Source of the DNA: Candidatus Levyibacteriota bacterium
Lineage (GTDB): Bacteria; Patescibacteriota; Microgenomatia; Levybacterales; UBA12049
Assembly: GCA_029260965.1 (NCBI GenBank)
Contig: JAJDCG010000002.1
Location: forward strand, 1 to 58,522
Reading direction: 5' to 3'
Length of the DNA stretch: 58,522 bases
Below are positions 1 to 58,522 of this stretch, piece by piece. The translations under genes were made by a program, and so were the position numbers. Position 1 is the first letter of the stretch; each line of letters starts with the position of its first letter. The notes under the pieces are model-generated. The model saw only the letters and a list, made by a program, of their open reading frames with translations. It made no database searches and was not told the DNA's origin.

Positions 1-1020
<1,020 letters not shown>

Positions 1021-1289
1021 CTTTTTTTAAAATGTTTTTTAACAAATAGAAGAGGGAAAGGGGAAGACAGGAAACTTGTTTAGATAGTCCTTTGGACTAG
1101 AGAAACGAGGGAATTGTAACCACAGGCTGAGTGAATGGTGCCTGGTTAATTTCGCAATCCCGATAATTTTATCGGATTTCCGCTAGATTTGTCTTTTGAT
1201 GAATTTGGTTGGACACTTAGAAATTGACAAAACTATTCTCGCTCTTCCTACCACATCTTGGTTAATAAAAGTATATTCAATTAACAAAC

Positions 1290-1316
1290 AATCCCGCACC
1301 AGAGGCGGGATTTTTT
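1290..1316 (+). terminator. Intrinsic terminator downstream of 16S rRNA
   Basis: AATCCCGC-ACCAGAG-GCGGGATT hairpin running into a T tract. Confidence 0.8.
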
Positions 1317-1425
1317 GCGCCCAAAATTTATATTTCGTGCCTGATTTCATCATAAATTTACGCGGCAGCAAAAAATTGTGATGGTTTTCCTGTTTGAGAG
1401 TTGTCAAGTCAAGCATAGAGCATGA

Positions 1426-1463
1426 TGACAATTTTTGAAGACGATCGTCTCAAAAAATTGTCA
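1426..1463. repeat. Near-perfect 38-bp palindrome, copy 1 (REP-like)
   Basis: TGACAATTTTTGAAGAC-GATC-GTCTCAAAAAATTGTCA. Its reverse complement matches the element at 9922-9963 at all but one position of the shared core. Confidence 0.9.
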
Positions 1464-1575
1464 GAGTTTTTTGGTTGCAATGTTAGTTTCGGTAGTTTGA
1501 TAAGAGGTATTGGGTGCGTAGAGTAAAGAGAGATGTTTGCCCATGTTGCCTTGCCTGTGATAAAATTGAGATCAA

Positions 1576-1648
1576 GGCACGATGGTGAAGTGGTTAACAC
1601 AGCTGTTTGCAAAACAGCCATGCGCCGGTTCGAATCCGACTCGTGCCT
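1576..1648 (+). tRNA. tRNA-Cys(GCA)
   Basis: Acceptor stem GGCACGA/TCGTGCC, anticodon arm GCTGT-TTGCAAA-ACAGC, T-loop GTTCGAATC, U discriminator. CCA is not encoded. An extended -10 (TGA-TAAAAT) lies at 1558-1566. Confidence 0.96.
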
Positions 1649-1671
1649 CATTATAATTAACCAATTTATTT

Positions 1672-1833
1672 ATGGAGAACGAAAGTGGCAAAAGCGTAGT
1701 AGATTTAGATATAGGTTTTAGCGAGAGACAGGTTGATGTCAATACGGAAAAAGGAACAAAACCAAAATCTATTATTCTAAAAAAGAAAAAAACTACAACT
1801 GTTTTTCAAGCACAAAAACAGATAAAAAAATGA
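1672..1833 (+). CDS. Small hypothetical protein, 53 aa (MENESGKSVVDLDIGFSERQ...KQIKK), between the two tRNAs
   Basis: Uninterrupted ATG..TGA frame, below the size cut-off of the ORF track. It is preceded by the same AT-rich TTTATTT-ATG context as other genes here. Confidence 0.45.
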   Translation: MENESGKSVVDLDIGFSERQVDVNTEKGTKPKSIILKKKKTTTVFQAQKQIKK

Positions 1834-1847
1834 TATAATTGCCTTTT

Positions 1848-1920
1848 GGGTGCTTAGTTCAGTGGCTAGAACGCTTTCCTGATAAGAAAGAGGTCAATAG
1901 TTCGATTCTATTAGCACCCA
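1848..1920 (+). tRNA. tRNA-Ile(GAT)
   Basis: Acceptor stem GGGTGCT/AGCACCC, anticodon arm CTTTC-CTGATAA-GAAAG, T arm AATAG-TTCGATT-CTATT. CCA is not encoded. It has its own extended -10 (TGATATAAT) at 1831-1839. Confidence 0.96.
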
Positions 1921-1959
1921 CATTTATCAAAATACCTCAATAGCATCTGAAAAAAACTA

Positions 1960-1988
1960 TTGCACGAAAAAAAGTCTTGTGGTAGAAT
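1960..1988 (+). promoter_or_regulatory. sigma70-type promoter of the CPA2 antiporter
   Basis: TTGCAC-N17-TAGAAT. Confidence 0.7.
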
Positions 1989-1997
1989 TTGAAAATC

Positions 1998-3392
1998 GTG
2001 GTAAAGGGCTTTATCAAATCATTGGGAGTCAGCTCCCTTCTTTTTTTAAGTAGCGTTGCTCCTGTATTTGCAGAGGTTACAAAAACTGAGTCAGAATCAG
2101 GTGGTGGACATGGTGCTACTGCAGTTGTTTTTCTTTTCCTCGCGATTCTTCTAATTGCATCAAAAATAGGTGGTATTGTTGAGAAAGCAGGTCAACCAGC
2201 AGTTATTGGTGAGATCGCAGCGGGTATTTTTCTCTCATTTCTCGCATTCTCTGGCTTGGGAATAATGGATGATATTCGTCATAGTGAGACTATGGCTTTT
2301 ATTGCAGAGTTTGGTGCTGTTATTCTTCTTTTCCAAATCGGGCTTGAGACAAATATCAAAAAAATGACCAAGGTTGGAGTAAGCGCGCTTCTGGTTGCGA
2401 TTATAGGTGTAGTTCTTCCTTTTGTTTTGGGATCATTTGTTTTCGCGCCACTCCTTTTTCCTGAATCCAGTTTTCCGGCGCGTCTTTTTATCGGAGCATC
2501 TCTGGTTGCAACAAGCGTGGGGATTACTGCTTATGTTTTCAGGGAGATGAAAGTAATCAAGGAGAAATTTGCACAGGTTGTGCTAGGTGCCGCAGTTATT
2601 GACGATGTGCTGGGTCTTCTTGTTCTTGCAGTTATTACAGCTTTAGCATCAGGTGAGGCGGTCAGTCCTGAGTTTGTAGCAATTCTTTCAGCAAAAGCAT
2701 TTGGTTTTCTGGCAGCAGCTGTGATTCTGGGGAATGTATTTGCAAAGACGCTTTCCAAAGGATTTTCAATGATCCATACAGGAACCGGAATGAAGATTAC
2801 ACTTGCTCTTACGTTTGCGCTTGTGTATGCATATGGGGCAACATTGGTGGGTCTGGCTCCAATAGTGGGTGCTTTTGCAGCAGGACTTGTTTTGGATGCG
2901 GTTCATTTCAAAGGATTTGCATTTCCAGAGGTTGTGCATGATCTTCTTTCATTCCGTGGATTTGATAAAAAAGAGAAAGCAAAGATAGAAGCTCTGGTTG
3001 AAAAACATAAAGATACTCATATTGAGGAGTTAATCTCAACACTTGGACTTCTTTTTGTACCGATCTTTTTCGTTTTTACTGGACTTCAGATAGAATTTGC
3101 ATCACTTCTTAATCCAGGGCTCTATGTATCAGCAGCTATTTTGACGGTTGTTGCTTTTTTAACAAAGGCATTTGCAGGAGTTGCTGCATCAGGTTCTGTG
3201 AAAGAAAAAATCCTAGTTGGTGTTTCCATGGTCCCACGTGGTGAGGTGGGTCTTATATTTGCAGCTGTGGGGAAATCAATTGGTGCGATAAATGATGAGC
3301 TTTTTTCAGTAATAATTATAGTGGTTATAGCAACAACTTTTGTAGCACCCCCACTTCTCAAAAATCTTCTTAAAGACTACAAAGTAAAATAA
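1998..3392 (+). CDS. Cation:proton antiporter, CPA2 family (NapA/GerN/KefB-like Na+(K+)/H+ exchanger)
   Basis: About 13 TM segments with motifs GQPAVIGEIAAGI, LLFQIGLET, ATSVGIT, AAVIDDVLG and MVPRGEVGLI. The ORF track starts at TTG 1989, which abuts the -10 box, so GTG 1998 is preferred. Confidence 0.93.
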   Translation: MVKGFIKSLGVSSLLFLSSVAPVFAEVTKTESESGGGHGATAVVFLFLAILLIASKIGGIVEKAGQPAVIGEIAAGIFLSFLAFSGLGIMDDIRHSETMAFIAEFGAVILLFQIGLETNIKKMTKVGVSALLVAIIGVVLPFVLGSFVFAPLLFPESSFPARLFIGASLVATSVGITAYVFREMKVIKEKFAQVVLGAAVIDDVLGLLVLAVITALASGEAVSPEFVAILSAKAFGFLAAAVILGNVFAKTLSKGFSMIHTGTGMKITLALTFALVYAYGATLVGLAPIVGAFAAGLVLDAVHFKGFAFPEVVHDLLSFRGFDKKEKAKIEALVEKHKDTHIEELISTLGLLFVPIFFVFTGLQIEFASLLNPGLYVSAAILTVVAFLTKAFAGVAASGSVKEKILVGVSMVPRGEVGLIFAAVGKSIGAINDELFSVIIIVVIATTFVAPPLLKNLLKDYKVK

Positions 3393-3456
3393 ATATCCTG
3401 TAGTGCCATTATTGTAGCAAGTATAATCTCTGCTAGAGAATAATTAAAAAAAATAC

Positions 3457-3485
3457 TTGAAAAAAATCCTATAATCTGATATAAT
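3457..3485 (+). promoter_or_regulatory. sigma70-type promoter
   Basis: TTGAAA-N17-TATAAT, 14 nt before ATG 3500, with no SD. Confidence 0.7.
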
Positions 3486-3499
3486 TTTTTTATAAAATT

Positions 3500-5950
3500 A
3501 TGATTAATGAGAGAATCGGAAACGACACGCCATCAGAAGAACCCCGCGATGGTAAAGATCTAGGAAAATTGACTAGGAGAGATTTTTTAGGAAAAACTAG
3601 AATAATTTTAACAGGAGCAGCTGCAAACGTGCTGATACCACCTATTTTAAGAGATCCGCTTGTGGCAAGCGCTTCAGAAAAAACACCAGCTGGTCATCTA
3701 CCAGAAAAAGAGCATCATGAAACAACTGACCTCAATGATTGGAGTGCTAGGGTAGTAGTGGGTGGTTTTTTTGGAATTGTGGCGGGTATGATGATTAAAA
3801 AGGTTGAGTTGGGTCCCGGAACAGTAGGGACCATGACAACTCTTGAATCAGCAAGACTTATTGCTCTTAAGAGCTCAAAGAATAAAAGTGATCAGGAGGC
3901 TTTTGGCCATGATATGAAAGAATTAAAAGGCGCATATCCTCTTGTGCCTGTGCTTGTTGAAATCGCACATATTGCAAGCAATATACGGGTAGATGCAAAT
4001 AAAATTTTTGATGAGAGTAATCTTGCAGAGACTGAAAGTGGGTCAATAATGCCATCAGAAGATGCTGAGAAAAAGTCTTGGGAAGAGTTTTATCAAAAGA
4101 CTACCGAAGAGCTTGTTGATTTGATGGCTCAAAGTTCAGCTCTTTCTATGCTCGCACCAATTACAACTACTTATGTTTCTTCGTCTGTGACAAGCAGTAT
4201 GCATCCTGCTATTCTTGAAAAGCTCTACAGGCTTAAATATTCTGAAAATGTTTTGCGAGTTCAGGAGGAGCTAGCGGGGGATAGTCTTAAAGAGGGTGAT
4301 GTGCCACATGCAAATTATTTGAAATCCAAAGCACTGGAAGAGGCACAAAAGGTAATGGATGGAGTTGGTGGAGAGCTTGATCTGATGCTTACTGTCGCGG
4401 GAAATACAAATGGAGACGCAGTCCTCGGTGACCCGCCCAATATTTATTCTTTATTCAAAAAGCCTCAGCATTTCCCTGCTTATTCAGCGATTGGTTTTAC
4501 AACAAGTGAGATTTTGACAACTTGTGCAGCATTGGCATTTCTAAAAAAAGCAGGAGTTCGAGGAGAGACGAAAAAGTTTGTTAAAAGATTCAATGAAGGT
4601 CAAGTCAAAATAATTAAATCAATAAGTCAAACAATTAAAGATAGTAGATTGCGAGATGTATCATTATTTGGAGCAAGGGCCGAAGCGGGAAAACTGTTTA
4701 ACGACTTGCAAAATGTATTGAATGATGAAGGCTTAGAGAGTTTAGAGTCAGATTTAATAAATCAGATAGCATCTATTCCTTCTGGGGCGTTTCGCCTTGA
4801 TGTAAAAACAATCTTGTCTCATCAATGGGATGCGTTTGTGAGAAAAAAGCAAAAAACAAAAGATGATGAGTTAACTGGTGAGAGATTTGATTATGAGTTA
4901 TTCTCTGATCTTCTTCTTCGCAAAGGAAGTCTTCATGGGAAAGGAAGCAAAGACGATAATCAGTCAGAACGAGAGCATGACAGTATTTTAAGGAAAGAGC
5001 TGCTTGGTGCACTAGCGTCACAAGATAGAAAAAAAATTGCAAAATATATAAATAGGATGTTAGATTCTCGAAAAGCAACAACGCAATCAGACTTAGGTGC
5101 TCTTTTTAGTAAGATTATGCAGCAGGAAAATGAAAATGAATTAGTAGGCAAGGATGATTCAGAAATTAAGAACACTTTTCTTCAAGCAATTAAAGAAATG
5201 GCTGCTAACGGACTTTCTAAGAGTGGCCCTGATAAAGCAGAGCTAGAGAGGGCTTTCATGAATGATGATGTCGAGAAGCTTTGGAGTGGACTTTCTGAAA
5301 TTGAAAAAGAAGATGTCAGACAGGCACTAATGATTTCAACAGGTGAGCCGTCTCAACATGAAGAGCCTGGGGATGGTCACGGGCATTCGCAAAATAGAAT
5401 TCTGAGTCATCAGGCTAAAGAAGTACTTGTAGCACTTGATACACAAATCCCTGCAGTTCCTAGTCTTGTTCATTTCGTAAAGCATGATATTTTGCCTCTT
5501 ATTTCCGCAACAACTGACGATCCTGAAAAGAAAATAAAACGAGAACGTGACGCCATTCTATTGATGACCGATTTGATTTCTGCATTTGCTGATAATGTTG
5601 CAGCATATCTTTTTGCATTAGCCTCTTTGGAAGAGTTGTATAAGGAAAATTACGGAGAAGATGTTTTACAGAACAATAAATCACTTGATAGGGCAATTTC
5701 GCTTACTGCAATTTACTCTGCTGTTTTTGGAGGGAGCCTGTCGCTTCTTGGAAACGGTCCCAATTTCCTTCAGGAGAGGCCAGTAGGTGTGATTGATGAT
5801 CAAGGAGAGCTGAGGATTCATACAGAGCCAAGAGCCTTGCCTGACACTCTTAAAAATCCATACGGCTTTGTAGGCTCGGCATTGGTTTTTGGATTTGGAC
5901 GATCTTCAATTGATAATGCAGCTGAAGGACTAGAGCTAGCCTCAGTTTGA
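3500..5950 (+). CDS. Highly diverged ion-transporter (IT) superfamily-like protein (NhaD/ArsB/CitMHS-type motifs) with a large hydrophilic insertion and an N-terminal twin-arginine-like motif
   Basis: LGDPPN, ISAFADNVAAYLF and SAVFGGSLSLLGNGPNF occur in the order expected for IT-superfamily antiporters. TRRDFL lies near the N-terminus. Confidence 0.55.
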   Translation: MINERIGNDTPSEEPRDGKDLGKLTRRDFLGKTRIILTGAAANVLIPPILRDPLVASASEKTPAGHLPEKEHHETTDLNDWSARVVVGGFFGIVAGMMIKKVELGPGTVGTMTTLESARLIALKSSKNKSDQEAFGHDMKELKGAYPLVPVLVEIAHIASNIRVDANKIFDESNLAETESGSIMPSEDAEKKSWEEFYQKTTEELVDLMAQSSALSMLAPITTTYVSSSVTSSMHPAILEKLYRLKYSENVLRVQEELAGDSLKEGDVPHANYLKSKALEEAQKVMDGVGGELDLMLTVAGNTNGDAVLGDPPNIYSLFKKPQHFPAYSAIGFTTSEILTTCAALAFLKKAGVRGETKKFVKRFNEGQVKIIKSISQTIKDSRLRDVSLFGARAEAGKLFNDLQNVLNDEGLESLESDLINQIASIPSGAFRLDVKTILSHQWDAFVRKKQKTKDDELTGERFDYELFSDLLLRKGSLHGKGSKDDNQSEREHDSILRKELLGALASQDRKKIAKYINRMLDSRKATTQSDLGALFSKIMQQENENELVGKDDSEIKNTFLQAIKEMAANGLSKSGPDKAELERAFMNDDVEKLWSGLSEIEKEDVRQALMISTGEPSQHEEPGDGHGHSQNRILSHQAKEVLVALDTQIPAVPSLVHFVKHDILPLISATTDDPEKKIKRERDAILLMTDLISAFADNVAAYLFALASLEELYKENYGEDVLQNNKSLDRAISLTAIYSAVFGGSLSLLGNGPNFLQERPVGVIDDQGELRIHTEPRALPDTLKNPYGFVGSALVFGFGRSSIDNAAEGLELASV

Positions 5951-6532
5951 GGGTGGAGAATAGTAGTATGGAGTTGGAGTAGGAAATAGTATTGTTGTTT
6001 GATCTAGTTTGTAAATATTTTGCATCTCACCATTGATAGTTACTGCGGTTTTAGGCATGAATTTAATCTCCAAATATTGTTCAGAATGATATGTATTTGT
6101 CTGAATAGGTATTTGGGCTACAATGTTTGGTCCGTTTTTGGAAAGAGTTCCGCGGAGTGCGTATGAGAGCCTGCCGGTTTCGTAGTCTATGTTCATTAGT
6201 GCGGCTTTGTAGTCTAGTAAATCCCTTCCCACAAGTGCCTTGATGCTGGTAACAGCTAGTGGATCAAATGCAATCTCAAGCTGTACTAGAGTATTTTGAT
6301 TTTTTCCAGTTGGCGAATCAATGACCACATCAAGAAGTGCTGAGTTGCTGGCGTCAATAGTTTTAGATCTGGGATCAAACAAAAGTTTTATATCTGATTT
6401 ATTGGAGCTTTCGGTATGCTTGGATTGATTTTGATTATTTGATTTTTTATTCAAATAAAAATTATTCAATAAGAAAAATGCTATTAGCAAAAATAAAAGA
6501 AGTATGAGAAAAATGAATGTTCTGCGTGACAC
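5942..6532 (-). CDS. Membrane-anchored protein with a cohesin-like beta-sandwich domain
   Basis: N-terminal hydrophobic anchor, an N/S/Q-rich linker, then a cohesin-like pattern (VQLEIAFDPLAV, IDYETGRLSYA). GTG start. Confidence 0.6.
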   Translation of the reverse strand: MSRRTFIFLILLLFLLIAFFLLNNFYLNKKSNNQNQSKHTESSNKSDIKLLFDPRSKTIDASNSALLDVVIDSPTGKNQNTLVQLEIAFDPLAVTSIKALVGRDLLDYKAALMNIDYETGRLSYALRGTLSKNGPNIVAQIPIQTNTYHSEQYLEIKFMPKTAVTINGEMQNIYKLDQTTILFPTPTPYYYSPPSN

Positions 6533-6598
6533 AATGTATTAAGAGTATCAAAAATACCACGGACATCACAAGTATTAGGGGTTTTAATCAGGGTTTTG

Positions 6599-7807
6599 TT
6601 AGTCACCCTTCTGGACAGAAAGTTCTCTAATAAAGAGGTTGTAGTCAGCGCTATTGACTATTCCATTGTCATCAAGATCTACGTTGCCACGGGGAAGATG
6701 TACTTTGCAATCATCTGAGTTGTAGGTTGAGTTAGGATCTGCCATAGGAAGTGGTGCTAGTTCGCCATAGCCACAATTAAGAAGTGCGTTATAGTCAAGA
6801 GCACTCAGGAGGTTGTCGCCATGGACGTCTCCTGATATTAAGTCGATTCTGTCAATTTGATTTTCCTCTAGATTTTCGAGTTGTTGGATGCCAGGTATTC
6901 TTCTGGTTAAGTATCTATCTGATTTTATTTTTATTATATAGCTTCCATCTGTAATAGCGTTAGAAACGCCTATAACACCCTTAAATGTGCCTGTCTGTTG
7001 GTCGTAGTTGATTTTTCCTGATGTGCTAGAAACAAGGGTGTTTGTGCTATCAAGAATTTGTACATTTAGTGTCCTTTGTGGAGAAAGTGGATTCTTGTTG
7101 CTTAGCTGGTTTCCTGTAGGGTTTGGGTTGTCTCCAGCTGATCCTATTCCGTGAAGCAACAGATCAAATGAAAGCCTGGTGCCGTCTTGTGGGGGGGTGG
7201 TGTTGTTTGATCCCCCTATTACAACAGCTGCAGGTGTTGTGCTTGCAAGTACGTTTGTTGTCGCACTGTCTGAGCTGCCAACCGAAAGAAGCTGAGTAGC
7301 ATCAGTAAAACTTACTAGGGTTGGCGTGCCTTCTGTTGATCCGATAGCTTCAAAATTAATAGTACCCACTTTTGTTGGTTTACTGATGATTTTAGTTGGA
7401 TCCGATCCTACAGAAAGGGATAAAGCGACTGTTCCATTATTTACAACTGGTCCCTCAACCTTGATGGGAAAAGATGTTTCATTAACGGTGAATGGACTAG
7501 TTTCAGAAATTTTTAATTTTGTAGGATCGTAATTTACCTGAAATTTTACAAAGCTAACCAAATGAGCGTCTGGACCTACAATCATCTCTATTGATATCTG
7601 ATCGCCGATTTCGGCTTGAATTGGCGTAGCTGAGGATGGATCAAATCCAATAGTTGCAGTACCACTCCCTGTGGCTGCTGGACTTGTTTCGCTTGCGCGT
7701 GATCTTGTATCTTGTACTTCAGGAGAGGTGACTTTAGATATGGTTACTGGTATTGCTACTGCAAGAACCAAAATTAAACCCGCCAACAATTTATTGCGAT
7801 TGCTCAT
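6599..7807 (-). CDS. Secreted/anchored cohesin-domain protein with a C-terminal dockerin-like domain
   Basis: Signal anchor, cohesin pattern (FQVNYDPTKL, KVGTINFEAI), and two Ca-binding dockerin-type repeats (GDVHGDNLLSALDYNALL and DLDDNGIVNSADYNLFIREL). Confidence 0.78.
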   Translation of the reverse strand: MSNRNKLLAGLILVLAVAIPVTISKVTSPEVQDTRSRASETSPAATGSGTATIGFDPSSATPIQAEIGDQISIEMIVGPDAHLVSFVKFQVNYDPTKLKISETSPFTVNETSFPIKVEGPVVNNGTVALSLSVGSDPTKIISKPTKVGTINFEAIGSTEGTPTLVSFTDATQLLSVGSSDSATTNVLASTTPAAVVIGGSNNTTPPQDGTRLSFDLLLHGIGSAGDNPNPTGNQLSNKNPLSPQRTLNVQILDSTNTLVSSTSGKINYDQQTGTFKGVIGVSNAITDGSYIIKIKSDRYLTRRIPGIQQLENLEENQIDRIDLISGDVHGDNLLSALDYNALLNCGYGELAPLPMADPNSTYNSDDCKVHLPRGNVDLDDNGIVNSADYNLFIRELSVQKGD

Positions 7808-7944
7808 TTATACCATAGTAGTAGAAAAATTAGACTTGTGTCAAGCACCAGAGAAGTAAATTATGGGAAATGGGAAGTGATAGTCGGAGATTGTGTGTTA
7901 TTTTTCTCTTGTCACTTATCTTTTGTTCTGCTATTATCACTATT

Positions 7945-8514
7945 ATGGTTTTATCGGATCAGGACATTAAAAAAGCTTTGGATTCAAAAAGAATTCTCAT
8001 AAAACCAAAGCCAGACTTGGACAAACAGCTTGGTAGTTGTTCGATTGATCTCAGGCTTGGGGACACATTTCGCGTTTTTGATCACTCCAGACACGCCTAC
8101 ATAGATCCTGCGCAAAAAGATTACAGCAATGAAATTACAAAGGTTATAAAAGTACCCAAAGATGGCAGTTTTATTATGCAGCCTGGAGAATTTGTGCTTG
8201 CTGTTACACTTGAATCGGTGAAAATTCCGTCTGATTTGATGGGTCGGCTTGAGGGGCGTTCATCTTTAGGTCGTTTGGGCTTGGTTGTTCACTCAACTGC
8301 CTCTATTTTTGATCCCGGTTGGGATGGAAATCCTGTGCTTGAGCTTGGAAATTTAGGTCGTATGGCGCTTAAATTGACTGTTGGGATGCGGATTTGCGCA
8401 ATGACTTTTGAAGAACTAAGTAGTAAGTCGATTAATCCTTATTCCAAGAAAAGGTATGCAAAGTACAGATTTCAAAAAGGACCTGAAGAGAGTAGGATAC
8501 ATGAGGAGAAATAA
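7945..8514 (+). CDS. dcd: dCTP deaminase
   Basis: MVLSDQDI start, SIDLRLG, GRSSLGRLG, DPGWDG and LELGN. The upstream extension to 7870 in the ORF track is not homologous. Confidence 0.93.
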   Translation: MVLSDQDIKKALDSKRILIKPKPDLDKQLGSCSIDLRLGDTFRVFDHSRHAYIDPAQKDYSNEITKVIKVPKDGSFIMQPGEFVLAVTLESVKIPSDLMGRLEGRSSLGRLGLVVHSTASIFDPGWDGNPVLELGNLGRMALKLTVGMRICAMTFEELSSKSINPYSKKRYAKYRFQKGPEESRIHEEK

Positions 8515-8548
8515 AACTCGAATATCGTGTTTCGGATTTCGGATTTAA
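8514..8548. repeat. Degenerate heptamer tandem repeat between dcd and tmk
   Basis: AAACTCG AATATCG TGTTTCG GATTTCG GATTTAA. Confidence 0.6.
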
Positions 8549-8551
8549 GTT

Positions 8552-9262
8552 ATGAAGTATCACATTGATTTTGACATTGAATTTAAACGAAACCCCCACA
8601 AGGGGCTTTATATTGCGCTTGAGGGCATAGATGGGTCTGGAAAAACCACACAAATTGATAAACTCTTTGAGTATTTTAAAAAACAAGGCAGGGAAGTTGT
8701 CAAAACTCGTGAGCCAAGAAAAGATGATGGTTTGATAGGTGAGCTGATTCAAAAAATTCTTAATGGAAAGACCAAAGTGCCCTCAATTGCAATTCAGTAT
8801 TTATTTAGTGCTGATCGGGGCATGCATCATTCAGAGCTTATAGAACCTGCATTGAAAGCAGGAAAGATTGTAATCTCCGATAGATGTTTTTGGTCAGCTG
8901 TTCCATATGGAATTTTGGATTTGGATCAGGAATTTGATCCAAATAGCGCGAGATATATCATGGTCGCACAAAGCATACTTTCTATGTATCATCAATTTAT
9001 AACCCCAGACAATACTATTTATCTTGATATTCCAGTTGAGCGCGCTATTGAAAGGCTTTCAAAAATGACTCATGAGAAAGAAATTTATGAAGAAAAACAA
9101 AAAATAAAGAAAGCAAAAGAGGGTTATGAATGGCTCTTGAAACAATTTCCAGAGGAGTTTAAAATAATTGATGCGACAAAAAGCGTTGAGGAGGTGGCGA
9201 CCGAAATCCTCTCGGTAATTAATCAATCATCAAGCAGATTCATCAAAAAATTGGATAATTAG
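8552..9262 (+). CDS. tmk: Thymidylate kinase
   Basis: P-loop EGIDGSGKTTQ, TREP, LFSADR and ISDR. Confidence 0.95.
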   Translation: MKYHIDFDIEFKRNPHKGLYIALEGIDGSGKTTQIDKLFEYFKKQGREVVKTREPRKDDGLIGELIQKILNGKTKVPSIAIQYLFSADRGMHHSELIEPALKAGKIVISDRCFWSAVPYGILDLDQEFDPNSARYIMVAQSILSMYHQFITPDNTIYLDIPVERAIERLSKMTHEKEIYEEKQKIKKAKEGYEWLLKQFPEEFKIIDATKSVEEVATEILSVINQSSSRFIKKLDN

Positions 9263-9295
9263 ATGATTTGGAATTAGTTGATTTGTTGATTTATT
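9221..9295. repeat. Dispersed intergenic AATCA/TGATT repeat, copy a
   Basis: Contains TTGGATAATTAGATGATTT and TTAGTTGATTTGTTGATTTATT. Related copies lie at about 15991, 29678, 33386 and 46292. Confidence 0.75.
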
Positions 9296-9302
9296 AAAAT
9301 TT

Positions 9303-9842
9303 ATGGTAATAGGTCCAAAAAAATTATTACAATTAGTTAAAAAGATAAAACTTGTTGAGAATTTGTCTGAGCGAGAGTTGACCAATCCAGAAGGAGCGGG
9401 ATTTGATCTGCGTCTTGGTGAGGTTTATAAAATATCAGGAAAAGCCTTTCTTGGTGTGACAGAAAGGCATACGGCTGAGGTCAGTCTTGTCAAAGCTTAT
9501 GATGAAAAAAGAGTACAAAAAGTAGTCATTAAACCTGGTGAATTTTACCTGATTAAAACACTTGAATCAGTTAACATGCCTGATAATTTGACAGCGAGCA
9601 TCACGCCTCGTTCCACTACTTATCGGTCAGGTCTTTATATCCGTACAGGTAACGTGCCGCCGGGATATTGCGGTGGACTTAATTTTGGATTAAAAAATGA
9701 AGGACCAGTTCCTGTCACAATTGAGCTGGGCGCGCGAGTAGTCCACATTCAATTTCATGAGGTCGCAGGCGGTGGCAATCTGTATCGTGGCCAATGGCAG
9801 GGCGGACGAGTAACTACTACGAAAAAAGAAAAGCAAGTGTAA
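9303..9842 (+). CDS. Trimeric dUTPase/dCTP deaminase superfamily protein (second paralog, atypical motifs)
   Basis: GFDLRLG, PRST, PPGYCG, ELGARV and YRGQWQG. Confidence 0.8.
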   Translation: MVIGPKKLLQLVKKIKLVENLSERELTNPEGAGFDLRLGEVYKISGKAFLGVTERHTAEVSLVKAYDEKRVQKVVIKPGEFYLIKTLESVNMPDNLTASITPRSTTYRSGLYIRTGNVPPGYCGGLNFGLKNEGPVPVTIELGARVVHIQFHEVAGGGNLYRGQWQGGRVTTTKKEKQV

Positions 9843-9921
9843 ATTGTTGAAAGAATTAAATGTTTTCGTATCCCTTGCCTTATAGAAACTCCTCCATCAT
9901 TGATAATAAAGGTGCCTTAGG

Positions 9922-9963
9922 TTACACAATTTTTTGAGACGATCGTCTTTAAAAATTGTGTAA
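9922..9963. repeat. Near-perfect 42-bp palindrome, copy 2 (REP-like)
   Basis: TTACACAATTTTTTGAGAC-GATC-GTCTTTAAAAATTGTGTAA. Confidence 0.9.
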
Positions 9964-10020
9964 AGAAAAGTTTATCTATTGATTTGTTTGGTTGGTTATT
10001 GGTAGTATTGGGTAAATATT

Positions 10021-10998
10021 ATGGCAGGTCAAAAACATCCAGAATATCAATATCTAGAGCTTTTGAAAGACATTCTCAAAAATGGCGTTGTAAATGTGGA
10101 TCGGGGGACTGGGGTCAAATCATACAGCGTTTTTGGCAGGCAGTCTAGGTATGATTTGTCTGAGAGCTTTCCTCTTCTTACCACCAAAAGAGTTTATTGG
10201 AATGGGGTCCTCAAAGAGCTTTATTGGTTCATGTCAGGGGATTCCAATATCAAATATCTAGTTGATAACAATGTTCATATCTGGGATGATTATCCCTACA
10301 AAATATATAGCAAAAAGCAAAAAGCAAAAAGCAAAAAGCTGACAAAAGAAGAGTTTATACAAAAAATCGCAAACGATAAAAAATTTGCCAAAAAGTGGGG
10401 CGAGTTGCCCAGAATTTATGGCGAGATGTGGAGGAGATGGCCGACTCGGAAAAAAGGCAAAACAGTTGATCAGCTAGGATGGTTGATCAAGGAGTTGCGT
10501 GATGATCCAGATGCCAGAAATGCGATAGTTAACAGCTGGAATCCTGAATATCTCTATACAATGGCTGATAAGAAAGATACATCTTATTTCCCAATTTGCC
10601 ACAATATGTATCAGGTAAGTGTCAAAGATGGTAAGTTATCATTGCACTTGTATCAGAGGAGTTGTGATATGTTTCTTGGCGTGCCGTTTAATATCGGCAG
10701 TTATTCGCTTTTGGCTGTGATTTTGGCAAAAATCTTGGGGTACAAGCCAGGTGAATTCATCCATACATATGGAGATGCACATATTTATGAAAATCACGTG
10801 GCACAAGTCAGGGAGCAGTTAAAGAGAAAGCCTCGTCCTTTTCCGAGGCTAAAACTTGGTAATTTTAAAAATCTTTCCGATTTCAGACCAGAGAAAGTTG
10901 AGCTAGTCGGCTACGAACCACACCCGACCATCAAGGCGGAGTTGACGGTCGCGGGGGGATATTTTGAAGGAAAGAAAAAATCAAAAAGTAAAAAATAA
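10021..10998 (+). CDS. thyA: Thymidylate synthase ThyA
   Basis: DRGTG, FPLLTTKR, catalytic PICH, YQRSCDMFLGVPFNI and GDAHIYENH. Confidence 0.98.
   Translation: MAGQKHPEYQYLELLKDILKNGVVNVDRGTGVKSYSVFGRQSRYDLSESFPLLTTKRVYWNGVLKELYWFMSGDSNIKYLVDNNVHIWDDYPYKIYSKKQKAKSKKLTKEEFIQKIANDKKFAKKWGELPRIYGEMWRRWPTRKKGKTVDQLGWLIKELRDDPDARNAIVNSWNPEYLYTMADKKDTSYFPICHNMYQVSVKDGKLSLHLYQRSCDMFLGVPFNIGSYSLLAVILAKILGYKPGEFIHTYGDAHIYENHVAQVREQLKRKPRPFPRLKLGNFKNLSDFRPEKVELVGYEPHPTIKAELTVAGGYFEGKKKSKSKK
10309..10339 (+). repeat. In-frame (AGCAAAA)x4 heptamer repeat inside thyA
   Basis: Four perfect copies plus AGC, encoding SKKQKAKSKK. Confidence 0.9.
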
Positions 10999-11070
10999 AA
11001 TCCCATTCTCCTCATTTTCAATTTTTAAAAAACGGAAAAAACATAAAAACAAAACATCCTAATTACCTCG

Positions 11071-11102
11071 CTATGTTTCCATGTATTGATACATGGAAAC
11101 AT
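11071..11102. promoter_or_regulatory. 32-bp palindromic operator-like element, copy 1, overlapping a sigma70 promoter
   Basis: CT-ATGTTTCCATGTAT-TG-ATACATGGAAACAT has perfect 14-bp arms. The central TTGATA (11086-11091) lies N17 from TAGGAT (11109-11114), which has a TG extension. Confidence 0.85.
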
Positions 11103-11136
11103 GTGTGGTAGGATGGTTTTATAGTTTAATTTTATT

Positions 11137-11526
11137 ATGGGAAAGCCGAGAGAAGAGGTCAAAAATAGAGAGTATTATAAAGATATACATTTTCTTTATG
11201 AAATTTTGGGCACACTCAAAGATGTTGATGAGGTAAAGCTTTTTATCAAAGATATGCTCACAACATCTGAGCTTCGTATGCTCAAAAGGCGTTGGCATAT
11301 AGCAAATTTGCTAGATGAGGGACATGATATGAGAAGTGTTGCTAGGAAGGCAAAAGCAAGTACCCAGACAGTTGCAAAAATAAAAAAGATTATAGAGGAA
11401 GGATATGGAGGTTTGAGATTGGCGATAAACAGGGTAGATGAGAGAATAAAAAAAGAACATAAAGAATATGTAAAATCAAAAACCCCAAGAGGAGGTTCAC
11501 TTTTTGTAAAAAACTGGTTTAAATAA
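11137..11526 (+). CDS. TrpR-like (YerC/YecD family) helix-turn-helix repressor
   Basis: FIKDMLTTSELRMLKRRWHIANLL followed by an HTH (MRSVARKAKASTQTVAKI) and GYGG, the YerC/YecD pattern. Confidence 0.88.
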   Translation: MGKPREEVKNREYYKDIHFLYEILGTLKDVDEVKLFIKDMLTTSELRMLKRRWHIANLLDEGHDMRSVARKAKASTQTVAKIKKIIEEGYGGLRLAINRVDERIKKEHKEYVKSKTPRGGSLFVKNWFK

Positions 11527-11559
11527 CTATGTTTCCATGTATTGATACATGGAAACATA
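11527..11559. repeat. 32-bp palindromic element, copy 2 (identical direct repeat), abutting the stop codon
   Basis: CTATGTTTCCATGTATTGATACATGGAAACAT, identical to 11071-11102. Confidence 0.95.
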
Positions 11560-11592
11560 AGGAGGGATTGTATGAGGGGTTTTGGATAATCA

Positions 11593-11743
11593 GGAATTAG
11601 GAACTTGGGATTAGGAACTTGGGATTGGGGATTCAGAATTAAGGATTTAAACTATGAATTAAGTACTAGATGCCGAGAAGATCAAGAAGATCAAAGAGAT
11701 GCAGGATATTAAAAATATTAGGTAAATTACTAAGAATAGTAGA
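11593..11743 (+). repeat. Mosaic of degenerate 7-mer then 9-mer tandem repeats upstream of folA
   Basis: GGAATTA GGAACTT GGGATTA GGAACTT GGGATTG GGGATTC AGAATTA..., then GCCGAGAAG ATCAAGAAG ATCAAAGAG ATGCAGGAT ATTAAAAAT ATTAGGTAA ATTACTAAG. Confidence 0.8.
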
Positions 11744-11765
11744 TAATAAAAATAGATTTGAATAT

Positions 11766-12263
11766 ATGAGTAATAAAAAAAGGATTTCAATAGTCGTGGC
11801 GATTGATGAGAAAAGGGGGATTGGGAAAAATAATGATCTTCTTTTTAAAATTCCTGAGGATTTTAAACGAATGAAGGAGCTGACTACTGATCATCCTGTT
11901 GTGATGGGGAGAAAAACTTTTGAGTCAATTGGACGAGTGTTGCCAGATCGCACGAATGTCATCATCACTCGTGATCCCAAATATAAAATATCTGGTGCAG
12001 TTGTGGTGGCCTCGCTTGAGGAGGGTCTGGAAATAGCCGAGAGAAGTGAGGGAGCGGATGAAATAATTGTCTTTGGTGGAGGGCAGATTTTCAAAGAAGC
12101 GCTTGATAAAGATCTGATTGATCGTTTGTACCTCACAATAGTTGAAGGGGATTATGGTGCTGATGTATTTTTTCCTGATTATTCGCAGTTTAATAAGGTG
12201 ATTGAAGAAGTTGATCGTGAAGCAGATGGATACAAGTACAAATTCCTGACACTTGAAAAATAA
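11766..12263 (+). CDS. folA: Dihydrofolate reductase
   Basis: IVVAIDEKRGIG, VVMGRKTFESIGRVLPDRTN, FGGGQI and LYLTIVEG. The extension to 11670 is translated repeat DNA. Confidence 0.96.
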   Translation: MSNKKRISIVVAIDEKRGIGKNNDLLFKIPEDFKRMKELTTDHPVVMGRKTFESIGRVLPDRTNVIITRDPKYKISGAVVVASLEEGLEIAERSEGADEIIVFGGGQIFKEALDKDLIDRLYLTIVEGDYGADVFFPDYSQFNKVIEEVDREADGYKYKFLTLEK

Positions 12264-12266
12264 AGG

Positions 12267-12295
12267 TTGCAAATGCGGGAAAAAGTTTGTATATT
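12267..12295 (+). promoter_or_regulatory. sigma70-type promoter of glyA (leaderless geometry)
   Basis: TTGCAA-N17-TATATT, ending 6 nt before GTG 12302. Confidence 0.7.
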
Positions 12296-12301
12296 AAGAA
12301 C

Positions 12302-13621
12302 GTGCAAAACCTCAAAAAAACAGATTCAGAGATTTATAACCTCATCAAACAGGAAGAGCAAAGACAAAAAGACGTACTTGAGATGATCCCATCGGAAAAC
12401 TACACTTCACAAGCTGTGATGGAAGCACTTGGTACTGTTTTGACCAATAAATACTCAGAGGGGTTTCCCAAAAAAAGATATTATCAGGGAAATGCAGTTG
12501 CAGATAGTGTTGAGATGCTTGCTCAAGAGAGAGCTCAGAAGCTTTTTGGTGTGCCGTATGCAAACGTGCAACCTTATTCAGGAAGTCCTGCCAATGCTGC
12601 TATTTACTTCGCGCTTTTGAAGCCTGGAGACAAGATAATGGGCATGTCGCTTTCTTTTGGCGGGCATCTGACACATGGAGCAAAACTCAATATGTCCAGC
12701 ACTTTTTATAAAGCAATTCCATATACGCTGGGGAAGGATGGTTTGCTTGATTATGACGCGATTGAGAAGCAGGCAGTGAAAGAAAAGCCTCAGATCATAG
12801 TGGCAGGGTTTACGGCATATCCCAGAAAAATCGATTTTAAAAGATTTGCGCAAATTGCAGAAAAGGTGGGTGCCTATCTGTTGGCTGATATATCACACAT
12901 CACAGGCTTGGTAGTTGCTGGAGAGCATGAGTCTCCTGTGAAATACGCTGATGTAGTGATGACAACAACTCATAAAACACTAAGGGGTCCAAGAGGTGCG
13001 ATGATAATGGTAACTGACAAGGGTTTGAAGCGTAATCCTGACATGCCTCTAGATATTGAACGGGCAATAATTCCTGGTCTTCAGGGAGGACCGCATGATA
13101 ATCAGACAGCAGCGATTGCTGTTTGTTTACTTGAAGCAAGCATGCCCTCATTCAAAAAATATGGAGCCCAGATTGTCAAAAACACTAAAGCTTTAGCCTC
13201 AGAGTTGACGCGTCTTGGTTTTGATCTTGTTAGTGGGGGATCTGATAACCACTTGATTTTGATTGATTTACGAAGCAAAAAAGTTAATGGCGCGCCAGCA
13301 GCACTCGCTCTTGAAATGGCAGGGATAGTTCTCAATAAAAACGGTGTGCCTTTTGATACAAATCCGCCTTTTTATCCCTCTGGAATACGACTTGGAACAC
13401 CTGCTATTACAACTCGAGGGATGAAAGAAAAAGATATGAAAAAAGTGGCAGACTGGATGGCGCGTGCAATTGATGAGGTGGCAGGTGAGGATCTGCCAAG
13501 TGACAAGGAAAAAAGACGCGAGATTTGGAAAAAGATGAAGAAAGAAATAATAGCCAACAAGAAATTGAAATTAATCGCAAAAGAAGTGAAGATGTTTTGT
13601 TCTAAATTCCCCGTGCCCTAG
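12302..13621 (+). CDS. glyA: Serine hydroxymethyltransferase
   Basis: SENYTS, NKYSEG, GGHLTHG, PLP-lysine motif TTTHKTLRGPRG and SGIRLGT. GTG 12302 is preferred over TTG 12287 because the latter overlaps the -10 box. Confidence 0.97.
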   Translation: MQNLKKTDSEIYNLIKQEEQRQKDVLEMIPSENYTSQAVMEALGTVLTNKYSEGFPKKRYYQGNAVADSVEMLAQERAQKLFGVPYANVQPYSGSPANAAIYFALLKPGDKIMGMSLSFGGHLTHGAKLNMSSTFYKAIPYTLGKDGLLDYDAIEKQAVKEKPQIIVAGFTAYPRKIDFKRFAQIAEKVGAYLLADISHITGLVVAGEHESPVKYADVVMTTTHKTLRGPRGAMIMVTDKGLKRNPDMPLDIERAIIPGLQGGPHDNQTAAIAVCLLEASMPSFKKYGAQIVKNTKALASELTRLGFDLVSGGSDNHLILIDLRSKKVNGAPAALALEMAGIVLNKNGVPFDTNPPFYPSGIRLGTPAITTRGMKEKDMKKVADWMARAIDEVAGEDLPSDKEKRREIWKKMKKEIIANKKLKLIAKEVKMFCSKFPVP

Positions 13622-14610
13622 GGAGCAGTAGGGGTGCCGCAGATGTTTTCGAAAATTCCGTTTAGAATTGGTGTTAGATTATTTCCATCCACACTATTTG
13701 CAAAGTATTTATCATCAGGGTCTGAAGAGGTATCTTTTAAAAGTAGCAACAGGTCAGTTTCAAATGCTTTATCTTTTGAGCTTGTAATGGCTATAGAGTA
13801 AATATCAATTCCTAGATCTTTTATTTCCTGAGGAATATTGGTTGGTACGCGCGGATCCTGTATTTTTGCAAAACATCTACTACCTGAGCGAGTTATGCAT
13901 TCACCAGGGTTTGACGTCTCTGGTACGCCATCAGAGAGGAAAACTAAATTGAATTTATAGTTAGAAAATCTAGGATCAGCTTTCGCTTTTTCAAGATCAC
14001 CCTTTACAGCCTGAAAAGCAGATCGTGTGTGTGTGAATCCATTTGGTCTGATGTTGCTGACTACTGATTTTGCTTTATCTCCAACGGTTTTGAAGAGATC
14101 CATTGTCACATCATTTCTTTGATTGTTATTAAATGTCCTTATCCCAACAAGGGAGGTGTCTGACATTTTGTTCAAGAATGAAGTAAGAGCAGATTTTTCT
14201 TTTGCGATTTTTGAAAAACCTTTACTATCATTTTCCCTCATAGATCCTGAAACATCTATCAGGAATTGGATTGCAATTGTTGCCTCACAGGTTTCGATCA
14301 AATCAAAAGTGTAAAGTTGTAAGTTGTTTTTGCCGTCTTTTTTGGGGAAGACAAACTCTTGCTTGGATTTTGTATTTAGGCCACCTGTAGAATTTATGAC
14401 CTTTAGTCTTTCAGGATCCTCGACCCTCTTGCCGGTTACAGGATCAAAAATATATTTTGAGCTCTCAGCATCGGGTCCTGAGGGATATGTGTCATGGGGT
14501 AGAAATCCCCCTGTCATATTAAATGCTAAAAGGGCGAGTAGAATGAGAAGGAAAATTATATAGAGATAGTGCATCCCTACGTTATTTTTCCATGGAGCAA
14601 TAGATGCCAT
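13618..14610 (-). CDS. Membrane-anchored von Willebrand factor A domain protein
   Basis: N-terminal TM helix, MIDAS motif DVSGS, GFTHT and LVFLSDG. Confidence 0.85.
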   Translation of the reverse strand: MASIAPWKNNVGMHYLYIIFLLILLALLAFNMTGGFLPHDTYPSGPDAESSKYIFDPVTGKRVEDPERLKVINSTGGLNTKSKQEFVFPKKDGKNNLQLYTFDLIETCEATIAIQFLIDVSGSMRENDSKGFSKIAKEKSALTSFLNKMSDTSLVGIRTFNNNQRNDVTMDLFKTVGDKAKSVVSNIRPNGFTHTRSAFQAVKGDLEKAKADPRFSNYKFNLVFLSDGVPETSNPGECITRSGSRCFAKIQDPRVPTNIPQEIKDLGIDIYSIAITSSKDKAFETDLLLLLKDTSSDPDDKYFANSVDGNNLTPILNGIFENICGTPTAP

Positions 14611-14648
14611 ACTTATATCATGCTAAAAATGATATTATTTTGCAACCA

Positions 14649-14677
14649 TTGCAACATGGGTCTGTTTTTTGTATAAT
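14649..14677 (+). promoter_or_regulatory. sigma70-type promoter of rpsB-tsf-frr
   Basis: TTGCAA-N17-TATAAT, followed by a ~65-nt structured leader. Confidence 0.8.
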
Positions 14678-14750
14678 ATACCAATCTTTGCACATCTGAG
14701 TTTATTCCCTGTGTTTAAACACATTTTCAGATGGAAGTTAAAGGGGATTT

Positions 14751-15521
14751 ATGAAAAGTATTACACTTGAACAATTATTAGAGGCAGGTTGCCACTTCGG
14801 ACACCAAGTCCAGCGTGCAAATCCACAGGCAAAAGAATTTATATTTGAGGCACGTGATGGGATTCACATCATTGATCTTGAAAAGACAAAAGAGGGTCTT
14901 GAAGCTGCAGGTGAATTTGCGAAAAATCTTGCTAAAGACGGAAAAACACTCCTCATTCTAGGTACCAAAAAACAAGCTCAGGAAATAATCAAAGATGAAA
15001 TCAAGAAGCTCGATGATCAGGGTAATTTGTATTTTGTTTTCAGACGGTGGATAGGTGGAACTTTGACAAACTTTGAAGAAGTTGCCAAGAATTTCAAGAA
15101 GCTCAAAGACATAGTTGATAGACTTGCAGACAAAAATGCTCGTGCAATTTACACAAAAAAAGAACTGTCTGATTGGGATAAGGACAGGGTAAAACTTGAG
15201 ATGTTTTATGGTGGTATCAAAGACATGAAAAAAGTACCTGATGCGCTTTTTATAGTTGATACTAATCTTGAGAAAGTAGCTGCTGATGAAGCGCTCAAAA
15301 TGAATATCCCAACAATTGGTATTACTGATACTAACGCAGATCCAATGATCATCACCTATCCCATCCCAGCAAACGATGACGCAGTAGGATCTCTGAAGCT
15401 CGTGATCAGCTATATAATCGAATCATGGAGTGAAGGTCGGTCTGCAAAGCAGACTTCTGATGCAAAGAAAGAAAAAGCAGAGGAAAAAGCAAAAGCTAAA
15501 GAGGATGCAAAAGAGTCATAG
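14751..15521 (+). CDS. rpsB: 30S ribosomal protein uS2
   Basis: LLEAGCHFGHQ, RWIGGTLTN and DTNADP...IPANDDA. Confidence 0.98.
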   Translation: MKSITLEQLLEAGCHFGHQVQRANPQAKEFIFEARDGIHIIDLEKTKEGLEAAGEFAKNLAKDGKTLLILGTKKQAQEIIKDEIKKLDDQGNLYFVFRRWIGGTLTNFEEVAKNFKKLKDIVDRLADKNARAIYTKKELSDWDKDRVKLEMFYGGIKDMKKVPDALFIVDTNLEKVAADEALKMNIPTIGITDTNADPMIITYPIPANDDAVGSLKLVISYIIESWSEGRSAKQTSDAKKEKAEEKAKAKEDAKES

Positions 15522-15527
15522 GCATTT

Positions 15528-15983
15528 ATGGTAAAAGTAGACATAAAACAACTTAAAAAACTGAGAGATGAGACATCGGCGTCAATTGCTGACTGTAGAA
15601 AAGCACTTGAAGAGACAGGTGGTGACTACAAGAAAGCACTTGAGTGGATAAAAAAGAGAGGAATCGAAAAAGCTAGTAAAAAAGCTGATCGAGAGACATC
15701 CCAGGGAATTATTGATTCATACATTCATCAGGGTGGAAAAATTGGCGTGTTGGTTGAAATTGCCTGCGAAACAGATTTTGTTGCAAAAACTGATGAGTTT
15801 AAGAATCTATCACACGAAGTCGCTATGCAGATATCTGCTATGAATCCAAAAAGTGTTGATTCTCTCCTGAAGCAGGATTATATCCGAGACGGATCACAAA
15901 CCATAGAAGATTTGGTTAAGAGTGCGATAGGGAAATTGGGAGAAAATATAACAGTAAAACGTTTCGCGCGTTTTGAGATATAG
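15528..15983 (+). CDS. tsf: Elongation factor Ts (short single-subdomain form)
   Basis: LRDETSASIADCRKAL, ACETDFVAK and KLGENITVKRF. Follows rpsB. Confidence 0.97.
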   Translation: MVKVDIKQLKKLRDETSASIADCRKALEETGGDYKKALEWIKKRGIEKASKKADRETSQGIIDSYIHQGGKIGVLVEIACETDFVAKTDEFKNLSHEVAMQISAMNPKSVDSLLKQDYIRDGSQTIEDLVKSAIGKLGENITVKRFARFEI

Positions 15984-15990
15984 AGTTGAT

Positions 15991-16050
15991 AAATCAGCTA
16001 ATAAATCAATTGGATAATTAGGTGATTTACAATTTGCTGATTGGTTTATT
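15991..16050. repeat. Dispersed intergenic AATCA/TGATT repeat, copy b
   Basis: AAATCAGCTAATAAATCAATTGGATAATTAGGTGATTTACAATTTGCTGATT. It shares 18 of 19 nt with the core of copy a. Confidence 0.75.
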
Positions 16051-16055
16051 GTTTT

Positions 16056-16607
16056 ATGGATCAGATTGCCCAGGACTCACAGAAAAGAATAGATAAAATC
16101 CTCAATGTCGTAAAGACAGATCTTGATACTATCCGTACGGGGCGTGCCACACCAGCGCTTGTTGAAAATATAGTTATTTCCGCATATGAGGGCAGTGCTC
16201 AGCTGAAGGTAATGGAGTTGGCGACCGTTGCTGTAACTGATTCCCAGACAATAGTACTTACACCCTTTGATCCATCAGTTGCATCAGAGGTGGTGAAGGG
16301 AATAGAAGCTGCAAACGTTGGTTTTACACCTATTGTTGATGGAAATGTAATCCGTATTAGCATACCGTCTCTTTCTCAGGAGAGACGTGAGGAATTGATA
16401 AAAGCCATGAAACAAAAGCTTGAAAATGGAAAAATCATGGTGCGTCAAGCTAGGCACGAGGCAATGGAAAATATTAAAAAAGAATATGAGGGGCGAGAGG
16501 ATGATATAACGAGAGCAGAAAAAGAAATTCAGAAAATAGTAGATGAGACTATGGAAAAGATAGAGGAGTGGGGTCGCCAAAAAGAGGTAGAGCTTATGCA
16601 GATTTAG
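16056..16607 (+). CDS. frr: Ribosome recycling factor
   Basis: IRTGRATP, PSLSQERREEL and VRQARHEA. ATG at 16056. Confidence 0.97.
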   Translation: MDQIAQDSQKRIDKILNVVKTDLDTIRTGRATPALVENIVISAYEGSAQLKVMELATVAVTDSQTIVLTPFDPSVASEVVKGIEAANVGFTPIVDGNVIRISIPSLSQERREELIKAMKQKLENGKIMVRQARHEAMENIKKEYEGREDDITRAEKEIQKIVDETMEKIEEWGRQKEVELMQI

Positions 16608-17667
16608 GTTGTGGGACCGTCAGGGAAGATATTCTATCTTTGTAGTATTCAAAAATTATGTTCAATTCTGCTGCGGTTTGGTCATGGTCTCCAAAATGAA
16701 TTTCGCCTTTGTCTAACTGGCGAATTAAGTTTCCGATGTATCCATATAGATTTGTTTTGGTATCTTGAGTTGCATCCCCATTGAGTATTGCATCAAGCGC
16801 GTTTTTTGCAGTCTGCAAATCCTTTTTTTTGTCACGGTCTTTATCCGGTGTGCTTTCTAGACCTGCTTCAATGATAGGTTTGAAATAATTAAAATCAAAT
16901 ATTTTGCCATCGTCATTGAATAATCTATCTGATAGATAAAGGATGCGTTCAAGGTCATCATCGGGAGAATCTGGCTCAAAAAATTTGTCGCGGAGCTCTC
17001 TTAACGCACTTTCCAATTTAATGTTTTTAGGTTCTCTTTCTCTGGCTGCTTTTCTTGCCTCTGCAGCTGCAAGAGCAGACAAGCTGTTTTTATCAGGAAA
17101 CAATACATCAAAATCTGCTAAAAATCTACTCATAACTTTGTAATCTAAAGAGTTTTTTGTATTTTCATCTGGTCCTAATTCATCAACTGTTTTTTGATAA
17201 CTAACCCTATTTAGAAGAGTAGTTAAATGATTCATTATCAAACTTTTTATAATTGATCGGTCTGAGGCAGGAATATAATCAACATTGCCCATTGTATATT
17301 GCTCAAGATTGCCCTGTGTTTTTAATAATGATTTAATTGCATGATCAACATAAAACTTTTGGTATTCATTGTCTGTTTTTGATGGTATAGTTTTCAAATC
17401 TTCAATACCGGCTTGTAAAATTGGCAGAAAATCCTCAGTAGTAATACTATTTAACTTTTTTTCAATTTGTTTTTCTTTTTCTTCCGAGGTTTTAGATTCA
17501 TCTATTTTCAGAAAAATATCAAGTGCTCTATCAGTGCTCTGAGTAGGATGTCTGATGGGAAACAAATTTTTAATTATTTGATCTACTTTTACTTCAGAAA
17601 GTGGTTTTTCTTTACTTTTATCGGCAATATCGCTCAAATCTAATTCTCCAAATCCTGTCTCGCTCAT
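16594..17667 (-). CDS. Hypothetical protein (357 aa, acidic, helical, orphan)
   Basis: Long ORF with an ATG start and no recognisable motif. Confidence 0.75.
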   Translation of the reverse strand: MSETGFGELDLSDIADKSKEKPLSEVKVDQIIKNLFPIRHPTQSTDRALDIFLKIDESKTSEEKEKQIEKKLNSITTEDFLPILQAGIEDLKTIPSKTDNEYQKFYVDHAIKSLLKTQGNLEQYTMGNVDYIPASDRSIIKSLIMNHLTTLLNRVSYQKTVDELGPDENTKNSLDYKVMSRFLADFDVLFPDKNSLSALAAAEARKAAREREPKNIKLESALRELRDKFFEPDSPDDDLERILYLSDRLFNDDGKIFDFNYFKPIIEAGLESTPDKDRDKKKDLQTAKNALDAILNGDATQDTKTNLYGYIGNLIRQLDKGEIHFGDHDQTAAELNIIFEYYKDRISSLTVPQPKSA

Positions 17668-17713
17668 AATTAGAGACTATCGGGTTTTGGGATTTTTCGC
17701 AAGAGAGTAATTT

Positions 17714-18277
17714 TTAATTTGGGAGTTTGTATTTTACTTTTATGTCATTTCTGCCTATACGTATATCGCGAGGGTTAATTTCTGTAAAACCAAATGCAGA
17801 AGCGATTCTAGTAATGCTAATTGAACTCAGTGCCTCAAGTTCGCTTTTTCCTGCTGCTATCTCAGCACTTATTAGTTTATAAAATTGTTCCTCATGGAGA
17901 AAAGTTGCCTCAAATGTATTGATTTCGAAATTTTGTATTTTAAAATATTTTAAAGCTGTTGCTATAAATTCTCTAGGATGTAAGTCTGGGTGTGTGCCTG
18001 ATTGCGAAAAACCCTTAGGTTTCTTAGCTACTATTCGAGTATAAAGAGAAAAATTAATACTTTTATCAGCGGGTCTAATTCGTGCACTCAAAAAAAATGC
18101 AGGTTCTTTAATGTCTTTGAGTGTTATATAATTTTCTCCTATGGAGCACTCCAGTTTCCGTCCTGTTCTTCCGGTAATAATTTCGTTTGAGGCTTTGAGA
18201 TTATGAAGTCTTAAAATTCTTTCCAACAAGTCTTCAGTTGGTTTCTCTCGTTCACCCATGGTCATGTAGTTTAACAT
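17714..18277 (-). CDS. Hypothetical protein (start may be ATG 18265 or 18259)
   Basis: Long ORF with no confident family assignment. Confidence 0.7.
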   Translation of the reverse strand: MLNYMTMGEREKPTEDLLERILRLHNLKASNEIITGRTGRKLECSIGENYITLKDIKEPAFFLSARIRPADKSINFSLYTRIVAKKPKGFSQSGTHPDLHPREFIATALKYFKIQNFEINTFEATFLHEEQFYKLISAEIAAGKSELEALSSISITRIASAFGFTEINPRDIRIGRNDIKVKYKLPN

Positions 18278-18341
18278 AAAATACTTAATGGAGATATTTC
18301 GGTTTTGAAGACATGTCTAAAGATGTTATAATGAATCTCTT

Positions 18342-19523
18342 ATGTTGACTGGACTTATCTTTCTTCTAATATTATCAGTACTTGTTCTTATTCATGAGGC
18401 GGGGCATTTTTTTGTGGCCAAAAAATTAGGAATCAGGGTTGAGGAGTTTGGCTTTGGGCTACCACTGACAAAGGCTCTCTTTTCTGTTAAAAAGGGTGAG
18501 ACAACATATTCTTTCTATCCTGCGCTCATTGGTGGGTTTGTAAAAGTTTACGGTGAGGATGAGGCAGGAGCAGGACGGATAAAAATAAGCAATAAGCAAC
18601 AAGCAATAAGCAAAAAAGACGAGAAACGGGCGTTTTTTAGTCGCCCACTTTGGCAGAGATTTTCTGTAATTTTTGCAGGGGTTCTGATGAATACATTTCT
18701 TGCTGTTGTGATTTATTACGTATTTCTTGGTATCTCAGGGTTTAGAACAGAGCTCCCGCTTTTGGGGGATCATCAGTTTTTTGCAGTGAATCAGGAAAAC
18801 AAAGCAGACATTATTTTTCGTCAGGTGGTTGCTGGATCTCCAGCTGCAGATGCAGGGATTACTCCTTTTTCAAAGCTAATTTCTGTCAATGGTCAAGAGA
18901 TCTTAAGTGTTGATCAGTTTACAGAATTGATTGATTCAAACAAAGGAAGCGAGCTCACTATTGCATGGCAAAATACTGAGACAGGGAGAGAATTTAGTCA
19001 GGAGCTGACACCACGCATTGATCCACCAGAGGGAGAGGGCGCACTCGGAGTTGTCTTTTTCCCAATAAGCACAGCTGTGCTTGACTATACAGATCCTGTA
19101 GATAAAGTTTTTTCAGGTTTTACTCATCCAGCCAACTTGATGGTTTACAATTTCAAGATCATAGGGCAATTGATTGACATTTCGGTCAAAGAAGGTACGG
19201 CAGAGCCAATCAGCCAGGGTGTATCAGGTCCTATTGGTATTTACTCAGTTGTTGGTGAGGTTTTAAGCATTCCTGATATGAAGGAAAGAGTGTTGCAGGT
19301 TCTCAATCTAGCAGGATTGCTATCCATCTCACTTGCCTTTTTCAACGTTTTACCAATTCCAGGTCTTGATGGAGGACGGCTTTTCTTTTTAGGAGTTGAG
19401 GCAGTAACTAGAAAAAAGCTAAATCCCAAATTTGAAGCCTATGCCAATGCTATTGGTATGGCGGTGTTGATTGCTCTGATTGTTGTGGTAACATTTAAGG
19501 ATATCTTCCAGCTTTTTGGGTAA
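18342..19523 (+). CDS. rseP: Site-2 (M50) intramembrane zinc metalloprotease with PDZ domain
   Basis: IHEAGH, FGFG, a PDZ region (VVAGSPAADAGI), GVSGPIGI and NVLPIPGLDGG. Confidence 0.95.
   Translation: MLTGLIFLLILSVLVLIHEAGHFFVAKKLGIRVEEFGFGLPLTKALFSVKKGETTYSFYPALIGGFVKVYGEDEAGAGRIKISNKQQAISKKDEKRAFFSRPLWQRFSVIFAGVLMNTFLAVVIYYVFLGISGFRTELPLLGDHQFFAVNQENKADIIFRQVVAGSPAADAGITPFSKLISVNGQEILSVDQFTELIDSNKGSELTIAWQNTETGREFSQELTPRIDPPEGEGALGVVFFPISTAVLDYTDPVDKVFSGFTHPANLMVYNFKIIGQLIDISVKEGTAEPISQGVSGPIGIYSVVGEVLSIPDMKERVLQVLNLAGLLSISLAFFNVLPIPGLDGGRLFFLGVEAVTRKKLNPKFEAYANAIGMAVLIALIVVVTFKDIFQLFG
18584..18611 (+). repeat. In-frame heptamer repeat inside rseP
   Basis: AATAAGC AATAAGC AACAAGC AATAAGC, within the segment encoding ISNKQQAIS. 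Confidence 0.88.
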
Positions 19524-19524
19524 T

Positions 19525-20244
19525 ATGTCAGATGACTTCAACAAAGTTTTCCAACGTGGAGTTAGTATCATCAATGTTGCTGATCAAGCTCAAGGAATAG
19601 AATTGGCTTTTAAGATATTGTGTGAGAGGGTGGATAAAAAAACAGCACTTTTTCTCTCAGGCGGATCAACTCCCAAAGATCTTTATGAAAAAATAGCTCA
19701 AAAAAAGAGGATCATTCCTGGTGCGATTGCGCAAATTGATGAACGGTTCGGTCAGCCATATCACACAAACAGCAATCAGTTGATGATAAAAAATACAGGA
19801 CTTGAGAAGTATGCCAACATGTCTGGTGTACCAGCATACTGGATTCTTGATGACAGAAGTCGGGTAGAAACAGCAAAGGTTTATGATACCTTGGTGAGAA
19901 AGCTTTTTGGTATTTTCACCAAAAATATAGGTATATTCGGGATTGGTGAGGACGGACACACTGCTGGAATACCCTCCAGGAAAATCTCCAGTTTTAAATA
20001 TGACACAAACAAGCTGGTAACAGATTATGATGATAAGTCAGGCGGGTATGGAGAACGAGTCACCATGACTTTTGCAGCGCTTGAAAAGTTGGATTTATTA
20101 ATAATTTTGGTTTTTGGAAACTCTAAAAGACAGGCACTTTTACAAATGTTTGAGGATGGTTCTGAGATCGAAATCCCTGCAAGGTTTTATACACGAGCTG
20201 ATATTGCGAAAAAGACGCTTTTAATAACTGACCAAACAATATAA
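19525..20244 (+). CDS. pgl: 6-phosphogluconolactonase
   Basis: LSGGSTP, DER, GIGEDGHTAG, RVTMT and FGNSK. First gene of pgl-zwf-gnd. Confidence 0.85.
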   Translation: MSDDFNKVFQRGVSIINVADQAQGIELAFKILCERVDKKTALFLSGGSTPKDLYEKIAQKKRIIPGAIAQIDERFGQPYHTNSNQLMIKNTGLEKYANMSGVPAYWILDDRSRVETAKVYDTLVRKLFGIFTKNIGIFGIGEDGHTAGIPSRKISSFKYDTNKLVTDYDDKSGGYGERVTMTFAALEKLDLLIILVFGNSKRQALLQMFEDGSEIEIPARFYTRADIAKKTLLITDQTI

Positions 20245-20254
20245 AATAGATTTT

Positions 20255-21715
20255 ATGCATGAGAAGTCTCCGTTTGTAATTGTAATCTTCGGCGCTACAG
20301 GTGATTTGGCAAAAAGCAAATTAATCCCTGCACTTTTTTCACTCTATAAAAAACAACAACTCAGCAAAGATTTTCATATAGTTGGTTTTGCTCGACGAAA
20401 TTTTACAAATGAGGAGTATGCTCACACACTGGGGGAGGAGATGGAAACGCATGGGGATCCAGGGTGGGCAGATTTTTCAAAAAGGATTTCTTATCAGAAA
20501 GGGCTTTTTGAGGAAAAAGATGGATATGACGAGCTGACAAAAAGATTAAACAAAATAGATGAGGAGATGGGGGCGTGCATCACTCGTATTTATTATCTGG
20601 CAACACCACCAAATTATTATATTTCAATACTTGACCATCTGAAAAAAACAAAACTATCTGAGGGCTGTGCATCAAAAGTCGCCAAAAAAGATGGAAAGAA
20701 ATGGACAAGACTTGCGATCGAAAAACCATTTGGGCGGGATCTTGAGACAGCAAAAGAGCTTGACAAAAAACTTTCTGAGATTTTTGATGAGGAACAGATT
20801 TATAGAGTAGATCACTATCTTGGAAAAGAGACAGTTCAGAATATGATAGCCTTTAGATTCGCAAATAATATATTTGAGCCTATTTGGAGTAAAGATTACA
20901 TAGATCACATTCAGATTACTTTTGCAGAAGAAGAGGGAGTGCGGACAAGGGGTAAATTTTTTGATGGTGTCGGCATTCTACGTGATGTGGGGCAAAACCA
21001 CTTACTTCAGATACTGGCAACTGTTGCCATGGAGCAGCCGATGTCTTTTTCCAAAGAGGGAGTGAGAGATGCCAGAGCCAAAGCAATAAAAGCAATTCGT
21101 CCCATAAATCCCAGTGAAGTTTCAAAATACGTTGTCAGAGGTCAATATGAAGGATATCAACTAGAAAACGGTATTGTAGAAAATTCACGCACAGAAACAT
21201 TTACGGCGATGAAGCTTTTTGTTGATACGCCACGGTTTGAGGATGTGCCTTTTTACGTCAGGATTGGCAAAAAAATGCCAAAAGAGATGATGGAGATATC
21301 AATTGTTTTTAAACAAACCTGTCATTTGCTTTTCAAGGAATACGGCTGTCCTGAGATAGGAAATGTACTTACTATCAGAATCCAACCAGATGAGGGAATC
21401 AAGATGCGTTTTATTGCCAAAAATCCAGGCAGTAGAGTAGCACTTGGCGCGGTTGATATGAATTTTTCTTATCACCAGACATATGGAAATCACGGTTCTG
21501 ATGCCTATGAAAAGCTGTTGATGGACATACACGATGGAGATCAGATGCTTTTTAACAGATCAGATGAGCTCGAAAGCTCATGGGGGCTTATTACCAATAT
21601 CCTAAAAAATTGGGAAAAAGAAGGAGATGGACTGCATGTTTACGAAAAAGGAACATGGGGACCTGTTGAAGCGAGTGTTTTGATTGAAAAAGACAGTAGA
21701 AAATGGATACAATAA
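20255..21715 (+). CDS. zwf: Glucose-6-phosphate 1-dehydrogenase
   Basis: IFGATGDLA, IEKPFG, YRVDHYLGKE, RDVGQNH and IRIQPDEG. Confidence 0.98.
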   Translation: MHEKSPFVIVIFGATGDLAKSKLIPALFSLYKKQQLSKDFHIVGFARRNFTNEEYAHTLGEEMETHGDPGWADFSKRISYQKGLFEEKDGYDELTKRLNKIDEEMGACITRIYYLATPPNYYISILDHLKKTKLSEGCASKVAKKDGKKWTRLAIEKPFGRDLETAKELDKKLSEIFDEEQIYRVDHYLGKETVQNMIAFRFANNIFEPIWSKDYIDHIQITFAEEEGVRTRGKFFDGVGILRDVGQNHLLQILATVAMEQPMSFSKEGVRDARAKAIKAIRPINPSEVSKYVVRGQYEGYQLENGIVENSRTETFTAMKLFVDTPRFEDVPFYVRIGKKMPKEMMEISIVFKQTCHLLFKEYGCPEIGNVLTIRIQPDEGIKMRFIAKNPGSRVALGAVDMNFSYHQTYGNHGSDAYEKLLMDIHDGDQMLFNRSDELESSWGLITNILKNWEKEGDGLHVYEKGTWGPVEASVLIEKDSRKWIQ

Positions 21716-21719
21716 GTAT

Positions 21720-22646
21720 ATGAAGATTGCTGTACTGGGACTAGGGCGAATGGGCCGACTTATCGTTGACAAGCTTCTTGATGGAGGTCATTCTGTGGTT
21801 GCCTGGAATAGATCTTTAGATTCTCTGGAGAAGATAAGTCTGGAGAAGAAAGATCTTGTGGAAAAGGGTGTACTTCAAACAACACAAAATTTGGAAGACT
21901 TAAAAAAATTACTTGATTCACCCAGAATTGTTTGGTCTATGCTTCCATCTGGTGAAGTGACAGAGACTGTGCTTGATACAGTCTCAGGATTTTGGGAAAA
22001 GGGGGATATTCTAATCGATGGTGGGAATTCACACTTTAAAGATACAGAAAAACGTTCGAAGCAATTTGAGACAAAGGGAATAAAATTCATGGGTATTGGT
22101 GTATCAGGTGGAGTTCATGCCAAAAAAAACGGATGTTGCATTATGGTGGGTGGATCTAGAGAGACTTATGAATATTTGAGGCCAGTATTGGATACTCTTG
22201 CAAGCCCGCATGGAACACATACGTATTTTGGTCCAGGTGGAGCAGGCCATTTTGTAAAAATGGTTCATAATGGAATTGAATATGGAATGATGCAGGCGAT
22301 TGCGGAGGGTTTTGGAGTCTTAAAAAAGTCAGATTATGACGTTGATCTGAAAGAAGTTGCCAGGAATTATCAGAGGGGAAGCATTGTCTCAAGTTTTTTA
22401 ATAGATTGTGTGGAGAGTGCTTTTGAAAAGGATGGTAATCTATCAGATACGTCTGGGGTGATTGGTGCAAATGGTGAAGGGAAGTGGACAGTAGAAACTG
22501 CAAAAGAGCTGGGTGTTCCTGCACCTGTTATTGAAAATTCGTTAAAGTTCCGTGATGATTCAGCAACAGATCCACAGATAAAAGACAGTTTTACAGCAAA
22601 GGTAGTGCAAGCGATGAGGTTTGAATTTGGTGGCCACAAAAAGTAG
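21720..22646 (+). CDS. gnd: 6-phosphogluconate dehydrogenase (decarboxylating), short YqeC-type
   Basis: GLGRMG, IDGGNS, GVSGG and AGHFVKMVHNGIEYG. Confidence 0.95.
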   Translation: MKIAVLGLGRMGRLIVDKLLDGGHSVVAWNRSLDSLEKISLEKKDLVEKGVLQTTQNLEDLKKLLDSPRIVWSMLPSGEVTETVLDTVSGFWEKGDILIDGGNSHFKDTEKRSKQFETKGIKFMGIGVSGGVHAKKNGCCIMVGGSRETYEYLRPVLDTLASPHGTHTYFGPGGAGHFVKMVHNGIEYGMMQAIAEGFGVLKKSDYDVDLKEVARNYQRGSIVSSFLIDCVESAFEKDGNLSDTSGVIGANGEGKWTVETAKELGVPAPVIENSLKFRDDSATDPQIKDSFTAKVVQAMRFEFGGHKK

Positions 22647-23924
22647 TTATTTTATCAGTTTTTGTAGAGCTGTGAGATAGGATGCCTCTTTGAGACCGGT
22701 TTTATTTTTTGTAGAAACTTTCCAGGTGTTTTCAAAAGCTTTTTCCATGATGTCGGTAAGTCTTTTGAGAACATCTGCTTTTTTATATGTATCATTTTTG
22801 ATGTTTTGCTCCCACTCTAGATAGCTGGCAGCTACCCCACCTGAATTAGCAAGCACGTCAGGGACAATGGTAACACCTTTTTTCTCAAGAAATCTGTAAG
22901 CGTATGGTGTGATGGGATTGTTTGCCATTTCAATTATTATTTTTGCTTTTATGTGTTGCATATTGCTTTCATTTATAACTCCACCTAGTGCTGCAGGAAC
23001 CAGCACGTCAACAGGTAGTTCTAGTAGTGATTTGTTGCTGATCATCCTACCGCCTCTGGTGTCACAAACTCCTCCTGCGCAATAACAACCTGCTAGAGTT
23101 CCTTTTTCCTGTTTGCACTCAAAAACAAGTGGGATATCAAGCGGCAGTAATTCGCCATTTGTTTGTTTGATAACTCCTCCCTGGGAATCTGAAACAGCAA
23201 CAATTTGAAATCCTTTTTCTGATGCAAAGTTTGCAAAATTATACCCGACATTTCCAAATCCCATCACTGCAACAGTTATTTCTCGTGGTTTCATTTTGAG
23301 TTTTTCAGCGATTTTTCCCAGCACTACCGCGCCACCAAAACCCGTTGCGACATTACGGCCGTCAAGTCCGTGTTTGCCCTTGCCGGTAAATGTTGCATAT
23401 GCTTTGTGATCAACGTGTGTGGGATTGTGTTTTTTTGAGAGTCTGACGTATTCATCAGCCATCCAGTCCAGGATCTGGGGATTGGTGTTTACGTCAGGTG
23501 CGGGTATGTCTATGTCGTGTCCAAGTACATGATGGATCTTGCGGACATATTCACGTGCTAGTTCTTCCAATTGGATTGCTGTCAGAGATTTTGGATCTAC
23601 AACGACTCCACCTTTGCCACCGCCAAATTTGACTCCGATTAGAGCTGTTTTGAGAGACATCAGAAGGGAAAGGGTTATTACCTCATCCCGTGTTACTTCT
23701 GGGTGAAATCGAAGCCCTCCTTTGTATGGTCCAAGTGTATTGTCATGTTGAGCCCTATAACCTTTGAAATTTACGATTTCTTCATCAATTTTTATAGGTA
23801 GCGTTACTTCAATAACACGATCTGGTTGAAGAAATGTCTCTACCTTATCAAGGGGGAGGTTGTATTTGGCTGCTATTTCTACAATGTCTTGTTCGATTTT
23901 GTTATATGTGTTTTGATCTGCCAT
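22647..23924 (-). CDS. gdhA: Glu/Leu/Phe/Val dehydrogenase, glutamate dehydrogenase-like
   Basis: GPYKGGLRFH, GGGKGG, DIPAPDVNT, GFGNVG and PDVLANSGGV. Confidence 0.9.
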   Translation of the reverse strand: MADQNTYNKIEQDIVEIAAKYNLPLDKVETFLQPDRVIEVTLPIKIDEEIVNFKGYRAQHDNTLGPYKGGLRFHPEVTRDEVITLSLLMSLKTALIGVKFGGGKGGVVVDPKSLTAIQLEELAREYVRKIHHVLGHDIDIPAPDVNTNPQILDWMADEYVRLSKKHNPTHVDHKAYATFTGKGKHGLDGRNVATGFGGAVVLGKIAEKLKMKPREITVAVMGFGNVGYNFANFASEKGFQIVAVSDSQGGVIKQTNGELLPLDIPLVFECKQEKGTLAGCYCAGGVCDTRGGRMISNKSLLELPVDVLVPAALGGVINESNMQHIKAKIIIEMANNPITPYAYRFLEKKGVTIVPDVLANSGGVAASYLEWEQNIKNDTYKKADVLKRLTDIMEKAFENTWKVSTKNKTGLKEASYLTALQKLIK

Positions 23925-24156
23925 GGGTTTTTAATCCTTGAAATAGTATAGCATAGTACAATTAGCATTGAATAATGCAGATTCTCCAGATAATAAAATC
24001 CGTTGACCACCACGAAGTCGAACAGAAAAGTCGACGCCGCCTAAGTTCTTCTAACTAAAAGTGCCCCAAAATTACTTTGAAAGTCTTCAAATAAATTTGA
24101 ATATTAAATATTGTTGTAGTTATGAGAATGTACTATAATACATGACCATAACCACG

Positions 24157-26088
24157 ATGGCTATAGAATTTAATCGACTGCCTCAGGATGAAGAAAAAAC
24201 TGATGTGTTTAAACCGCGGGCAGTAGCTCCCGTAGAATTTACCACACCTCCTCTTGACAGCAGGAAGAGTTCGGTTCGTAAGCTTTCGCCTGAGGAGTTT
24301 GATGCAAGGAACAGAACTGTTTTAGAAAACTCTTTATTGCCAGGCAGAGTGGCATACTCCCTTACAGGAAGGAGAGATCCCGATCTCAAACAAGTTGGAT
24401 TTCTTGGATTAATCAAGGCTGCCGATAGATTTGATAAAACTCGAGGAGTCCCATTTGAAAACTATGCAGAACGACGCATAAGATGGGAAATCCTGGACTA
24501 CTTTAGAGAGAACAAGCCAGGAGGAGTTAAAGTTTCAAGAGTAGATCAGGAAAGGGTTCAAAAATTAGATGAAGAGGTCCATAGATTAGGAAGAGAGTTG
24601 ACAGTAAGTGAAGCTGCTGCACTTCTGAAGATTTCCAAAAAAAGAGTAAAGAAGGTACCACAGGCTCATGATGCTCGAAAACTTGTCTATTTAGACGGAT
24701 TTATAGAAGACGATGGTGATAGCTGTAATGGAAGTTTTGAGCTCGTAGATTCCAAACAAGACCCAGGAGCGGAAGTGGTAGATAGGATTGCGTTGAGCGA
24801 GGCATTGCGAACATTGGCTGAGGAAGAAAGAGATATACTAATGGCATTTTTTTACGAACATAAAAAGACATCTGAAATTGCTCTAGAGATAGGTAAAAGT
24901 GAGGCGCGCGTTTCTCAACTCAAAAAACAAGCGCTTAGTAAAATGAGGAAGAATTTAGAAAGGACAACAACCCCCTTATTTCCGAAGAGTACAGCATCTG
25001 AAGCTCTGAATGGGATTAAAAGCGGAGCGAGGCAAGCAGAAAATGTAAAAAAGAAAAAAGCTCTTAAGAGAGGGAAGAGGTTTGAAGAAGAATTGAGAGA
25101 AAAACTTAGCACAGACAGGAGAGCAGTAGTTCAGGCAATTCAGCAGCTGTCCCCGCGTGAGAACAGGGTATTAGTTATGTGGCTAGAGGGTAAAAGTTAT
25201 GCGGATATTGGAAAAGCATTGAGCATGCATCCTGGCAGCACTTCAATAATAGTAAAGAGAGCAATAGATTATCTGAAGAATGCAAATAATGTTAATGCGA
25301 TAGGGGAGCTTGGTAACAAAACTAGAAAAAAGAGAATATCTAGATCAAGATTGTCCGCAGAAGACAGGAAGGCTAAAGCTCGCGAATATCAAAAAAAGTT
25401 ATATAAGGAAAAAGAAATAGCAAAAATAGTTGAAGGTGAGGGAGAGCCAGCGACTGAAGGAATAATATTTTTGGATCGGTATGTTGCACAAGAAGCATCA
25501 ATAGCTGATCCCAAGGTTGATGTTGAAACTACAGTAGTAGACCGATTGGCATTGCGTAATGCGATAAAGATATTGCCTGATGATCAAAGAAGGGCAATAT
25601 TCCTAAAATTTTATGAAGGATTTACTCAAGCAGAAATTGGTAGGGAAATGGGGGTAGCGGAGGGGAGTGTCTCAAATATTCTTAAAAGAGCAATCAGTAA
25701 TATAGGTGTAATTTGGGATTTGGAACAGCAAGAACCAATGCAGGGTATTAAAAAATCAAAGAAAGAGTTTTCGCCCGAAGTAAGAGCCAAAGAGGCAGGA
25801 AGTAAAATTAAAGAGATAACCCCACCGCAAGCAACGGATAGAGGCTCCCAAGTAAAGGAAAAGCGAACAAGGTTTTTGGAAGAGATTAATTCTTGGGGGC
25901 AGGTTAATTCGGATGAAGAAAGAGCGGAATTGCTTAGGGGTTTGCTTGAGATGCCGGATTTGCCTTTGCCCTCTGATAAAATAAGAGTAGTTCGTAAATA
26001 TCTAAAAGAAGATAGGCCTCGTCTGGCTGAAAATATGTTGAAAGATTTTTTGAATGCGCCCATACGTAGTAAAAAGAATTTGACATAA
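24157..26088 (+). CDS. sigma70-family (group 3, FliA/SigB/F-like) sigma factor with two additional sigma4-like HTH domains
   Basis: Region 2 (GFLGLIKAADRFDKTRGVPFENYAERRIRWEILDYFRE), region 3 (RELTVSEAAALL), and three region-4 HTHs at aa ~218-270, ~329-378 and ~470-521 of the track ORF. ATG 24142 lies only 2 nt after TATAAT, so ATG 24157 is preferred. Confidence 0.85.
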   Translation: MAIEFNRLPQDEEKTDVFKPRAVAPVEFTTPPLDSRKSSVRKLSPEEFDARNRTVLENSLLPGRVAYSLTGRRDPDLKQVGFLGLIKAADRFDKTRGVPFENYAERRIRWEILDYFRENKPGGVKVSRVDQERVQKLDEEVHRLGRELTVSEAAALLKISKKRVKKVPQAHDARKLVYLDGFIEDDGDSCNGSFELVDSKQDPGAEVVDRIALSEALRTLAEEERDILMAFFYEHKKTSEIALEIGKSEARVSQLKKQALSKMRKNLERTTTPLFPKSTASEALNGIKSGARQAENVKKKKALKRGKRFEEELREKLSTDRRAVVQAIQQLSPRENRVLVMWLEGKSYADIGKALSMHPGSTSIIVKRAIDYLKNANNVNAIGELGNKTRKKRISRSRLSAEDRKAKAREYQKKLYKEKEIAKIVEGEGEPATEGIIFLDRYVAQEASIADPKVDVETTVVDRLALRNAIKILPDDQRRAIFLKFYEGFTQAEIGREMGVAEGSVSNILKRAISNIGVIWDLEQQEPMQGIKKSKKEFSPEVRAKEAGSKIKEITPPQATDRGSQVKEKRTRFLEEINSWGQVNSDEERAELLRGLLEMPDLPLPSDKIRVVRKYLKEDRPRLAENMLKDFLNAPIRSKKNLT

Positions 26089-26107
26089 AACCTTTTTGTG
26101 CTATTAT
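26080..26107 (+). promoter_or_regulatory. sigma70-type promoter of the T-box/proS transcript
   Basis: TTGACA-N16-TATTAT with a TG extension. The -35 box overlaps the last codons of the sigma gene. Confidence 0.7.
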
Positions 26108-26125
26108 AAATTATAAAGCGCCTGA

Positions 26126-26290
26126 GTTTGGTTCCCGCTAAACGAGCTGACTGCGATGAGCAGTACGGACAAAACCGTAAAATGTAATGAGTCCCGATGA
26201 ACAATCGGGAGAAACAAGGTGGTACCACGAGAAATCCTCGTCCTTGTCCCAAATCATTTATTTGATTGGGGATGAAGATGAGGTTTTTTT
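26126..26290 (+). ncRNA. T-box riboswitch (Pro-specific) with ultrashort Stem I
   Basis: T-box AAGG-TGGTACC-ACG (26216-26229). Antiterminator: ACGAG/CTCGT and AAGG/CCTT. Stem III: TCCCGAT/ATCGGGA. A competing 21-bp hairpin (26236-26283) is followed by T7. The mini stem GTTTGG-TTCCCG-CTAAAC carries CCC in its loop. Confidence 0.88.
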
Positions 26291-27997
26291 ATGAAATATT
26301 CACACCTTTTTGGAAAAACAATTAAAGATGTGCCAAAAGATACCAGTTTAACTTCACATAAATTGCTTTATCAAGCAGGATTTATAAGGGAAAGTACAGC
26401 AGGGCGATATTATTTCTTGCCTCTGGGACAAAGAGTTCAGCAGAAAATCATAAAAGTAGTCAAAGAAGAAATGGATCGCGCTGGAGCGCAGGAAATTGTG
26501 GCGCCAATTCTTCATCCGCTTCATTTGTGGCAGGAAACCAACCGTGATAAGGCCGACTTTGGCCTTTTGAAAATAAAGGATAGACGAGAGATGGAATTTG
26601 TTCTTGGCGGGACGGCTGAGGAAATGCTGGTTGATTTGGTGCGTAAGTTTCAAACTAGTTACAAAGACTTGCCTTTTCAACTTTATCAATTTGCATCCAA
26701 ATTCCGAGACGAGCTTCGTGCTCGGGGCGGACTCTTGAGGGTCCGTGAATTTATCATGAAGGATGGATATTCATTTCATGCCTCAGAGAATGATTTCAAG
26801 AAAGAATATAAAAAAATGTCAAAAACTTACACAAAAATATTTGAGCGAGTCGGACTTGAGACGTTCATGGTTGCTGCTGACAACGGCGATATAGGTGGGG
26901 AATATGCCCATGAATTTCAGGTAAAGTCAGGTGCAGGAGAAGATACCATTTTTTATGTTCCATCGAAAAAGCTTTATTTTAATAAGGAAATCGCACCAAC
27001 TATGGCAGCTCCGTTTGACCAGAAAGGCGAGGAGCCAAGACCAATGGAGGATGTTGTTGGAAAAGGAATTATCGGTGTTGAGGCATTAGCAAAATTCTTA
27101 AATATTCCAGTTGAGGCAACAACCAAAACACTTCTTTTTGAAACCGAAAAAGGTGATATTGTCGCAGCAGCAGTAAGAGGGGAATATGATATTGACGAAA
27201 CCAAGCTAAAAAGAGTAATTGGTTGTCAGAGCATTACGTTAATTACGCCTGAGAAGATTAAGGAGCTGACTGGAGCAGAGGTCGGATATGCAGGAATTCT
27301 TAATCTGCCAAAGCATGTAAAAATATTCATGGATGACTCGATGAAAGGAAGAGTAAATTTTGAGATGGGGTCAAATAAAACAGACATACATGTGATTAAT
27401 GTAAATTTTGGACGGGATTTAGAAATGCCTGAAAGATTTTATGATTTCAAAGAAACACGAGCAGGAGATTTTTATCCTGAGACAAAGGAAGCATATGAAA
27501 CTTTTCGTGGAATTGAAGTAGGAAATATTTTTCAGCTTGGTTATCACTATTCAAAAAAAATGAAGGGTGCTACTTTTATCGATGAAGAGGGTAATGAAAA
27601 GCCCTACTATATGGGTTGTTATGGAATAGGAATTGGGCGGACGCTGGCTGCGGTGGTTGAGATAAATCATGATGATAGGGGAATAATATGGCCTGATTCA
27701 ATTGCGCCGTATCAGGTGCATCTGATAGGAATTACGAATAATGAATCAAAAATTAGGCAAGAAGCAGATGAAATTTATGAGAAATTGCAGGATGCGGGAA
27801 TTGAAGTTTTATACGACGATCGGGAAGATGCATCAATTGGCAACAAATTTGCTGATGCTGATCTGATTGGAATCCCTGTGCGTTTGGTTGTCAGTAAAAA
27901 AACTGGGGACAAAATAGAGTGGAAAAAAAGAACAGAGAAGGAATCAGAATTGTTGAATTTTGACGAAGTGCTGGGAAGAATAAAGAAGCAAGGTTAA
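26291..27997 (+). CDS. proS: Proline--tRNA ligase (bacterial type with editing insertion)
   Basis: FRDELRARGGLLRVREFIMKD, GIEVGNIFQLG, MGCYGIG and an anticodon-binding domain (KFADADLIGIP). Confidence 0.98.
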   Translation: MKYSHLFGKTIKDVPKDTSLTSHKLLYQAGFIRESTAGRYYFLPLGQRVQQKIIKVVKEEMDRAGAQEIVAPILHPLHLWQETNRDKADFGLLKIKDRREMEFVLGGTAEEMLVDLVRKFQTSYKDLPFQLYQFASKFRDELRARGGLLRVREFIMKDGYSFHASENDFKKEYKKMSKTYTKIFERVGLETFMVAADNGDIGGEYAHEFQVKSGAGEDTIFYVPSKKLYFNKEIAPTMAAPFDQKGEEPRPMEDVVGKGIIGVEALAKFLNIPVEATTKTLLFETEKGDIVAAAVRGEYDIDETKLKRVIGCQSITLITPEKIKELTGAEVGYAGILNLPKHVKIFMDDSMKGRVNFEMGSNKTDIHVINVNFGRDLEMPERFYDFKETRAGDFYPETKEAYETFRGIEVGNIFQLGYHYSKKMKGATFIDEEGNEKPYYMGCYGIGIGRTLAAVVEINHDDRGIIWPDSIAPYQVHLIGITNNESKIRQEADEIYEKLQDAGIEVLYDDREDASIGNKFADADLIGIPVRLVVSKKTGDKIEWKKRTEKESELLNFDEVLGRIKKQG

Positions 27998-28113
27998 GAC
28001 GACTAACTGACTTACAGCTAAATAAAGACAGCGCATTTGGCCTTGATTTAATTGCAAATCCTAAGAACCCCAAGATGTAATGGTTTTATGAGTACAATTT
28101 GTCCAATTCTTTC

Positions 28114-28614
28114 TTAGAATGAAAGACCGGGGATTGAGAGGTCAAATATCCTCATCCAAAAAAATGCATAGACCAAGAAGAATACTGCAGATCCAAGGAT
28201 ATAAAAGATGCGAAGTAGTGTGTCATGACCTGATTTGGGCTGTACAACAACATTGTTTTCTGGAAGTGGTTCAGAAATAGTCACAGTTTGTGTTTGGGGA
28301 TCTCTTTCTTCAGACGTTTGCGTAGTGGGAGGCATGTTCCCATCAGGAGTTGAGCTTAGCTGTGTATTGTTATCTGAAACTCCTGCGGGATTTTGTATTT
28401 GAGCTTCGGTGTGTGGCTGGGTGGTGTCTGTTGTTGCCATATTTATGTCTTGAAGCGTACTTGTAGGCGTGCTTTGAGCGTGGCTTTGTTCAGCTTCGTC
28501 TTTCTCTCCTGGGGTTGCTGCTGGAGGAGTGGGGTTTGCAGGTTTGGCGCCCATCACTCTTTCGTAGGTCTCTTTTAATTTTGGGTCAAGATTGCTTAGT
28601 GTTTGTGGATCCAT
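28114..28614 (-). CDS. Hypothetical protein: short N-terminal helix, disordered T/Q/P-rich linker, C-terminal TM anchor
   Basis: MDPQTLSNLDPKLKETYERVMG...ILGSAVFFLVYAFFW. The start is taken at the internal ATG. Confidence 0.75.
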   Translation of the reverse strand: MDPQTLSNLDPKLKETYERVMGAKPANPTPPAATPGEKDEAEQSHAQSTPTSTLQDINMATTDTTQPHTEAQIQNPAGVSDNNTQLSSTPDGNMPPTTQTSEERDPQTQTVTISEPLPENNVVVQPKSGHDTLLRIFYILGSAVFFLVYAFFWMRIFDLSIPGLSF

Positions 28615-28782
28615 AGTAGGCTTAATTATATCTTCTTGGATTTGGGAAAGTTTGTCAAGTTCTGGTTTTGGATTTATTGATGTGAAATAATGCTGACATT
28701 TTTGAACTTGATATTCAAGATCGGGAATTTCATATTTTCCACGTAAATAAATCAAAATTATCAGTATGCTATACTACTTCTT

Positions 28783-29679
28783 GTGAAGATAATTGTGACA
28801 CATGTTTCTCCTGATTGGGATGCAATAGGTTCTGTTTGGGTTGCGAAGAAGTTTCTCCCTGGGTGGCAAGACGCAGAGGTTAGGTTTGTGCCTGCAGGGG
28901 ATCGCATAGGCAAAACCAAGGGTAAGGATGTCCAGGATCCTATAGAGATGATAGGTGAGGATGAAGTGATACAGGTTGATACCGGAATGGGCCCACTTGA
29001 CCATCATCAGACATCAGACCGTCAGGTTTGTGGCGCGTCTCGTACTTGGGATTTTGTAAGTTCTCAGCTTGAGGAAAAGGGACAGCATTTGACAGACATA
29101 CATAGAGAATCAGTTGATCGCATCATGAAAGTCATAACTGAGATCGATCACTTTAGAGAAGTTTTTTGGGCAGATCCAGCAGCGGATCAGTATGAGTTTT
29201 CATTGATCGGAGTTTTGGAAGGGCTCAAGTACGCAAAGCCCATGCAGGATGATTTTTATGTGAAGTTTGGGATTGAATGTCTGGATGCGCTTTTTCATGA
29301 ATTTGAAAGCAGAATTTGGGCAGAGCGGGAAATAAAAGAAAAAGGAATTGAGTTTGAAACGTCCAAGGGGCGCGCGCTTGGCGTAGAGACTATGAATGAG
29401 CAAGTTCTCAAACTTGGTCAAAAAATAGGTTATCAATTGGTGGTCAAAAAAGATCCTAGACGAGGTAATGTAGCAATCAAAACCCTTCCTGAAACGCCTG
29501 ATAATGAAGGAATAGATCTGACATCTGCACACGACCAGCTTTCCAAAATGGATCCTGATGCTACTTGGTATCTGCACGTTTCCAAAAAAATGTTACTAAA
29601 TGGTTCGTCCAAAAATCCCAAAATGAAACCAACCAAGTTGAAATTGGATGATATAATAAAAGTGTTGGAGAGAATTTAA
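28783..29679 (+). CDS. DHH-like phosphoesterase family protein
   Basis: THVSPDWDA, VDTG and DHH motifs. GTG start 7 nt after TGC-TATACT. Confidence 0.65.
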   Translation: MKIIVTHVSPDWDAIGSVWVAKKFLPGWQDAEVRFVPAGDRIGKTKGKDVQDPIEMIGEDEVIQVDTGMGPLDHHQTSDRQVCGASRTWDFVSSQLEEKGQHLTDIHRESVDRIMKVITEIDHFREVFWADPAADQYEFSLIGVLEGLKYAKPMQDDFYVKFGIECLDALFHEFESRIWAEREIKEKGIEFETSKGRALGVETMNEQVLKLGQKIGYQLVVKKDPRRGNVAIKTLPETPDNEGIDLTSAHDQLSKMDPDATWYLHVSKKMLLNGSSKNPKMKPTKLKLDDIIKVLERI

Positions 29680-29745
29680 TCAACTAATAAACAAATCATC
29701 CAATCAGCTAATAAAAAAGGAATTAGATGATTTGTTGATTTATTT
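29678..29745. repeat. Dispersed intergenic AATCA/TGATT repeat, copy c (imperfect hairpin)
   Basis: AATCAACTAATAAACAAATCATCCAATCAGCTAAT...AATTAGATGATTTGTTGATTTATTT. Confidence 0.75.
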
Positions 29746-30075
29746 ATGAATAATTGTGTCTTTTGTAAAATCGCAGAAAAAGAAATCCCTGCAAAATTTT
29801 TGTATGAAGACGAAGAGGTAATGGTATTTCCTGATATTCATCCCTCAGCTCCAATTCATTTATTGATTGTTCCAAAAGTACATGTTACAGAATTTCAGGC
29901 TGTTGAGGATTCTCTTCTTTTTCAAAAATTACTTCAAGTTGTCCAAAGCATGATAAAAAAAGAAGGATTGGGGGACAAACCGCACAGGATTGGAATTAAT
30001 GGCGGAGGAGCACAAGACATAGACCATCTCCACATCCACCTCCTGGGCCCGATTAAAAAGCCTTCTAATCCATAA
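29746..30075 (+). CDS. HIT family nucleotide hydrolase (Hint-like)
   Basis: CVFCKI, PIHLLIVPK and the histidine triad HLHIH. Confidence 0.93.
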   Translation: MNNCVFCKIAEKEIPAKFLYEDEEVMVFPDIHPSAPIHLLIVPKVHVTEFQAVEDSLLFQKLLQVVQSMIKKEGLGDKPHRIGINGGGAQDIDHLHIHLLGPIKKPSNP

Positions 30076-30076
30076 C

Positions 30077-30619
30077 TTATCTTTCTGAGATGCTAGGTTT
30101 GGGGTGAGCTCTGGAGTATCCAAGCAAAGGAATATCGAATTCATTCCTTATACTCATAACCGTTGAGGGTGTGTTGGTGCTCTGCCATGCTTGATCACCA
30201 TTATCCGATAATTCGCCAATTTTAATTGTTGATTTTGTCTCATTTGACGTATCTGAAGGGAAATAGATCGTCTCCATTATTTGTATTCTGTTGGGAAGGG
30301 ATGAAGTTTTATGAATAACAAGTTTCATATAGTCGGGATATTTGCCTTGCTGCATACCGCTTTTTGCCATGAAAGAGATATGGTGATTAACCCCTTTAAT
30401 TGTAACTGTAGTTTCGATACAAAGTTGATCCTTAGGTTTTTTTTGGCTTTCAGATTTTTCTATAAAATCATATTTTTCTCTAAATTGTTCCCCCTCGGGG
30501 GAATTACTGTAAGCTTCCCAAAAATCCAGAATCAGATTTCGGGCTACGAGGTCGACATCGCTTGGGCGGTATGGTTGTTCGATGCTGGGTTTTTTCCAGA
30601 GTGGAATTTCGGCTTTCAT
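30077..30619 (-). CDS. Hypothetical protein
   Basis: ORF with its own promoter (TTGCCA-N17-TAATAT) ending 7 nt before ATG 30619. Confidence 0.7.
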   Translation of the reverse strand: MKAEIPLWKKPSIEQPYRPSDVDLVARNLILDFWEAYSNSPEGEQFREKYDFIEKSESQKKPKDQLCIETTVTIKGVNHHISFMAKSGMQQGKYPDYMKLVIHKTSSLPNRIQIMETIYFPSDTSNETKSTIKIGELSDNGDQAWQSTNTPSTVMSIRNEFDIPLLGYSRAHPKPSISER

Positions 30620-30657
30620 GAAGGGGATATTAGCACAATTCAGGCCAAATGGCAATT

Positions 30658-30819
30658 TTAATTGCCTGGTAAAGAGTGTATTTCTGGGGAAAAGTTAAAC
30701 AGTGTATGTTCAGTGGGTTCGTTGTTTGGACCTTGTTGACTTGGCTCAGATGATGCACCCAAAGCTATTGCGTAAGCTGTTGCTGGATCTACTGGTCTTT
30801 TTGCTTCTGTAGAGCTCAT
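30658..30819 (-). CDS. Small hypothetical protein (53 aa, MSSTEAKRP...)
   Basis: Short ORF filling the gap before the divergent rpsU. No motif. Confidence 0.4.
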   Translation of the reverse strand: MSSTEAKRPVDPATAYAIALGASSEPSQQGPNNEPTEHTLFNFSPEIHSLPGN

Positions 30820-30914
30820 TAAGAAAATAATATCACAACTTTCCTGTTTACACAAGGCCGATTTTGAGGTAAAATATATACACAAATTTTAGAGATAGGA
30901 GGTGTTTTTAATTT

Positions 30915-31103
30915 ATGGTACATGTTAAAAAAATGCCAGGTCAGTCAGATGATCAGGTAATAAGAAATTTTTCAAGAAAAGTAATGGATGCAGGTATAGT
31001 ACAGGAGGCAAAAAGGCGAAAATTTTACCTCAAACCTTCGCTTGCTAAAAAACTCAAGAAAAAGATGAAGCAAGAAGAGGCCGCGAGAGTCAGACTTTTT
31101 TAA
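30915..31103 (+). CDS. rpsU: 30S ribosomal protein bS21
   Basis: VIRNFSRKV..AGIVQEAKRRKFYLKPS, with a strong SD (AGGAGGTG) upstream. Confidence 0.9.
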   Translation: MVHVKKMPGQSDDQVIRNFSRKVMDAGIVQEAKRRKFYLKPSLAKKLKKKMKQEEAARVRLF

Positions 31104-31489
31104 TGGAAAACGTAAATGTACTTATATACGTAGAGAGTAGATATAAATTAAACCGCAAGAAAGTTAAGTCTGCTATTTATTCCGTATGCGAACAGAATAA
31201 AATAACAACGCACGTGGAGGTGTCTGTTGCTGTGGTCGGGGACCGAAAGATGAAGTCTCTCAATAAAAAATATCGCAACAAAGACGGTACTGCAAATATC
31301 CTGACTTTTCCATTATCTGAGGGCGGTGCAACCCCGTCAATATCAGGTAAAGAAAAATTGGGGGATATTGTGATTTCTTATCCACAGGTTATCAGAGATG
31401 CTAGTCGTGAAGAAATGCTGGTTGATGAGAGAATTGAGCAGTTAGTCATACATGGGATGAATCACCTACTGGGTTTACACCATGAATAA
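31103..31489 (+). CDS. ybeY: rRNA maturation endoribonuclease YbeY
   Basis: LNKKYRNKD, ILTFP, LGDIVIS and HGMNHLLGLHH. Confidence 0.93.
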   Translation: MENVNVLIYVESRYKLNRKKVKSAIYSVCEQNKITTHVEVSVAVVGDRKMKSLNKKYRNKDGTANILTFPLSEGGATPSISGKEKLGDIVISYPQVIRDASREEMLVDERIEQLVIHGMNHLLGLHHE

Positions 31490-31566
31490 ATTTAAAATGC
31501 GAAAATCAAAATTTGAAATTGCAGGTAAAAAGGCAAAATTTTGATTATTTACTTTTAATTTTAGTT
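31488..31566. repeat. Degenerate heptamer array followed by an inverted array, between ybeY and dnaX
   Basis: AAATTTA AAATGCG AAAATCA AAATTTG AAATTGC ... TTTTGAT TATTTAC TTTTAAT TTTAG. Confidence 0.6.
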
Positions 31567-31570
31567 TATT

Positions 31571-33070
31571 ATGGTTTTCTATAGAAAATACAGGCCACAG
31601 AAAATAGCTGAACTAGACAGTATTTATATTCGAGAAACACTAGAATCTGTTTTGAGAAAAAATACTCCACACGCCTTTTTATTTACAGGACCAAAAGGTC
31701 TTGGTAAAACTTCTACAGCACGCATAATCGCAAAAGCAGTGAATTGTGAAGCACGCAGTACAAGTCAGATTGAACCTTGTAATAAGTGCGAACAATGTAA
31801 ATCCATAACAAATGGTACGAATATGGACGTGATTGAAATTGACGCAGCAAGCAATCGAGGTATTGATGAAATTCGTGAGTTAAAAGAAAAAATTAGATTA
31901 TCACCATTTTCTGCTAGGTGCAAAGTCTATATAATCGATGAGGTTCACATGCTTACAACTGAGGCATTTAATGCGCTTCTGAAAACACTTGAGGAACCGC
32001 CAGAACATGCGATGTTTATGCTTGCGACAACTGAGCCTCACAAGGTTCCACCTACGATCATTTCAAGATGTTTTCATCTCAGTTTCAATCGCGCAACAGA
32101 CAATGAGATAATTCATTCTTTGGAGAGAATTGCAAAGGGTGAGAAGCTTGATGTTGAAAAGGGTGTTTTTGCTCAAATTGCTGTTATGTCAGATGGTGGG
32201 TTCAGGGACGCTGCCAAAATAATGGAGGAGGTCTCAAGCAAATCAAATGGCAAAAAAATAACAACAGATTTTTTGGAAAAGAAATATCAAACATCTTCGG
32301 TTAAGGGTTTTGTGGTAGAGGTGCTGAAGTCAATTTCTGAGAAAGATCCTCAAAAAGGACTTTTAATTGTACAAGAGTTGGTGAAAAAAGGCATAAATAT
32401 AAAAAATTTTCTTGAGGAGTTGATGGCACATCTCCATAGCCAGATGCTTCATAAGGTAGGTGTGGAAAAAGACAACCGTGTTTATACTGATCTCGATTTG
32501 TCTCTGGATGAAATAGGGGCAATTATTGAGATTATGTCAAAAGCGTATCAGGAGACAAAGAGTGCTGTTATAGAAGAATTACCACTGGAGCTCGCGATTA
32601 TTGAACATGCCCAGAATAAGGCTGATAAAGAAAGTGTTAATACTGATGAGCAGTCAGACGAAGATGCTTTTGATGACGTAGCTGATTTAAGGAAGAAAAT
32701 TGGAAACATAGAAAGAGCAAGACAGCTCAATGGTACTGTGGGAAATAAAGAAAAAAAAGTTCTCAAAAAACCAATTATTTCTGAGGGAGTGAAGCTTACG
32801 AATCATGCTGCTGATGAGAAAAGTAAAGAATGGAAAGACAATCTTTGGAACACCCTTATTCAAGAAATGAAAAATCACAATCATACAGTGGCAGGACTCC
32901 TCAGGGGATGCACTCTCAAGAGTTATGATAATAAAGAGCTAGTGATTGAGACTTCTTTCAAATTCCACAAAGATAAATTAAATGATGTCAGAATAGCTGA
33001 ACAGTTGGCAGGAATATGCAAAATGCTAACTGGAAATAATGTTGATATTGTTGTAGAATTGAAAAAGTAA
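31571..33070 (+). CDS. dnaX: DNA polymerase III subunit gamma/tau
   Basis: YRKYRP, GPKGLGKTSTAR, CNKCEQC, EIDAASNRG and IIDEVHML. Confidence 0.97.
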   Translation: MVFYRKYRPQKIAELDSIYIRETLESVLRKNTPHAFLFTGPKGLGKTSTARIIAKAVNCEARSTSQIEPCNKCEQCKSITNGTNMDVIEIDAASNRGIDEIRELKEKIRLSPFSARCKVYIIDEVHMLTTEAFNALLKTLEEPPEHAMFMLATTEPHKVPPTIISRCFHLSFNRATDNEIIHSLERIAKGEKLDVEKGVFAQIAVMSDGGFRDAAKIMEEVSSKSNGKKITTDFLEKKYQTSSVKGFVVEVLKSISEKDPQKGLLIVQELVKKGINIKNFLEELMAHLHSQMLHKVGVEKDNRVYTDLDLSLDEIGAIIEIMSKAYQETKSAVIEELPLELAIIEHAQNKADKESVNTDEQSDEDAFDDVADLRKKIGNIERARQLNGTVGNKEKKVLKKPIISEGVKLTNHAADEKSKEWKDNLWNTLIQEMKNHNHTVAGLLRGCTLKSYDNKELVIETSFKFHKDKLNDVRIAEQLAGICKMLTGNNVDIVVELKK

Positions 33071-33092
33071 AGATTGGGGAGGTGATTTTATT

Positions 33093-33380
33093 ATGAATCC
33101 ATTTGGACAATTAGGTGAACTGAAAAAAATGCGGGATCAGGCAATGCAGATCCAAAAACAACTCAAAATGGAAGAGGTTGAGGTGAATAAGCATGGTGTA
33201 TATGTGCGTATTTCGGGAGATCAGGAAATTAGGGAGATAGTATCAAATGATAAATCAGATGAAGATATAAGAAAAGCGGTGAATGAAGCAGTAAAAGAAT
33301 CTCAAAAGGTAGCAGCTAAAAAAATGCAAAGTATGGCTGGGGGTATGGGAGGACTTGGAGGATTATTGGGAGGAAAGTAA
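33093..33380 (+). CDS. ybaB: YbaB/EbfC family nucleoid-associated protein
   Basis: Size, position in the dnaX-ybaB-recR context, and the Q..L......V.V.ISG pattern. Confidence 0.85.
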   Translation: MNPFGQLGELKKMRDQAMQIQKQLKMEEVEVNKHGVYVRISGDQEIREIVSNDKSDEDIRKAVNEAVKESQKVAAKKMQSMAGGMGGLGGLLGGK

Positions 33381-33385
33381 TAAAA

Positions 33386-33428
33386 TTTGATAATTAGTTG
33401 ATTGGGACTTAGATGATTTGTTGATTAT
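33386..33428. repeat. Dispersed intergenic AATCA/TGATT repeat, copy d
   Basis: TTTGATAATTAGTTGATTGGGACTTAGATGATTTGTTGATTAT. Confidence 0.7.
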
Positions 33429-33431
33429 AAA

Positions 33432-34424
33432 ATGGCTATTTCTAGAACATCACTTAGAAAAACTTTATCAAAATTTGTTGAAAATTCTGTTCTTTTGACA
33501 GGACGATCAAACCCGCAGCTTGCGCATGATATAGCAAAGCTTTTGCATCAGCAAATGTTTGAGCCGATTAGTAGTTTTGCTGATGGAGAGATACGGGTAA
33601 GAATACCGCAAAATATGCGTCGTCGTCATGTCTTCATAATTCAGCCTACATCAACACCAGTTAACGACAGCATCATGGAGCTCATCCTTATGATAGATGC
33701 AGCGAGAAGAGCAAGCGCCTCAGAGATTACTGTGATAATTCCTTATTTTGGCTATAGTAGGCAGGATAGAAAAGAGCGTTCCCGAGTTCCAATCAGTTCA
33801 TCTGCTGTAACCAATATGATCACCAATGCGGGTGCTTCACGTATCATAACACTTGATATTCACTCTGATCAGCAGCAGGGATTTACAACTATTCCCTGGG
33901 ATAATCTATATGGCAGTTATTCGCTTCTACCTGCAATTAAATCAGAAAAAATTTCAGATTTAGTCGTAGCCAGTCCAGACAAGGGTGGTCTTCTTCAGGC
34001 AACAAAATACGCAAAGCTTCTCAATGCATCAGGAGTCGCACTTGTTTACAAACAGCGTGATATAGAGGTAAATAATAAATCAGAGGCTATGGGCATGATA
34101 GGGAAGGTGAGAGACAAGAGGGTTATTTTGGTGGATGATATGCTCGATACGGGTGGTACCTTGGTAAAAGCAGCAAAGTATCTTTTGAATAAAGGAGCAC
34201 TTTCTGTCAGGGTTGCTGCTACTCATGGGTTATTTTCAGGAAATGCGCTTGCTATTATAAATAGTTCTGAAATTGAGGAGGTCATAGTTACTGATTCGGT
34301 AAGATTGAGACCTGAAGTTCTAAAGAATAAAAAGATAAAGGTCGTGACTGTTGCTCCCCTTCTTGCAAAGGCAGTTCATCACATTCAGACAGGAGAATCA
34401 TTCAGCAAAGACCTCATTCTTTGA
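33432..34424 (+). CDS. prs: Ribose-phosphate pyrophosphokinase, paralog 1
   Basis: FADGE, PYFGYSRQDRK, LDIHS, SPDKGG and VDDMLDTGGT. Confidence 0.95.
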   Translation: MAISRTSLRKTLSKFVENSVLLTGRSNPQLAHDIAKLLHQQMFEPISSFADGEIRVRIPQNMRRRHVFIIQPTSTPVNDSIMELILMIDAARRASASEITVIIPYFGYSRQDRKERSRVPISSSAVTNMITNAGASRIITLDIHSDQQQGFTTIPWDNLYGSYSLLPAIKSEKISDLVVASPDKGGLLQATKYAKLLNASGVALVYKQRDIEVNNKSEAMGMIGKVRDKRVILVDDMLDTGGTLVKAAKYLLNKGALSVRVAATHGLFSGNALAIINSSEIEEVIVTDSVRLRPEVLKNKKIKVVTVAPLLAKAVHHIQTGESFSKDLIL

Positions 34425-34461
34425 TTGCTCCATTAGGTTCTTTTTAGTACAATTGATAAGG

Positions 34462-35406
34462 ATGAAAATATTTAGTGGGAGTTCCAATAAGCCGCTTGCT
34501 GAGAAGATTGCGGCTAATTTAGGCCTTGGCTTGAGCCCTGTAGAGATATTTGTTTTTCCTGATGGTGAGCGGAGGATCAAGTTAAATGAGAAAGTGGTAA
34601 ATGAGGACACGATCGTTGTTCAGTCAACTGCAACACCAGTTGATAATAGTTACACAGAATTATTCTTTATCATTGATGCCTTGAGGCGGTCTGGCGCGAA
34701 ATCTGTGACAGTTGTGATGCCATATGTTGGTTATCAAAGACAAGATCATATTTTTCGAGAGGGTGAGGCGGTTTCTCTGAGGGTGATGATAAATATTCTT
34801 GAATCACTTGGAGTTGATCGGATTATCACGCTTGATCTTCACAGTATCAAAATTCCTGAGTTTTTTAAGATCCCACAGACTGAGCTTTCAGCTCTGTCGA
34901 TGTTTGCTAAGGAGATAAGGGATATTGTAAATTCAAAATCCGAAGCGCAAAATTCGGATTTGAGCGTAATTAAAAATTCTGTTCTTGTCTCTCCTGATAT
35001 GGGAGGATTGCGGCGCATTAAAATTATCTCTACTCTGCTAAATATGCCTTGGATCGCCACGGTCAAGGATCGTGATCTGGATACGGGTGAGATAGAAATT
35101 GGCCGTTTGGACGGGGTGCTGCCAGAGGGTGCTAGAGCAGCTTTCATAGTAGATGATATGATTTCAAGCGGCAAGACTATCGTAAAGGCAGCAAATTTAC
35201 TCAGGGAGAATGGTCTGGAGGAGATATATGTATTTGTGACACATCCGATTTTTTCAGCTGATGCATCAGAACTTTTACAAAAATCTGATATTCAAAAAGT
35301 TTTTGTGACAGACAGCGTTTTTGTGCCAGAGGAAAAGCTATTTGAGAAACTTGAAATACTCAGCGTTGCGGAGATAATCTCGAAGGAATTAGGAATTAGG
35401 AATTAG
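34462..35406 (+). CDS. prs: Ribose-phosphate pyrophosphokinase, paralog 2
   Basis: MKIFSGSS start, FPDGE, PYVGYQRQDHIFREGE, LDLHS, SPDMGG and VDDMISSGKT. Confidence 0.93.
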   Translation: MKIFSGSSNKPLAEKIAANLGLGLSPVEIFVFPDGERRIKLNEKVVNEDTIVVQSTATPVDNSYTELFFIIDALRRSGAKSVTVVMPYVGYQRQDHIFREGEAVSLRVMINILESLGVDRIITLDLHSIKIPEFFKIPQTELSALSMFAKEIRDIVNSKSEAQNSDLSVIKNSVLVSPDMGGLRRIKIISTLLNMPWIATVKDRDLDTGEIEIGRLDGVLPEGARAAFIVDDMISSGKTIVKAANLLRENGLEEIYVFVTHPIFSADASELLQKSDIQKVFVTDSVFVPEEKLFEKLEILSVAEIISKELGIRN

Positions 35407-35419
35407 GAATTAGGAATTA
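35385..35419 (+). repeat. (GGAATTA)x5 perfect heptamer repeat spanning the prs2 stop and recR start
   Basis: Five exact copies. The last A is the A of the recR ATG. Confidence 0.95.
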
Positions 35420-36027
35420 TGCGTATACCAAAAGCAATTACCAATTTAGTTGAAAGTTTTGAGCGTCTTCCTGGGGTGGGTCCCAAGTCAGCACAAAGGC
35501 TTACTTTTTATCTTTTACACGTTCCACAGGGTGAACTTGATAAATTTGCTTTATCTATCCAAAAGCTGAAAGTCGATACAGTTATTTGTTCAATTTGTCA
35601 GGCGGTTGACGAGAGCGATCCTTGTAGTATTTGTAGTGATGACAGACGGGACAAGACTATGATTTGTGTTTTGGAGGAACCTCTTGATGTGCTGGCTCTT
35701 GAAAAGTCAGGAAAATATAAAGGAGTCTATCACGTATTGCATGGACGAATTGATCCGTTGAATAATATCGGGCCCGAGGAGATACGCATCCAGCAGCTTA
35801 TGGATAGAATTAGGAATAAAGATTTAGGAATTAGGGAGGTTATTTTGGCGACAAATCCGACAATGGAGGGGGAGGCAACAGCGATGTTTATCGCAAAACA
35901 ACTCAAGAGTGTGAATCGGGAATTAAGAATTACACGAATAGGTAGAGGTCTGCCTACAGGTGCAGATATAGAATATGCAGATAGTACAACTCTTGACCAA
36001 GCTCTTTCGGGTAGGATGGATTATTAG
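35419..36027 (+). CDS. recR: Recombination mediator RecR
   Basis: LPGVGPKSAQR, C4 zinc finger, YHVLHG, ILATNPTMEGEAT and RGLPTG. Confidence 0.98.
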   Translation: MRIPKAITNLVESFERLPGVGPKSAQRLTFYLLHVPQGELDKFALSIQKLKVDTVICSICQAVDESDPCSICSDDRRDKTMICVLEEPLDVLALEKSGKYKGVYHVLHGRIDPLNNIGPEEIRIQQLMDRIRNKDLGIREVILATNPTMEGEATAMFIAKQLKSVNRELRITRIGRGLPTGADIEYADSTTLDQALSGRMDY

Positions 36028-36071
36028 CCTCAAAATTTTGCATTTTAGCTTCTTTCTTATAATATAGTTAT

Positions 36072-36722
36072 ATGAGTGGAAATACATTTGGAACAGATGA
36101 TTTAGAAAAGACTTTTGAGCAAGGAATATCTACGGTTAAAAAGACAGCTGGTTCTGTCGTAAAACAGACTGCCCAACAGGCACAAGCCACAAAAAAAACT
36201 TTTATAGATCAACTTTACGGAGTAAAAGATGATGCTGCAAAGGAATCCGGCTCTGGTAACAACAGTCAGAATGTTGTTAATCAACAACTGGCAAAACCAG
36301 ACATTCCCTCTGATCTCACTCAATTCCCAGGTCTTACCAGTCCTCAAGATATTGCCAGATATCACCAGATACAGAATCAGCTCAAGGGACAACAGGGTGG
36401 GTCAGGTGATCCCTCACAAAAGGCCAAGGCGCAGAGTACGCATAATCAGAATTATTTTCGTAAAGACATAGGGACTCTGGAGGATCAGATAGACCGTGAA
36501 TCCCAGAAAAAAATACAGATTGAGAAGGAGAAACTGCAGGCAGAGAAGCAACAGGAGATTGAAAGACAGCAGGCAGATAAGGCAGCAGATCAGGAATTTA
36601 CTGCTCCTCAAGGCAAAGCTAAAGAGGGTGCTTCGCGTAATCGTATGGGTAAAAAGACGAATAGTATTGTTGTAACGCGGGCGGAAAGAAAAGCAGAAAT
36701 GTTCCGCGGCGCCAGTGGATAA
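36072..36722 (+). CDS. Hypothetical Gln/Lys-rich coiled-coil protein
   Basis: ORF with ATG 8 nt after TATAAT. Low complexity. Confidence 0.75.
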   Translation: MSGNTFGTDDLEKTFEQGISTVKKTAGSVVKQTAQQAQATKKTFIDQLYGVKDDAAKESGSGNNSQNVVNQQLAKPDIPSDLTQFPGLTSPQDIARYHQIQNQLKGQQGGSGDPSQKAKAQSTHNQNYFRKDIGTLEDQIDRESQKKIQIEKEKLQAEKQQEIERQQADKAADQEFTAPQGKAKEGASRNRMGKKTNSIVVTRAERKAEMFRGASG

Positions 36723-36859
36723 GATTGGTATTGAGTATAAATATAAAGTATTTTTCCTTTTAATCTTTAGCCTCATGGGGTATAATAGAAGCGTCAATGA
36801 TTAGATAGTTCAATTGTGATATGTTTAATTATTTAACTATATAGTAATATAGCTTTTTT

Positions 36860-38272
36860 ATGCTTAGACTCTACAACTCACTCACGAAAAAAGTAGAAGA
36901 ATTTAAACCGATAGATGAAAAAAAGGTCGGAATTTATACCTGTGGGCCAACTGTTTACCTTTTCCAACATATTGGTAATTTTCGTTCATTTGCAACAGCA
37001 GATTTTTTGATCCGCGCACTCCGTGCGAATGGACTGAAAACAAGATTTGTGATGAACATCACAGATGTTGGTCATATGACTGATGATCAGGTAGGTGGCG
37101 GAGACATGGGTGAGGACAAGATAGAAAAAGCAGCTGCCAGAGAGGGAAAATCAGTGTGGGAGGTGGCGAAATTTTACACAGATACATTTCTCAAAGATTA
37201 CGAACTTCTTAATCTAACCCCTGCCGATAAATTATGCAAAGCTACAGATCATATCAGAGAGCAGATTGACCTCATAAAGCAAATTGAAGAAAAAGGTTTT
37301 ACATATCAGATAAATGATGGGATTTATTTTGATACCTCAAAGCTTAAAAACTATGGTCAGCTTTCATCACTTGATGAAATCAAAGAAGGTGCTAGGGTTG
37401 AAAAAAATGATGAGAAGAAAAATCCACGTGATTTCGCGCTTTGGAAGTTTTCTCCAGTAGGTGAGCGTCGTCAAATGGAGTGGAAAAGTCCGTGGGGAGT
37501 AGGATTTCCAGGGTGGCATATCGAGTGTTCGGCTATGAGCATGAAGTATCTGGGAATTTCTTTCGATATTCATACAGGAGGCGTAGACCACAAGGAGATT
37601 CACCATCCAAATGAGATCGCGCAGTCAAAAGCTGTAACAGGCAAAAACCTTGCCAATTTTTGGATTCATACAGCATTTATGCAGGTTGCTGGCGACAAAA
37701 TGAGTAAAAGTCTGGGAAATACATATACTCTTTATGATCTGGAGAAAGAGGGTTACGAGCCACTCGCTCTTCGCTATTTGTACTTACAAACTCACTACAG
37801 ACAGGAGATGAATTTTACCTATGCTGCACTTGATGGAGCACAAAATGCACTTAGGAGGTTATGGAATGATGTATCGCGCTGGGAGGATCCGTCGGCAAGC
37901 TCAGGGCAGGTTCAGAAAGATTTTGATGAATATGAAAAGGCTTTTTTTGAAGCTGTTAATGATGATCTTAACATGTCTAAAGCATTGGCAGTGATGTGGG
38001 TGCTTGTAAAATCAGATAATCCAACAGGTGCCAAATCCCGTCTGCTTTTCAAGATGGACGAGGTGCTAGGTCTGGATATAGAGAAGAAAAGTGCGGAGTT
38101 AAAAAAACAGGCAGGTCTAGTGCCAGACCACATCAGGGAAATGCTTGAAGAGAGAGAATCGTTGAGAAAAGACAAAAGATATAATCTCGCAGATCAAATG
38201 AGGCGCAAAATTGAAAAATTGGGATATGTAGTGGAGGATACAAAAAAGGGAGCCAAAGCGAGAAAGAAGTGA
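36860..38272 (+). CDS. cysS: Cysteine--tRNA ligase
   Basis: CGPTVY, HIGN, DFALWK, GWHIECSAM and KMSKS. Confidence 0.98.
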   Translation: MLRLYNSLTKKVEEFKPIDEKKVGIYTCGPTVYLFQHIGNFRSFATADFLIRALRANGLKTRFVMNITDVGHMTDDQVGGGDMGEDKIEKAAAREGKSVWEVAKFYTDTFLKDYELLNLTPADKLCKATDHIREQIDLIKQIEEKGFTYQINDGIYFDTSKLKNYGQLSSLDEIKEGARVEKNDEKKNPRDFALWKFSPVGERRQMEWKSPWGVGFPGWHIECSAMSMKYLGISFDIHTGGVDHKEIHHPNEIAQSKAVTGKNLANFWIHTAFMQVAGDKMSKSLGNTYTLYDLEKEGYEPLALRYLYLQTHYRQEMNFTYAALDGAQNALRRLWNDVSRWEDPSASSGQVQKDFDEYEKAFFEAVNDDLNMSKALAVMWVLVKSDNPTGAKSRLLFKMDEVLGLDIEKKSAELKKQAGLVPDHIREMLEERESLRKDKRYNLADQMRRKIEKLGYVVEDTKKGAKARKK

Positions 38273-38308
38273 TATTTTCGCTGCTGTAGGTGGGTTAATC
38301 AAAACAGA

Positions 38309-39004
38309 ATGGATAAAGTAAAAGAAATAGTGCCCAAGCATGTTGCCTTTATCATGGATGGCAATCGGAGATGGGCGAGGAGTAAAGCACTACCCCTGAT
38401 GACAGGACATGCCAGAGGTTATGGTCGAGTTGAGCCTACGATCGAATATGCCCGAAAAAAGGGTATAAAATATTTGACTTTTTGGGCATTTTCTACTGAG
38501 AATTGGAATCGCTCTGAAAAAGAAATCTCATATCTCATGGAACTTTTTCGCAAATTATTTAAAGAAAAATACATAGAGAGGCTTGCAAAAGATGGGGTAA
38601 GAATTGGTGTTTTTGGTGAGATAAAGCCTTTTCCTAAGGATATAAGAGAGAATATAAAAAAAGTAATTAAGTCTTCATACAAGAATGAGAAAATGTTTGT
38701 AAATATCGCGCTTAACTACGGTGGTAGGGATGAAATAATACGCGCAGTAAACAGTTTGATAAAAGCTGGAAAAGAAAAAGTAACAGAAAATGAATTTTCA
38801 AAACGTCTTTATAGTGTTGGACAGCCTGACCCAGATCTTATCATCCGCACGAGTGGTGAGATGAGGCTTAGTGGTTTTCTGTCCTGGCAGGGAGCTTATT
38901 CAGAGCTATATTTCACTGATAAATATTGGCCTGATTTTGACGAAAAAGAATTTGAAAAAGCACTTCTTGAATATTCCCGCCGACAGAGAAGATTTGGAAA
39001 ATAA
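38309..39004 (+). CDS. uppS: Undecaprenyl diphosphate synthase (cis-prenyltransferase)
   Basis: HVAFIMDGNRRWA, FSTENWNR, NYGGRDE and DLIIRTSGEMRLSGFL. Confidence 0.97.
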   Translation: MDKVKEIVPKHVAFIMDGNRRWARSKALPLMTGHARGYGRVEPTIEYARKKGIKYLTFWAFSTENWNRSEKEISYLMELFRKLFKEKYIERLAKDGVRIGVFGEIKPFPKDIRENIKKVIKSSYKNEKMFVNIALNYGGRDEIIRAVNSLIKAGKEKVTENEFSKRLYSVGQPDPDLIIRTSGEMRLSGFLSWQGAYSELYFTDKYWPDFDEKEFEKALLEYSRRQRRFGK

Positions 39005-39074
39005 GTTGTTTTAGTTTGTTGTATTTTCTTTTGTAATTCTTTCAGTTTTGTTTTATGCCGTAGATCTTAGAATT

Positions 39075-41285
39075 TTACGGAATAGTTATTGCAACAGTAG
39101 GTTGGGGAGTACTTGTTGGGTTCTGTGTCGGTGTTGCTGTTGATGCAGGTTGAGTAGTAGGCGTTGGTGTTGGGTCTTCAGTTTCTTCCTCTTGGCTGTT
39201 TTCTTCATCTCCAGGCTCTTCAGTAGGTGTCGGTGTCCCGCTTCCTGTAGGTGTTGTTGTCGCACTTGGTGCACCGCATTCCTTTGGTTGGGTGCCTGAT
39301 ATATAGTATTCCAGATACGGTCTGAAGAAACTGGAGCATATTCGTTGTTCAACTACAAATGTAGGTTTTTTAAATTCTATTACTTCGGTACCTGTGAGAA
39401 AGTTATTCATGAGATTGCGCCATACAGGTGCGGCACCAAGTGATCCAGCAACATTATTCATGGGTGAGTTGTCGTTGTTTCCCACCCATACTCCTATTGC
39501 CAGATTTGGTGTATATCCGATCGTAAGCGCATCTCTGTAGTCTTCAGTCGTTCCTGTTTTGACAGCAGCAGTGCGGTTGACAGTAAGTGATCCCCCAAAT
39601 GTTTCAGCGCGTGCATTATTGTCGGATAAAATATGAGATATTATAAATGCTGTTTCTTCAGATATAGACTTTTTTGACTCTGAATCTCTGAAGAATGAAA
39701 AAAGTTTTTCGTACCATTTGCGCTGGTCTATAACTTCACCATATTTATTTTCTATTTCTATTATAGCCTTTGGTTTGTGGTATATTCCACTGTTGGCAAG
39801 TGCTGCATATCCAGCTGTCATCTCCAGTAGTGGTACTTCACCTGTGCCAAGAACTAGAGATAGTCCGTAGTCGGATTCGTTTTTGAGTGTTGTAATACCG
39901 AAATCTTCTGCTCGGTTCAGGCCGTTTTTGACACCGACTTTTTCCATGACTTCAACTGCTGGGATATTGAGCGAGTTTGCAAGGGCGCGCCTAACTGTTA
40001 CAGAACCGCGGAAACGTTCATCATAGTTTTTTGGTTCGTAATTCCCAGGAAAAGTTTTTTCCTCATCCTCAAGTATGCTGGAGGCGGTGATCAGACGGCG
40101 CTCTATGGCATCAGCATAGATGATGGGTTTGAAAGATGATCCTGGCTGGCGGGGAATTAAGGCCATGTTTGTTTTGCCATATTCTTCATCAAACCAGTCA
40201 TATGAGCCAACCATTACAAGTATTTCTCCGTTTTGGGGGTTGATCGCAATTGCTGCAGAGTTGCTGGCATTGCTGGATCTTAGTGCTAGCACCCTATTTT
40301 TTACTGTTGTTTCTGCAAATTCTTGTTTGGCGCTATCAAGTGTGGTGGTTACTTTAAATCCTTCTCTGATGATACGCTCTTCGCCATATTTTTCGATGAG
40401 CACATTTTTGATATAGACTGCAAAGTGGGGAGCAAGATTATTGTTTTTTGTTATGTCTTGAGGATTGTAGCTTAATTCATTGCCTGCTGTTTGATTTGCC
40501 TCAGTCTGGCTGATGTATCCATCCTCAACCATTTCATCCAATACTATTTTTTGACGTCTGAGTGCCTCAGTGTCATCATTGGAAAGAGGGGAAAAAGCAG
40601 ATGGCGCAGGAAGTATGGCAACCAGAAGTGCTGATTCTTCAAGAGTTAAATCTGATGCAGTCTTGCCAAAATAAGAAAGCGCTGCATTTTCAATTCCAAA
40701 TGCTCCCTCGCCAAAATAAACTGAATTGAGATACATCTCCAGTATATCTTCTTTGCTAAATCTTCTGTTCAGTTCCGCTGCAAGTACGAGTTCTTGATAT
40801 TTTCTCAGATAGTTACGTCCGGAGTTGAGGAAGACATTTTTGGCCAATTCCTGTGTGATAGTTGATCCACCCTCGACAATTCGTCCAGCAAAAAGATTGG
40901 TAACAAATGCACGAGCTATCCCACGAATTGAAAATCCAGGATTGGTATAGAAATTTTTATCCTCAGCTGCGATTACTGCTTGTTTGGTGTGTTCTGGAAT
41001 CTGGTCCAGTCTTATGTAGCGGATTTCTTTGGGTTGAAAAAAAGTAAAGAATTGTTGTCCATCGCGGTCAAGTAGGGTTAGTCCTGTTTTGCCACGATTG
41101 ATGATGGTTTCTTTGTCTTTGAGGTCTTTTGCAAAATAGAGATAGGTAAGAGGAGGAATGAGAAGTAAAATTATTAGGACACCGGCGACAGCGTACCAGA
41201 AAAGTTTTTTATGTTTATGATAAAAGTTTTTGAAAGAGGATTTGAGACTTATTTCTTTCCACTTAATACCTACACGATCTTTCAT
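39075..41285 (-). CDS. Class A penicillin-binding protein (PBP1A family, transglycosylase-transpeptidase)
   Basis: EDKNFY, GGSTITQELAKN, RKYQE and YLNSVYFG. Transpeptidase motifs SSFK, SLN and KTGT. P/T/E-rich tail. Confidence 0.96.
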   Translation of the reverse strand: MKDRVGIKWKEISLKSSFKNFYHKHKKLFWYAVAGVLIILLLIPPLTYLYFAKDLKDKETIINRGKTGLTLLDRDGQQFFTFFQPKEIRYIRLDQIPEHTKQAVIAAEDKNFYTNPGFSIRGIARAFVTNLFAGRIVEGGSTITQELAKNVFLNSGRNYLRKYQELVLAAELNRRFSKEDILEMYLNSVYFGEGAFGIENAALSYFGKTASDLTLEESALLVAILPAPSAFSPLSNDDTEALRRQKIVLDEMVEDGYISQTEANQTAGNELSYNPQDITKNNNLAPHFAVYIKNVLIEKYGEERIIREGFKVTTTLDSAKQEFAETTVKNRVLALRSSNASNSAAIAINPQNGEILVMVGSYDWFDEEYGKTNMALIPRQPGSSFKPIIYADAIERRLITASSILEDEEKTFPGNYEPKNYDERFRGSVTVRRALANSLNIPAVEVMEKVGVKNGLNRAEDFGITTLKNESDYGLSLVLGTGEVPLLEMTAGYAALANSGIYHKPKAIIEIENKYGEVIDQRKWYEKLFSFFRDSESKKSISEETAFIISHILSDNNARAETFGGSLTVNRTAAVKTGTTEDYRDALTIGYTPNLAIGVWVGNNDNSPMNNVAGSLGAAPVWRNLMNNFLTGTEVIEFKKPTFVVEQRICSSFFRPYLEYYISGTQPKECGAPSATTTPTGSGTPTPTEEPGDEENSQEEETEDPTPTPTTQPASTATPTQNPTSTPQPTVAITIP

Positions 41286-41438
41286 AGCATTGAGGTTTAT
41301 TTTAGCATAAAATAATCTATTATTTTTATTCTATATATTTGTACATACAGATTGCGTTTAAACAAAAATTGTCAACCTTGCAAATAAAAAAACACAGTAT
41401 CTGTGATAGGTTGTTGTATGGTACAAAGCTAGAAAAAA

Positions 41439-42662
41439 TTATGAGTTGATTCTTCTTCCACTGCGATTCCCACCTTTAGAGCGCTCCATGCGTCCGCCGC
41501 GGTTAGGTTTATTTTTATGAAAGTTTTGTTCACGTGGTTGGTTTTGATGATGGGCAGCATCGGGGCCATGAGTTTGACCGATTCGCATGTCGTTTTCGGG
41601 ACGGGGAAGGGGCGTAATGCTTTTATCAAATGGCGGCTGAAGCCTGAACCTTTCAGGAATATACGCATTTGGAGGCATAAGGAATGGAAAAGGAATTATT
41701 ACCTTCTCAGGCGGGTTGCCTGGGACATCGCTATCGCGGTGTGCAAAAAGAGTTAGTGATCCAAAACGTTCCTTTGCCAGCATTTTATCAATCTCCTGGC
41801 GGTAGGTTTGAGGAATTTTGTCCGGATTTCTGTTGTATGTTTTTATAAATGTCTCAACTGAGGGGTAATGTTTGGCGAATTCTTTAATTTTTGCTTGTTC
41901 TTGAGGAGTTAATATATCTTCAGAAACAAAACCATCTTCAGCTAACCCTTTTTCAATAGGTGTATTTATACCGATATTTTGTAGAGCAGATGCGATAATT
42001 GGCTCAAATGTGTCCGCTCTTAGTTGGGCAAGTTTCAAGTTTTTTTCGCTTTTTTCGCCCAGTCCGCCACCAGGAGAATCATCTTCATCTGATGCTTGCG
42101 CGCCAGTTACCATTCGATCAATAATGAAGCCTTCATCAACTATTTGTTTTATTTGATTTGCTATTTTTTCAGGATCGCCTGGGTTGACGAGCTTGCCTGC
42201 TTCAGGATCTTTGGAGAATTGCCTTGCCCATTCTTCGTACGATTTAAATTCTCGGATGAGAGTTTCTCTTTGTGTGGATTCGGAAGTTTTCGCACCCTTA
42301 GCCAATTCCTCTCTTTCTCTATTGGGTCCAGGAACGCCAAGCCCCATCCACTGAGCGAGCATAGCAACAGATGTACCAAGAGCCATCCATTTATTAGGTT
42401 TTTTAATTTCTGTGGATCTTGAAGGATCTTCAGGGGTTAATTTTTTATCGGGAGGTAAGACTTTTTTTTCATTTTGTAGCTGTTCTCTGACGCGCTCAAT
42501 GTGTGGTGGTGTTTTTGATAGAGTTGCGGGTGGAGCCATCTTTGCACGGGTGGTGGGGTGTATCTTCTTAGAAGAGTCGGGGGGGTTATTATGCTCCACA
42601 TTGGGATTAGGGGAGGTAGTATCTTCGGGACTTGTTCCATTAGGACTTGTTTCATTATCCAT
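41439..42662 (-). CDS. Hypothetical protein with a disordered N-terminus, one hydrophobic segment and an R/G-rich C-terminus
   Basis: Long ORF. Start taken at MDNETSP (42662) because the upstream track extension overlaps the divergent msrB. Confidence 0.7.
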   Translation of the reverse strand: MDNETSPNGTSPEDTTSPNPNVEHNNPPDSSKKIHPTTRAKMAPPATLSKTPPHIERVREQLQNEKKVLPPDKKLTPEDPSRSTEIKKPNKWMALGTSVAMLAQWMGLGVPGPNREREELAKGAKTSESTQRETLIREFKSYEEWARQFSKDPEAGKLVNPGDPEKIANQIKQIVDEGFIIDRMVTGAQASDEDDSPGGGLGEKSEKNLKLAQLRADTFEPIIASALQNIGINTPIEKGLAEDGFVSEDILTPQEQAKIKEFAKHYPSVETFIKTYNRNPDKIPQTYRQEIDKMLAKERFGSLTLFAHRDSDVPGNPPEKVIIPFPFLMPPNAYIPERFRLQPPFDKSITPLPRPENDMRIGQTHGPDAAHHQNQPREQNFHKNKPNRGGRMERSKGGNRSGRRINS

Positions 42663-42728
42663 GCTAAATTTAGTATTGCTTGTAAATAAAGCAAAAGTCA
42701 AGTAATAACTATCTGATATAATAATTTT

Positions 42729-43136
42729 ATGAATGGTATGAGAGATAAGGATGAGAAATACTGGAAGGAAAAACTTACCCCTGAGCAGTATAAAGTCTTG
42801 CGGGAGAGGGGGACTGAGCGCCCTGGAACAGGAGAGCTTTTGCAAAATAGTCAAACAGGTGATTATATGTGTGCAGGCTGTGGGAGCGTGCTTTTTAAGA
42901 GTGATGCCAAGTATGAATCAAACATACCTGGACTTGCTGGTTGGCCGAGTTTTGCTGATGTGGCAAGTAGTGACACGGTTGAGTTGGTCCCAGACAACAG
43001 TTTGGGAATGTCTCGAACCGAAGTAATTTGTAAAAATTGTGGGGGACACCTGGGGCATTTGTTTGATGATAGCTCTTCTCCTACCAATCAGCACTATTGC
43101 ATAAATTCCGCAGCTCTTGAATTCAAGAAAAAATAA
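42729..43136 (+). CDS. msrB: Peptide-methionine (R)-S-oxide reductase MsrB
   Basis: GTERPG, CAGCG, GWPSF, RTEVICKNCGGHLGHLF and YCINS. Confidence 0.97.
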   Translation: MNGMRDKDEKYWKEKLTPEQYKVLRERGTERPGTGELLQNSQTGDYMCAGCGSVLFKSDAKYESNIPGLAGWPSFADVASSDTVELVPDNSLGMSRTEVICKNCGGHLGHLFDDSSSPTNQHYCINSAALEFKKK

Positions 43137-43296
43137 TTTAGTCAGATTTATCCAAGTAAGTCTCTTGTGAATTTTGAAAGTAGCAGACAATGAGGCTGTG
43201 TTCTGAAAAATTATAGCTTATTTAGTGCATCTAATTGATATGATCACTAGATATATCTATTGACAAGGTTTGATTTAGTTGTTACGTTATTGATAT

Positions 43297-44031
43297 ATGA
43301 GTGTTGAAGCTCCAGATAGGAGGGGGATTGGTTTAAGCTCAAGAGAAGATACGCAAGGCTATACAGGAGCTGAAGGTAAATTCAGAACTTTCAATGGTGC
43401 GCTCTTACTGACTGGGAGACCAGATGAAAATCAAGTTACTAGAACATTAGGAGTAGTTGATCCGCGCACACAGGAGGAAAAAAAGTGGCAGAAAGCTAGA
43501 GCAGCAGCTGCGAACAGGTCTGGAGGTAACACCCCACAAGATCCTGAGGCATATAGGGAATCAGCAATGCTTTCTGTTGATTTTGGACTAAGCGTGGTAG
43601 GAATCGACAAAGTTCTTAAAAAAGTAACAATAGACGGTGGAGTTGGCAAAGAGGCTTTTGGTGATTTGGTTGAAGAGATTAGTGTAAAAATTAGAGAGGA
43701 TTATGATCCTCAGGCAATACAAGATTCCAGAGAAAAAATAGTCGGAAAAAGAGGCAAATTAGCTGGATACCGTGAGCCTTCAAAAGAGATAGAAGATTTA
43801 TTGAGAAGAAAATATCGGTTGATGTATGGAGATCTGGGTGATGAAGGATCAGGATTTGTGCAGCCTGAAGAAGCAGCAAAAATGAAAACGAGATACCACA
43901 AGGAGCTTATGGCTATTCTTACAACGATAGAAGAGGGCGAAGTGCATGATGTTGGAAGCAAGATTGTTCATAATATAACCAATCGAGTAAAAAATAGGGG
44001 TGGTGTGCCAGAGGGAGCTGTGGCAAGGTAA
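43297..44031 (+). CDS. Hypothetical protein (orphan)
   Basis: ORF preceded by TTGACA-N17-TACGTT. No motif. Confidence 0.75.
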   Translation: MSVEAPDRRGIGLSSREDTQGYTGAEGKFRTFNGALLLTGRPDENQVTRTLGVVDPRTQEEKKWQKARAAAANRSGGNTPQDPEAYRESAMLSVDFGLSVVGIDKVLKKVTIDGGVGKEAFGDLVEEISVKIREDYDPQAIQDSREKIVGKRGKLAGYREPSKEIEDLLRRKYRLMYGDLGDEGSGFVQPEEAAKMKTRYHKELMAILTTIEEGEVHDVGSKIVHNITNRVKNRGGVPEGAVAR

Positions 44032-45234
44032 TCATTTCCCAAATCTTTCCTTCATCAGATCCCAAATACTAGAATTTTTTCCTTCATATCCCAGCACCCA
44101 GATGGCGATGCCAGAAAAGTTCTTATTATTTGCAAAATCATACCTGGCAGTTATTGATTTATCATCAGCTAGCCATACCTGATGATCAACTCCCTCTGTG
44201 TCTGTATACCAGCACCATGTCTCAAATGCATATTCATCCCATGAGCAGTTATCGGGATTGATATTATTATCTGTCTGCGCTCTGGCATAGGACATAACAG
44301 CAGCGTAATTATTTTTATGGTCTGATGGAAAAGTTGGGCTTTGGATTGTGGGTCCATCCTCAACTGCCCAGTCCCAGCCATAGTGAGGAACACCCATGAG
44401 AATTTTCTCTTTTGGGATGAATTGAGTTAAGTCTTCATACATAGTGGTTACATCAAAGTAGTACTTGTTCTCAGAAAATCCTGAAAGTGGTGATATTGGT
44501 CCTGCTATCTCAGATGAGATTCCATAAAAATCATAAGACATGCCGATAAATTGATCGTAAACAGGCTCAAGCTCTGCAAGATCCAAAATATCCTCACTTC
44601 GCATAGAATAGGGCATGACACTAAGGTATAGTTGGGCATTAGGGTTTTGTTTAACTAGTTCTTCTTTGAGATTTTTACTAAAGACTGTAAATTTTTGCCT
44701 ATATTCAGGATCTGCATCTCCGAGGTATTCAAAATCAATATTTATTCCATTTAGTTTTCTTGTCCGAATCTCTTTGAGAATATTTACAATTAGCTTTTCT
44801 TGAGCTTGAGGGTTATCAAGTAGCGCTTCAGTCGTGCTATTGACGTGTGAGATGATACTAAGTGATGTTTTGCTGCCAAATATTTGAGCTTTTGTCATGA
44901 AATCCTTGGTTTTCTGATTTTGCCATTCGCGCCAGCCTTCATTTGTTTCACCATTTACTATTTTTATAAATTCTCCATCTGCATCAATATTCAGGCCGAA
45001 GTAATCAACATTTGAGATATAGTTTAGTCGTATATTTTCGGTATCATTTATTCTCCAGTAGGGCAAAAAGCCAAATGTTTCGATAGAAAGATTTGGCCTT
45101 GGACTGATTAATCTTTCTGCATAATGCCCTGCAGATATGAGTGGGTGAGTTTGGGGGTATTTTGACCTTGCAAAGAACCAGAAAGCAGATAGTGTCAGAA
45201 TCAGAATGACTATTCCAGCGAGCAGCTTTTTCAT
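44032..45234 (-). CDS. Glycoside hydrolase family 18 protein, membrane-anchored
   Basis: Signal anchor, catalytic NGINIDFEY, MSYDF, LMGVPHYG and GIAIWVLG. Confidence 0.9.
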   Translation of the reverse strand: MKKLLAGIVILILTLSAFWFFARSKYPQTHPLISAGHYAERLISPRPNLSIETFGFLPYWRINDTENIRLNYISNVDYFGLNIDADGEFIKIVNGETNEGWREWQNQKTKDFMTKAQIFGSKTSLSIISHVNSTTEALLDNPQAQEKLIVNILKEIRTRKLNGINIDFEYLGDADPEYRQKFTVFSKNLKEELVKQNPNAQLYLSVMPYSMRSEDILDLAELEPVYDQFIGMSYDFYGISSEIAGPISPLSGFSENKYYFDVTTMYEDLTQFIPKEKILMGVPHYGWDWAVEDGPTIQSPTFPSDHKNNYAAVMSYARAQTDNNINPDNCSWDEYAFETWCWYTDTEGVDHQVWLADDKSITARYDFANNKNFSGIAIWVLGYEGKNSSIWDLMKERFGK

Positions 45235-45308
45235 AGAGAGTTAATTATAGATTTTTGGGCAGTAAAGAGCAAATTCACTTTGTGAAAATTTTGTGCTACT
45301 CTTAATAT

Positions 45309-46289
45309 ATGGCTAGAGAATATGATGTTATTACTTTGGGGAGTGCGCGCCTTGATGCTTTTATGACAATTCACGACCCCAAAAAAGAACTTCACAAAGA
45401 TCAAGAGCATCAGGGTGGAGTTTGTTTCAGGCTTGGAGAAAAGATAGTGGTTGATAAGTATGATTTTTTTGTTGGGGGTAACGCGGCCAACGTAGCAGTT
45501 GGAATCTCCCGTATGGGGCTCAAGTCAACTATAGTTGCAGAAGTGGGAGATGACGAGTTTTCCATCAAGATTCGCAATATGCTAGCACGCGAGAATATCG
45601 AACGTTTATTTTTAGTTCAGACCAAAGGAGGCTCATCAAATCTTTCGGTAATTATCAGTTTTGCAGGAGACAGAACTATTTTTGCCGAATCTCGTGAACA
45701 AGAACATGATTTTAGTTTGGATGGTGCAGATGCGGATTGGCTTTACATTACCAGCCTCGGTCGTGAGTGGGAGAAGCCATACAAAATGGCGCTAGATTTT
45801 GCAAAGGAGAAAGGAGCCAGGATCGCATTTAACCCAGGCAGCTATCAACTCAGTGAAGGTCACGGGACAACAGCAGCAGTCTTGAAGCAGACGGAGATTT
45901 TATTTGTGAACAAAGAGGAGGCAGAGCTTTTGATTTATAATCACTACAAAAAAAAGATCGATAATAGCGATGGTTATATTGAAAAGTTAGCCAGAGAACT
46001 CAAAAATATGGGACCAAAGATAGTTGTAATTACCAATGGAAAATATGGCTCACACGCACTGGATGCTAGTGGTAATTTTGGGGAGCAGGCACTTGTAGAT
46101 GGTGAAGTAGTAGAGAGAACAGGGGCAGGGGATGCGTATGCTACAGGATTTTTGGCAGCAGTAATTCATGGGAAAAATTTCCAGGAGGCGATGAAATGGG
46201 GTGCTCACAACGCATCTTCAGTAGTTGGAAAAGTAGGTGCACAAATGGGTCTTTTGACAAAAGCTGAGATAGAGGAATTAGTTAAGTAA
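45309..46289 (+). CDS. PfkB/ribokinase family carbohydrate kinase
   Basis: GGNAANVAVG, FNPG, LFVNKEE, ITNGKYG and RTGAGDAY. Confidence 0.93.
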   Translation: MAREYDVITLGSARLDAFMTIHDPKKELHKDQEHQGGVCFRLGEKIVVDKYDFFVGGNAANVAVGISRMGLKSTIVAEVGDDEFSIKIRNMLARENIERLFLVQTKGGSSNLSVIISFAGDRTIFAESREQEHDFSLDGADADWLYITSLGREWEKPYKMALDFAKEKGARIAFNPGSYQLSEGHGTTAAVLKQTEILFVNKEEAELLIYNHYKKKIDNSDGYIEKLARELKNMGPKIVVITNGKYGSHALDASGNFGEQALVDGEVVERTGAGDAYATGFLAAVIHGKNFQEAMKWGAHNASSVVGKVGAQMGLLTKAEIEELVK

Positions 46290-46291
46290 GC

Positions 46292-46345
46292 AATCAACCA
46301 ATAGGTTTGGATAATTAATTGATCTGAAATTAGATTATTTGTTTA
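46292..46345. repeat. Dispersed intergenic AATCA/TGATT repeat, copy e (between convergent genes)
   Basis: AATCAACCAATAGGTTTGGATAATTAATTGATCTGAAATTAGATTATTTGTTT. Confidence 0.65.
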
Positions 46346-46350
46346 TCGGG

Positions 46351-47397
46351 CTAGAGGTCTTGTGATTTTGTTGCCTCGGTATTGTCATGAAGTTCTGATT
46401 CGTCCAATTCTCCAAGACTTGCAGCTCCAGCAAGTCTGAGTTGATTTAAGAAAAGATCCTGGACTGCTTTTTTGTTTTCTCTATCTTTGGCCCAGAGTTT
46501 CAGGACTGGGTCTTGAAGCGCCCGTGAGTAGGAGAATGTAACACCCCAGGGATGAGGTCCGAGCTTGGCAATTCTATTTAAGTTTATAAAAGCGTCGTTA
46601 CTTTTTTGCCCACCACTTAGAAACACCACGCCTCCGAGATCTTGTGGTACATGTTCATGAAGTACTCTTACGGTGCGTTTTGCAGTATCGTCATGGTTTA
46701 TTTCTGCTCCGCTATCCTTACCAGGCAAGACCATGCTTGTTTTGAGAATTGCGCCAGGCATGAAAACTCTCATCTCCTGCATGGTTTTGAATAAAATTTC
46801 ATATGTTTTTGCTAGGGTTTGTTCGCTTTGTTCAATTGTATGAGTGCCATCAAATAAGACTTCAGGTTCAACAATGGGGACTATTCCTGTATCCTGACAA
46901 ATTCTTGCGTAGCGCGCGAGGACAAAAGCATTGGATTTTATGCATTCCTCTGTTGGGATGTTCTCGCCAATTGCTATGACTGATCTCCATTTGGCAAATT
47001 TTGCGCCAGCATCTGCATATTTTATCATCTGCTCAGGAAGTCCGTCTAATCCTTGGGTTAGTTTTTCGCCTGGGAAACCAGGTAGATTGATAAGTCCTTT
47101 ATCTACTTTGATGCCAGGAATTATATTATTAATCTCAAGATATTTTGGAAAAGTTTGATCTTCATCGCTTGACTGCCAGAACGTTTCATCATAGAAAATA
47201 ACACCACTCATGAATTCAGAGGCGCCAGGTGATGTAAATAAAAGTCCGCGGTATTTGCGACGTGTTTCTTCTGTGCATTCAATTCCTACACTGTCAAAGC
47301 GTTTTTTACATGTATTGGAGCTTTCGTCAGCAGCGAGAATACCTTTTCCTGAGGAAACAAGTGCTTTGGAGATAATTTGTAATTCTTCTTGATTCAT
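46351..47397 (-). CDS. Fructose-bisphosphate aldolase, class I (eukaryote-like type)
   Basis: GILAADES, KVDKG, AKWR, PIVEPE, Schiff-base LKTSM, FLSGGQ and FSYSRALQ. Confidence 0.95.
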   Translation of the reverse strand: MNQEELQIISKALVSSGKGILAADESSNTCKKRFDSVGIECTEETRRKYRGLLFTSPGASEFMSGVIFYDETFWQSSDEDQTFPKYLEINNIIPGIKVDKGLINLPGFPGEKLTQGLDGLPEQMIKYADAGAKFAKWRSVIAIGENIPTEECIKSNAFVLARYARICQDTGIVPIVEPEVLFDGTHTIEQSEQTLAKTYEILFKTMQEMRVFMPGAILKTSMVLPGKDSGAEINHDDTAKRTVRVLHEHVPQDLGGVVFLSGGQKSNDAFINLNRIAKLGPHPWGVTFSYSRALQDPVLKLWAKDRENKKAVQDLFLNQLRLAGAASLGELDESELHDNTEATKSQDL

Positions 47398-47485
47398 AGA
47401 CTTATTTCATCATACAGCTCATTCTTCTTAGAATGCAAGTAGTTTTTGAAAATTTGAAATAATTTTGTTAAAATGTTTTTAAATC

Positions 47486-47758
47486 ATGGAAAGAGAGGGT
47501 AGAATGCTTTTAAATCCTGGAGAGACAGCAGGGCGGAAGCTTAGAACAAGGTGTGCAGCCCTTTTTGTTTCACCGCTTTTTGTATTTGCTGCTGTAAAAT
47601 TTCCTGAAATCCCAAATTATTTAAAATTCAGAGAACCAGAGTGTCAAGAAGTTGTTGTTGCGTGGTTTGGCGGAAATTATCAGGCTGAAAAATGTAGACA
47701 TCCAGGAGGTCAAGAAACCATGAAAATTCTCGAACCTGTTGGTTCAAGAAGAAATTAA
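47486..47758 (+). CDS. Small hypothetical protein with one hydrophobic segment
   Basis: 90-aa ORF with a promoter (TTGAAA-N17-TAAAAT, 47446-47474). Confidence 0.6.
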   Translation: MEREGRMLLNPGETAGRKLRTRCAALFVSPLFVFAAVKFPEIPNYLKFREPECQEVVVAWFGGNYQAEKCRHPGGQETMKILEPVGSRRN

Positions 47759-47767
47759 TATCAGAAG

Positions 47768-49414
47768 TTACCAACTTGTCCTGATGTGTGAAAATGCGTA
47801 GTTTAGATCTCCATTTACTTTTTTCCCAGGATTAAATATATTTTCTGGATCAAAAATTTTCTTTGTTTCCTCAAAAAGTTTTAGTACAGCCTCGCTGTAT
47901 TGATAACCCAGGTAAGGTGTGCGGATCAGGCCATCGTTGTGTTCGCCACTAGTTGAGCCACCGTATCTGGTAACTAGCCTAAAAACTTCATCAGCAAGTT
48001 TTGGAATAAGAAGTTGCTCGCTTTGTTTTTTTAAGTCAATAAGTGGAAAAACATGAAAATTGCCGTTTCCTATATGTCCAGCGAAAGTTTCAGGAAAGTC
48101 ATATTTATCCAAAATTGCGTAGAATTTCGGTAGGAATTCGGCTAGATGCTCGGGATTAACAACGATGTCATCTATGAAAGGACTTGAGTATTTTTCTTTG
48201 ATGTGACCACGGAGAAGTCCAAAGCTTTTACGTCTGATTAGCCAATATTCTTTTTCCTGATCATCTACAGCAATTTTTGTCACAGGGTTAAATGGTGAGA
48301 GTTTTGCTTTCAACTCTTCAATTTTTGATCTCAGATTTTCAGGTTTATCATCAGCAAACTCAACCTGCATGATCAGTTTGGGTAGTTTAGTTTTTTGGAC
48401 ACTCATCATCTCAGTTAGAAATGAGAGAGCTTTTCCTGATTTATTTTCACCAAGTAGCTCAGCAAATTCAGGAAAGTATTTGATCGCGAGTTCAAGCGTC
48501 TTGTCATCGTATGCCTCAAAGCTCTCGGGTCTGAGTGGGAGAACAGCATTTATGATATCTGATAAGTGGTCAAAATTATCCAAAAGTATGATCATCATTT
48601 CGCGGTGTTTTTTGGTTGGCACCAGCCTTATCTGAGCCTCAGTCATAATGCCAAGCGTCCCTTGTGCGCCGGTAAAAAGCTTGCAGAGATCAAAGATCTT
48701 TTTGTCCGCGTCCCAGACGTTCCAGAGGAAATAGCCTGCTGAGTTTTTGCTTACTTTGGGTTTGGCAGTTTTTATTAGATCATGGTTTTGGGTTATCAGA
48801 TTGTAGATTTTTTTATAGATTTCTCCTTCAAAATCATCTTGTGCTATTTTTTGATTCAGCTTTTTTTCTGTGAGTGGTTTGATTTCGTATTCTTTGCCAT
48901 CGGCAAGAATCATTTTGAGATTCTGTATGTAATCTTCGGTTTTGCCGTACTCTAGGGATTTCTCACCGCCTGCATTGTTGTTGATGATTCCACCCATCGC
49001 ACAAATTTCGCGTGAGGAGGGGAAAGAGGGGAAGATGAGATCGTGCTTTAGTGTTTCTTTTTCAAAGTCACGGTAGAAAACCCCAGGCTGTGTGGTGGCG
49101 ACGCCCCGATTTATGATAGGTTTTTTATTGAAATATTTTTGAAAAGAAACAAGAATTGAATTAGTTAAGCCCCCACCTGACATGCAAGTGCTGGCAGCGC
49201 GCGCGGTAAGTGAGAGGTCAGGGTGTTCTTTTTTGTGTCTGCTTACAAATTGGATTAGGTTTTTGACGTCTATATCTGTTTTGGGAAACACTACCACCTG
49301 AGGACGTATCTCGAAAATACTCGCATCATGAGAGTATTTGCTTAGTGTAGCTTCTGATGTTTCCACATCACCTGAGATTACTGATTTTAGTTCTGTGAGC
49401 AGTTCCTCGTTCAT
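47768..49414 (-). CDS. FAD-binding oxidoreductase (GlcD / D-lactate dehydrogenase-like, no Fe-S C-terminal domain)
   Basis: PQVVVFP, TQPGV, MGGIINNNAGG, GAQGTLG, GHIGNGNFH and GEHNDG. Confidence 0.88.
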   Translation of the reverse strand: MNEELLTELKSVISGDVETSEATLSKYSHDASIFEIRPQVVVFPKTDIDVKNLIQFVSRHKKEHPDLSLTARAASTCMSGGGLTNSILVSFQKYFNKKPIINRGVATTQPGVFYRDFEKETLKHDLIFPSFPSSREICAMGGIINNNAGGEKSLEYGKTEDYIQNLKMILADGKEYEIKPLTEKKLNQKIAQDDFEGEIYKKIYNLITQNHDLIKTAKPKVSKNSAGYFLWNVWDADKKIFDLCKLFTGAQGTLGIMTEAQIRLVPTKKHREMMIILLDNFDHLSDIINAVLPLRPESFEAYDDKTLELAIKYFPEFAELLGENKSGKALSFLTEMMSVQKTKLPKLIMQVEFADDKPENLRSKIEELKAKLSPFNPVTKIAVDDQEKEYWLIRRKSFGLLRGHIKEKYSSPFIDDIVVNPEHLAEFLPKFYAILDKYDFPETFAGHIGNGNFHVFPLIDLKKQSEQLLIPKLADEVFRLVTRYGGSTSGEHNDGLIRTPYLGYQYSEAVLKLFEETKKIFDPENIFNPGKKVNGDLNYAFSHIRTSW

Positions 49415-49458
49415 AATTGCTTATTTTTTATTTCTCCATAATTCATAATTTTCTATTT

Positions 49459-50451
49459 TTAATTTTTTCTTCTAACAACTTCTCTAACGGCGTTTTTGAT
49501 TGCAGGTACGTCCATCTTATATTTTTTGAGAAGTTGTGCGGGTGTTCCTGTTTCTGCAAAGGTGTCCTGAAGACCTATAAAAGAAATAGGCAGTGGTGTA
49601 GTGCGGGCGAGGGTCTCTGCGATCGCGCTACCTAGTCCTCCTGTAATTTGATGGTCCTCAACTGTTACAACAGCACCAGTCTGTCTGGTAAAATTAAGTA
49701 TACCTTCTATATCGATTGGCTTGATAGTTGAGGCATTTATCACTTGCACATTTACCCCTTCTTTCTCCAATTCGGATGCTGCAACTAGCGCATAGTAAAC
49801 CATATAGCCCATTGCAAAGATGGTAACCTGGGGATTGTTGCCTTGCCAAAATTCTTGCATTCTCCCAGGTGTAAATGGAGTTTTACTGGTTGTAATCAGG
49901 GGAGTCTTATCACGGGAATAACGAAGATATACAGGGTTTTTTGTTTTACCTGATGCGATAGTTGCTTTTTCTGCCTCGATTGCATCACATGGAACATAGA
50001 TTTCAATATCTGGCCAGCAGCGAGTGGTGGCAATATCTTCAGTTGCTTGATGAGTTGCTCCATCCGGGCCTGTCATGATTCCTGAATGATGGCCTGCAAT
50101 TTTTACATTGGATTTATTATATACAATAGTTGTTCTGATCGTTTCCCAATTTTTGCCAGGAGAGAAGGTGGCATACGATGATATAAAAGCTGTTTTGCCT
50201 GTCACTCCAAGTCCTGCTGCAATTGCTGCCATATTTTGTTCGGCAACACCGACCTGAAAAAACCGTTCAGGGAATTTTTCGGCAAAAAGATGTACCTGGG
50301 TTGACTCTGTTAGATCAGCAGAAAGCGCAACAACATTTGGATCTTCTTTACCAAGCGCCACGAGACCAGTGCCAAATCCAGCTCTTGTTGGTTTCTTCTC
50401 AACGTCAGTGTCAAATAATTTTGTATTAAGATTTAGGTTTGGATTTAACAT
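49459..50451 (-). CDS. tktB: Transketolase, C-terminal (pyrimidine-binding) subunit
   Basis: LSADLTES, VGVAEQNM, GPDGATHQ, YLRYSR and VEDHQITGGLGSA. Confidence 0.93.
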   Translation of the reverse strand: MLNPNLNLNTKLFDTDVEKKPTRAGFGTGLVALGKEDPNVVALSADLTESTQVHLFAEKFPERFFQVGVAEQNMAAIAAGLGVTGKTAFISSYATFSPGKNWETIRTTIVYNKSNVKIAGHHSGIMTGPDGATHQATEDIATTRCWPDIEIYVPCDAIEAEKATIASGKTKNPVYLRYSRDKTPLITTSKTPFTPGRMQEFWQGNNPQVTIFAMGYMVYYALVAASELEKEGVNVQVINASTIKPIDIEGILNFTRQTGAVVTVEDHQITGGLGSAIAETLARTTPLPISFIGLQDTFAETGTPAQLLKKYKMDVPAIKNAVREVVRRKN

Positions 50452-50485
50452 GTTATTTTTAAATTTATTTTTCTATTTCTTCCCG

Positions 50486-50513
50486 TAATTCATAATTCCT
50501 TATTCATAATTCT
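50486..50513 (-). repeat. Heptamer repeat at the 3' end of the transketolase N-subunit gene
   Basis: Minus strand: AGAATTA TGAATAA GGAATTA TGAATTA. Confidence 0.8.
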
Positions 50514-51389
50514 AGATTTTTCTTCCTCAATTTCCTTCAACGCTACTTTTACTTGTTCATCCTTTGGTGGCGCGCCTTCTACATCCTTGAGGCCTGGAGG
50601 CATGCCGTGCCATTTGTAGCTACCCTCCATATAGGAGACGCCCTTGCCTGGCAAGGTTTTTGCGATGATAATTACTGGTTTGTTTTTGAGATTTTTTGCT
50701 TGAGTAATGGCATCTGAAATTGCATTTATATCATTGCCGTCAATCTCAATAGCATGCCAGTTGAATGATTCATACTTGGCTTTGAAGGGTTCAAGGGGCA
50801 TGGTTTCATCAACTGGCCCATCGATTTGAATATTGTTAAAATCTATTATTTGGATAAGGTTATTAAGTTTTTTATTTCCTGCAAACATAGCTGCCTCCCA
50901 GATGTTGCCTTCTTGGTGTTCACCGTCTGATGTCAGGCAGTAGACTATATAGTCTTTTTTATCCAGGTCGCGCGCTAGTGCGATCCCGATTGCTTGCGAG
51001 AGACCTTCACCCAGAGGTCCAGATGTATTCTCGATTCCCGGAAGTATGCCACGGTGAGGATGTCCCTGCAGTCGTGTCTCAAAACCACGGAATGTTTTCA
51101 ACTCACTGGTTGGAAAATAGCCAGAAAGAGCAAGGCTTGCGTAGAGAACTGCGCAAATATGGCCGTTTGAGAGGATGAGTCTGTCGCGGTCAGGGTCATC
51201 TGGATTCTCAGGATTATGTTGGAGGTGATGAAAATAAAGAGTTGTAAATACATCAGCCATGCCAAGTGGTCCGCCTGTATGGCCTGAGCCTGTGTTGTGA
51301 TTTGCACCATCGAGTGCCTCAATTATGAGATGTCTTATTTCGTTGGCTTTGAGTTTTAGTTCTTTTAGTTTATTTTCGTTCATATGCAT
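50490..51389 (-). CDS. tktA: Transketolase, N-terminal (TPP-binding) subunit
   Basis: SGHTG, DRLILSNGH, LQGHP, GPLGEG, SDGEHQEG..WEA and DFNNIQIDG. Confidence 0.93.
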   Translation of the reverse strand: MHMNENKLKELKLKANEIRHLIIEALDGANHNTGSGHTGGPLGMADVFTTLYFHHLQHNPENPDDPDRDRLILSNGHICAVLYASLALSGYFPTSELKTFRGFETRLQGHPHRGILPGIENTSGPLGEGLSQAIGIALARDLDKKDYIVYCLTSDGEHQEGNIWEAAMFAGNKKLNNLIQIIDFNNIQIDGPVDETMPLEPFKAKYESFNWHAIEIDGNDINAISDAITQAKNLKNKPVIIIAKTLPGKGVSYMEGSYKWHGMPPGLKDVEGAPPKDEQVKVALKEIEEEKSRIMNKEL

Positions 51390-51396
51390 TTTAGCT

Positions 51397-52686
51397 TTAC
51401 CCTTTAAGTACTATAAAAAGATCCGATACATTTGATTCCATTCTTCCTGTCTCAATTCCATCTCCAGTTTTCTCCCAAAACCCGTAACTATTATCATCGG
51501 ATAAAAACTTATTGACGTCAAGTTTTAGCTCTTTTGATTTTTTAATCGTTTCTTGGTCAGCAATAGCTCCTGCGAAGTGAAAAAAATCCCAGCCATCTGA
51601 TCCAAAAGAAGCGATTATTGTTTGGTCATTCAGATAGGGTAGGGAGCAAAGAACAAGTGCCTGGTTGCGGCCACCCCTGCCCTGACCTGTTATTTTTATC
51701 GTGCTTTCCCCACCTGCCAGAAGAACTTGACCCTGAGGTGTCTCATCAATTAGTTTTTTGCCAAGCGTGCGTGCATCGCCCTGCAGTCTGTCTGTAAGGA
51801 CGAAAACATCTTTGCCTGATTTGCGGGCTTTTTTCTCCATAGCATCTAGTGCAGTGTGGTTGCTGAGCATCAGGATGTTATGCACTTTTTCAAAATATTT
51901 GTTGTCAGTTGGAGTTTCTTGAAATTCATCAGGTGTGATTGTTACTTTTTCACTTATTTTATATTTTTCAAGAATTTTTTTGACCTCTTTCATGGACGTG
52001 TGGTCTTTGACTGTTGGACCTGAAGCGATAACAGAGAGGTCGTTGCCAGGGACGTCTGAGAAAAGGAGGGCAGCAACAGTGGAGGGATAGACTGCTTTAG
52101 CAAGACCGCCTCCCTTGACTCGTGACAAATGACGACGGATGGTATTCATTTCTGTGATATTGGCACCTGAATCAAGTAGCGCGTCGTTTATTTTGGTTAA
52201 TTTTTCAAGATTTATTTTATATGGCGCCTCAAATAGTACAGATCCGCCACCACAAACAACTATCAGTACTAGATCTTTTTCAGTTGTTCCCTCTAGATAA
52301 TCAAGCGCTTTTCGGGTGTACTCTATATTGGCCTCAGATGGGAGAGGATGGGTGCCTTTGGTGTAATTTATTTTGGAAAATTTTTGTTCATCTATAACAT
52401 CGATATCAAATCCCGTGTGTAGGCGGTCACCAAGTGTTTCTTCGATAATCCTGCACATTTCAGCAGAGCCTTTGCCAAAGCCTACGAGTTTGATCTGATC
52501 AAATTTAGAAAGATCAAAAGTTTGGTTTTTTATTTTGAGCATGTCGTTTGTGAGGGAAAAGTGGTTGTCAAAGATTTGTTTGGGTTGGATCGAGCGATAC
52601 GCTTCCTCGATGAGATCGAGTACAAAGCGGCGATTGTCGTTGGTGGCTAGTTGATCGTAGTTTTTGATGTATCCCATGGGCAGCAA
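51397..52686 (-). CDS. Glycerate 2-kinase (DUF4147/MOFRL, TtuD/GckA family)
   Basis: GFGKGS, GTHPLP, CGGGS, RRHLSRVKGG, SDVPGND...IASGPT, GGEST, GRGGRNQ and GSDG. Confidence 0.9.
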   Translation of the reverse strand: MLPMGYIKNYDQLATNDNRRFVLDLIEEAYRSIQPKQIFDNHFSLTNDMLKIKNQTFDLSKFDQIKLVGFGKGSAEMCRIIEETLGDRLHTGFDIDVIDEQKFSKINYTKGTHPLPSEANIEYTRKALDYLEGTTEKDLVLIVVCGGGSVLFEAPYKINLEKLTKINDALLDSGANITEMNTIRRHLSRVKGGGLAKAVYPSTVAALLFSDVPGNDLSVIASGPTVKDHTSMKEVKKILEKYKISEKVTITPDEFQETPTDNKYFEKVHNILMLSNHTALDAMEKKARKSGKDVFVLTDRLQGDARTLGKKLIDETPQGQVLLAGGESTIKITGQGRGGRNQALVLCSLPYLNDQTIIASFGSDGWDFFHFAGAIADQETIKKSKELKLDVNKFLSDDNSYGFWEKTGDGIETGRMESNVSDLFIVLKG

Positions 52687-52938
52687 GGATCAGTTTAACA
52701 GAGGTTGTGTTCACTATCAATGCCCATTATTATGTTCAGCAACCTGGACATGTTGCAGATATAAAAAGCACTAGATGATGCACAGATTTCTTACCCAGTT
52801 ATTACTTACCTCTTTCAGGAATTACATATTAAGCTGCTACGATAGCAGGGTAAGAAAAGTATTTATTATGAAGGGTGGTTAGTAAACTTACATAAATAGT
52901 CGGTGCCGGACTGATAACAGGCAGGAAAGGAGGTATCC

Positions 52939-53541
52939 GTGGAAAAAAACATATTCAAAAAGGGAAGCGCCAAGGGTTTCCTGACACTCCGTGGAGAAAA
53001 ACCTCTTTTCATCAAGAGAAAACATCCGTTTGTGCTTTTTCAGCCAATCGCTCTGATAGTAATAGTATCTCTAGTTTTTTTGACTGCATCGTATTTTTTC
53101 TTCACGCAGATTATCGCTTCTCTGGCTTTGTTTGCGACTGGAGCACTTATAGTACTCAGCCTAACAATTCTTTTCATAGGACAGGTTTTTATCCATTGGT
53201 ATTTTCATCTTTATGTATTGACTGACCGTAAAATTCTGGAGATCTGGTACACACCGCTTTTTTCGCATGTAGTTTATGAGATATTGCTGGACAAGGTTAA
53301 CTGCACAGAGGTTGATTTTGGATCTCGTGGTTTTCTAAAGGAAATTATTGATATGGGTGATGTGATGATTACTTTTGATAGGCCGACCCATCAGGAGGAG
53401 TTTGTCCTCAAAGATATTAAAAATTGCGATAAGACTGGCAGATTTCTTATAGAAAAACTTCTTGATACTAGGAGTCCAGAGAAGGGAGGTGAAATGATTT
53501 GGGTCAAGTCTCGGGTGGGATTGACTCCGCGTACAACATGA
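52939..53541 (+). CDS. Membrane protein with a bacterial PH-like domain
   Basis: Two TM helices, then YVLTDRKI...GDVMIT (bPH_2-like). GTG start with a strong SD (AAAGGAGG). Confidence 0.7.
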   Translation: MEKNIFKKGSAKGFLTLRGEKPLFIKRKHPFVLFQPIALIVIVSLVFLTASYFFFTQIIASLALFATGALIVLSLTILFIGQVFIHWYFHLYVLTDRKILEIWYTPLFSHVVYEILLDKVNCTEVDFGSRGFLKEIIDMGDVMITFDRPTHQEEFVLKDIKNCDKTGRFLIEKLLDTRSPEKGGEMIWVKSRVGLTPRTT

Positions 53542-53792
53542 ATATTTTTACAGACGCGATTGCTTTCAATATGTCTGCTATCAAAACGGCTATTTTTGCC
53601 ATACAGTTTTTGGTCGCGCTCTCGATAGTAGCGTATGGTCTTTTGTATGTATTTTATGCACCTCATGTCTCGTCAAGGCATGTAGGAATGAAGCATCCAA
53701 AATACATAATAGGAACCATAAAAACAGGTATGGTGATAGCTCTTTTTACAGGAGGCGTGATGATGTTTGCCTTCATGACAGGCAGTTTTTGA
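53538..53792 (+). CDS. Small two-TM membrane protein (possibly pilin-like)
   Basis: ATGA overlap with the upstream stop. Two hydrophobic helices separated by a short basic loop. Confidence 0.6.
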   Translation: MNIFTDAIAFNMSAIKTAIFAIQFLVALSIVAYGLLYVFYAPHVSSRHVGMKHPKYIIGTIKTGMVIALFTGGVMMFAFMTGSF

Positions 53793-53816
53793 CGACTTTT
53801 CTGCTATACTCTATAC

Positions 53817-55241
53817 ATGATTGGGAAAAAGATAGTAGCAACAAGTGTGCCTCTTTTTTCAATTCACTCCAGATTTCAAAAACTTCAAGACTACGGAACT
53901 ATACAATCAGGTAGTTATTTCATAGATTGGATCAAAAAAGCGGGATTAAACGGTTGGCAGATGCTGCCTTTGAGCGAAACACAGCTTGAAAATGGATCTG
54001 CAACTGTACATGTGCCATCACCATACAAGGGATATGGAGTGGGGATAGACCCACGGTATCTTTCAGGTAAAAATTCAAATATCCAAGTGCGCAGCTCGAA
54101 ACAAGGACAAAATAAAAATAGCCAAAATTTTAAAGCTCGAGATCTGCAGGGATTCATTTTTGAAAATAGAGATTGGATCGAGGATTATGGAATTTTTTGC
54201 GCATTGCGTGACCACTTTGGCACTGATGATTGGCGTGAATGGGATGATGGTTTGAGTACTAGAGACAAAAAGGTACTTGAGAATTGGAGGAGGAAGTTAA
54301 CAAGCAAAATTGATGAGCATATTTTTAGGCAATTTTTGCTTCATAAGGATTATGAAGTGCTTCGGAAAAAAGCCAGAAAATTGGGTATAACACTCATCGG
54401 TGATTTGCCTTTTTATATATCGCTTAAGAGCCCTCTTGTATGGGCAAATCAGGATGCTTTTGTTTTGGGTAAAAATAAAAAAATGGACGTAGTTTCTGGC
54501 ATTCCTGACAGCTCTACATCTTTGTTCGGAAGGCAGATTTGGGGACATCCAGTTTATGATTGGGAAAACAAAAAAAAAGTTTTAAAGCTCTGGGAGATAA
54601 GGGTAAATTATTGTTCAAAACTTTTTGATTTACTGCGTATTGATTATGCAAAGGGACTATTTATATATGGTGTGATAAATATCAAAAATGAAAAAAAAGA
54701 TAAATTTATCAAAGCTCCTGGAGAGAATGTCTTTAGAGAGATAATTAAAATTTGTGAAAAAAATGATGTAAAAATTTTTGCTGAAGATCTGGGGAGCAAG
54801 ACAGAGCAGCTTAACAAGTTTTTGAAAAAAACAAAGATTGCAGGAGTGAAGGTGTTACGTTTTGCTTATGACAGAAAAAGGAAAAAAGTTATTGCAAAGT
54901 ACGCAAATACCAAGAGCTATCCGAAGAATTCTGTGGCATATACAACCGTTCATGATGCAGAGACATTGATTGGATATTTGAAGATTTTGAAAATATCTGA
55001 GAAGCAAAGATTTGCGTCTGCTGTTGGTGTTGATTATTCTAGCGATGATTATGAGATGGCAATAAGTCTTCGTAAAAAAATTATTGAATCAAATGCCAGT
55101 ACGATAATAGTGCCGATTCAGGATTGGTTACTTACGTCAGATAGGATAAACGTACCAGGGACTGAGAAAGAGATCGGGGATCGCAATTGGCGCTATGAAC
55201 TTAAAATCCCAATCGAAAAACTACCAACTGATTTGTTATAA
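53817..55241 (+). CDS. malQ: 4-alpha-glucanotransferase (GH77)
   Basis: WQMLPL, LIGDLPFY, QIWGHPVY, RID, AEDLG, TVHD and INVPGT. Confidence 0.93.
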   Translation: MIGKKIVATSVPLFSIHSRFQKLQDYGTIQSGSYFIDWIKKAGLNGWQMLPLSETQLENGSATVHVPSPYKGYGVGIDPRYLSGKNSNIQVRSSKQGQNKNSQNFKARDLQGFIFENRDWIEDYGIFCALRDHFGTDDWREWDDGLSTRDKKVLENWRRKLTSKIDEHIFRQFLLHKDYEVLRKKARKLGITLIGDLPFYISLKSPLVWANQDAFVLGKNKKMDVVSGIPDSSTSLFGRQIWGHPVYDWENKKKVLKLWEIRVNYCSKLFDLLRIDYAKGLFIYGVINIKNEKKDKFIKAPGENVFREIIKICEKNDVKIFAEDLGSKTEQLNKFLKKTKIAGVKVLRFAYDRKRKKVIAKYANTKSYPKNSVAYTTVHDAETLIGYLKILKISEKQRFASAVGVDYSSDDYEMAISLRKKIIESNASTIIVPIQDWLLTSDRINVPGTEKEIGDRNWRYELKIPIEKLPTDLL

Positions 55242-55249
55242 TTGGCTCA

Positions 55250-55666
55250 ATGAACATCTATTTTGCAGGATCCATAAGGGGTGGACGAGGCGACCAGGCT
55301 CTTTATGCTGAGATTTTAAAAATTATTGCAAAATATGGAAATGTTCTTACAGAGCATGTGGGAGACAAGAAGATTTCAGTTATGGGTGAAGGAGATGTGA
55401 CGCGCAGGATCCACAAACGAGATATGGATTGGTTGAGGGATGCAGAGGTAGTGATTGCTGAGGTGACGACTCCGAGTCTGGGTGTGGGTTATGAAATTGC
55501 CAAGGCAGAGGAATGGGGGAAGAAAATTTTGTGTTTGTATAGAAAGATTGAAGACAGAAGTATCTCAGCTATGATTTCAGGAAGCGACAAGTTGACATTG
55601 ATAGAGTATAAAAATCTTGATGATGTTAAAATTATTATTGATAAGTTTCTAAAAATTAAATTATGA
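55250..55666 (+). CDS. Nucleoside 2-deoxyribosyltransferase-like / Rcl (DNPH1)-type deoxynucleotide N-hydrolase
   Basis: IYFAGSIRGGR, VLTEHV, RDMDWL and AEVTTPSLGVGYEI. Confidence 0.85.
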   Translation: MNIYFAGSIRGGRGDQALYAEILKIIAKYGNVLTEHVGDKKISVMGEGDVTRRIHKRDMDWLRDAEVVIAEVTTPSLGVGYEIAKAEEWGKKILCLYRKIEDRSISAMISGSDKLTLIEYKNLDDVKIIIDKFLKIKL

Positions 55667-56565
55667 AAAAGTTGGAGTATCAGGTTTTACTTTTCTATAA
55701 ATACGTGCGGCTCAAAAACACTGAAAAAGCGCGGGATGAGCAGCGTTTGGCTTGCGAGGTTTTGAATATCAAAGGAAGGATCATTGTCGCCCCAGAGGGA
55801 ATTAACGGGACGCTTGAGGGCTTGATTGAAGATACACAAAAGTATATCAAGTGGATGGAGTCGCAGAAGAAATTCAAAGGTATTTCATACAAAAAAAGCA
55901 ATGGAACAGGAAAAGCATTTTCCAAACTTATCGTCCGCGCAAGACCTGAGGTAGTAACAGCCAGAATAAAGATTGATCCCCTGACTGTAACAGGTAAATA
56001 CATAACTGCAGAAAAACTTCATAGCTGGTTTGAAAAAAAGAAAGAATTTTATATAGTTGACATGCGAAATGATTATGAGTATCAATCAGGCTATTTTGAA
56101 AACTTCATTCCATCGGGAATTCATAATTTTTATGATCTTCCTGACGTTCTTCCGCGTTTGGAGCACCTGAAAGACAAAACAATAGTGACGGTCTGTACAG
56201 GTGGCATCAGATGTGAGAAGGCGTCAGGGTTTTTGGTGGAGAATGGGTTTGGTGACGTTTATCAACTAAAAGATGGGATCCAGACGTACATGGAGCGCTA
56301 TCCCAATCAGCATTTTTTGGGAAAGCTATATGTATTTGATAATCGTTTGACGCTGGGATTTAACACTAATTCAAAAGATCATGAAATTGTCGGTCAGTGT
56401 TATCATTGTCAAAAGCCAAGCGACAACTACGTCAACTGCGAATATAACGTCTGTCATTATCATTACATAAGTTGTAAGAATTGCCTGGATCAGGAGACAG
56501 GGCTGGCTTTTTGTAAAAAGGAGTGTAAGGAAAAATATTTGGCTGGTCAATTCAAGGGCACTTAA
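55663..56565 (+). CDS. trhO: Rhodanese-domain tRNA U34 hydroxylase (YceA/UPF0176 family)
   Basis: LLFYKY, KGRIIVAPEGINGT, DMRNDYEY, CTGGIRCEKAS, GKLYVFD and a C-terminal Cys cluster. Confidence 0.9.
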   Translation: MKKLEYQVLLFYKYVRLKNTEKARDEQRLACEVLNIKGRIIVAPEGINGTLEGLIEDTQKYIKWMESQKKFKGISYKKSNGTGKAFSKLIVRARPEVVTARIKIDPLTVTGKYITAEKLHSWFEKKKEFYIVDMRNDYEYQSGYFENFIPSGIHNFYDLPDVLPRLEHLKDKTIVTVCTGGIRCEKASGFLVENGFGDVYQLKDGIQTYMERYPNQHFLGKLYVFDNRLTLGFNTNSKDHEIVGQCYHCQKPSDNYVNCEYNVCHYHYISCKNCLDQETGLAFCKKECKEKYLAGQFKGT

Positions 56566-56604
56566 TGCTTAAAATAAAACTATAACCTTGCATATTAAAA
56601 ATAT

Positions 56605-57729
56605 TTATAAAGAATTTAGGGCGTTTTGTGCTTTTTCCAGATTGCTGTTGTAGAAAACAGCTTTTTGGTATTCGGATCTTGCCAGATCTGTCTGCCCTTT
56701 TTGTTTGTAAATATTTCCTCTTATTACATACAGTTCTGAAAAGGCGCGGTTCTGATTGTTGAGAATCTTGTCAGTTATCTCAAAGACTTTGTCATAGTTT
56801 CCTAGTTCGTAGTATGCCTCAATCGGCTCAATCTGATACCAGAGCGTGCGGAATGAAAGTTGGTTTTCTACCAACTCATATTCTTGAACTGATTTTTGAT
56901 ATTCACCAGTATTAGAGTAGGCAACTGAAAGATTAAATCTTGTGGTTGTGTTATTCGGATTTGACTGCAATTCTTTTTTTGCATTTTCAACTGCATTTTG
57001 CCAAGCAATTTTTGCGTCTTTTTCAACGCCAAGTATCATATCAGCTATTTCTTTTTTATCGCTTGGAACAAGTACCAAGTATTCATAATTAAATTTTTCC
57101 CAGATTTGATTAAATTCAGCGTAGGTATAGCGCAGATTCTTGTTTTGTAGTGAATCATCCTGGATGAATTCACCAGTTGTCTCGTCGTAGCCCTTAATCA
57201 CGCGATAATGTCCGATGTCATCATCTGGCTTTAACCAAGTTCTTGTAATAACTGGCATGTCATATGTTATAAAAAGTTTTACCTTTTCGATATCTCCATT
57301 TGGTCTGTGATAGGGGATAAATCCATATTTTTCGGCTTCTTTTGCCAGCTCTTCAAGAGTTACTGATTTGTCGTCATTGTCACCGCCTGCTATCTGATAT
57401 GGTCTGAGCGCTTGACCCAGCTCTGTTTGAGATTTCTCGATTCCATAAAACCTAAGCGCCATTGAGAGGGATGCAGGTCCGCAGTTATTAAAACTCTGGA
57501 AGACATGATAATCAGTAGGAAGAATTTTTTGCATCGGTGGTGTCAGGAGGTTTACTGCTGGAGTTGGTGTGCTCTGCAAGATATCAGAAAACAAGCCTTT
57601 CGTTGTGATATTATTGTTGGAAAGAGTCAGATCTTTATCAGGCATGAAAAAGAAAGCGACAGTAGCTACAAAAACCAAAATTAAAACTGCAAAAACAGAA
57701 AGAAAAATAGGGTGGTTGAGTCTTTTCAT
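56605..57729 (-). CDS. Membrane-anchored C39-like cysteine peptidase with C-terminal TPR repeats
   Basis: QSFNNCGPASL, GHYRVIKGYD, QDS and TPR-like helices. Start taken at MKRLNHP. Confidence 0.85.
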   Translation of the reverse strand: MKRLNHPIFLSVFAVLILVFVATVAFFFMPDKDLTLSNNNITTKGLFSDILQSTPTPAVNLLTPPMQKILPTDYHVFQSFNNCGPASLSMALRFYGIEKSQTELGQALRPYQIAGGDNDDKSVTLEELAKEAEKYGFIPYHRPNGDIEKVKLFITYDMPVITRTWLKPDDDIGHYRVIKGYDETTGEFIQDDSLQNKNLRYTYAEFNQIWEKFNYEYLVLVPSDKKEIADMILGVEKDAKIAWQNAVENAKKELQSNPNNTTTRFNLSVAYSNTGEYQKSVQEYELVENQLSFRTLWYQIEPIEAYYELGNYDKVFEITDKILNNQNRAFSELYVIRGNIYKQKGQTDLARSEYQKAVFYNSNLEKAQNALNSL

Positions 57730-58333
57730 CAGCCTTAATTCTAGCACAAAAAAGAATTTTTTTCTGGTTTCACTCATGCTTTTGCTGCTTGGCGCTGCGG
57801 TGTTTTTGACAAATGCTTTTAAGCACACATCAGAGAGTGATTTATTACCAGATGAACAGTCATATTGGATGGTGCTTTACCGCAAGTCAGAGCGTGAATT
57901 TTTGTACTATGGTGTTCCTGGGAAGGAGGAAAAAAGTACACTCCTGAAAGAGTTCCAGGTCAAAACAGGAATTCCCCGTATGCGACCAACACCTCTTCCT
58001 GAGTTAGTAGGGCGTGATTATTTTCTTATTACAGATAAATTTGAAACACCTGATGATCTTGATACTGCGCCATATTTTCTCAAATTAGATATCCCGTATA
58101 GTGATGAATATCCGTATGGCCCCGAATCGTATCTGGAGTGCAACGGTCAATGTGATTGGATTTTGCCGGGGAGTTTTGGTCTTCACGGCGTGAATGGCGA
58201 TAATTTACGTTTGGATGCTTCTGATCCAGGTAGTTCAGGCTGTGTGCGCCACAGGGATGAGGATATAACACTTCTTTACAAAATTCTTGATACAGAGAAT
58301 GAAAATTATCGGTACTATATAAAAAATATTTAG
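57716..58333 (+). CDS. L,D-transpeptidase (YkuD) family protein (start uncertain: TTG 57716 or ATG 57776)
   Basis: Signal anchor, VKTG, FGLHG and GSSGCVRH (the H-X-SxGC catalytic pattern). Confidence 0.8.
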   Translation: MSLFISLNSSTKKNFFLVSLMLLLLGAAVFLTNAFKHTSESDLLPDEQSYWMVLYRKSEREFLYYGVPGKEEKSTLLKEFQVKTGIPRMRPTPLPELVGRDYFLITDKFETPDDLDTAPYFLKLDIPYSDEYPYGPESYLECNGQCDWILPGSFGLHGVNGDNLRLDASDPGSSGCVRHRDEDITLLYKILDTENENYRYYIKNI

Positions 58334-58477
58334 AATTATTGTGGCATGTGAAATTTTTTTACAATAGCAGCTCTTAATTCGAGCCCAGATTTACCTTGGT
58401 CTATGCATCTTAAATTGTAGTAGAAGCTTACTCATAAGTCTGGACGGATTACCCTCAAATTTGTTACTATCATTACA

Positions 58478-58522
58478 ATGCCCAAGATTTTACTTGACGG
58501 ATTGACAGTTAAGGAAGCCGCC
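58478..58522 (+). CDS. Truncated 5' end of a CDS (MPKILLDGLTVKEAA...), possibly an HTH protein
   Basis: ATG 7 nt after TACTAT, open to the window end. LTVKEAA resembles the first helix of HTH_17/MerR-like domains. Confidence 0.35.
   Translation, partial: MPKILLDGLTVKEAA

Follow-up and report, generated by a model that had tools for sequence, protein, structure and literature searches.

The window analysed here, a stretch of 58,522 nucleotides from a Candidatus Levyibacteriota bacterium (contig JAJDCG010000002.1 of assembly GCA_029260965.1; G+C ~39%), encodes proteins that match the Pfam profiles of ThyA, RseP (M50 and PDZ domains), ProS, Prs, RecR, the N- and C-subunits of transketolase and MalQ. 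The closest relatives of its RecR are found in Candidatus Levyibacteriota MAGs (best 88% amino-acid identity), followed by other Microgenomates. Tandem arrays of 7 nt units lie within these genes and at their boundaries (Table 1). They were located with Tandem Repeats Finder and with our own lag scan; each site was given a lag-7 score over 21 positions, for which the expectation was obtained by codon permutation.

Table 1. Heptamer arrays and associated repeat features of the window.
Feature	Position	Strand	Context	Lag-7 score	Remarks
AGCAAAA, perfect, x4.4	10309-10339	+	inside thyA (10021-10998)	21/21	
AAAGAAA AAATCAA AAAGTAA AAAATAA, degenerate, A-rich	10971-11000	+	thyA 3' end	16	78% matches
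AATAAGC, x4.3	18584-18613	+	in rseP (18342-19523)	19	91% matched
AGGAATT, perfect, x5.1	35384-35419 (feature 35384-35421)	+	entire prs-recR junction	21	
GGAATTA family, degenerate	35806-35833	+	recR site A, residues about 129-139	15	4/28 mismatches
GGAATTA family, degenerate	27728-27755	+	proS residues about 480-489	15	6/28 mismatches
AGAATTA TGAATAA GGAATTA TGAATTA (sense)	50486-50513	-	transketolase N-subunit gene, 3' end	16	4/28 mismatches
ATTAGGAACTTGGG, perfect 14-mer repeat, x2.2	11593-11626	+	folA leader	15	5/28 mismatches to GGAATTA array
TTTCGGA, x2.4	8530-8546	+	dcd-tmk spacer	16	ends 5 nt upstream of tmk ATG (8552)
TGAATTA, x2	49437-49450	-	spacer after transketolase C-subunit gene	15	unit family as at 50486
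AKQLKSVNRELRITRI, 48 nt, decayed array	35890-35937	+	recR site B		lag-7 0.37; perfect in several relatives
AAATCCGAA/TTCGGATTT, 9 bp inverted repeat	34929-34963	+	inside prs	13 (chance level)	hairpin fold z -2.9

The perfect array in thyA is translated as S97-K106 (SKKQKAKSKK) and is placed between the segments DDYPYKIY and LTKEEF. The stop codon of the same gene, TAA (10996-10998), falls inside the A-rich array at its 3' end, which differs from the AGCAAAA array by 5 mismatches in 28 positions. In rseP the array is read as ISNKQQAISKK and includes one variant unit, AACAAGC. The array that makes up the prs-recR junction contains the stop codon of prs (TAG, 35404-35406) and AGGA motifs that resemble a Shine-Dalgarno sequence, and its end is the ATG of recR (35419); the TAG stands in frame within the repeat and is used to end prs. 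The stop codon of the transketolase N-subunit gene (TGA, 50492-50490) is located within the fourth unit of its 3' array, and the 14-mer of the folA leader is an alternation of two GGAATTA-like heptamers.

Three segments of the window reach a lag-7 score of at least 17, against 0.08 expected; at thresholds of at least 16 and at least 15 the counts are 6 (1.2 expected) and 13 (3.9 expected). The arrays in thyA (10309) and rseP (18584) and at the 35384 junction are individually secure and lie far beyond chance, and six or seven further arrays are degenerate yet credible. Those which score 16 (the 3' ends of thyA and tkt, and 8530) are moderate. Those which score 15 (proS, recR, the folA leader and 49437) are weak and credible only with outside support, which is provided by relatives that have arrays at these positions and by a common unit, GGAATTA. 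With dinucleotide shuffles over periods 5-12, four-copy windows are found at period 7 only (3 against 0). Permutation of codons within genes and permutation of synonymous codons, 60 shuffles each, gave means of 7-8 exact two-copy heptamers where 15 are observed, and means of 1.3 and 2.4 four-copy windows at a match of at least 75% where 6 are observed; the perfect arrays of 31 nt and 36 nt are absent from every shuffle.

A first-pass annotation had listed such repeats across the window and had described them as short polar stretches translated inside genes. All of its coordinates are correct, the encoded stretches are indeed K/Q/S/N-rich, and the 9 bp inverted repeat that it reported in prs2 is real and folds as given in Table 1. 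The period-7 signal that it described exceeds a codon-matched background, surviving both the codon-permuted and the synonymous control, with none at the other periods from 5 to 12. Its examples are of unequal merit: thyA, rseP and 35385 are strong, tkt is moderate, proS and recR are weak but have outside support, and prs2 at 34929 (score 13), 31488 (13) and malQ at 54071 (11) are at chance level.

The survey of related sequence covers 2.02 Mb, comprising the window and 160 related Microgenomates loci, of which 80 come from genomes and surround recR and 80 come from metagenomes and surround thyA; an array was counted when it had at least three copies and at most one mismatch, and expectations were taken from triplet-block shuffles. 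Period 7 stands out with 116 arrays observed against 0.6 expected, a roughly 190-fold excess. The counts at periods 5, 6, 8 and 9 are 79, 39, 4 and 1 (92, 8.8, 0 and 0 expected), and periods 10 and 11 yield 0 each, no shuffle expectation having been computed for these two. The 116 heptamer arrays are distributed as 75 within ORFs, 15 across a gene end and 26 in intergenic sequence, the coding fraction being 0.90; intergenic and junction arrays are thus a minority (35%), though ~4-fold enriched per base. Chance periodicity of A-rich, low-complexity coding sequence is an extremely improbable source of this signal. The malQ, prs2 and 31488 examples are no better than shuffled sequence, which speaks for chance, but shuffling never generates the perfect arrays, the excess extends over 2 Mb and adjacent periods have none like it. 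For the strong arrays chance is ruled out by the shuffles and the period specificity.

Selection clearly filters the heptamer arrays that lie in genes. In 61 of the 75 coding arrays (81%) the unit has no stop in any of the three sense frames, and in only 20 of 75 would this be so if it were reversed; the figure is 9 of 41 for non-coding units and 55% for heptamers drawn at random with the composition of genes. This stop-codon filter explains why the sense strand of the coding arrays is rich in A and poor in G (A 47%, G 7%). In rseP the variant C occupies the exact spot at which the perfect array would have an in-frame TAA (...AAG CAA CAA... against CAA TAA), and in the RecR gene of one relative (L018) the variant base is likewise placed where a stop would arise. 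Coding arrays of 3, 4, 5 and 6 units number 21, 44, 8 and 1, respectively. The non-coding arrays have a wider range of unit numbers, up to at least 14, and as a rule either begin at a stop codon, or no more than a few bases from one, or finish shortly upstream of a start codon. The A-rich arrays are unable to form quadruplexes and nevertheless favour about four units, which suggests that this preference is common to heptamer arrays in general and does not depend on quadruplex formation.

When the coding arrays are mapped on the proteins of the window, they form hot spots in RseP, ProS, DnaX (several), the CysS-type product (36860-38272; two sites) and RecR (two sites). At residues 81-92 of RseP there are arrays in the window, in L048, which has (AAAATTC)x5, and in L091, which has a GAAGT-type array. 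ProS residue 480 carries a degenerate array in the window and about eight AAAAnTC units in L001, the 88% relative, which is longer by exactly 21 nt, that is three units; the proposal of the first-pass annotation that only changes of three units are tolerated in genes fits this one case. In roughly 25 of 80 relatives (counted by eye from the alignment), the ThyA loop between DDYPYKIY and LTKEEF contains heptamer arrays whose units all differ, among them AAAGTCA, AAAATCA, AGTTCAA, AAACTCA, AAATCTC, AAGCTNA, GAATTAC and others. Arrays at the position of RecR site A are present in L018, L020, L039, L055 and L063, and the prs/recR junction has a degenerate TTAGNNT x5 in L001 and different units in other relatives. 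Since the units differ at the same protein positions across relatives, the arrays have been re-homogenised in place repeatedly.

The structural settings of these sites are not uniform. The array loop of ThyA lies within the small-domain insert of the Lactobacillus casei/Enterococcus-type thymidylate synthase; alignments with E. coli-type enzymes begin no earlier than query residue 123. This insert is missing from the E. coli enzyme and is poorly ordered. ThyA loops with arrays are only 6-18 nt longer than those without. The slice that covers the RseP loop measures 72-81 nt in Levybacteria-like sequences; distant orthologues have 36-54 nt there and a loop that is shorter by 24-40 nt. In the AlphaFold model of RecR (mean pLDDT 89), each site runs from the end of a helix through a turn into a strand: helix 124-132 and strand 140-143 at site A, helix 149-165 and strand 170-174 at site B. 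Both sites are predicted to be ordered (pLDDT >90) and have no gain in length, and are therefore neither floppy loops in the model nor insertions. The earlier suggestion that the repeats target permissive surface loops, to be recognized as insertions in ortholog alignments, therefore agrees with ThyA and RseP, where the loops are longer, and fails for RecR. Insertion of a cassette was rejected as the origin of the arrays, there being no length gain at RecR site B and only +6 to +18 nt in the ThyA loop.

RecR site B has 48 nt in most of 81 sequences, which range from perfect arrays to fully decayed ones such as that of the window itself. The perfect arrays are built from AAACTCA (L030, L045 and L071), AAGTTCA (L008), AAATCTC (L004, L005 and L061), AAATCCC (L011) or AACTCCC (L022). 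Comparison of L008 with L030 places 9 of 9 differences at unit positions 2 and 3, in every unit, and identity is 0.96 within an array against 0.68-0.90 between species. This pattern of substitution is concerted evolution in place without change of length. It cannot be produced by selection at the protein level because the units are read in different frames, and such an explanation was discarded: the same substitution is repeated in all units though their frames differ. On a RecR tree calculated with the repeat columns left out, site B arrays occur in 9 of 80 species with 7 changes of state. Site A is of equal length in the window and in L001, where the units are of the AGAATCA type; all four of these L001 units have C at position 6, where those of the window have T or A.

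Among arrays of two unit types, each with at least two units, 8 of 11 are arranged AABB and 0 ABAB; when only the detectable arrangements of four units are considered, 8 of 9 are AABB (binomial p about 0.02). This contiguity lends modest support to copying between adjacent units, the test being biased because the lag-7 detector misses ABAB arrays.

Units are also shared between distant sites of one genome. Arrays resembling (GGAATTA)4, with at most 7 of 28 mismatches on the sense strand, are present at five sites of the window (11593, 27728, 35385, 35806 and 50486), and each of 29 composition-matched permuted units reaches at most 2 sites. In the survey, 23 sites that lie over 1 kb from a strong array, but within its locus, repeat the unit of that array, against 8.3 expected from the rate of that unit in other loci (~2.8x, Poisson p about 2e-5); looser counting raises this to 68 hits, a density of 93 per Mb compared with 28. 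Pairwise similarity of units within loci is not significant (p 0.087). In the source sample, a biofilm metagenome (run SRR15505512), 31-mers of pure GGAATTA have a word depth of about 110 compared with 39 in the flanks, and other contigs of this sample also bear a GGAATTA array. A single genome holds several unrelated unit families. Genome-preferred units are a hallmark of STRR-type repeats and are not predicted by purely local slippage. The first-pass annotation had proposed an active process that generates or spreads repeats, possibly driven by a protein acting in trans; an active process is borne out by the concerted evolution of RecR, the AABB patterns and the reuse of units at distant sites. 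Such reuse is the main support for the idea of spreading, and it identifies no factor.

We regard these arrays as probably dispersed heptanucleotide micro-satellites that pervade Levybacteria and other Microgenomates, a mutational by-product filtered by selection and not a set of switches. A mutational process with a 7 nt register would make patches of about 4-5 units (28-35 nt) and keep homogenizing them, most likely in the course of replication or repair, through slipped-strand mispairing or through conversion of adjacent units out of register. In genes, the data show that selection keeps only net in-frame lengths, units that are stop-free in three frames (and hence an A-rich, G-poor sense strand), variant bases exactly at would-be stops, and arrays at places where K/Q/N/S-rich sequence is tolerated. 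At co-directional gene junctions the arrays are unconstrained and commonly supply a stop codon, a spacer and Shine-Dalgarno-like sequence, as between prs and recR. Within housekeeping genes they are probably neutral by-products of a ‘molecular drive’ and not regulatory switches. A single-unit slip within a gene shifts the frame, so homogenization in place needs paired (+7/-7) events, steps of 21 nt or conversion; none of these was observed directly in the assembled sequences. The slippage explanation leaves the 7 nt period and the patch size of ~32 nt unaccounted for, and the recurrence of a unit in remote parts of a genome (23 against 8.3; GGAATTA at five sites) argues against a purely local origin.

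A unit of 7 nt shifts the reading frame, and heptanucleotide switches are known from neuO and hmw, so the arrays might be phase-variation (contingency) switches in which gain or loss of one unit toggles the gene. We consider this very unlikely. The host genes are housekeeping genes, 80 of 80 RecR and 80 of 80 ThyA orthologues are intact through the arrays, and the junction arrays that were checked lie between complete, unrelated genes, with no split gene among them. Logan contigs of three runs contain no length variants, the contigs breaking at perfect arrays, and an exact-protein look-up finds the identical RecR only in the source sample's own contig. Functional cis-elements are a somewhat less remote alternative, though still an improbable one: the arrays would be 7 nt-footprint sites for a single-strand nucleic-acid-binding protein (e.g. 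with a cold-shock domain), or junction RNA elements that tune translation, coupling or termination. Non-coding arrays do hug stops and starts and often fill the entire spacer, AGGA motifs precede the recR ATG, the inverted array pairs of L071 fold well (z -3.5 to -6.8), and one CspB molecule per heptamer is cited in PMC4679880. Against this, units vary freely between species at one site, 65% of arrays are inside genes, and no motif is conserved except A-richness, itself due to the stop filter. Folding of the window's spacers is no stronger than that of shuffled sequence (z -0.69, 0.14 and 0.43), and a hairpin function was rejected on this ground for those at 8512-8554, 31487-31573, 11590-11672 and 50452-50515.

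A dedicated trans-acting system that writes or spreads genome-preferred heptamers into tolerant sites, for which a nuclease/polymerase, a transposase-like or a reverse-transcriptase-like protein encoded elsewhere would be candidates, is unlikely in our judgement. It would explain why distant sites of one genome have a unit family in common, as GGAATTA does in the window, and the raised depth of array 31-mers, the narrow patch size and the overwriting of structured protein segments at unchanged length are consistent with it. However, no candidate gene was found in the sequence examined, several unrelated unit families coexist in a genome, pairwise unit sharing falls short of significance, the AABB patterns and the series of decay at each site fit a local process, and common ancestry together with selection can account for the hot spots. 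There is a slightly better, though still doubtful, case for a lineage-specific process of the Microgenomates that works in a 7 nt register and overwrites patches of ~30 nt in place with genome-preferred heptamers, conversion-like or templated and possibly enzyme-driven. If it were true, protein sequence at dozens of sites, including structured stretches of housekeeping proteins, would represent purifying selection in balance with this molecular drive.

The heptamers of known systems do not recur here. STRR1-3 of cyanobacteria have the units CCCCAGT, TTGGTCA and CAACAGT, and heptanucleotide phase-variation tracts are exemplified by AAGACTC in neuO of E. coli K1 and ATCTTTC in hmw of H. influenzae. 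Tandems of all of these, and of TAACTGA, GGGAATC and GGGGACT, are absent from the 2.02 Mb, save one ATCTTTC doublet. Heptamers are the most over-represented class of long SSR in many bacteria, which has been proposed to reflect the contact length of the polymerase (Mrazek et al. 2007, as cited in PMC4679880). Slippage was proposed as the origin of long SSRs in the same survey, in which the repeats within genes were chiefly those with units divisible by three in length (Mrazek, Guo & Shah 2007, as cited in PMC4679880 and PMC4692102). The arrays described here resemble that class in being longer and more numerous than chance allows (116 against 0.6) and differ from it in that 75 of 116 (65%) are within ORFs, in housekeeping genes and at positions common to species.

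The GGGAATC and GGGGA(C/T)T repeats of Xanthomonas and Nostoc prefer four units, are located near stops and starts and are under-represented in genes (PMC4692102). With these and with the cyanobacterial STRR, to which the first-pass annotation aptly compared them as dispersed heptamer repeats, the present arrays share their dispersal, a size of about four units and the placement at stops and starts, and perhaps also the use of a few preferred units per genome; unlike them, they are A-rich and G-poor (7% G on the sense strand) and mostly inside genes. STRR are mainly intergenic, whereas intergenic and junction arrays make up 35% here, and the host is not a cyanobacterium, its nearest relatives being the Levyibacteriota MAGs. 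The TAACTGA direct repeats of marine Beggiatoaceae and cyanobacteria occur in 2-6 copies, often directly upstream of starts, and spread by a mechanism that is not known (PMC4679880). They too are direct repeats of a heptamer, but one unit dominates those genomes and is mostly intergenic, whereas here many units are found and are translated. The phase-variation tracts of neuO and hmw (PMC2651432 for Haemophilus SSRs) have in common with the arrays a 7 nt unit in or before an ORF and slippage as a source of change; those tracts, however, are long, polymorphic in copy number and located in surface or virulence genes, whereas the arrays described here are short, belong to housekeeping genes and have shown no off alleles. 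Borg tandem repeats encode disordered protein segments, have unit lengths divisible by three when in genes and originate as recent perfect expansions (PMC9879509). The likeness lies in A-rich coding-strand repeats within genes that add polar, low-complexity peptide; the difference is the unit, which has 7 nt here and is read in all three frames, arrays of periods 6 and 9 being few (39 and 1). The best reading is a process that produces dispersed heptanucleotide SSRs of STRR-like character, a molecular drive with a selection filter whose products are tolerated in frame.

For decades bacteria have been known to carry heptanucleotide repeats, as STRR and as long SSRs in general, and these have been described as avoiding coding sequence; a literature search found no paper that ties them to Patescibacteria/CPR. 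New here is that they are tolerated in frame within conserved genes and evolve in place. The arrays in genes constitute aligned, selection-anchored sites at which concerted evolution, neighbour copying, the stop filter and the size of ~4-5 units can be read, which makes the mechanism testable, and through them a process at the DNA level shapes protein sequence in the reduced genomes of the candidate phyla radiation. On the practical side, the arrays break short-read assemblies, producing contig ends (assembly contigs break at the 35384 junction array), and they can mimic frameshifts.

In the source-sample runs X1-X3 (biofilm metagenome, examined as Logan contigs), perfect arrays such as that at the prs/recR junction form the end points of short-read contigs, and the depth of pure GGAATTA 31-mers is about three times that of the flanks. 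The window's GGAATTA array is also present on other contigs from the same biofilm samples. One contig of run X1, with a depth of 7.2 vs 39, lacks 78 nt (26 codons) inside an ORF; its source may be a variant strain or a different organism. Transketolase is split into separate N-terminal and C-terminal subunit genes, both of which have GGAATTA/TGAATTA-type arrays at their 3' junctions.

Among the related Microgenomates loci fetched around recR or thyA (L-numbers), entire intergenic spacers of L071, L008 and L045 consist of an A-rich heptamer array past the stop codon and an inverted T-rich partner ahead of the next start; long hairpins are predicted from those of L071 (fold z -3.5 to -6.8). The 3' end of a PF05635 ('23S rRNA intervening sequence protein') gene in L058 is a heptamer array, and a HAD hydrolase gene follows immediately. 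In L005 the unit AGTTGTC is repeated perfectly at least 14 times in tandem. This array, well above every coding array in length, begins at the stop codon that closes a signal peptidase gene and reaches the end of the fetched stretch.

Protein positions at which heptamer arrays recur across species, among them RecR site B and the ThyA loop, also host, at identical positions, in-frame GC-rich palindromic mini-insertions of ~14-30 nt, for example CCTGCCTGCCGGCAGGCAGG at RecR site B of L013. Comparison of L138 with L137 shows a coding heptamer array interrupted in L138 by a 27-nt insertion.

Coordinates of arrays, spacers and insertions
Feature	Locus	Position	Strand
Perfect array, prs/recR junction	window	35384-35419	
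78-nt skip, run X1	window	15851-15930	
ORF containing the skip	window	15528-15983	
Transketolase subunit genes	window	49459-51389	minus
Inverted-pair spacers	L071	60-175, 2040-2160, 2430-2540, 11030-11150	
Inverted-pair spacer	L008	6362-6455	
Inverted-pair spacer	L045	2008-2108	
PF05635 gene	L058	323-682	
(AGTTGTC) array	L005	18547-18650	
Palindromic mini-insertions	L013, L039, L043, L044, L050, L065	RecR site B	
Palindromic mini-insertions	L087, L091, L106, L130, L134, L141	ThyA loop (between DDYPYKIY and LTKEEF)	
GC-rich palindromic mini-insertion	L138	near position 100

Follow-up and report, generated by a model that had tools for sequence, protein, structure and literature searches.

A TrpR/YerC-family regulator gene bracketed by two identical palindromes, very probably its operators, between thyA and folA of a Levybacteria-type bacterium

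Introduction

In Bacillus subtilis, the TrpR-family protein YerC has been identified as the histidine repressor HisR, whose 20-bp palindromic operator (cacTTTAn6TAAAgtg) precedes his genes and genes for histidine transport (PMC9413887). The HisR motif of Proteobacteria reads TGTAnTArn4yTnTTACA, and for Ruminococcus gnavus the binding has been validated in vitro with histidine as the effector (PMC9413887). The YerC family is thus no longer uncharacterised, and the view that targets of YerC proteins are poorly defined, which accompanied the original prediction for the locus described here, is outdated (PMC9413887). In the literature we found neither a TrpR-like regulator of thyA or folA in Patescibacteria, nor the regulator or the motif presented below, nor a dedicated bacterial repressor for thyA, folA and glyA. 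To our knowledge, bacteria of the candidate phyla radiation possess very few transcription factors and almost none with a known site, target or signal. Pairs of cognate operators, in which the site at the promoter is accompanied by an auxiliary one hundreds of bp downstream, are known from lac (O1/O2), gal (OE/OI) and deo.

The DNA analysed here, in the following called the window, is a stretch of 58,522 nt from Candidatus Levyibacteriota bacterium (GCA_029260965.1 JAJDCG010000002.1:1-58522), a Levybacteria-type member of the candidate phyla radiation. Between its thyA and folA genes, a self-contained and autoregulated unit of operator, repressor and operator had been predicted, and this core claim holds with comparative support from 48 loci. 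The regulator belongs to a clade that passes the tests for the family but fails those for HisR, as motif, gene context and protein length all differ.

Results and Discussion

In the window the genes dcd, tmk, a second dcd-like gene (dcd2), thyA, the regulator gene, folA and glyA, assigned by Pfam, follow each other on the + strand (Table 1). The 32-bp unit CTATGTTTCCATGTATTGATACATGGAAACAT is present exactly twice in the 58.5 kb, as O1 and O2, with no occurrence expected by chance (100 shuffles). The first copy has 14-bp arms around a 2-nt centre and the second one 15-bp arms. The second copy begins with the base directly following the TAA stop codon (11524-11526) of the regulator ORF. The proposed bracketing of a TrpR/YerC-like gene by two identical palindromes was confirmed. 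Scored with a position weight matrix derived from 91 sites of related loci, both copies obtain 39.1 bits, whereas no position in the rest of the window reaches 3 bits and the best score in 30 shuffles of the window was 8.7. A chance origin of the repeat is ruled out by the shuffles and the matrix scores. The identity of the two copies ends 2 nt past the palindrome, so that the repeated unit is the site itself and not a duplicated segment. Both sites are identical across 28 bp in 4 of 43 loci, the window being among these four.

Table 1: Coordinates of the features at the thyA-folA locus, counted from the first nucleotide of the window.
Feature	Position	Strand	Description
thyA	10021-10998	+	upstream neighbour of the regulator gene; confirmed by Pfam; part of the conserved cluster dcd-tmk-dcd2-thyA...folA-glyA
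O1	11071-11102	.	32-bp palindromic unit CTATGTTTCCATGTATTGATACATGGAAACAT; 28-bp consensus site TGTTTCCATGTATTGATACATGGAAACA at 11074-11101
O1 invariant core	inside 11081-11094		GTATTGATAC
Predicted regulator promoter	11086-11114	+	-35 TTGATA, 17-nt spacer, extended -10 TGgTAGGAT
Regulator gene	11137-11526	+	129-aa TrpR-family (YerC/YecD-type) helix-turn-helix protein; Pfam, TIGRFAM, AF2/Foldseek
O2	11527-11558	.	identical to O1; 28-bp site at 11530-11557; no -10 element after it
Spacer O2-folA	11559-11765	+	AAGGAGG, mini-ORF and tandem repeat; not conserved among relatives
AAGGAGG	11559-11565	+	directly 3' of O2
Mini-ORF MRGFG*	11572-11589	+	present in the window
14-bp tandem repeat	11596-11626		ATTAGGAACTTGGG, 2.2 copies, in the O2-folA spacer
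folA	11766-12263	+	downstream, co-directional; confirmed by Pfam
glyA	12287-13621	+	downstream, co-directional; confirmed by Pfam

A strong SD sequence leading to a five-codon ORF had been pointed out behind the second palindrome. Both are present, but AAGGAGG is not rare in the window (7 occurrences versus 8.4 expected by chance), and neither this motif nor the mini-ORF is conserved in the relatives. The 14-bp tandem repeat and an imperfect 27-bp repeat (11734-11794), which spans the start of folA, were likewise found neither in relatives nor elsewhere in the window. Scanning the + strand of the O2-folA spacer predicted no promoter-like or terminator-like site, and tblastn of this spacer with Nudix, HIT, NDT-like, NlpC-like, Ham1, HAD and VUT proteins returned only noise. 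Thus, no remnant is detectable of the second cargo gene that was suggested to have decayed behind the second copy; relatives have HIT, Nudix or NDT-like genes where the window has the spacer. The whole thyA-folA interval (10999-11765 in the window) is a variable slot in the lineage (L016, L062-L066 and other loci), being occupied by Nudix, HIT, nucleoside 2-deoxyribosyltransferase-like, 23S_rRNA_IVP/bAvd-like, NlpC-like or VUT-family genes, or by nothing. The neighbouring thyA occurs as two divergent types among otherwise similar loci (window versus L016, L003, L005 and L006). Between L016 and the window thyA is 54% and glyA 80% identical, and the two types suggest a replacement or transfer of thyA within the cluster. 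Inside thyA of the window a run of the hexamer AAAAGC (10310-10340) encodes the lysine-rich insert KKQKAKSKK; slippage by hexamers would preserve the reading frame.

To compare the locus with its relatives we compiled loci from genome contigs, metagenome contigs and look-ups of the exact protein. The resulting collection contains 48 non-redundant loci with 47 readable O1 and 44 readable O2 sites, the few absent ones being located at contig ends. Every non-redundant locus with adequate flank possesses both sites, one upstream of the gene and one just after its stop codon, showing that the unit is conserved and self-contained. Among these loci, none with adequate flank carries the gene without the repeats. 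The 91 sites yielded the 28-bp consensus tTGTnnnnAyGTATyrATACrTnnnnACAa with a core GTAT-YR-ATAC that is 100% conserved, outer TGT/ACA elements that are conserved to 93-100%, and TGT elements lying 8 bp apart within each arm. Of the half-site geometry (T/C)ATG-N4-CATG given in the original prediction, the 8-bp periodicity therefore stands, while the motif across relatives is TGT-N5-TGT and not CATG. A matrix scan of 312 kb of related loci revealed only one extra site (L021:506). This third full-strength site (L021:499-533, 37 bits) is located between tmk and dcd2 with its right arm overlapping the ATG of dcd2, and it is the sole site away from a regulator gene in the 312 kb. Several MAGs with this Levybacteria-type cluster are labelled Gammaproteobacteria or Lysobacterales (L001, L003, L004, L006 and L010), which are probably binning or labelling errors.

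Not all relatives carry the module. Via the folA protein of the window we found L061 (GCA_029260905.1), whose folA protein is 93% identical and whose flanking DNA is 72-88% identical to the window. In L061 thyA and folA are separated by an 89-nt spacer with neither regulator nor palindrome. Five more relatives (L062-L066) possess neither gene nor site, and in all six the best matrix score was <= -2.5 and tblastn gave no match. The thyA-folA intervals of L062-L066 are tight or hold other small genes, with thyA and folA even overlapping in L064. The short spacer of the closest relative and the overlapping genes of another one agree with the gene being an insert in the thyA-folA interval, as had been proposed. 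Gene and palindromes co-occur perfectly, and the module is accessory and patchily distributed; as the same gene cluster works in relatives without it, it is dispensable. The short spacer of L061 contains a TGgTATACT element, in contrast to the stretch from the regulator gene to folA in the window, for which a + strand promoter was not predicted. The thyA gene of L061 is split into two called ORFs of 104 and 198 aa (L061:3697-5911), pointing to a frameshift or an assembly error, and a 348-aa ORF without Pfam match is located between the dcd-like gene and thyA of this relative.

The regulator matches the Trp_repressor family PF01371 with 48.6 bits (cut-off 27, E 8.5e-13, residues 16-99) and the yecD_yerC model TIGR02531 with 50.8 bits (cut-off 42.2), whereas its score of 19.6 bits stays below the cut-off of 67.25 for the TrpR equivalog TIGR01321. 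Its AF2 model (pLDDT 81) is all-helical with seven helices. The top Foldseek matches of this model were 3kor, 3frw, 3g1c and 1trr, each with a probability of 1.00, with the YerC/HisR structures 3kor, 3frw and 3g1c ranking first and E. coli TrpR after them; 3g1c, 3frw and 3kor are also the closest solved relatives by sequence. The recognition helix begins with S75-T76-Q77-T78, the segment K50-R51-R52-W53-H54 hardly varies, if at all, within the clade, and a C-terminal helix (92-115) together with a tail exceeds the HisR/TrpR proteins of ~100 aa. Homologues with 50-74% identity belong to Patescibacteria, mostly Levybacteria. A search of 1.84 billion representative proteins resulted in 1037 family members with a single other cluster at E <= 1e-30, so that the clade of the regulator is small and distinct. 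The anti-phage defence families of PADLOC gave no match. The distant homologue L056 (45% identity) has no C-terminal tail, no downstream site and only a weak upstream site without the outer TGT/ACA. The two-site design is thus confined to the clade of the regulator, and L056 as a single case fits the idea that the C-terminal tail goes with the longer operator. Where HisR has LSQRFE the regulator has LKRRWH, which suggests an anionic ligand, and such a basic segment in place of an acidic or neutral one would argue against histidine as corepressor. From the gene context and this basic segment, which is equivalent to the pocket, our guess for the effector would be an anionic nucleotide or a folate.

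The strongest computational evidence for both palindromes being cognate operators is a covariation between protein and DNA. Residue 77, the third one of the recognition-helix start S-T-x-T, tracks the bases in the operator centre. With Q, N or S at this position a TA centre was found in none of 41 loci, the centres being TG, CG or CA. With T or A all five loci show the TA centre (GTATTAATAC), at all 8 sites and in both O1 and O2 wherever both are readable (three of the five). Fisher's test gave p = 7e-7 when kinship is ignored, and the five T/A loci are not mutual nearest relatives. Judged by this covariation, the palindromes are very probably the operators of the protein. The centre dinucleotide of O2 (11543-11544 in the window) is oriented, with TG in 24 and CA in 2 of 44 loci, and this orientation persists though O2 has no promoter geometry favouring TTGATA.

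The -35 box TTGATA (11086-11091) of the predicted regulator promoter forms the centre of O1 and is followed by the extended -10 element at 11106-11114 (TG at 11106-11107, TAGGAT at 11109-11114). The corresponding geometry, a centre hexamer followed by 16-18 nt and TAnnnT, was observed for 31 of the 47 O1 sites (19 with TG) versus 5 of the 44 O2 sites (none with TG). Both parts of the earlier assignment, namely a first copy centred on a -35 box in the promoter of the gene and a second copy without matching -10, are therefore reflected in the relatives. The promoter overlap is not universal, as the -10 element at 17 nt is often missing in O1 loci with the centre hexamer TCGATA.

We propose that the regulator (129 aa) acts as a TrpR/YerC-type repressor with sequence-specific DNA binding and that the two palindromes are its operators. 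As O1 is centred on the -35 box, a dimer bound there should block RNA polymerase, and the gene would repress itself; at the level of sequence prediction it would qualify as autorepressed through a promoter-overlapping operator. This explanation as a whole, which comprises a repressor with its own operators, autorepression, an O2 bound to the module and control of folA-glyA, has in our estimate a probability of about 0.65. The data themselves show that the sites are real, that they go together with the gene and change in step with the recognition helix, and that a conserved promoter pattern overlaps O1; from these data we infer that the protein represses, what O2 does, that folA-glyA are controlled and which type of ligand is involved. 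Against it stands that a repressor needs targets, yet the visible sites in the 58.5 kb flank only its own gene. Further points against it are the dispensability of the module in relatives, the O1 loci without a -10 element at 17 nt, the O1-O2 spacings without a common helical phase, and the arm symmetry described below.

The position of O2 bears on its possible role. In most loci 18-57 nt separate it from the stop codon, and in L055 the distance is 111 nt. The next gene is mostly co-directional (folA in 19 loci, Nudix in 5, HIT in 3, and others). O2 is kept beside folA, Nudix, HIT, NDT-like, VUT and HAD genes and also beside NlpC-like and fmt genes in convergent orientation. Convergent next genes occur in L010, L012, L042, L055, L059 and L060, and in L055 O2 is even located beyond an intrinsic terminator. 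Since O2 is kept whatever the neighbour, it belongs to the module and not to a particular neighbour. In the subclade of L055, L059 and L060 the module follows rplJ-rplL(-rpmB) and faces a convergent operon with the likewise folate-dependent gene fmt; in L060 an acyltransferase gene comes directly next to the module.

O1 and O2 are 456 bp apart in the window; 17 loci have distances of 429-466 bp, and L055 has 592 bp. These spacings share no common helical phase, and loops of more than 400 bp are not very phase-sensitive. Like looping systems, the locus has two cognate operators in cis, here as predicted ones. Most likely O2 would strengthen repression together with O1 across ~430-590 bp by looping the regulator gene, and it may also, or instead, stop transcription leaving this gene as a roadblock; from the arrangement of the sites, looping and/or roadblock are its likely roles. 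An intrinsic terminator at O2 was rejected, as the + strand continues with AAGGAGGG without a U-tract and the relatives likewise have no T-run; a terminator was flagged on the - strand only, where no gene exists to terminate. O1 would control the transcript running through the regulator gene into folA-glyA. As the + strand from the regulator gene to folA contains neither a predicted promoter nor a predicted terminator, the module would control folA-glyA, and both genes (11766-13621) are candidate targets via read-through from the promoter of the regulator.

Alternatively, O2 could be the operator of the downstream gene, at which the bound repressor occludes an unrecognised promoter or acts as a roadblock without interacting with O1. 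Among the loci with an identifiable neighbour, roughly three quarters have a co-directional next gene, and with its start 43-183 nt behind the stop codon of the regulator there is hardly space for a further promoter. That neither a promoter nor a terminator was predicted on the + strand from O2 to folA in the window points in the same direction, and the third site across the start codon of dcd2 in L021 suggests that genes of the cluster can be direct targets. However, O2 is kept in the six loci with a convergent next gene and beyond the terminator in L055, and no -10 element follows at a fixed distance (5 of 44). We consider a role as downstream operator less likely than not. Where the downstream gene is co-directional, this role can be combined with autorepression and an O2 that belongs to the module.

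The arms of the palindromes show a symmetry beyond the conserved bases. At the four non-conserved positions per arm the O2 arms are 77-91% complementary versus 37-53% with shuffled arms, and the O1 arms 53-68% versus 31-48%. At least 12 different symmetric 4-mers occur at these positions. Pair counting resulted in 64 cells changing on both sides versus 27 in shuffles, with none of 500 shuffles reaching the observed value. This complementarity is not explained by a simple base readout by a dimer. It could reflect a structural need, as a cruciform or hairpin, for the working or moving of a portable plug-in cassette, which would be exchanged among Patescibacteria into housekeeping operons, mostly into the thyA-folA slot, with the operators looped round their own gene and folA-glyA, Nudix and HIT genes made responsive to a nucleotide or folate signal. 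We consider such an extended scenario unlikely.

It would also be conceivable that the palindromes act in a folded state, be it as a 3' RNA hairpin or as a DNA cruciform or hairpin, and that their symmetry is selected instead of the duplex sequence. The covarying arm positions and a predicted O2 RNA hairpin of -18 kcal/mol (z = -3.6) would agree with this. But the non-Watson-Crick pairs show no sense-strand excess of G.U (11 G.U versus 21 A.C in O2), the core has an invariant sequence that a plain stem does not need, 27 of the 47 O1 sites combine arms of two types that are not complementary, and the + strand has no U-tract. These four points already make a sense-strand RNA hairpin unlikely. 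In addition, O1 is located upstream of the transcription start predicted at about 11121, and O2 of L055 beyond the terminator. Template-switch repair in quasi-palindromes could keep the arms alike without any selection and thus offers another source of their symmetry. We regard a function in the folded state as quite improbable. No Rfam family matched.

The unit had also been suggested to be mobile, which would mean a cassette that moves or excises through recombination at the flanking repeats. Its patchy distribution with the absence from the nearest relative, the occurrence of both sites in at least six different contexts, the varying order relative to Nudix, HIT and NDT-like genes, and pairwise regulator distances that correlate only weakly with the distances for thyA, folA and glyA (rho 0.13-0.25) would be in line with this. 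Yet the marks of an IS, a MITE or an integron-type cassette (recombinase, duplication, several copies, scar) were not found: there is no recombinase or transposase nearby, no target-site duplication (flanks CCTCG/CTATG and AACAT/AAGGA), and each locus has one gene copy with two sites. A compositional anomaly was not observed either, and no relative was detected in viral contigs (IMG/VR), where 20 single DNA-pattern matches are at about chance level by a rough estimate. Recombination between O1 and O2 would leave a single copy behind, and such an empty site was looked for between thyA and folA and found in none of the six gene-less relatives, which argues against a loss via this route and against the predicted excision between the direct repeats. 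A self-mobile cassette is therefore very unlikely. The junction between L016 and L062 fits an insertion or a microhomology (TAT) deletion alike, and the congruence of distances with thyA, folA and glyA is too weak to decide the direction of the indel. Homologous exchange through the conserved flanking genes is the simplest account of the patchiness.

Conclusion

In summary, the locus offers a complete package: the clade of the regulator, its sharply defined 28-bp operator, a promoter prediction, and residue 77 as a determinant of specificity from which the bound operator centre can be predicted. With it the TrpR/HisR family gains a third specificity class, and a regulator is placed among the genes of the thymidylate cycle (thyA, folA and glyA). 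The module is kept as a unit, yet it is present or absent between near-identical clusters, which makes it a natural experiment on the gain or loss of regulation in a streamlined genome.

Like the looping systems lac, gal and deo the module has two cognate operators, here predicted ones, of which one is located at the promoter and one downstream, but in our case the operator pair encloses the regulator gene itself and the helical phasing is not conserved. The trpR-trpBA operon of Chlamydia trachomatis resembles the arrangement predicted here in its autoregulated regulator as first gene, its intergenic operator and its co-directional biosynthetic genes; its intergenic operator belongs to another repressor, YtgR, whereas here both sites are the same palindrome (PMC7755916). 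E. coli TrpR shares the fold, with Foldseek probabilities of 0.9-1.0 for 1trr, 1tro and further structures, and is autoregulated via an operator overlapping its promoter, like the predicted O1. Both operators contain TGTA/TACA elements with an 8-bp step between the half-site elements. They differ in that the TGT inner pair is 4 bp and the outer pair 22 bp apart here, compared to 12 bp in TrpR, and the regulator fails the TrpR equivalog model and has no trp genes nearby.

HisR is related by the same Pfam and TIGRFAM family and by the best sequence and fold matches (3g1c, 3frw and 3kor). Both are small all-helical HTH proteins with a palindromic operator, here a very probable one, and HisR frequently regulates its own gene through an upstream site. 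In both, the recognition helix begins with S-T-x-T, and both have an Arg corresponding to R52. The tests for a functional HisR orthologue gave a different operator type and a different context: neither his genes nor genes for histidine transport turned up in the loci that we annotated, as judged by their gene tables and ORF lists. The operator is the 28-bp tTGTn4AyGTATyrATACrTn4ACAa instead of the 20-bp HisR palindrome, the basic LKRRWH replaces LSQRFE, and the protein has 129 aa with an extra C-terminal helix and tail instead of <100 aa. In contrast to HisR, the regulator described here is embedded in a dTMP/folate gene context and always has its second site after the stop codon.

Follow-up and report, generated by a model that had tools for sequence, protein, structure and literature searches.

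How expression of a prolyl-tRNA synthetase gene might be tied to proline supply is the question raised by the proS leader of a Candidatus Levyibacteriota bacterium (GCA_029260965.1, JAJDCG010000002.1:1-58522; this 58,522-nt stretch, taken as a whole, is referred to below as the window, and all features lie on its + strand). A sequence-only reading had proposed a T-box that is neither Ile-specific nor actinobacterial, whose ultrashort Stem I displays a proline codon in its apical loop. The open reading frame at 26291–27997 (568 aa) encodes a bacterial-type prolyl-tRNA synthetase (ProRS), in which a Pfam search identified the class II core (tRNA-synt_2b), the editing domain (tRNA_edit) and the anticodon-binding domain (HGTP_anticodon). 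Homologues of this protein are named proline--tRNA ligase by their sources, and its closest relatives are labelled Levyibacteriota, Roizmanbacteria, Microgenomates or Patescibacteria.

A default Rfam scan of the window at gathering thresholds did not report a T-box leader. The Rfam T-box model RF00230 nevertheless aligned to 26114–26248 from end to end (50.2 bits, E = 3.2e-10), remaining under its gathering score of 93 bits because 82 Stem I positions of the model were replaced by just 14 nt. The leader is thus matched by the standard model, below threshold for want of a Stem I, and the expectation that such models would catch only its 3′ half was not borne out. None of 11 related leaders described below reached the gathering score, which a canonical control (L073) passed with 109.9 bits; a separate actinobacterial T-box model was absent from Rfam 15.

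Relatives were sought with a covariance model built from the window leader alone, which retrieved 11 further leaders (36–117 bits) from Microgenomates-type genomes. These precede proS, proB-proA-proC with proS, ornithine cyclodeaminase with proS, or an unknown gene with proS; across all 12 leaders every regulated operon includes proS, often together with proline-synthesis genes. ProRS identity among the genomes concerned is only 44–85%, and close relatives such as L005, L002, L148 and L146 carry proS without any T-box. In a 12-leader structural alignment, which was fitted with the covariance model and is biased towards the model structure (the L144 discriminator is misplaced in it), 96.3% of pair cells were standard and 25 of 35 pairs displayed compensatory changes, values reached by none of 500 shuffles, with slid controls at most 43% paired. 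When the 5′ domains of eight leaders were aligned with MAFFT, blind to structure, 94.1% pairing resulted, versus no more than 42% in slid controls. On these comparative grounds, the leaders are a conserved miniature T-box family that standard annotation misses.

Upstream of the window element lies a sigma-70-type promoter (26080–26107) consisting of a -35 hexamer TTGACA (26080–26085), a 16-nt spacer and an extended -10 TGc-TATTAT (26099–26107), with 11 of 12 consensus positions matched and the TG of the extended -10 present. Its -10 ends 6 nt 5′ of a conserved AAAGCG, so that a long Stem I cannot fit, as had been argued from the sequence initially, and transcription would start at about 26114, right at the base of Stem I. 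The same arrangement is kept in 10 of the 11 relatives, where a TTGACA/TATAAT-like promoter ends 5–16 nt 5′ of AAAGCG; for L004 the sole recognisable part was a -10 hexamer (TATACT), with no clear -35. Given this recurrent proximity of promoter and element, a far-upstream start with a conventional Stem I is unlikely.

The 30-nt Stem I (26118–26147) was delineated by the Rfam alignment, covariation and RNAalifold. Its base helix pairs GC (26118–26119) with GC (26146–26147) and is flanked by K-turn-like strands UGA (26123–26125) and GA (26144–26145); in the Rfam alignment these segments, GC..UGA and GA..GC within 26118–26125 and 26144–26147, fall on the model's own Stem I base, the 82 deleted positions being distal to it. 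This K-turn-like base helix had not featured in the sequence-only reading. Above it stands a 6-bp mini-hairpin, GUUUGG (26126–26131) with CUAAAC (26138–26143), closed by the apical loop UUCCCG (26132–26137), in which the proposed specifier CCC (26134–26136) is followed by a purine (G 26137) and, as a proline codon, agrees with the regulated gene, proS. RNAalifold predicts the specifier hairpin, along with Stem II, unaided. The mini-stem mostly reads GUYUGG/CCARAC across the family, and because of this sequence similarity covariation in Stem I is modest, the MAFFT alignment containing two pairs in which both bases change.

Across the family the loops read UUCCCG, UAUCCCG, UUUCCCG (twice), UUCCCAG, CUUCCUA (three times), UUUCCUG, CAUCCUA (twice) and AUUCCUA. 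Thus, CC is invariant in all 12, the third position is C or U, a purine follows, and the flanking positions vary. The hexaloop of the window becomes a heptaloop through one added 5′ nucleotide in 10 relatives, and L030 has the heptaloop UUCCCAG. The two checks originally suggested for orthologous leaders, covariation of the mini-stem and conservation of a CCN loop codon, therefore both gave positive results, with CC(C/U) plus purine in each of the 11 relatives.

Stem I is followed by a miniature Stem II of 15 nt (26150–26164), in which ACUGC and GCAGU form 5 bp around a GAUGA pentaloop. All five pairs show compensatory changes over the 12 leaders (for instance CGUGC/GCACG, AUUGC/GCAAU and CGUAC/GUACG), three of them also in the MAFFT-only alignment, and the loop reads GAUGA, GAAGA, GAUAA or GCUAA. 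The window's Stem II has no S-turn; a longer Stem II with internal-loop purines occurs in L001, L147 and L003 only. Next comes the Stem IIA hairpin ACGG-ACAAAA-CCGU (26165–26178, within a IIA/B element spanning 26165–26185), with an F-box-like CCGUAA, which falls on the CGg..cCGUUA element of the Rfam model and is 97.5% paired across the family. Both Stem II and Stem IIA had gone unmentioned in the initial reading. A IIB pseudoknot of 3 bp between loop ACA (26169–26171) and UGU (26183–26185) is predicted from complementarity seen by eye; partners matched to the loop (ACA/UGU, CUUAA/UUAAG, GGA/UCC, GUU/AAC, CCU/AGG) were found 1–8 nt past IIA in 11 of 12 leaders, a pattern that is statistically not strong but suggestive. 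Stem III (UCCCGAU-GAACA-AUCGGGA, 26192–26210), preceded by UGAG and followed by GAAAC, is supported by the Rfam alignment and by compensatory changes at all seven pairs where the 12 leaders could be aligned.

The antiterminator, or discriminator, occupies 26214–26247 and contains the core AAGG-UGGUACC-ACGAG-AAAUC-CUCGU-CCUU (26216–26245). Helix A1 (26214–26219 with 26242–26247) and helix A2 (26227–26231 with 26237–26241, four of five pairs covarying) enclose the 7-nt T-box bulge UGGUACC (26220–26226), whose initial UGGU is invariant in all 12 leaders. Bacterial tRNA-Pro carries A73, which fits this bulge. Folded alone, the antiterminator reaches -10 kcal/mol. It shares 26236–26247 with a second hairpin (26236–26283; -26.8 kcal/mol, z = -5.5, with none of 200 shuffles folding as well), making the two folds mutually exclusive. 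That alternative hairpin had been located correctly and described as 21 bp long, but comprises 19 pairs and two 1 × 1 mismatches. Together with U7 (26284–26290) it has the form of an intrinsic terminator that is also a potential Shine-Dalgarno (SD) sequestrator (26236–26290), its 3′ arm being closed by GAGG (26280–26283) 7 nt ahead of the ATG at 26291. An equivalent hairpin (-18 to -37.5 kcal/mol) followed by U6–8 was present in all 12 leaders. The promoter, mini-hairpin, Stem III, antiterminator, GAGG, U7 and ATG all lay where the sequence-only reading had placed them.

Taken together, the segment 26114–26290 is quite probably a miniaturised T-box riboswitch that senses tRNA-Pro and controls proS, and the sub-threshold Rfam match, the covariation, the CC(C/U)-purine loop and the promoter position all favour the non-Ile, non-actinobacterial ultrashort-Stem-I element first proposed. 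In the predicted mechanism, the hexaloop UU-CCC-G of Stem I would offer the tRNA anticodon a proline codon with its customary 3′ purine, while the 5-bp Stem II with its purine-rich GAUGA loop and Stem IIA/B would brace the codon-anticodon helix, by analogy with short-Stem-I ileS elements. Stem III and the UGGU-bulge antiterminator would base-pair with uncharged tRNA-Pro at its free ACCA end, an interaction that would stabilise the otherwise weak antiterminator. With charged tRNA-Pro, the hairpin at 26236–26283 would form instead and, with U7, end transcription just before the ATG; in full-length transcripts it may also bury the GAGG.

Which tRNA-Pro isoacceptor is sensed is less certain than the amino acid. 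Seven of the 12 leaders, all of them relatives, have CCU, for which a GGG anticodon would have to rely on G-U wobble. A functional proline T-box with a ligand other than tRNA-Pro(GGG), such as a sole UGG isoacceptor making a non-Watson-Crick third pair, has a real though minority chance of being correct: the third specifier position is not fixed (beyond the CCU leaders, the L030 loop allows a CCA-G reading), the window ORFs use CCC for just 17% of their proline codons, and Bacillus subtilis is not known to have a tRNA-Pro other than tRNA-Pro(UGG). No tRNA-Pro gene was found in any sequence within reach. Proline T-boxes with a CCU specifier control Bacillus proBA and proI (PMC13198045, citing Brill 2011), in line with such a ligand, but T-box specifiers are described as pairing with the anticodon in Watson-Crick fashion at all three positions (PMC7583486). 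C-ending specifiers fit G34, CCC pairing perfectly with GGG and CCU by wobble.

A further alternative concerns the output. A T-box working on translation alone, like those of actinobacterial ileS, in which the hairpin at 26236–26283 does no more than sequester the SD while the U tract is a mere spacer between SD and ATG, would account for the GAGG within the 3′ arm 7 nt from the ATG, and for the start codon adjoining the U tract, with GAGG, GAGA or GGG immediately before it, in eight of 12 leaders; moreover, the short-Stem-I T-boxes described so far are all translational (PMC7583486). We regard it as improbable, given that a stable GC-containing hairpin with U6–8 is kept in all 12 leaders, that this hairpin cannot affect translation in L143, L144, L004 and L001, where the start codon lies 15–34 nt past the U tract and outside the hairpin (in L001 with a GGAGG of its own), and that pairing with the conserved antiterminator CCUCG dictates a GAGG anyway. 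The universal hairpin and U tract, with the start codon detached in four leaders, point to transcription termination as the common and presumably dominant output of the family. The combined transcriptional and translational output proposed earlier is accordingly retained in its first part, whereas SD masking does not hold as a family trait, and may be an addition in the window that not all members share.

Short Stem I structures with an apical-loop specifier are established for actinobacterial ileS (PMC7583486, PMC10482949), and the closest known kind is these Class III ultrashort-Stem-I T-boxes, exemplified by Nocardia farcinica and Mycobacterium tuberculosis ileS (Sherwood 2015; PMC7583486; Suddala 2023, PMC10482949; PMC10651847), of which the proS leader is a new variant. 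Common to both are a short Stem I that has a K-turn at its base but no distal double T-loop for elbow binding, a small apical loop of the form NN-codon-purine with the specifier ~ 16 nt from the first base-helix nucleotide, a Stem II followed by Stem IIA/B, a standard Stem III and UGGN discriminator, and, in the window, an SD inside the alternative hairpin. The window hexaloop UUCCCG also falls within the penta- or hexanucleotide apical loop that characterises Class III, whereas most relatives have a heptaloop and seven lack the G-A K-turn signature. The proS leaders differ further in their amino acid (Pro, not Ile), gene (proS, not ileS) and host (Microgenomates-type CPR bacteria, not actinobacteria), in a Stem II of 5 bp capped by a GAUGA pentaloop rather than a long helix with an S-turn, in a decoding domain of ~ 73 nt in the window versus 99 nt, and in an alternative hairpin that, together with its U7, constitutes a canonical intrinsic terminator and in four relatives stands apart from the start codon.

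Compared with the Class I proline T-boxes of Firmicutes (B. subtilis and B. methanolicus proBA and proI; Brill 2011, cited in PMC13198045), the family shares tRNA-Pro sensing through a CCU/CCC-type specifier, control of proline-synthesis genes (proB, proA, P5C reductase) and transcription termination, but has nothing of the distal Stem I and places proS under the same control as the biosynthetic genes. Another counterpart is L073, a canonical T-box ahead of a GNAT gene and alaS on a low-GC metagenome contig, which scored 51.6 bits with the window-only covariance model. It is near-identical in Stem II (C-GAUGA-G pentaloop), Stem IIA (CCGGACUAAACCGUAAAA), the linker UAAUGAG and the discriminator. 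Its Stem I, however, is full-length, carries the distal motifs AGAGA and GGUGAAA, and shows GCA-G within an internal loop. A mini Stem II is therefore not peculiar to the short-Stem-I family, and the comparison suggests that the proline family arose through loss of the distal Stem I.

According to published work, short-Stem-I T-boxes require an S-turn in Stem II, and transcriptional T-boxes require a distal Stem I that binds the tRNA elbow so that tRNA is captured quickly (both PMC7583486, PMC10651847); the window leader has neither. A decayed T-box that lost tRNA sensing with its Stem I and persists as an attenuator that is always active, or as nothing more than 5′ UTR structure, would explain this lack of both known tRNA-binding aids, the score under the Rfam threshold and the dispensability implied by relatives with proS and no T-box, but is very improbable, as the 12 leaders keep every helix through compensatory changes despite their divergent ProRS proteins, the invariant CC plus purine and UGGU would be unexpected in a relic, and a constitutive terminator would be deleterious ahead of a synthetase gene that is essential.

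For a functional tRNA-Pro-sensing T-box, the features can be joined into a bolder reading, which we put forward tentatively and at a little less than even confidence: the leader would be the smallest complete natural T-box yet seen (~ 135 nt from transcription start to the end of the antiterminator), working by co-transcriptional termination with neither elbow platform nor S-turn. The GAWRA pentaloop of the 5-bp Stem II would replace the S-turn in clamping the codon-anticodon helix, and one hairpin would provide both termination and SD masking. If this reading is true, a long Stem I for fast tRNA capture would not be a general rule for transcriptional T-boxes.

The T-box leader region was delimited by sequence reading on the forward strand, between the stop codon of an upstream ORF (26088) and the proS ATG (26291), and its elements read exactly as the sequence-only reading had described them when proposing an ultrashort-Stem-I proline T-box at 26080–26293. 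With default settings, Rfam reported no T-box in the window. In a sensitive scan of 25950–26350 the Rfam T-box model (RF00230) aligned end to end with 26114–26248 (50.2 bits, E = 3.2e-10; gathering threshold 93 bits), skipping 82 Stem I model positions and accommodating 14 nt in their place.

Rfam alignment combined with folding placed the following on the forward strand: a Stem I base helix (GC 26118–26119 with GC 26146–26147) flanked by UGA and GA strands, which on sequence grounds constitute the signature of a Stem I K-turn; Stem II (26150–26164, 5 bp, GAUGA loop); a Stem IIA hairpin (26165–26180) ending in an F-box-like CCGUAA; and a linker ending in UGAG, followed by Stem III (26192–26210) and the discriminator. 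The specifier mini-hairpin is not free-standing, as the base helix lies beneath it. From this anatomy all T-box domains appear to be present, with Stem I and Stem II shrunk to small hairpins, and the antiterminator ends ~135 nt from the inferred transcription start site (TSS). The forward-strand promoter (TTGACA-N16-TGcTATTAT, 11 of 12 consensus positions) was the sole strong promoter-like site on its strand by promoter matching, and the gene 3′ of the leader encodes a bacterial-type ProRS with an editing insertion.

The fold of the entire leader is far more stable than those of shuffled sequences (z = −6.0). By itself the antiterminator is weak (−10 kcal/mol), whereas the competing hairpin at 26236–26283 is strong (−26.8 kcal/mol, z = −5.5), which is the usual energy arrangement in T-boxes. 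Two alternative pairings were not adopted since neither is conserved: GCGCC 26118–26122 with the T-box bulge (whole-leader RNAfold), and an extension of Stem II into Stem IIA (RNAalifold). No other credible T-box was found in the window by a covariance model made from the window leader alone with a hand-drawn structure (R1), run with filters off; a 14.6-bit match at 37542–37661 falls within an ORF for a class I aminoacyl-tRNA synthetase and was a false positive.

Among 42 proS loci from Patescibacteria and Microgenomates-type metagenome-assembled genomes (one genome scanned per species), a similar leader stood directly before proS in one relative only, L012. Searching whole loci with R1 yielded five further leaders, each before the gene preceding proS, and look-ups of further ProRS homologues added another five, none of the 11 relatives reaching the Rfam threshold; a canonical control (L073) passes it. 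A metagenome pattern scan (GCTGA-N5-GANGAG-N45-75-GGTGGNACCRCG) returned 100 stretches, nearly all GC-rich coding sequence; the only T-boxes among them (L056, L068 and L073) were ruled out as short-Stem-I relatives, all three having a long Stem I.

The T-box precedes proS alone in the window, L143 and L012, proB-proA-proC(-ProX)-proS in L145 and L147, proC-proS in L149, and ornithine cyclodeaminase-proS (Pfam) in L030, L004 and L144. It stands before a gene of unknown function and proS in L001 and L003, and before a nucleotidyltransferase/HEPN-like pair inserted ahead of proS in L007. The element is absent from the close relatives L005, L002, L148 and L146, suggesting that it is readily gained or lost.

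In a model-fitted alignment of the 12 leaders, 96.3% of pair cells were standard pairs and 25 of 35 pairs showed compensatory changes; no shuffle reached these values, and slid structures paired to at most 43%. The picture was similar when the 5′ domain was aligned for eight leaders with MAFFT, blind to structure (94.1% paired vs at most 42% for slid structures), and RNAalifold predicted the specifier hairpin and Stem II unaided. Covariation was best in Stem II. It was also found in the mini-stem, as U-A to C-G exchanges, though the sequence there is rather conserved (GUYUGG/CCARAC). Sequence comparison thus indicates that the leader is a real, conserved tRNA-Pro T-box, miniaturised and missed by standard annotation. 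The Stem II pentaloop is conserved and purine-rich (GAUGA, GAAGA, GAUAA, GCUAA); we speculate that it could be a source of affinity where neither an elbow platform nor an S-turn exists.

In five relatives an additional hairpin separates the specifier hairpin from the 3′ strand of the Stem I base helix (L147 145–170; L004 1725–1770; L003 2172–2196; L149 2472–2497; L007 2145–2158). The loops of three of these hairpins are similar (GGCAAGCUCUGG, GGCAAACUCAGG, UCGAUUAGCUCAGG), and L004 has one more hairpin on the 5′ side of its specifier hairpin. The same five leaders are also without the G-A K-turn signature.

Could a conventional Stem I lie farther upstream, with a different specifier? The sequence-only reading had seen no room for one, and the family bears this out: a conserved AAAGCG that opens Stem I follows the end of a TTGACA/TA(T/C)AAT-like promoter by 5–16 nt in the window and in 10 relatives, while in L004 only the −10 hexamer is recognisable. 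Given this promoter position, with the TSS itself inferred, such a Stem I is unlikely.

The specifier assignment also held across relatives. The apical loops of the 12 leaders (UUCCCG, UAUCCCG, UUUCCCG, UUCCCAG, CUUCCUA, UUUCCUG, CAUCCUA, AUUCCUA) share an invariant CC, then C or U, then a purine, with other loop positions varying; this is, as far as sequence can tell, what a proline specifier should look like, and the CCN loop codon anticipated earlier is thereby conserved in 12 of 12. A serine reading could draw on UCC, which is likewise invariant, and was rejected: a pyrimidine comes next, the leaders precede proS and proline genes, and the UGGU bulge matches A73 of tRNA-Pro, not G73 of tRNA-Ser. 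As a proline specifier, CCC pairs perfectly with a GGG anticodon, but seven relatives use CCU; no tRNA-Pro gene was present in the window or in 50 loci. The sequence-only reading is thus supported in all but its isoacceptor, tRNA-Pro(GGG) being a candidate.

Regarding output, the sequence-only reading had suggested combined transcriptional and translational control. All 12 leaders end in a hairpin (−18 to −37.5 kcal/mol) that takes up the antiterminator's 3′ strand, with U6–8 directly behind it. Masking of the Shine-Dalgarno (SD) sequence is not general. In eight leaders, including the window, the start codon adjoins the U tract and the 3′ end of the hairpin (GAGG) lies at SD distance, a motif forced by complementarity to the conserved CCUCG. 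In L143, L144, L004 and L001 the start codon lies 15–34 nt beyond the U tract (L001 having its own GGAGG), so that the hairpin there can act only as a terminator. With a hairpin and U6–8 in every leader and the start codon detached in four, we infer that transcription attenuation is the common mechanism of the family, and SD masking would be an added layer where the gene is pulled up against the terminator. The emphasis would accordingly move from translational to transcriptional output.

Within the leaders of L001 (2100–2160) and L144 (2290–2325), an enlarged Stem III region holds an inner hairpin (GCACACC..GGUGUGU) followed by U7, which looks like a terminator upstream of the T-box sequence. 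In L001 (~2250–2900) and L003 (~2374–2990) the gene that comes first behind the T-box lacks a Pfam match and is broken in the same way: a 33–36-codon ORF from the expected ATG, then a long +1-frame ORF without a start codon, beginning (I)F(L/Q)CDTAR. A programmed +1 frameshift, conserved in both, may explain this, or else an unusual start. In L007 (2330–3000), nucleotidyltransferase-like and HEPN-like ORFs, recognised by eye from translations, lie between the T-box terminator and proS and have a promoter-like sequence of their own, apparently uncoupling proS from the riboswitch; a GUG adjoins the U tract, yet no long ORF begins there.

The proS neighbourhood is conserved (L143–L150; window 19516–22646), with 6-phosphogluconolactonase-like, G6PD and 6PGD-like genes upstream, and HIT, S21, YbeY and DnaX downstream of proS in the L143–L150 clade and the window. 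Varied proline-pathway genes occur just before proS: proBAC, a ProX-like free-standing editing domain, ornithine cyclodeaminase, or an aminotransferase with an aldehyde dehydrogenase. In the window, a forward-strand ORF (24142–26088) upstream of the T-box encodes a sigma-70-like protein of 648 aa, which Pfam matches once to region 2 and at three separate places to region 4; the stop codon of this ORF and the −35 box of the T-box promoter overlap. The same ORF and a minus-strand ORF (22647–23924) stand between the 6PGD-like gene and proS, where L143 and L148 have a small gene only. The window opens (1–1921) with the 3′ two-thirds of a 16S rRNA gene, then tRNA-Cys(GCA) at 1576–1649, in place of the usual Ala tRNA of this spacer, and tRNA-Ile(GAU) at 1848–1921. 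No 23S rRNA was detected in the 58.5-kb window at Rfam thresholds, so the rRNA genes appear unlinked.

Four T-box classes have been described (PMC10482949). Class III, known from actinobacterial ileS under translational control, has an apical loop of five or six nucleotides that houses the specifier and depends on a Stem II S-turn, while transcriptional T-boxes generally need, for kinetic reasons, a long Stem I with an elbow-binding platform (PMC7583486, PMC10651847). The window Stem I resembles that of Class III in its K-turn, 6-bp stem and NN-codon-purine hexaloop; amino acid, phylum and terminator set the element apart, as does the lack of an S-turn. For TBDB, short-Stem-I T-boxes were sought only in Actinobacteria and among truncated Rfam matches (PMC7778990). 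Bacillus proBA and proI are known to have proline T-boxes with a CCU specifier and a long Stem I (PMC13198045), in contrast to the short Stem I of the present family. We found no literature linking T-boxes with the candidate phyla radiation, Patescibacteria or Microgenomates, coverage being incomplete and this being absence of evidence only. The control L073 (5102–5306; Rfam 109.9 bits) is a canonical long-Stem-I T-box with GCA-G in its specifier loop, and the genes that it precedes encode a GNAT acetyltransferase and an AlaRS-like protein of 671 aa. In Stem II (C-GAUGA-G), Stem IIA and linker it hardly differs from the proline family, and the shared mini Stem II and linker suggest that the family probably arose from a canonical T-box by distal Stem I loss.

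T-boxes are the model system for RNA-RNA recognition, with a short-Stem-I form known only from ileS of Actinobacteria, where it acts on translation; the candidate phyla radiation is supposed to have little regulatory capacity. The present family extends the short-Stem-I form to proline, to this radiation, to intrinsic terminators and to a 15-nt Stem II, and raises the testable question of how much T-box suffices for tRNA binding fast enough for a transcriptional decision; being so compact, it is also of use as a scaffold for structural studies and engineered tRNA sensors. Because threshold-based Rfam annotation misses this whole class, T-boxes are probably more widespread in uncultured bacteria than is now estimated. 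By linking proS with genes for proline synthesis in several relatives, the element also sheds light on amino-acid metabolism in these reduced genomes.

What the first reader, a model, noticed from the sequence alone, without database searches (positions are those of the whole stretch)
24157..26088. Group-3-type sigma factor with three sigma4 HTH domains and a duplicated sigma3.2-sigma4 module
Seen in the sequence: a complete FliA/SigB/F-like sigma2-sigma3-sigma4 core (aa ~58-270), then a second HTH (IQQLSPRENRVLVMWLEGKSYADIGKAL) and a third (IKILPDDQRRAIFLKFYEGFTQAEIGREMG). The third is preceded by a near copy of the linker before the first: LVYLDG...DSKQDPGAEVVDRIALSEAL versus IIFLDR...ADPKVDVETTVVDRLALRNAI. 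Highly basic linkers and an unknown C-terminal helical domain complete the protein. Established knowledge: sigma70 factors carry one sigma4, which binds the -35 box and the RNAP beta-flap. No flagellar, sporulation or anti-sigma genes lie nearby. Inference: the extra sigma4 modules could read extended or repeated upstream elements, give alternative -35 specificities, or act as built-in decoys or regulators. An exported factor acting on host RNA polymerase is a more speculative option.
Basis: partly seen in the sequence, partly recalled or inferred. Interest (0 to 1): 0.75.

Follow-up and report, generated by a model that had tools for sequence, protein, structure and literature searches.

The report
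Sigma factor with three sigma4 domains
An uncultured ultra-small (CPR/Microgenomates) bacterium really does encode an RNA-polymerase sigma factor with two extra copies of the promoter-reading sigma4 domain. I found only one other protein built this way, close relatives lack the gene, and what the extra copies do is still untested.

Summary
ORF 24142 (or 24157)..26088 (+) encodes a 648-aa protein with these parts:
- an intact group-3-type sigma2-sigma3-sigma4 core (aa ~50-275);
- a second sigma4/LuxR-like HTH (aa ~326-380);
- a third module made of a sigma3.2-like segment plus sigma4 (aa ~436-529);
- a confident four-helix C-terminal domain (aa ~567-638) with no sequence or fold match.

Each HTH passes Pfam's sigma4 thresholds on its own, and AlphaFold2 gives all three the same four-helix pattern.

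It is not an assembly chimera. The identical protein appears in an independent assembly, and its codon usage is typical of the genome. A ~30%-identical protein (P0106) in a related CPR contig has the same architecture at the same locus, directly upstream of proS.

The architecture is very rare. Among the best 150 hits from 1.84 billion representatives, only these two proteins have it. The gene is an accessory ~2-kb indel: 0 of 46 related proS loci with enough upstream sequence carry any sigma.

Function is inferred, not shown. My best guess (~0.4) is that the extra HTHs are tethered upstream-DNA readers. Rivals are a built-in regulatory or decoy extension, a swappable second -35 reader, or a decaying fusion. 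I rate it a new variant of a known kind, of moderate interest.

The parts
24142..26088 (+). Whole ORF, 648 aa including the stop codon. An alternative start is ATG 24157 (Met6).
   Evidence: the identical product is on record in two assemblies
24142..24288 (+). N-terminal region, aa 1-49. Predicted disordered, with no domain and no signal peptide.
   Evidence: pLDDT 43-46; no Pfam hit
24289..24516 (+). sigma2 domain (regions 2.1-2.4), aa ~50-125.
   Evidence: Sigma70_r2 43 bits; pLDDT 91-98; across the core as a whole, 31 of 35 family-conserved positions are kept, with a Gly-to-Trp change at aa 115
24538..24678 (+). sigma3 domain, aa ~133-179.
   Evidence: Sigma70_r3 is weak (19.7 bits, below the 25.3 cut-off), but the SigB/F/G profile is covered end to end and the helices have pLDDT 87-94
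24679..24762 (+). sigma3.2 linker, aa 180-207. Acidic (net -6).
   Evidence: low to medium pLDDT
24763..24966 (+). sigma4 module 1, aa 208-275. The canonical region 4 of the core.
   Evidence: Sigma70_r4 46.4 bits; pLDDT 97-98
24967..25116 (+). Linker 1, aa 276-325. Basic (net +6, KKKKALKRGKR). It carries the LNGIK motif that, among the sigmas collected here, is shared only with P0106.
   Evidence: low pLDDT, partly helical
25117..25281 (+). HTH2, aa 326-380. A sigma4/LuxR-like four-helix HTH, basic (pI 10.3).
   Evidence: Sigma70_r4_2 28.6 bits and Sigma70_r4 24.7 bits, both just above cut-off; hhalign 92.8%; pLDDT 84-91; nearest solved sequences are WhiG sigma4, then RcsB
25282..25446 (+). 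Linker 2, aa 381-435. The Lys/Arg-rich part (aa 383-430) has net charge +10.
   Evidence: low-confidence long helices
25447..25521 (+). sigma3.2-like segment of module 3, aa 436-460 (IIFLDRYVAQEAS...). Acidic.
   Evidence: Aligns with aa 181-207 of the core and with sigma3.2 of ordinary sigmas; pLDDT below 50
25522..25728 (+). HTH3, aa 461-529. A sigma4-type four-helix HTH, slightly acidic (pI 5.3).
   Evidence: Sigma70_r4_2 49.4 bits, Sigma70_r4 45.2 bits; hhalign 98%; pLDDT 86-95
25729..25839 (+). Linker 3, aa 530-566. Predicted disordered.
   Evidence: pLDDT 35-53
25840..26055 (+). C-terminal four-helix domain, aa 567-638, of unknown family. Absent from P0106.
   Evidence: pLDDT 90-95 in the full model and 87 alone, pTM 0.75; no Pfam, PDB or BFVD match
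23972..24025 (+). Remnant of the last ~18 codons of a YggT-like membrane-protein gene. It marks the left edge of the sigma cassette.
   Evidence: 81% DNA identity to the 3' end of the L082 gene; tblastn IMQILQIIKSVDHHEVEQ
24077..24139 (+). Candidate promoter region of the sigma gene: TTGAAA-17-AATATT, and TTGTTG-17-TATAAT ending 2 nt before ATG 24142. Weak evidence only.
   Evidence: (9 of 12 match) and direct reading
26080..26107 (+). Near-consensus proS promoter (TTGACA-16-TATTAT with TG). Its -35 box lies in the last codons of the sigma ORF. It marks the right edge of the cassette.
   Evidence: homology to relatives resumes at 26102-26108
26114..26248 (+). T-box leader of proS. It belongs to the neighbouring gene, not to the sigma.
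   Evidence: RF00230, 50.2 bits, E 1.9e-9, below the gathering score; the same leader is visible in L083 and L085

Best explanation
Shown or strongly supported:
- This is a real, intact gene for an accessory alternative sigma factor of the sigma70 family with a group-3-like sigma2-sigma3-sigma3.2-sigma4 core.
- Its C-terminus carries two more sigma4-type helix-turn-helix domains on long, flexible linkers. The second extra domain still has a sigma3.2-like lead-in. In this genome a small four-helix domain of unknown family follows.
- The gene sits as a ~2-kb single-gene indel between a yggT remnant and the proS promoter of a Microgenomates-type CPR genome. It is fast-evolving and patchily distributed.

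Inferred mechanism (not shown):
- The core binds RNA polymerase in the usual way: sigma2 on the clamp and the -10 element, sigma3.2 in the RNA exit path, and sigma4 module 1 on the beta-flap and the -35 element.
- The C-terminus of sigma4 points upstream of -35. HTH2 and HTH3 would therefore hang on ~50- and ~80-residue linkers over the upstream DNA.
- There they would act as built-in upstream-element readers, like a fused activator or an alpha-CTD/UP-element contact. This would add affinity or specificity in an organism with few transcription factors.
- The C-terminal domain would be a partner-binding or regulatory add-on specific to this lineage.

The confidence of 0.4 is for the inferred mechanism. 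The identity (a real sigma with three sigma4-type domains) I put at about 0.9.
For: Identity:
- All three modules pass sigma4 thresholds when scanned alone. Profile-profile matches are 98% and 92.8%. AlphaFold2 predicts identical four-helix topology with high confidence.
- The core keeps 31 of 35 family-conserved positions. It covers the SigB/F/G profile end to end and matches SigF, FliA and SigB structures.

Real gene:
- The identical protein is in an independent Logan assembly with the same upstream gdh.
- Codon usage and GC3 are mid-range for the window, 16th of 32 genes.
- P0106 has the same core-plus-two-HTH layout and lies directly upstream of proS in a syntenic CPR contig.
- An LNG[IV]K motif after sigma4 module 1 is shared by only these two proteins among 212 sigmas.

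Mechanism:
- In the window protein, linker 1, HTH2 and linker 2 are strongly basic (+6, +5, +10), as expected for DNA contact.
- The AlphaFold2 model shows independent domains with low-confidence linkers and pTM 0.35. This gives no sign of the extension docking back on the core.
- No anti-sigma or partner gene lies nearby.
Against: - No DNA target is known.
- The TTGAAW boxes upstream of the gene occur at chance level.
- The basic character is not conserved. In P0106 the linkers are neutral and HTH2 is acidic (net -4), and the window's own HTH3 is slightly acidic.
- The extra modules of the two proteins are not similar to each other one for one (5 bits or less). Within each protein the two extra modules do resemble each other. 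That fits weak or shifting constraint as well as it fits function.
- The gene is dispensable: 0 of 46 related proS loci with enough upstream sequence carry any sigma.
- A retained sigma3.2-like segment has no obvious role in an upstream DNA reader.
- Inter-domain contacts could not be inspected, because no PAE output was available.
Confidence: 0.4

Rival explanations
1. The C-terminal extension is a built-in regulatory module, acting as an autoinhibitor, decoy or partner-binding unit. It would stand in for the missing anti-sigma factor, as the fused C-terminal extensions of ECF41, ECF42 and ECF238 sigmas do. The extra sigma4-like domains or the four-helix C-terminal domain would bind the core sigma domains, a sigma4-binding protein or the beta-flap, and so gate activity.
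For: No anti-sigma gene lies nearby. Fused regulatory C-terminal extensions that replace anti-sigma factors are an established theme (PMC8999054). Sigma-like domains can act as protein-binding mimics, and there is a PhyR_sigma-like hit of 24-26 bits, below its cut-off of 27. HTH3 and P0106 HTH2 are acidic, which suits DNA binding poorly. The C-terminal domain is a compact helical bundle of about the size of anti-sigma domains.
Against: AlphaFold2 shows no packing of the extension on the core (pTM 0.35, low-confidence linkers). The C-terminal domain has no fold match to any anti-sigma domain and is absent from P0106. The known regulatory extensions are SnoaL, TPR or Cys-rich domains on ECF sigmas, not extra sigma4 copies on a group-3-like sigma.
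Confidence: 0.2
2. The protein is a two-in-one sigma. The second sigma3.2-sigma4 module (aa 436-529) can replace module 1 on the beta-flap and in the RNA exit path. One protein would then have two alternative -35 specificities.
For: Module 3 keeps a recognisable sigma3.2-like lead-in plus sigma4. It is homologous to module 1 (31% identity, E 5e-14) and to sigma3.2-sigma4 of SigB/F/G-type sigmas. Sigma3.2 has no known role outside the polymerase.
Against: Module 3 lies ~160 residues beyond module 1 with no second sigma2/sigma3 in register. hhalign gives only low-confidence alignment upstream of IIFLD. The sigma3.2-like part is predicted disordered (pLDDT below 50). P0106 module 3 shows no clear sigma3.2-like segment. 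No precedent was found in the literature.
Confidence: 0.1
3. The protein is an evolutionary leftover. A dispensable alternative sigma picked up HTH fragments by partial tandem duplication or fusion, and these extras have little or no specific function. The gene is drifting and being lost.
For: The gene is absent from all sampled close relatives, whose ProRS is 77-85% identical. There is no homolog above ~37% identity in 1.84 billion representatives. The two family members share only ~30% identity while their flanking genes share 52-59%. The extra modules are not conserved one for one. A nearly invariant Gly in region 2.3 is replaced by Trp.
Against: The 648-codon ORF is intact in a streamlined genome. 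All folded modules are predicted with high confidence. Codon usage is fully host-like, so the gene has been resident a long time. The same layout has persisted in two diverged lineages at the same locus.
Confidence: 0.2
4. The ORF is an assembly or annotation artefact, with two or three genes wrongly joined.
For: Both proteins are singletons in the protein collection. The source is a metagenome.
Against: The identical protein comes from an independent assembler, although possibly from the same sample. P0106 from a different sample has the same length class and layout. There is no frame break. Composition is uniform. The flanks are clean against relatives.
Confidence: 0.03

Closest known systems
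Group 3 sigma70-family factors (SigB/SigF/SigG and FliA/WhiG subfamilies)
   Same: The sigma2-sigma3-sigma3.2-sigma4 core is present. The TIGR02980 profile is covered end to end (E 1.7e-49). Identity to ordinary 240-260-aa members is up to ~37%. The best solved relatives are SigF, FliA and SigB.
   Different: Scores fall below the curated subfamily cut-offs (168.6 against 234.35; 149.8 against 189.6). There is no RsbW/SpoIIAB-type anti-sigma and no flagellar or sporulation context. The protein has a 370-aa C-terminal extension with two more sigma4-type HTHs and an unknown domain.
ECF sigma factors with fused C-terminal regulatory extensions (ECF41 SnoaL-like, ECF42 TPR, ECF238 CorE Cys-rich)
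   Same: These are sigmas that lack a neighbouring anti-sigma gene and carry a large C-terminal extension that modulates the sigma's own activity (PMC8999054).
   Different: Those are sigma2-sigma4 ECFs without sigma3, and their extensions are ligand- or partner-binding domains. Here the core has sigma3 and the extension is made of further sigma4-type HTH domains. No SnoaL, TPR or Cys-rich domain is present.
LuxR/GerE/FixJ-type four-helix HTH effector domains (for example RcsB)
   Same: HTH2 scores nearly as well for GerE (22.9 bits alone; 34.3 summed over the protein) as for sigma4. RcsB is its second-best solved sequence match. Both are four-helix HTH DNA-binding domains.
   Different: GerE is just below its cut-off for HTH2 alone, and WhiG sigma4 is the better match. 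The domain is fused to a sigma, not to a receiver or ligand domain.
PhyR sigma-like domain (a sigma mimic used as an anti-anti-sigma)
   Same: It is a sigma4-like domain used for something other than -35 reading. HTH3 gives a PhyR_sigma-like hit.
   Different: The hit is below the cut-off (23.9-26.5 against 27). There is no receiver domain and no NepR-like neighbour.
P0106 (618 aa, Logan SRR28521206; locus L001), the only other protein found with this layout
   Same: It has a group-3-like core plus two extra sigma4-like HTHs. It lies directly upstream of proS in a syntenic CPR contig. It shares the LNG[IV]K motif after sigma4 module 1.
   Different: Identity is only ~30%. The cores are not reciprocal best matches within the collected set. 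Its extra modules resemble each other, not the window's. It has no C-terminal four-helix domain, neutral linkers, and a 160-aa N-terminal extension.

Membership tests
sigma70 family (TIGR02937 sigma70-ECF superfamily) | A sigma2 domain (regions 2.1-2.4) that binds core polymerase and reads the -10 element | tested here: met
   Sigma70_r2 43 bits against a cut-off of 24. TIGR02937 144.5 bits against 42.9. The core keeps 31 of 35 conserved positions. pLDDT above 90.
sigma70 family (TIGR02937 sigma70-ECF superfamily) | A sigma4 domain (regions 4.1-4.2) following sigma2/sigma3 | tested here: met
   Sigma70_r4 46.4 bits at aa 221-270.
sigma70 family (TIGR02937 sigma70-ECF superfamily) | Binds RNA polymerase core and directs promoter-specific initiation | not testable with these tools
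   Needs biochemistry or a holoenzyme model with the native core.
Group 3 sigma factors (SigB/F/G; FliA/WhiG) | A sigma3 domain between sigma2 and sigma4, with no region 1.1 | tested here: met
   Pfam Sigma70_r3 alone is below its cut-off (19.7 against 25.3). However, the SigB/F/G profile is matched over positions 9-226 of 227, three helices at aa 133-179 have pLDDT 87-94, and there are no region 1 hits.
Group 3 sigma factors (SigB/F/G; FliA/WhiG) | Score above the curated subfamily cut-off (TIGR02980 234.35; TIGR02479 189.6) | tested here: not met
   168.6 and 149.8 bits. The protein is group-3-like, not a member of either named subfamily.
Group 3 sigma factors (SigB/F/G; FliA/WhiG) | Cognate anti-sigma or partner-switching genes, or a flagellar or sporulation regulon context | tested here: not met
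   Neighbours within about +/-6 kb are gdh, gnd, zwf, pgl, an M50 peptidase, proS and dnaX. By contrast, the ordinary hit P0274 sits in a STAS-HATPase_c_2-sigma operon.
ECF sigmas with regulatory C-terminal extensions (ECF41/42/238) | A sigma2-sigma4 core without sigma3 | tested here: not met
   sigma3 is present.
ECF sigmas with regulatory C-terminal extensions (ECF41/42/238) | An extension made of a SnoaL-like, TPR or Cys-rich domain | tested here: not met
   No such Pfam hits. The extension is two sigma4-type HTHs plus an unknown four-helix domain.
LuxR/GerE HTH family (for HTH2 only) | GerE profile above the gathering score | tested here: inconclusive
   22.9 bits against 23.5 for the isolated segment. 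34.3 bits when summed over the whole protein. Sigma4 models score slightly higher. WhiG sigma4 (E 0.0016) is a better solved match than RcsB (E 0.034).
PhyR-type sigma mimic | A sigma-like domain fused to a receiver domain, with a NepR partner | tested here: not met
   PhyR_sigma-like is below its cut-off. There is no receiver domain and no partner gene.

The most novel reading that the evidence does not exclude
A sigma factor that carries its own activator. The two extra sigma4-type domains would bind promoter-upstream DNA, or module 3 would alternately take over the beta-flap. One polypeptide would then read an extended, multi-box promoter or switch -35 specificity without any separate transcription factor. 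That would be a new way of building promoter specificity, evolved in genome-reduced CPR bacteria.
Probability: 0.3. Interest if true: 0.8.

Novelty: new variant of a known kind. Interest (0 to 1): 0.55.

Why it matters
Sigma70-family factors are defined by one sigma4 domain that reads the -35 box and docks on the beta-flap. A natural sigma with three sigma4-type domains, one still carrying a sigma3.2-like lead-in, tests that rule. It is also a ready-made experimental system, because truncations can be assayed with core RNA polymerase. Such assays could ask whether extra sigma4 copies lengthen promoter recognition, switch specificity, or regulate the factor from within. It also bears on how CPR bacteria, which have very few transcription factors, control genes. 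The value is tempered: only two examples are known, both from metagenomes, the gene is dispensable in close relatives, and there is no expression or binding evidence.

Tried and rejected
1. Word-indexed homology search with the full protein. It gave only 4 hits, apparently because low-complexity linker words swamped the candidates. A second search with a linker-trimmed two-sequence profile returned only ordinary FliA/SigB-type sigmas. The best hit, P0274, is a normal RsbV-RsbW-SigB operon member from another organism.
2. Reference-genome scan with the two-protein alignment. The back-translated patterns were generic region-2 motifs. The scan returned 80 ordinary sigmas from Actinomycetota, Clostridia and others, and no CPR relative.
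3. Viral origin. The viral-contig scan found nothing. PHROGs gave only generic sigma families. A tblastn of the extension against phages and plasmids hit only the sigma4 of ordinary sigmas. I rejected a phage or plasmid source as unsupported.
4. Defence-system link. PADLOC gave only weak MzaA, Csa3 and CARF hits of 20-36 bits. Rejected.
5. A hidden second sigma2/sigma3 in the extension. hhalign aligns aa 319-526 collinearly to a full sigma profile, but only the sigma3.2-sigma4 part is confident. I make no claim for it.
6. Repeated upstream boxes for the extra HTHs. Four TTGAAW boxes lie upstream of the gene. The hexamer is no more frequent in the window than in shuffled sequence, and the paired pattern occurs at chance level, 2 found against 2.3 expected. 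Rejected as evidence.
7. Identity of the C-terminal domain. Pfam, PDB sequence, PDB fold and BFVD fold searches were all negative.
8. Recent horizontal transfer. Codon usage and GC3 are typical of the window, so a recent foreign origin is not supported. Whether the ~2-kb indel is a gain or repeated loss stays open.
9. Strict orthology of the window protein and P0106. Synteny, layout and one motif support it. Reciprocal core ranking (170th of 211 and 124th of 211) and module-by-module comparison do not. I left it as 'probably orthologous, fast-diverging'.
10. Literature. Six searches found no described sigma with multiple sigma4 domains and nothing on Microgenomates sigma factors.
Full report
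**1. What is there**

The + strand carries one uninterrupted ORF, 24142..26088, 648 aa. It is plausible because a TATAAT hexamer ends 2 nt before ATG 24142. Both gene callers on record used 24142.

Pfam on the whole protein finds Sigma70_r2, a weak Sigma70_r3 and several Sigma70_r4/r4_2 stretches. NCBIfam's SigB/F/G profile is matched from position 9 to 226 of 227 by aa 60-272 (E 1.7e-49). The score is below the curated subfamily cut-offs (168.6 against 234.35; FliA/WhiG 149.8 against 189.6). The general sigma70 model is passed (144.5 against 42.9).

When the protein is cut into segments, each HTH stands on its own:
- Module 1, aa 221-270: Sigma70_r4 46.4 bits.
- Module 2, aa ~327-380: r4_2 28.6 and r4 24.7 bits, both just above cut-off; GerE 22.9, just below.
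- Module 3, aa 469-521: r4_2 49.4 and r4 45.2 bits.
- The last 113 aa match nothing.

A profile of 60 ordinary group-3 sigmas aligns to module 3 with its lead-in at 98% probability and to module 2 at 92.8%.

**2. Structure**

AlphaFold2 was run with 79 sequences. The alignment covers the core well but the extension only through P0106. It gives confident separate domains:
- the core, aa 50-275, pLDDT mostly 91-98;
- HTH2, aa 326-380, pLDDT 84-91;
- HTH3, aa 461-529, pLDDT 86-95;
- a four-helix C-terminal domain, aa 567-638, pLDDT 90-95.

The three sigma4-type modules have the same helix pattern (16/12/8/22, 9/11/7/17 and 16/12/8/23 residues). The N-terminus and the linkers fall below pLDDT 50. 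pTM is 0.35, so no fixed arrangement of the domains is predicted.

The full model matches SigB, sigma28 and SigA chains in the PDB. The C-terminal domain folds on its own (pLDDT 87, pTM 0.75). It has no significant match in the PDB or BFVD (best E above 1) and no PDB sequence match.

**3. The internal repeat**

Residues 181-270 and 441-522 align at 31% identity over 88 aa (E 5e-14), including LVYLD/IIFLD and VVDR[IL]AL. HTH2 and HTH3 align at 37% over 57 aa (E 1e-8). HTH1 and HTH2 give no BLAST alignment.

A second sigma3.2-sigma4 module is therefore real, but 'near copy' overstates it. Module 3 is no closer to module 1 than to the sigma4 of some other sigmas (module 1 ranks 4th). Internal duplication and capture of a fragment from another sigma gene cannot be told apart.

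HTH2 has pI 10.3. HTH3 is slightly acidic (pI 5.3), and its sigma3.2-like lead-in is acidic like the genuine one.

**4. Is the core a working sigma?**

I took 35 alignment columns conserved in at least 75% of 77 ordinary relatives. The window protein has the consensus residue at 31 of them and P0106 at 30. The one striking change is Trp for a 99%-conserved Gly at aa 115 in region 2.3. Nothing argues against a functional core. Function itself is not testable here.

**5. How common is it?**

An exhaustive phmmer search of 1.84 billion cluster representatives found 18,919 hits at E <= 0.001. Only the query itself scored below 1e-30. The next-best hits are ordinary 240-260-aa group-3 sigmas at 33-39% identity, matching aa ~55-272 only.

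A sigma4 HMM run over the 153 collected proteins found three strong sigma4 modules in exactly two: the window protein and P0106, 618 aa (Pfam confirmation).

Other long hits are sigmas fused to STAS, GGDEF, PilZ, HicB or glycosyltransferase domains. Those are different architectures.

Further searches found no more members in the protein collection, reference genomes, viral contigs, phages or plasmids. Only the best 150 of 2,243 hits at E <= 1e-10 could be inspected. 'At least two, and rare' is therefore the defensible claim.

Six literature searches found no described sigma with several sigma4 domains.

**6. Not a chimera**

- The identical 648-aa protein is called on an independently assembled Logan contig (SRR15505512), again next to gdh.
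- Codon usage distance to the rest of the window is mid-range (16th of 32 genes; GC3 0.32).
- P0106, from another sample, has the same layout and lies in the same place: gnd, sigma, proS, small ORF on the minus strand, ~299-aa ORF, HIT, S21, YbeY, DnaX, YbaB. The window has the same order.

**7. Genomic setting and evolution**

The window begins with a partial 16S rRNA and two tRNAs. Its ProRS has many relatives at 61-85% identity, some of which sources name Levybacteria, Daviesbacteria or Microgenomates.

The closest relatives are L082 (ProRS 85% identical), L083 (83%), L085 (81%) and L086 (77%). They keep the neighbourhood but have no sigma upstream of proS, even as a six-frame remnant. L082, L083 and L085 instead carry a 155-198-aa YggT-like membrane protein there. 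Among 80 metagenomic proS loci, 43 have at least 1.9 kb of upstream sequence, and none contains any sigma within 5 kb.

At the DNA level:
- Window 23972-24025 is a remnant of the last ~18 codons of that yggT-like gene.
- Homology to relatives resumes at 26102-26108, inside the proS promoter and T-box leader.

The sigma gene and its upstream region are thus a clean ~2.06-kb single-gene indel.

L001's flanking genes are as similar to the window's (hyp298 59%, DnaX 52%) as those of sigma-less L083, L085 and L086 (61-65%, 48-52%). The two sigmas share only ~30% identity. Their cores are not reciprocal best matches within the collected set (ranks 170 and 124 of 211). They do share an LNG[IV]K motif after sigma4 module 1 that none of 210 other sigmas has.

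In P0106 the two extra modules are each other's best match (38.5 bits). In the window protein HTH2's near-best match is HTH3. Across the two proteins the counterpart modules score 5 bits or less.

My reading is an old accessory gene at this locus that diverges fast, reshuffles or homogenises its HTH repeats, and is often lost. Independent gain at a variable hotspot cannot be excluded.

**8. Mechanism**

Shown: the domain composition and the absence of a partner gene.

Inferred: the core should engage RNA polymerase as any group-3 sigma does. This rests on established knowledge of sigma70 holoenzyme structures and on the solved relatives. The C-terminus of sigma4 faces upstream DNA, so domains tethered there by 50-80-residue linkers would lie over the region upstream of -35.

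In the window protein those linkers and HTH2 are strongly basic, and AlphaFold2 does not dock the extension on the core. I therefore favour tethered upstream-DNA readers, a fused activator-like function, at a confidence of about 0.4.

Evidence against:
- The basic character is not conserved in P0106.
- HTH3 is acidic.
- No repeated upstream element could be shown.
- The gene is dispensable in relatives.

Rivals:
- A built-in regulatory or decoy extension, by analogy with ECF41/42/238: 0.2.
- A swappable second sigma3.2-sigma4: 0.1.
- A drifting fusion without specific function: 0.2.
- An artefact: 0.03.

There is no signal peptide and no secretion context.

**9. Classification**

The protein is a member of the sigma70 family, since the defining sigma2 and sigma4 domains and the family model are met. 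It is group-3-like in core architecture. It is not a member of the curated SigB/F/G or FliA/WhiG subfamilies, because their cut-offs and context are not met. It is not an ECF sigma with a known type of regulatory extension, because sigma3 is present and the extension is of another kind.

The extension (sigma4-like HTH, then sigma3.2-like segment plus sigma4, then an unknown four-helix domain) has no described counterpart that I could find. I rate it a new variant of a known kind. Interest is moderate (0.55): the architecture is unusual and directly testable, but it rests on two metagenomic singletons with no functional evidence.

Noticed in passing
window 26080-26290: proS is preceded by a near-consensus promoter (TTGACA-16-TATTAT with TG) and a T-box leader (RF00230, 50.2 bits, E 1.9e-9, below the gathering score of 93). 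The -35 box lies inside the last codons of the sigma ORF. The same leader is visible in L083. In L085 it sits upstream of the ornithine cyclodeaminase gene that directly precedes proS, which would fit a proline-responsive T-box.
   Followed up: partly
window 23972-24025: A pseudogene remnant (IMQILQIIKSVDHHEVEQ) of the 3' end of a YggT-like membrane-protein gene. The gene is intact upstream of proS in L082, L083 and L085. The rest seems to have been lost next to the inverted gdh gene.
   Followed up: partly
window 22647-23924 (-); L082, L083, L085: The glutamate dehydrogenase gene sits at different places relative to pgl-zwf-gnd in otherwise syntenic relatives and is absent from the L083 stretch. 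The region upstream of proS is prone to rearrangement.
   Followed up: no
L001 2560-3774 versus window 26291-27997: The ProRS next to the other multi-HTH sigma is 404 aa and lacks the editing (INS) domain. The window's ProRS is 568 aa and has it. The two share only 45% identity over the first 234 aa, although other flanking genes are 52-59% identical. L001 shows no T-box leader.
   Followed up: no
proteins P0019, P0078, P0020, P0107, P0087, P0046, P0032, P0064 (hits): Other group-3 sigmas in the database are fused to STAS, GGDEF, PilZ or HicB domains at the C-terminus, or to GT4 glycosyltransferase domains at the N-terminus. C-terminal fusions to group-3 sigmas seem more varied than the ECF-centred literature suggests.
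   Followed up: no
window 24484-24486 (aa 115): Trp replaces a Gly that is conserved in 99% of 77 related sigmas, in the I-x-G-E-I motif of region 2.3. P0106 keeps the Gly.
   Followed up: no
window 1-1920: A partial 16S rRNA (1-1020) is followed by two tRNAs (1576-1648, 1848-1920) and then protein-coding ORFs. No 23S rRNA match appears anywhere in the 58.5-kb window, so the rRNA genes look unlinked.
   Followed up: no
window 28114-28755 (-) and 28783-29679 (+): Two ORFs without Pfam hits are conserved in synteny downstream of proS in all relatives examined, with or without the sigma. One is 213 aa with a Pro/Thr-rich stretch and a C-terminal hydrophobic segment. The other is 298 aa and 59-85% identical across relatives. 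They are lineage-specific genes of unknown function and are not tied to the sigma.
   Followed up: partly
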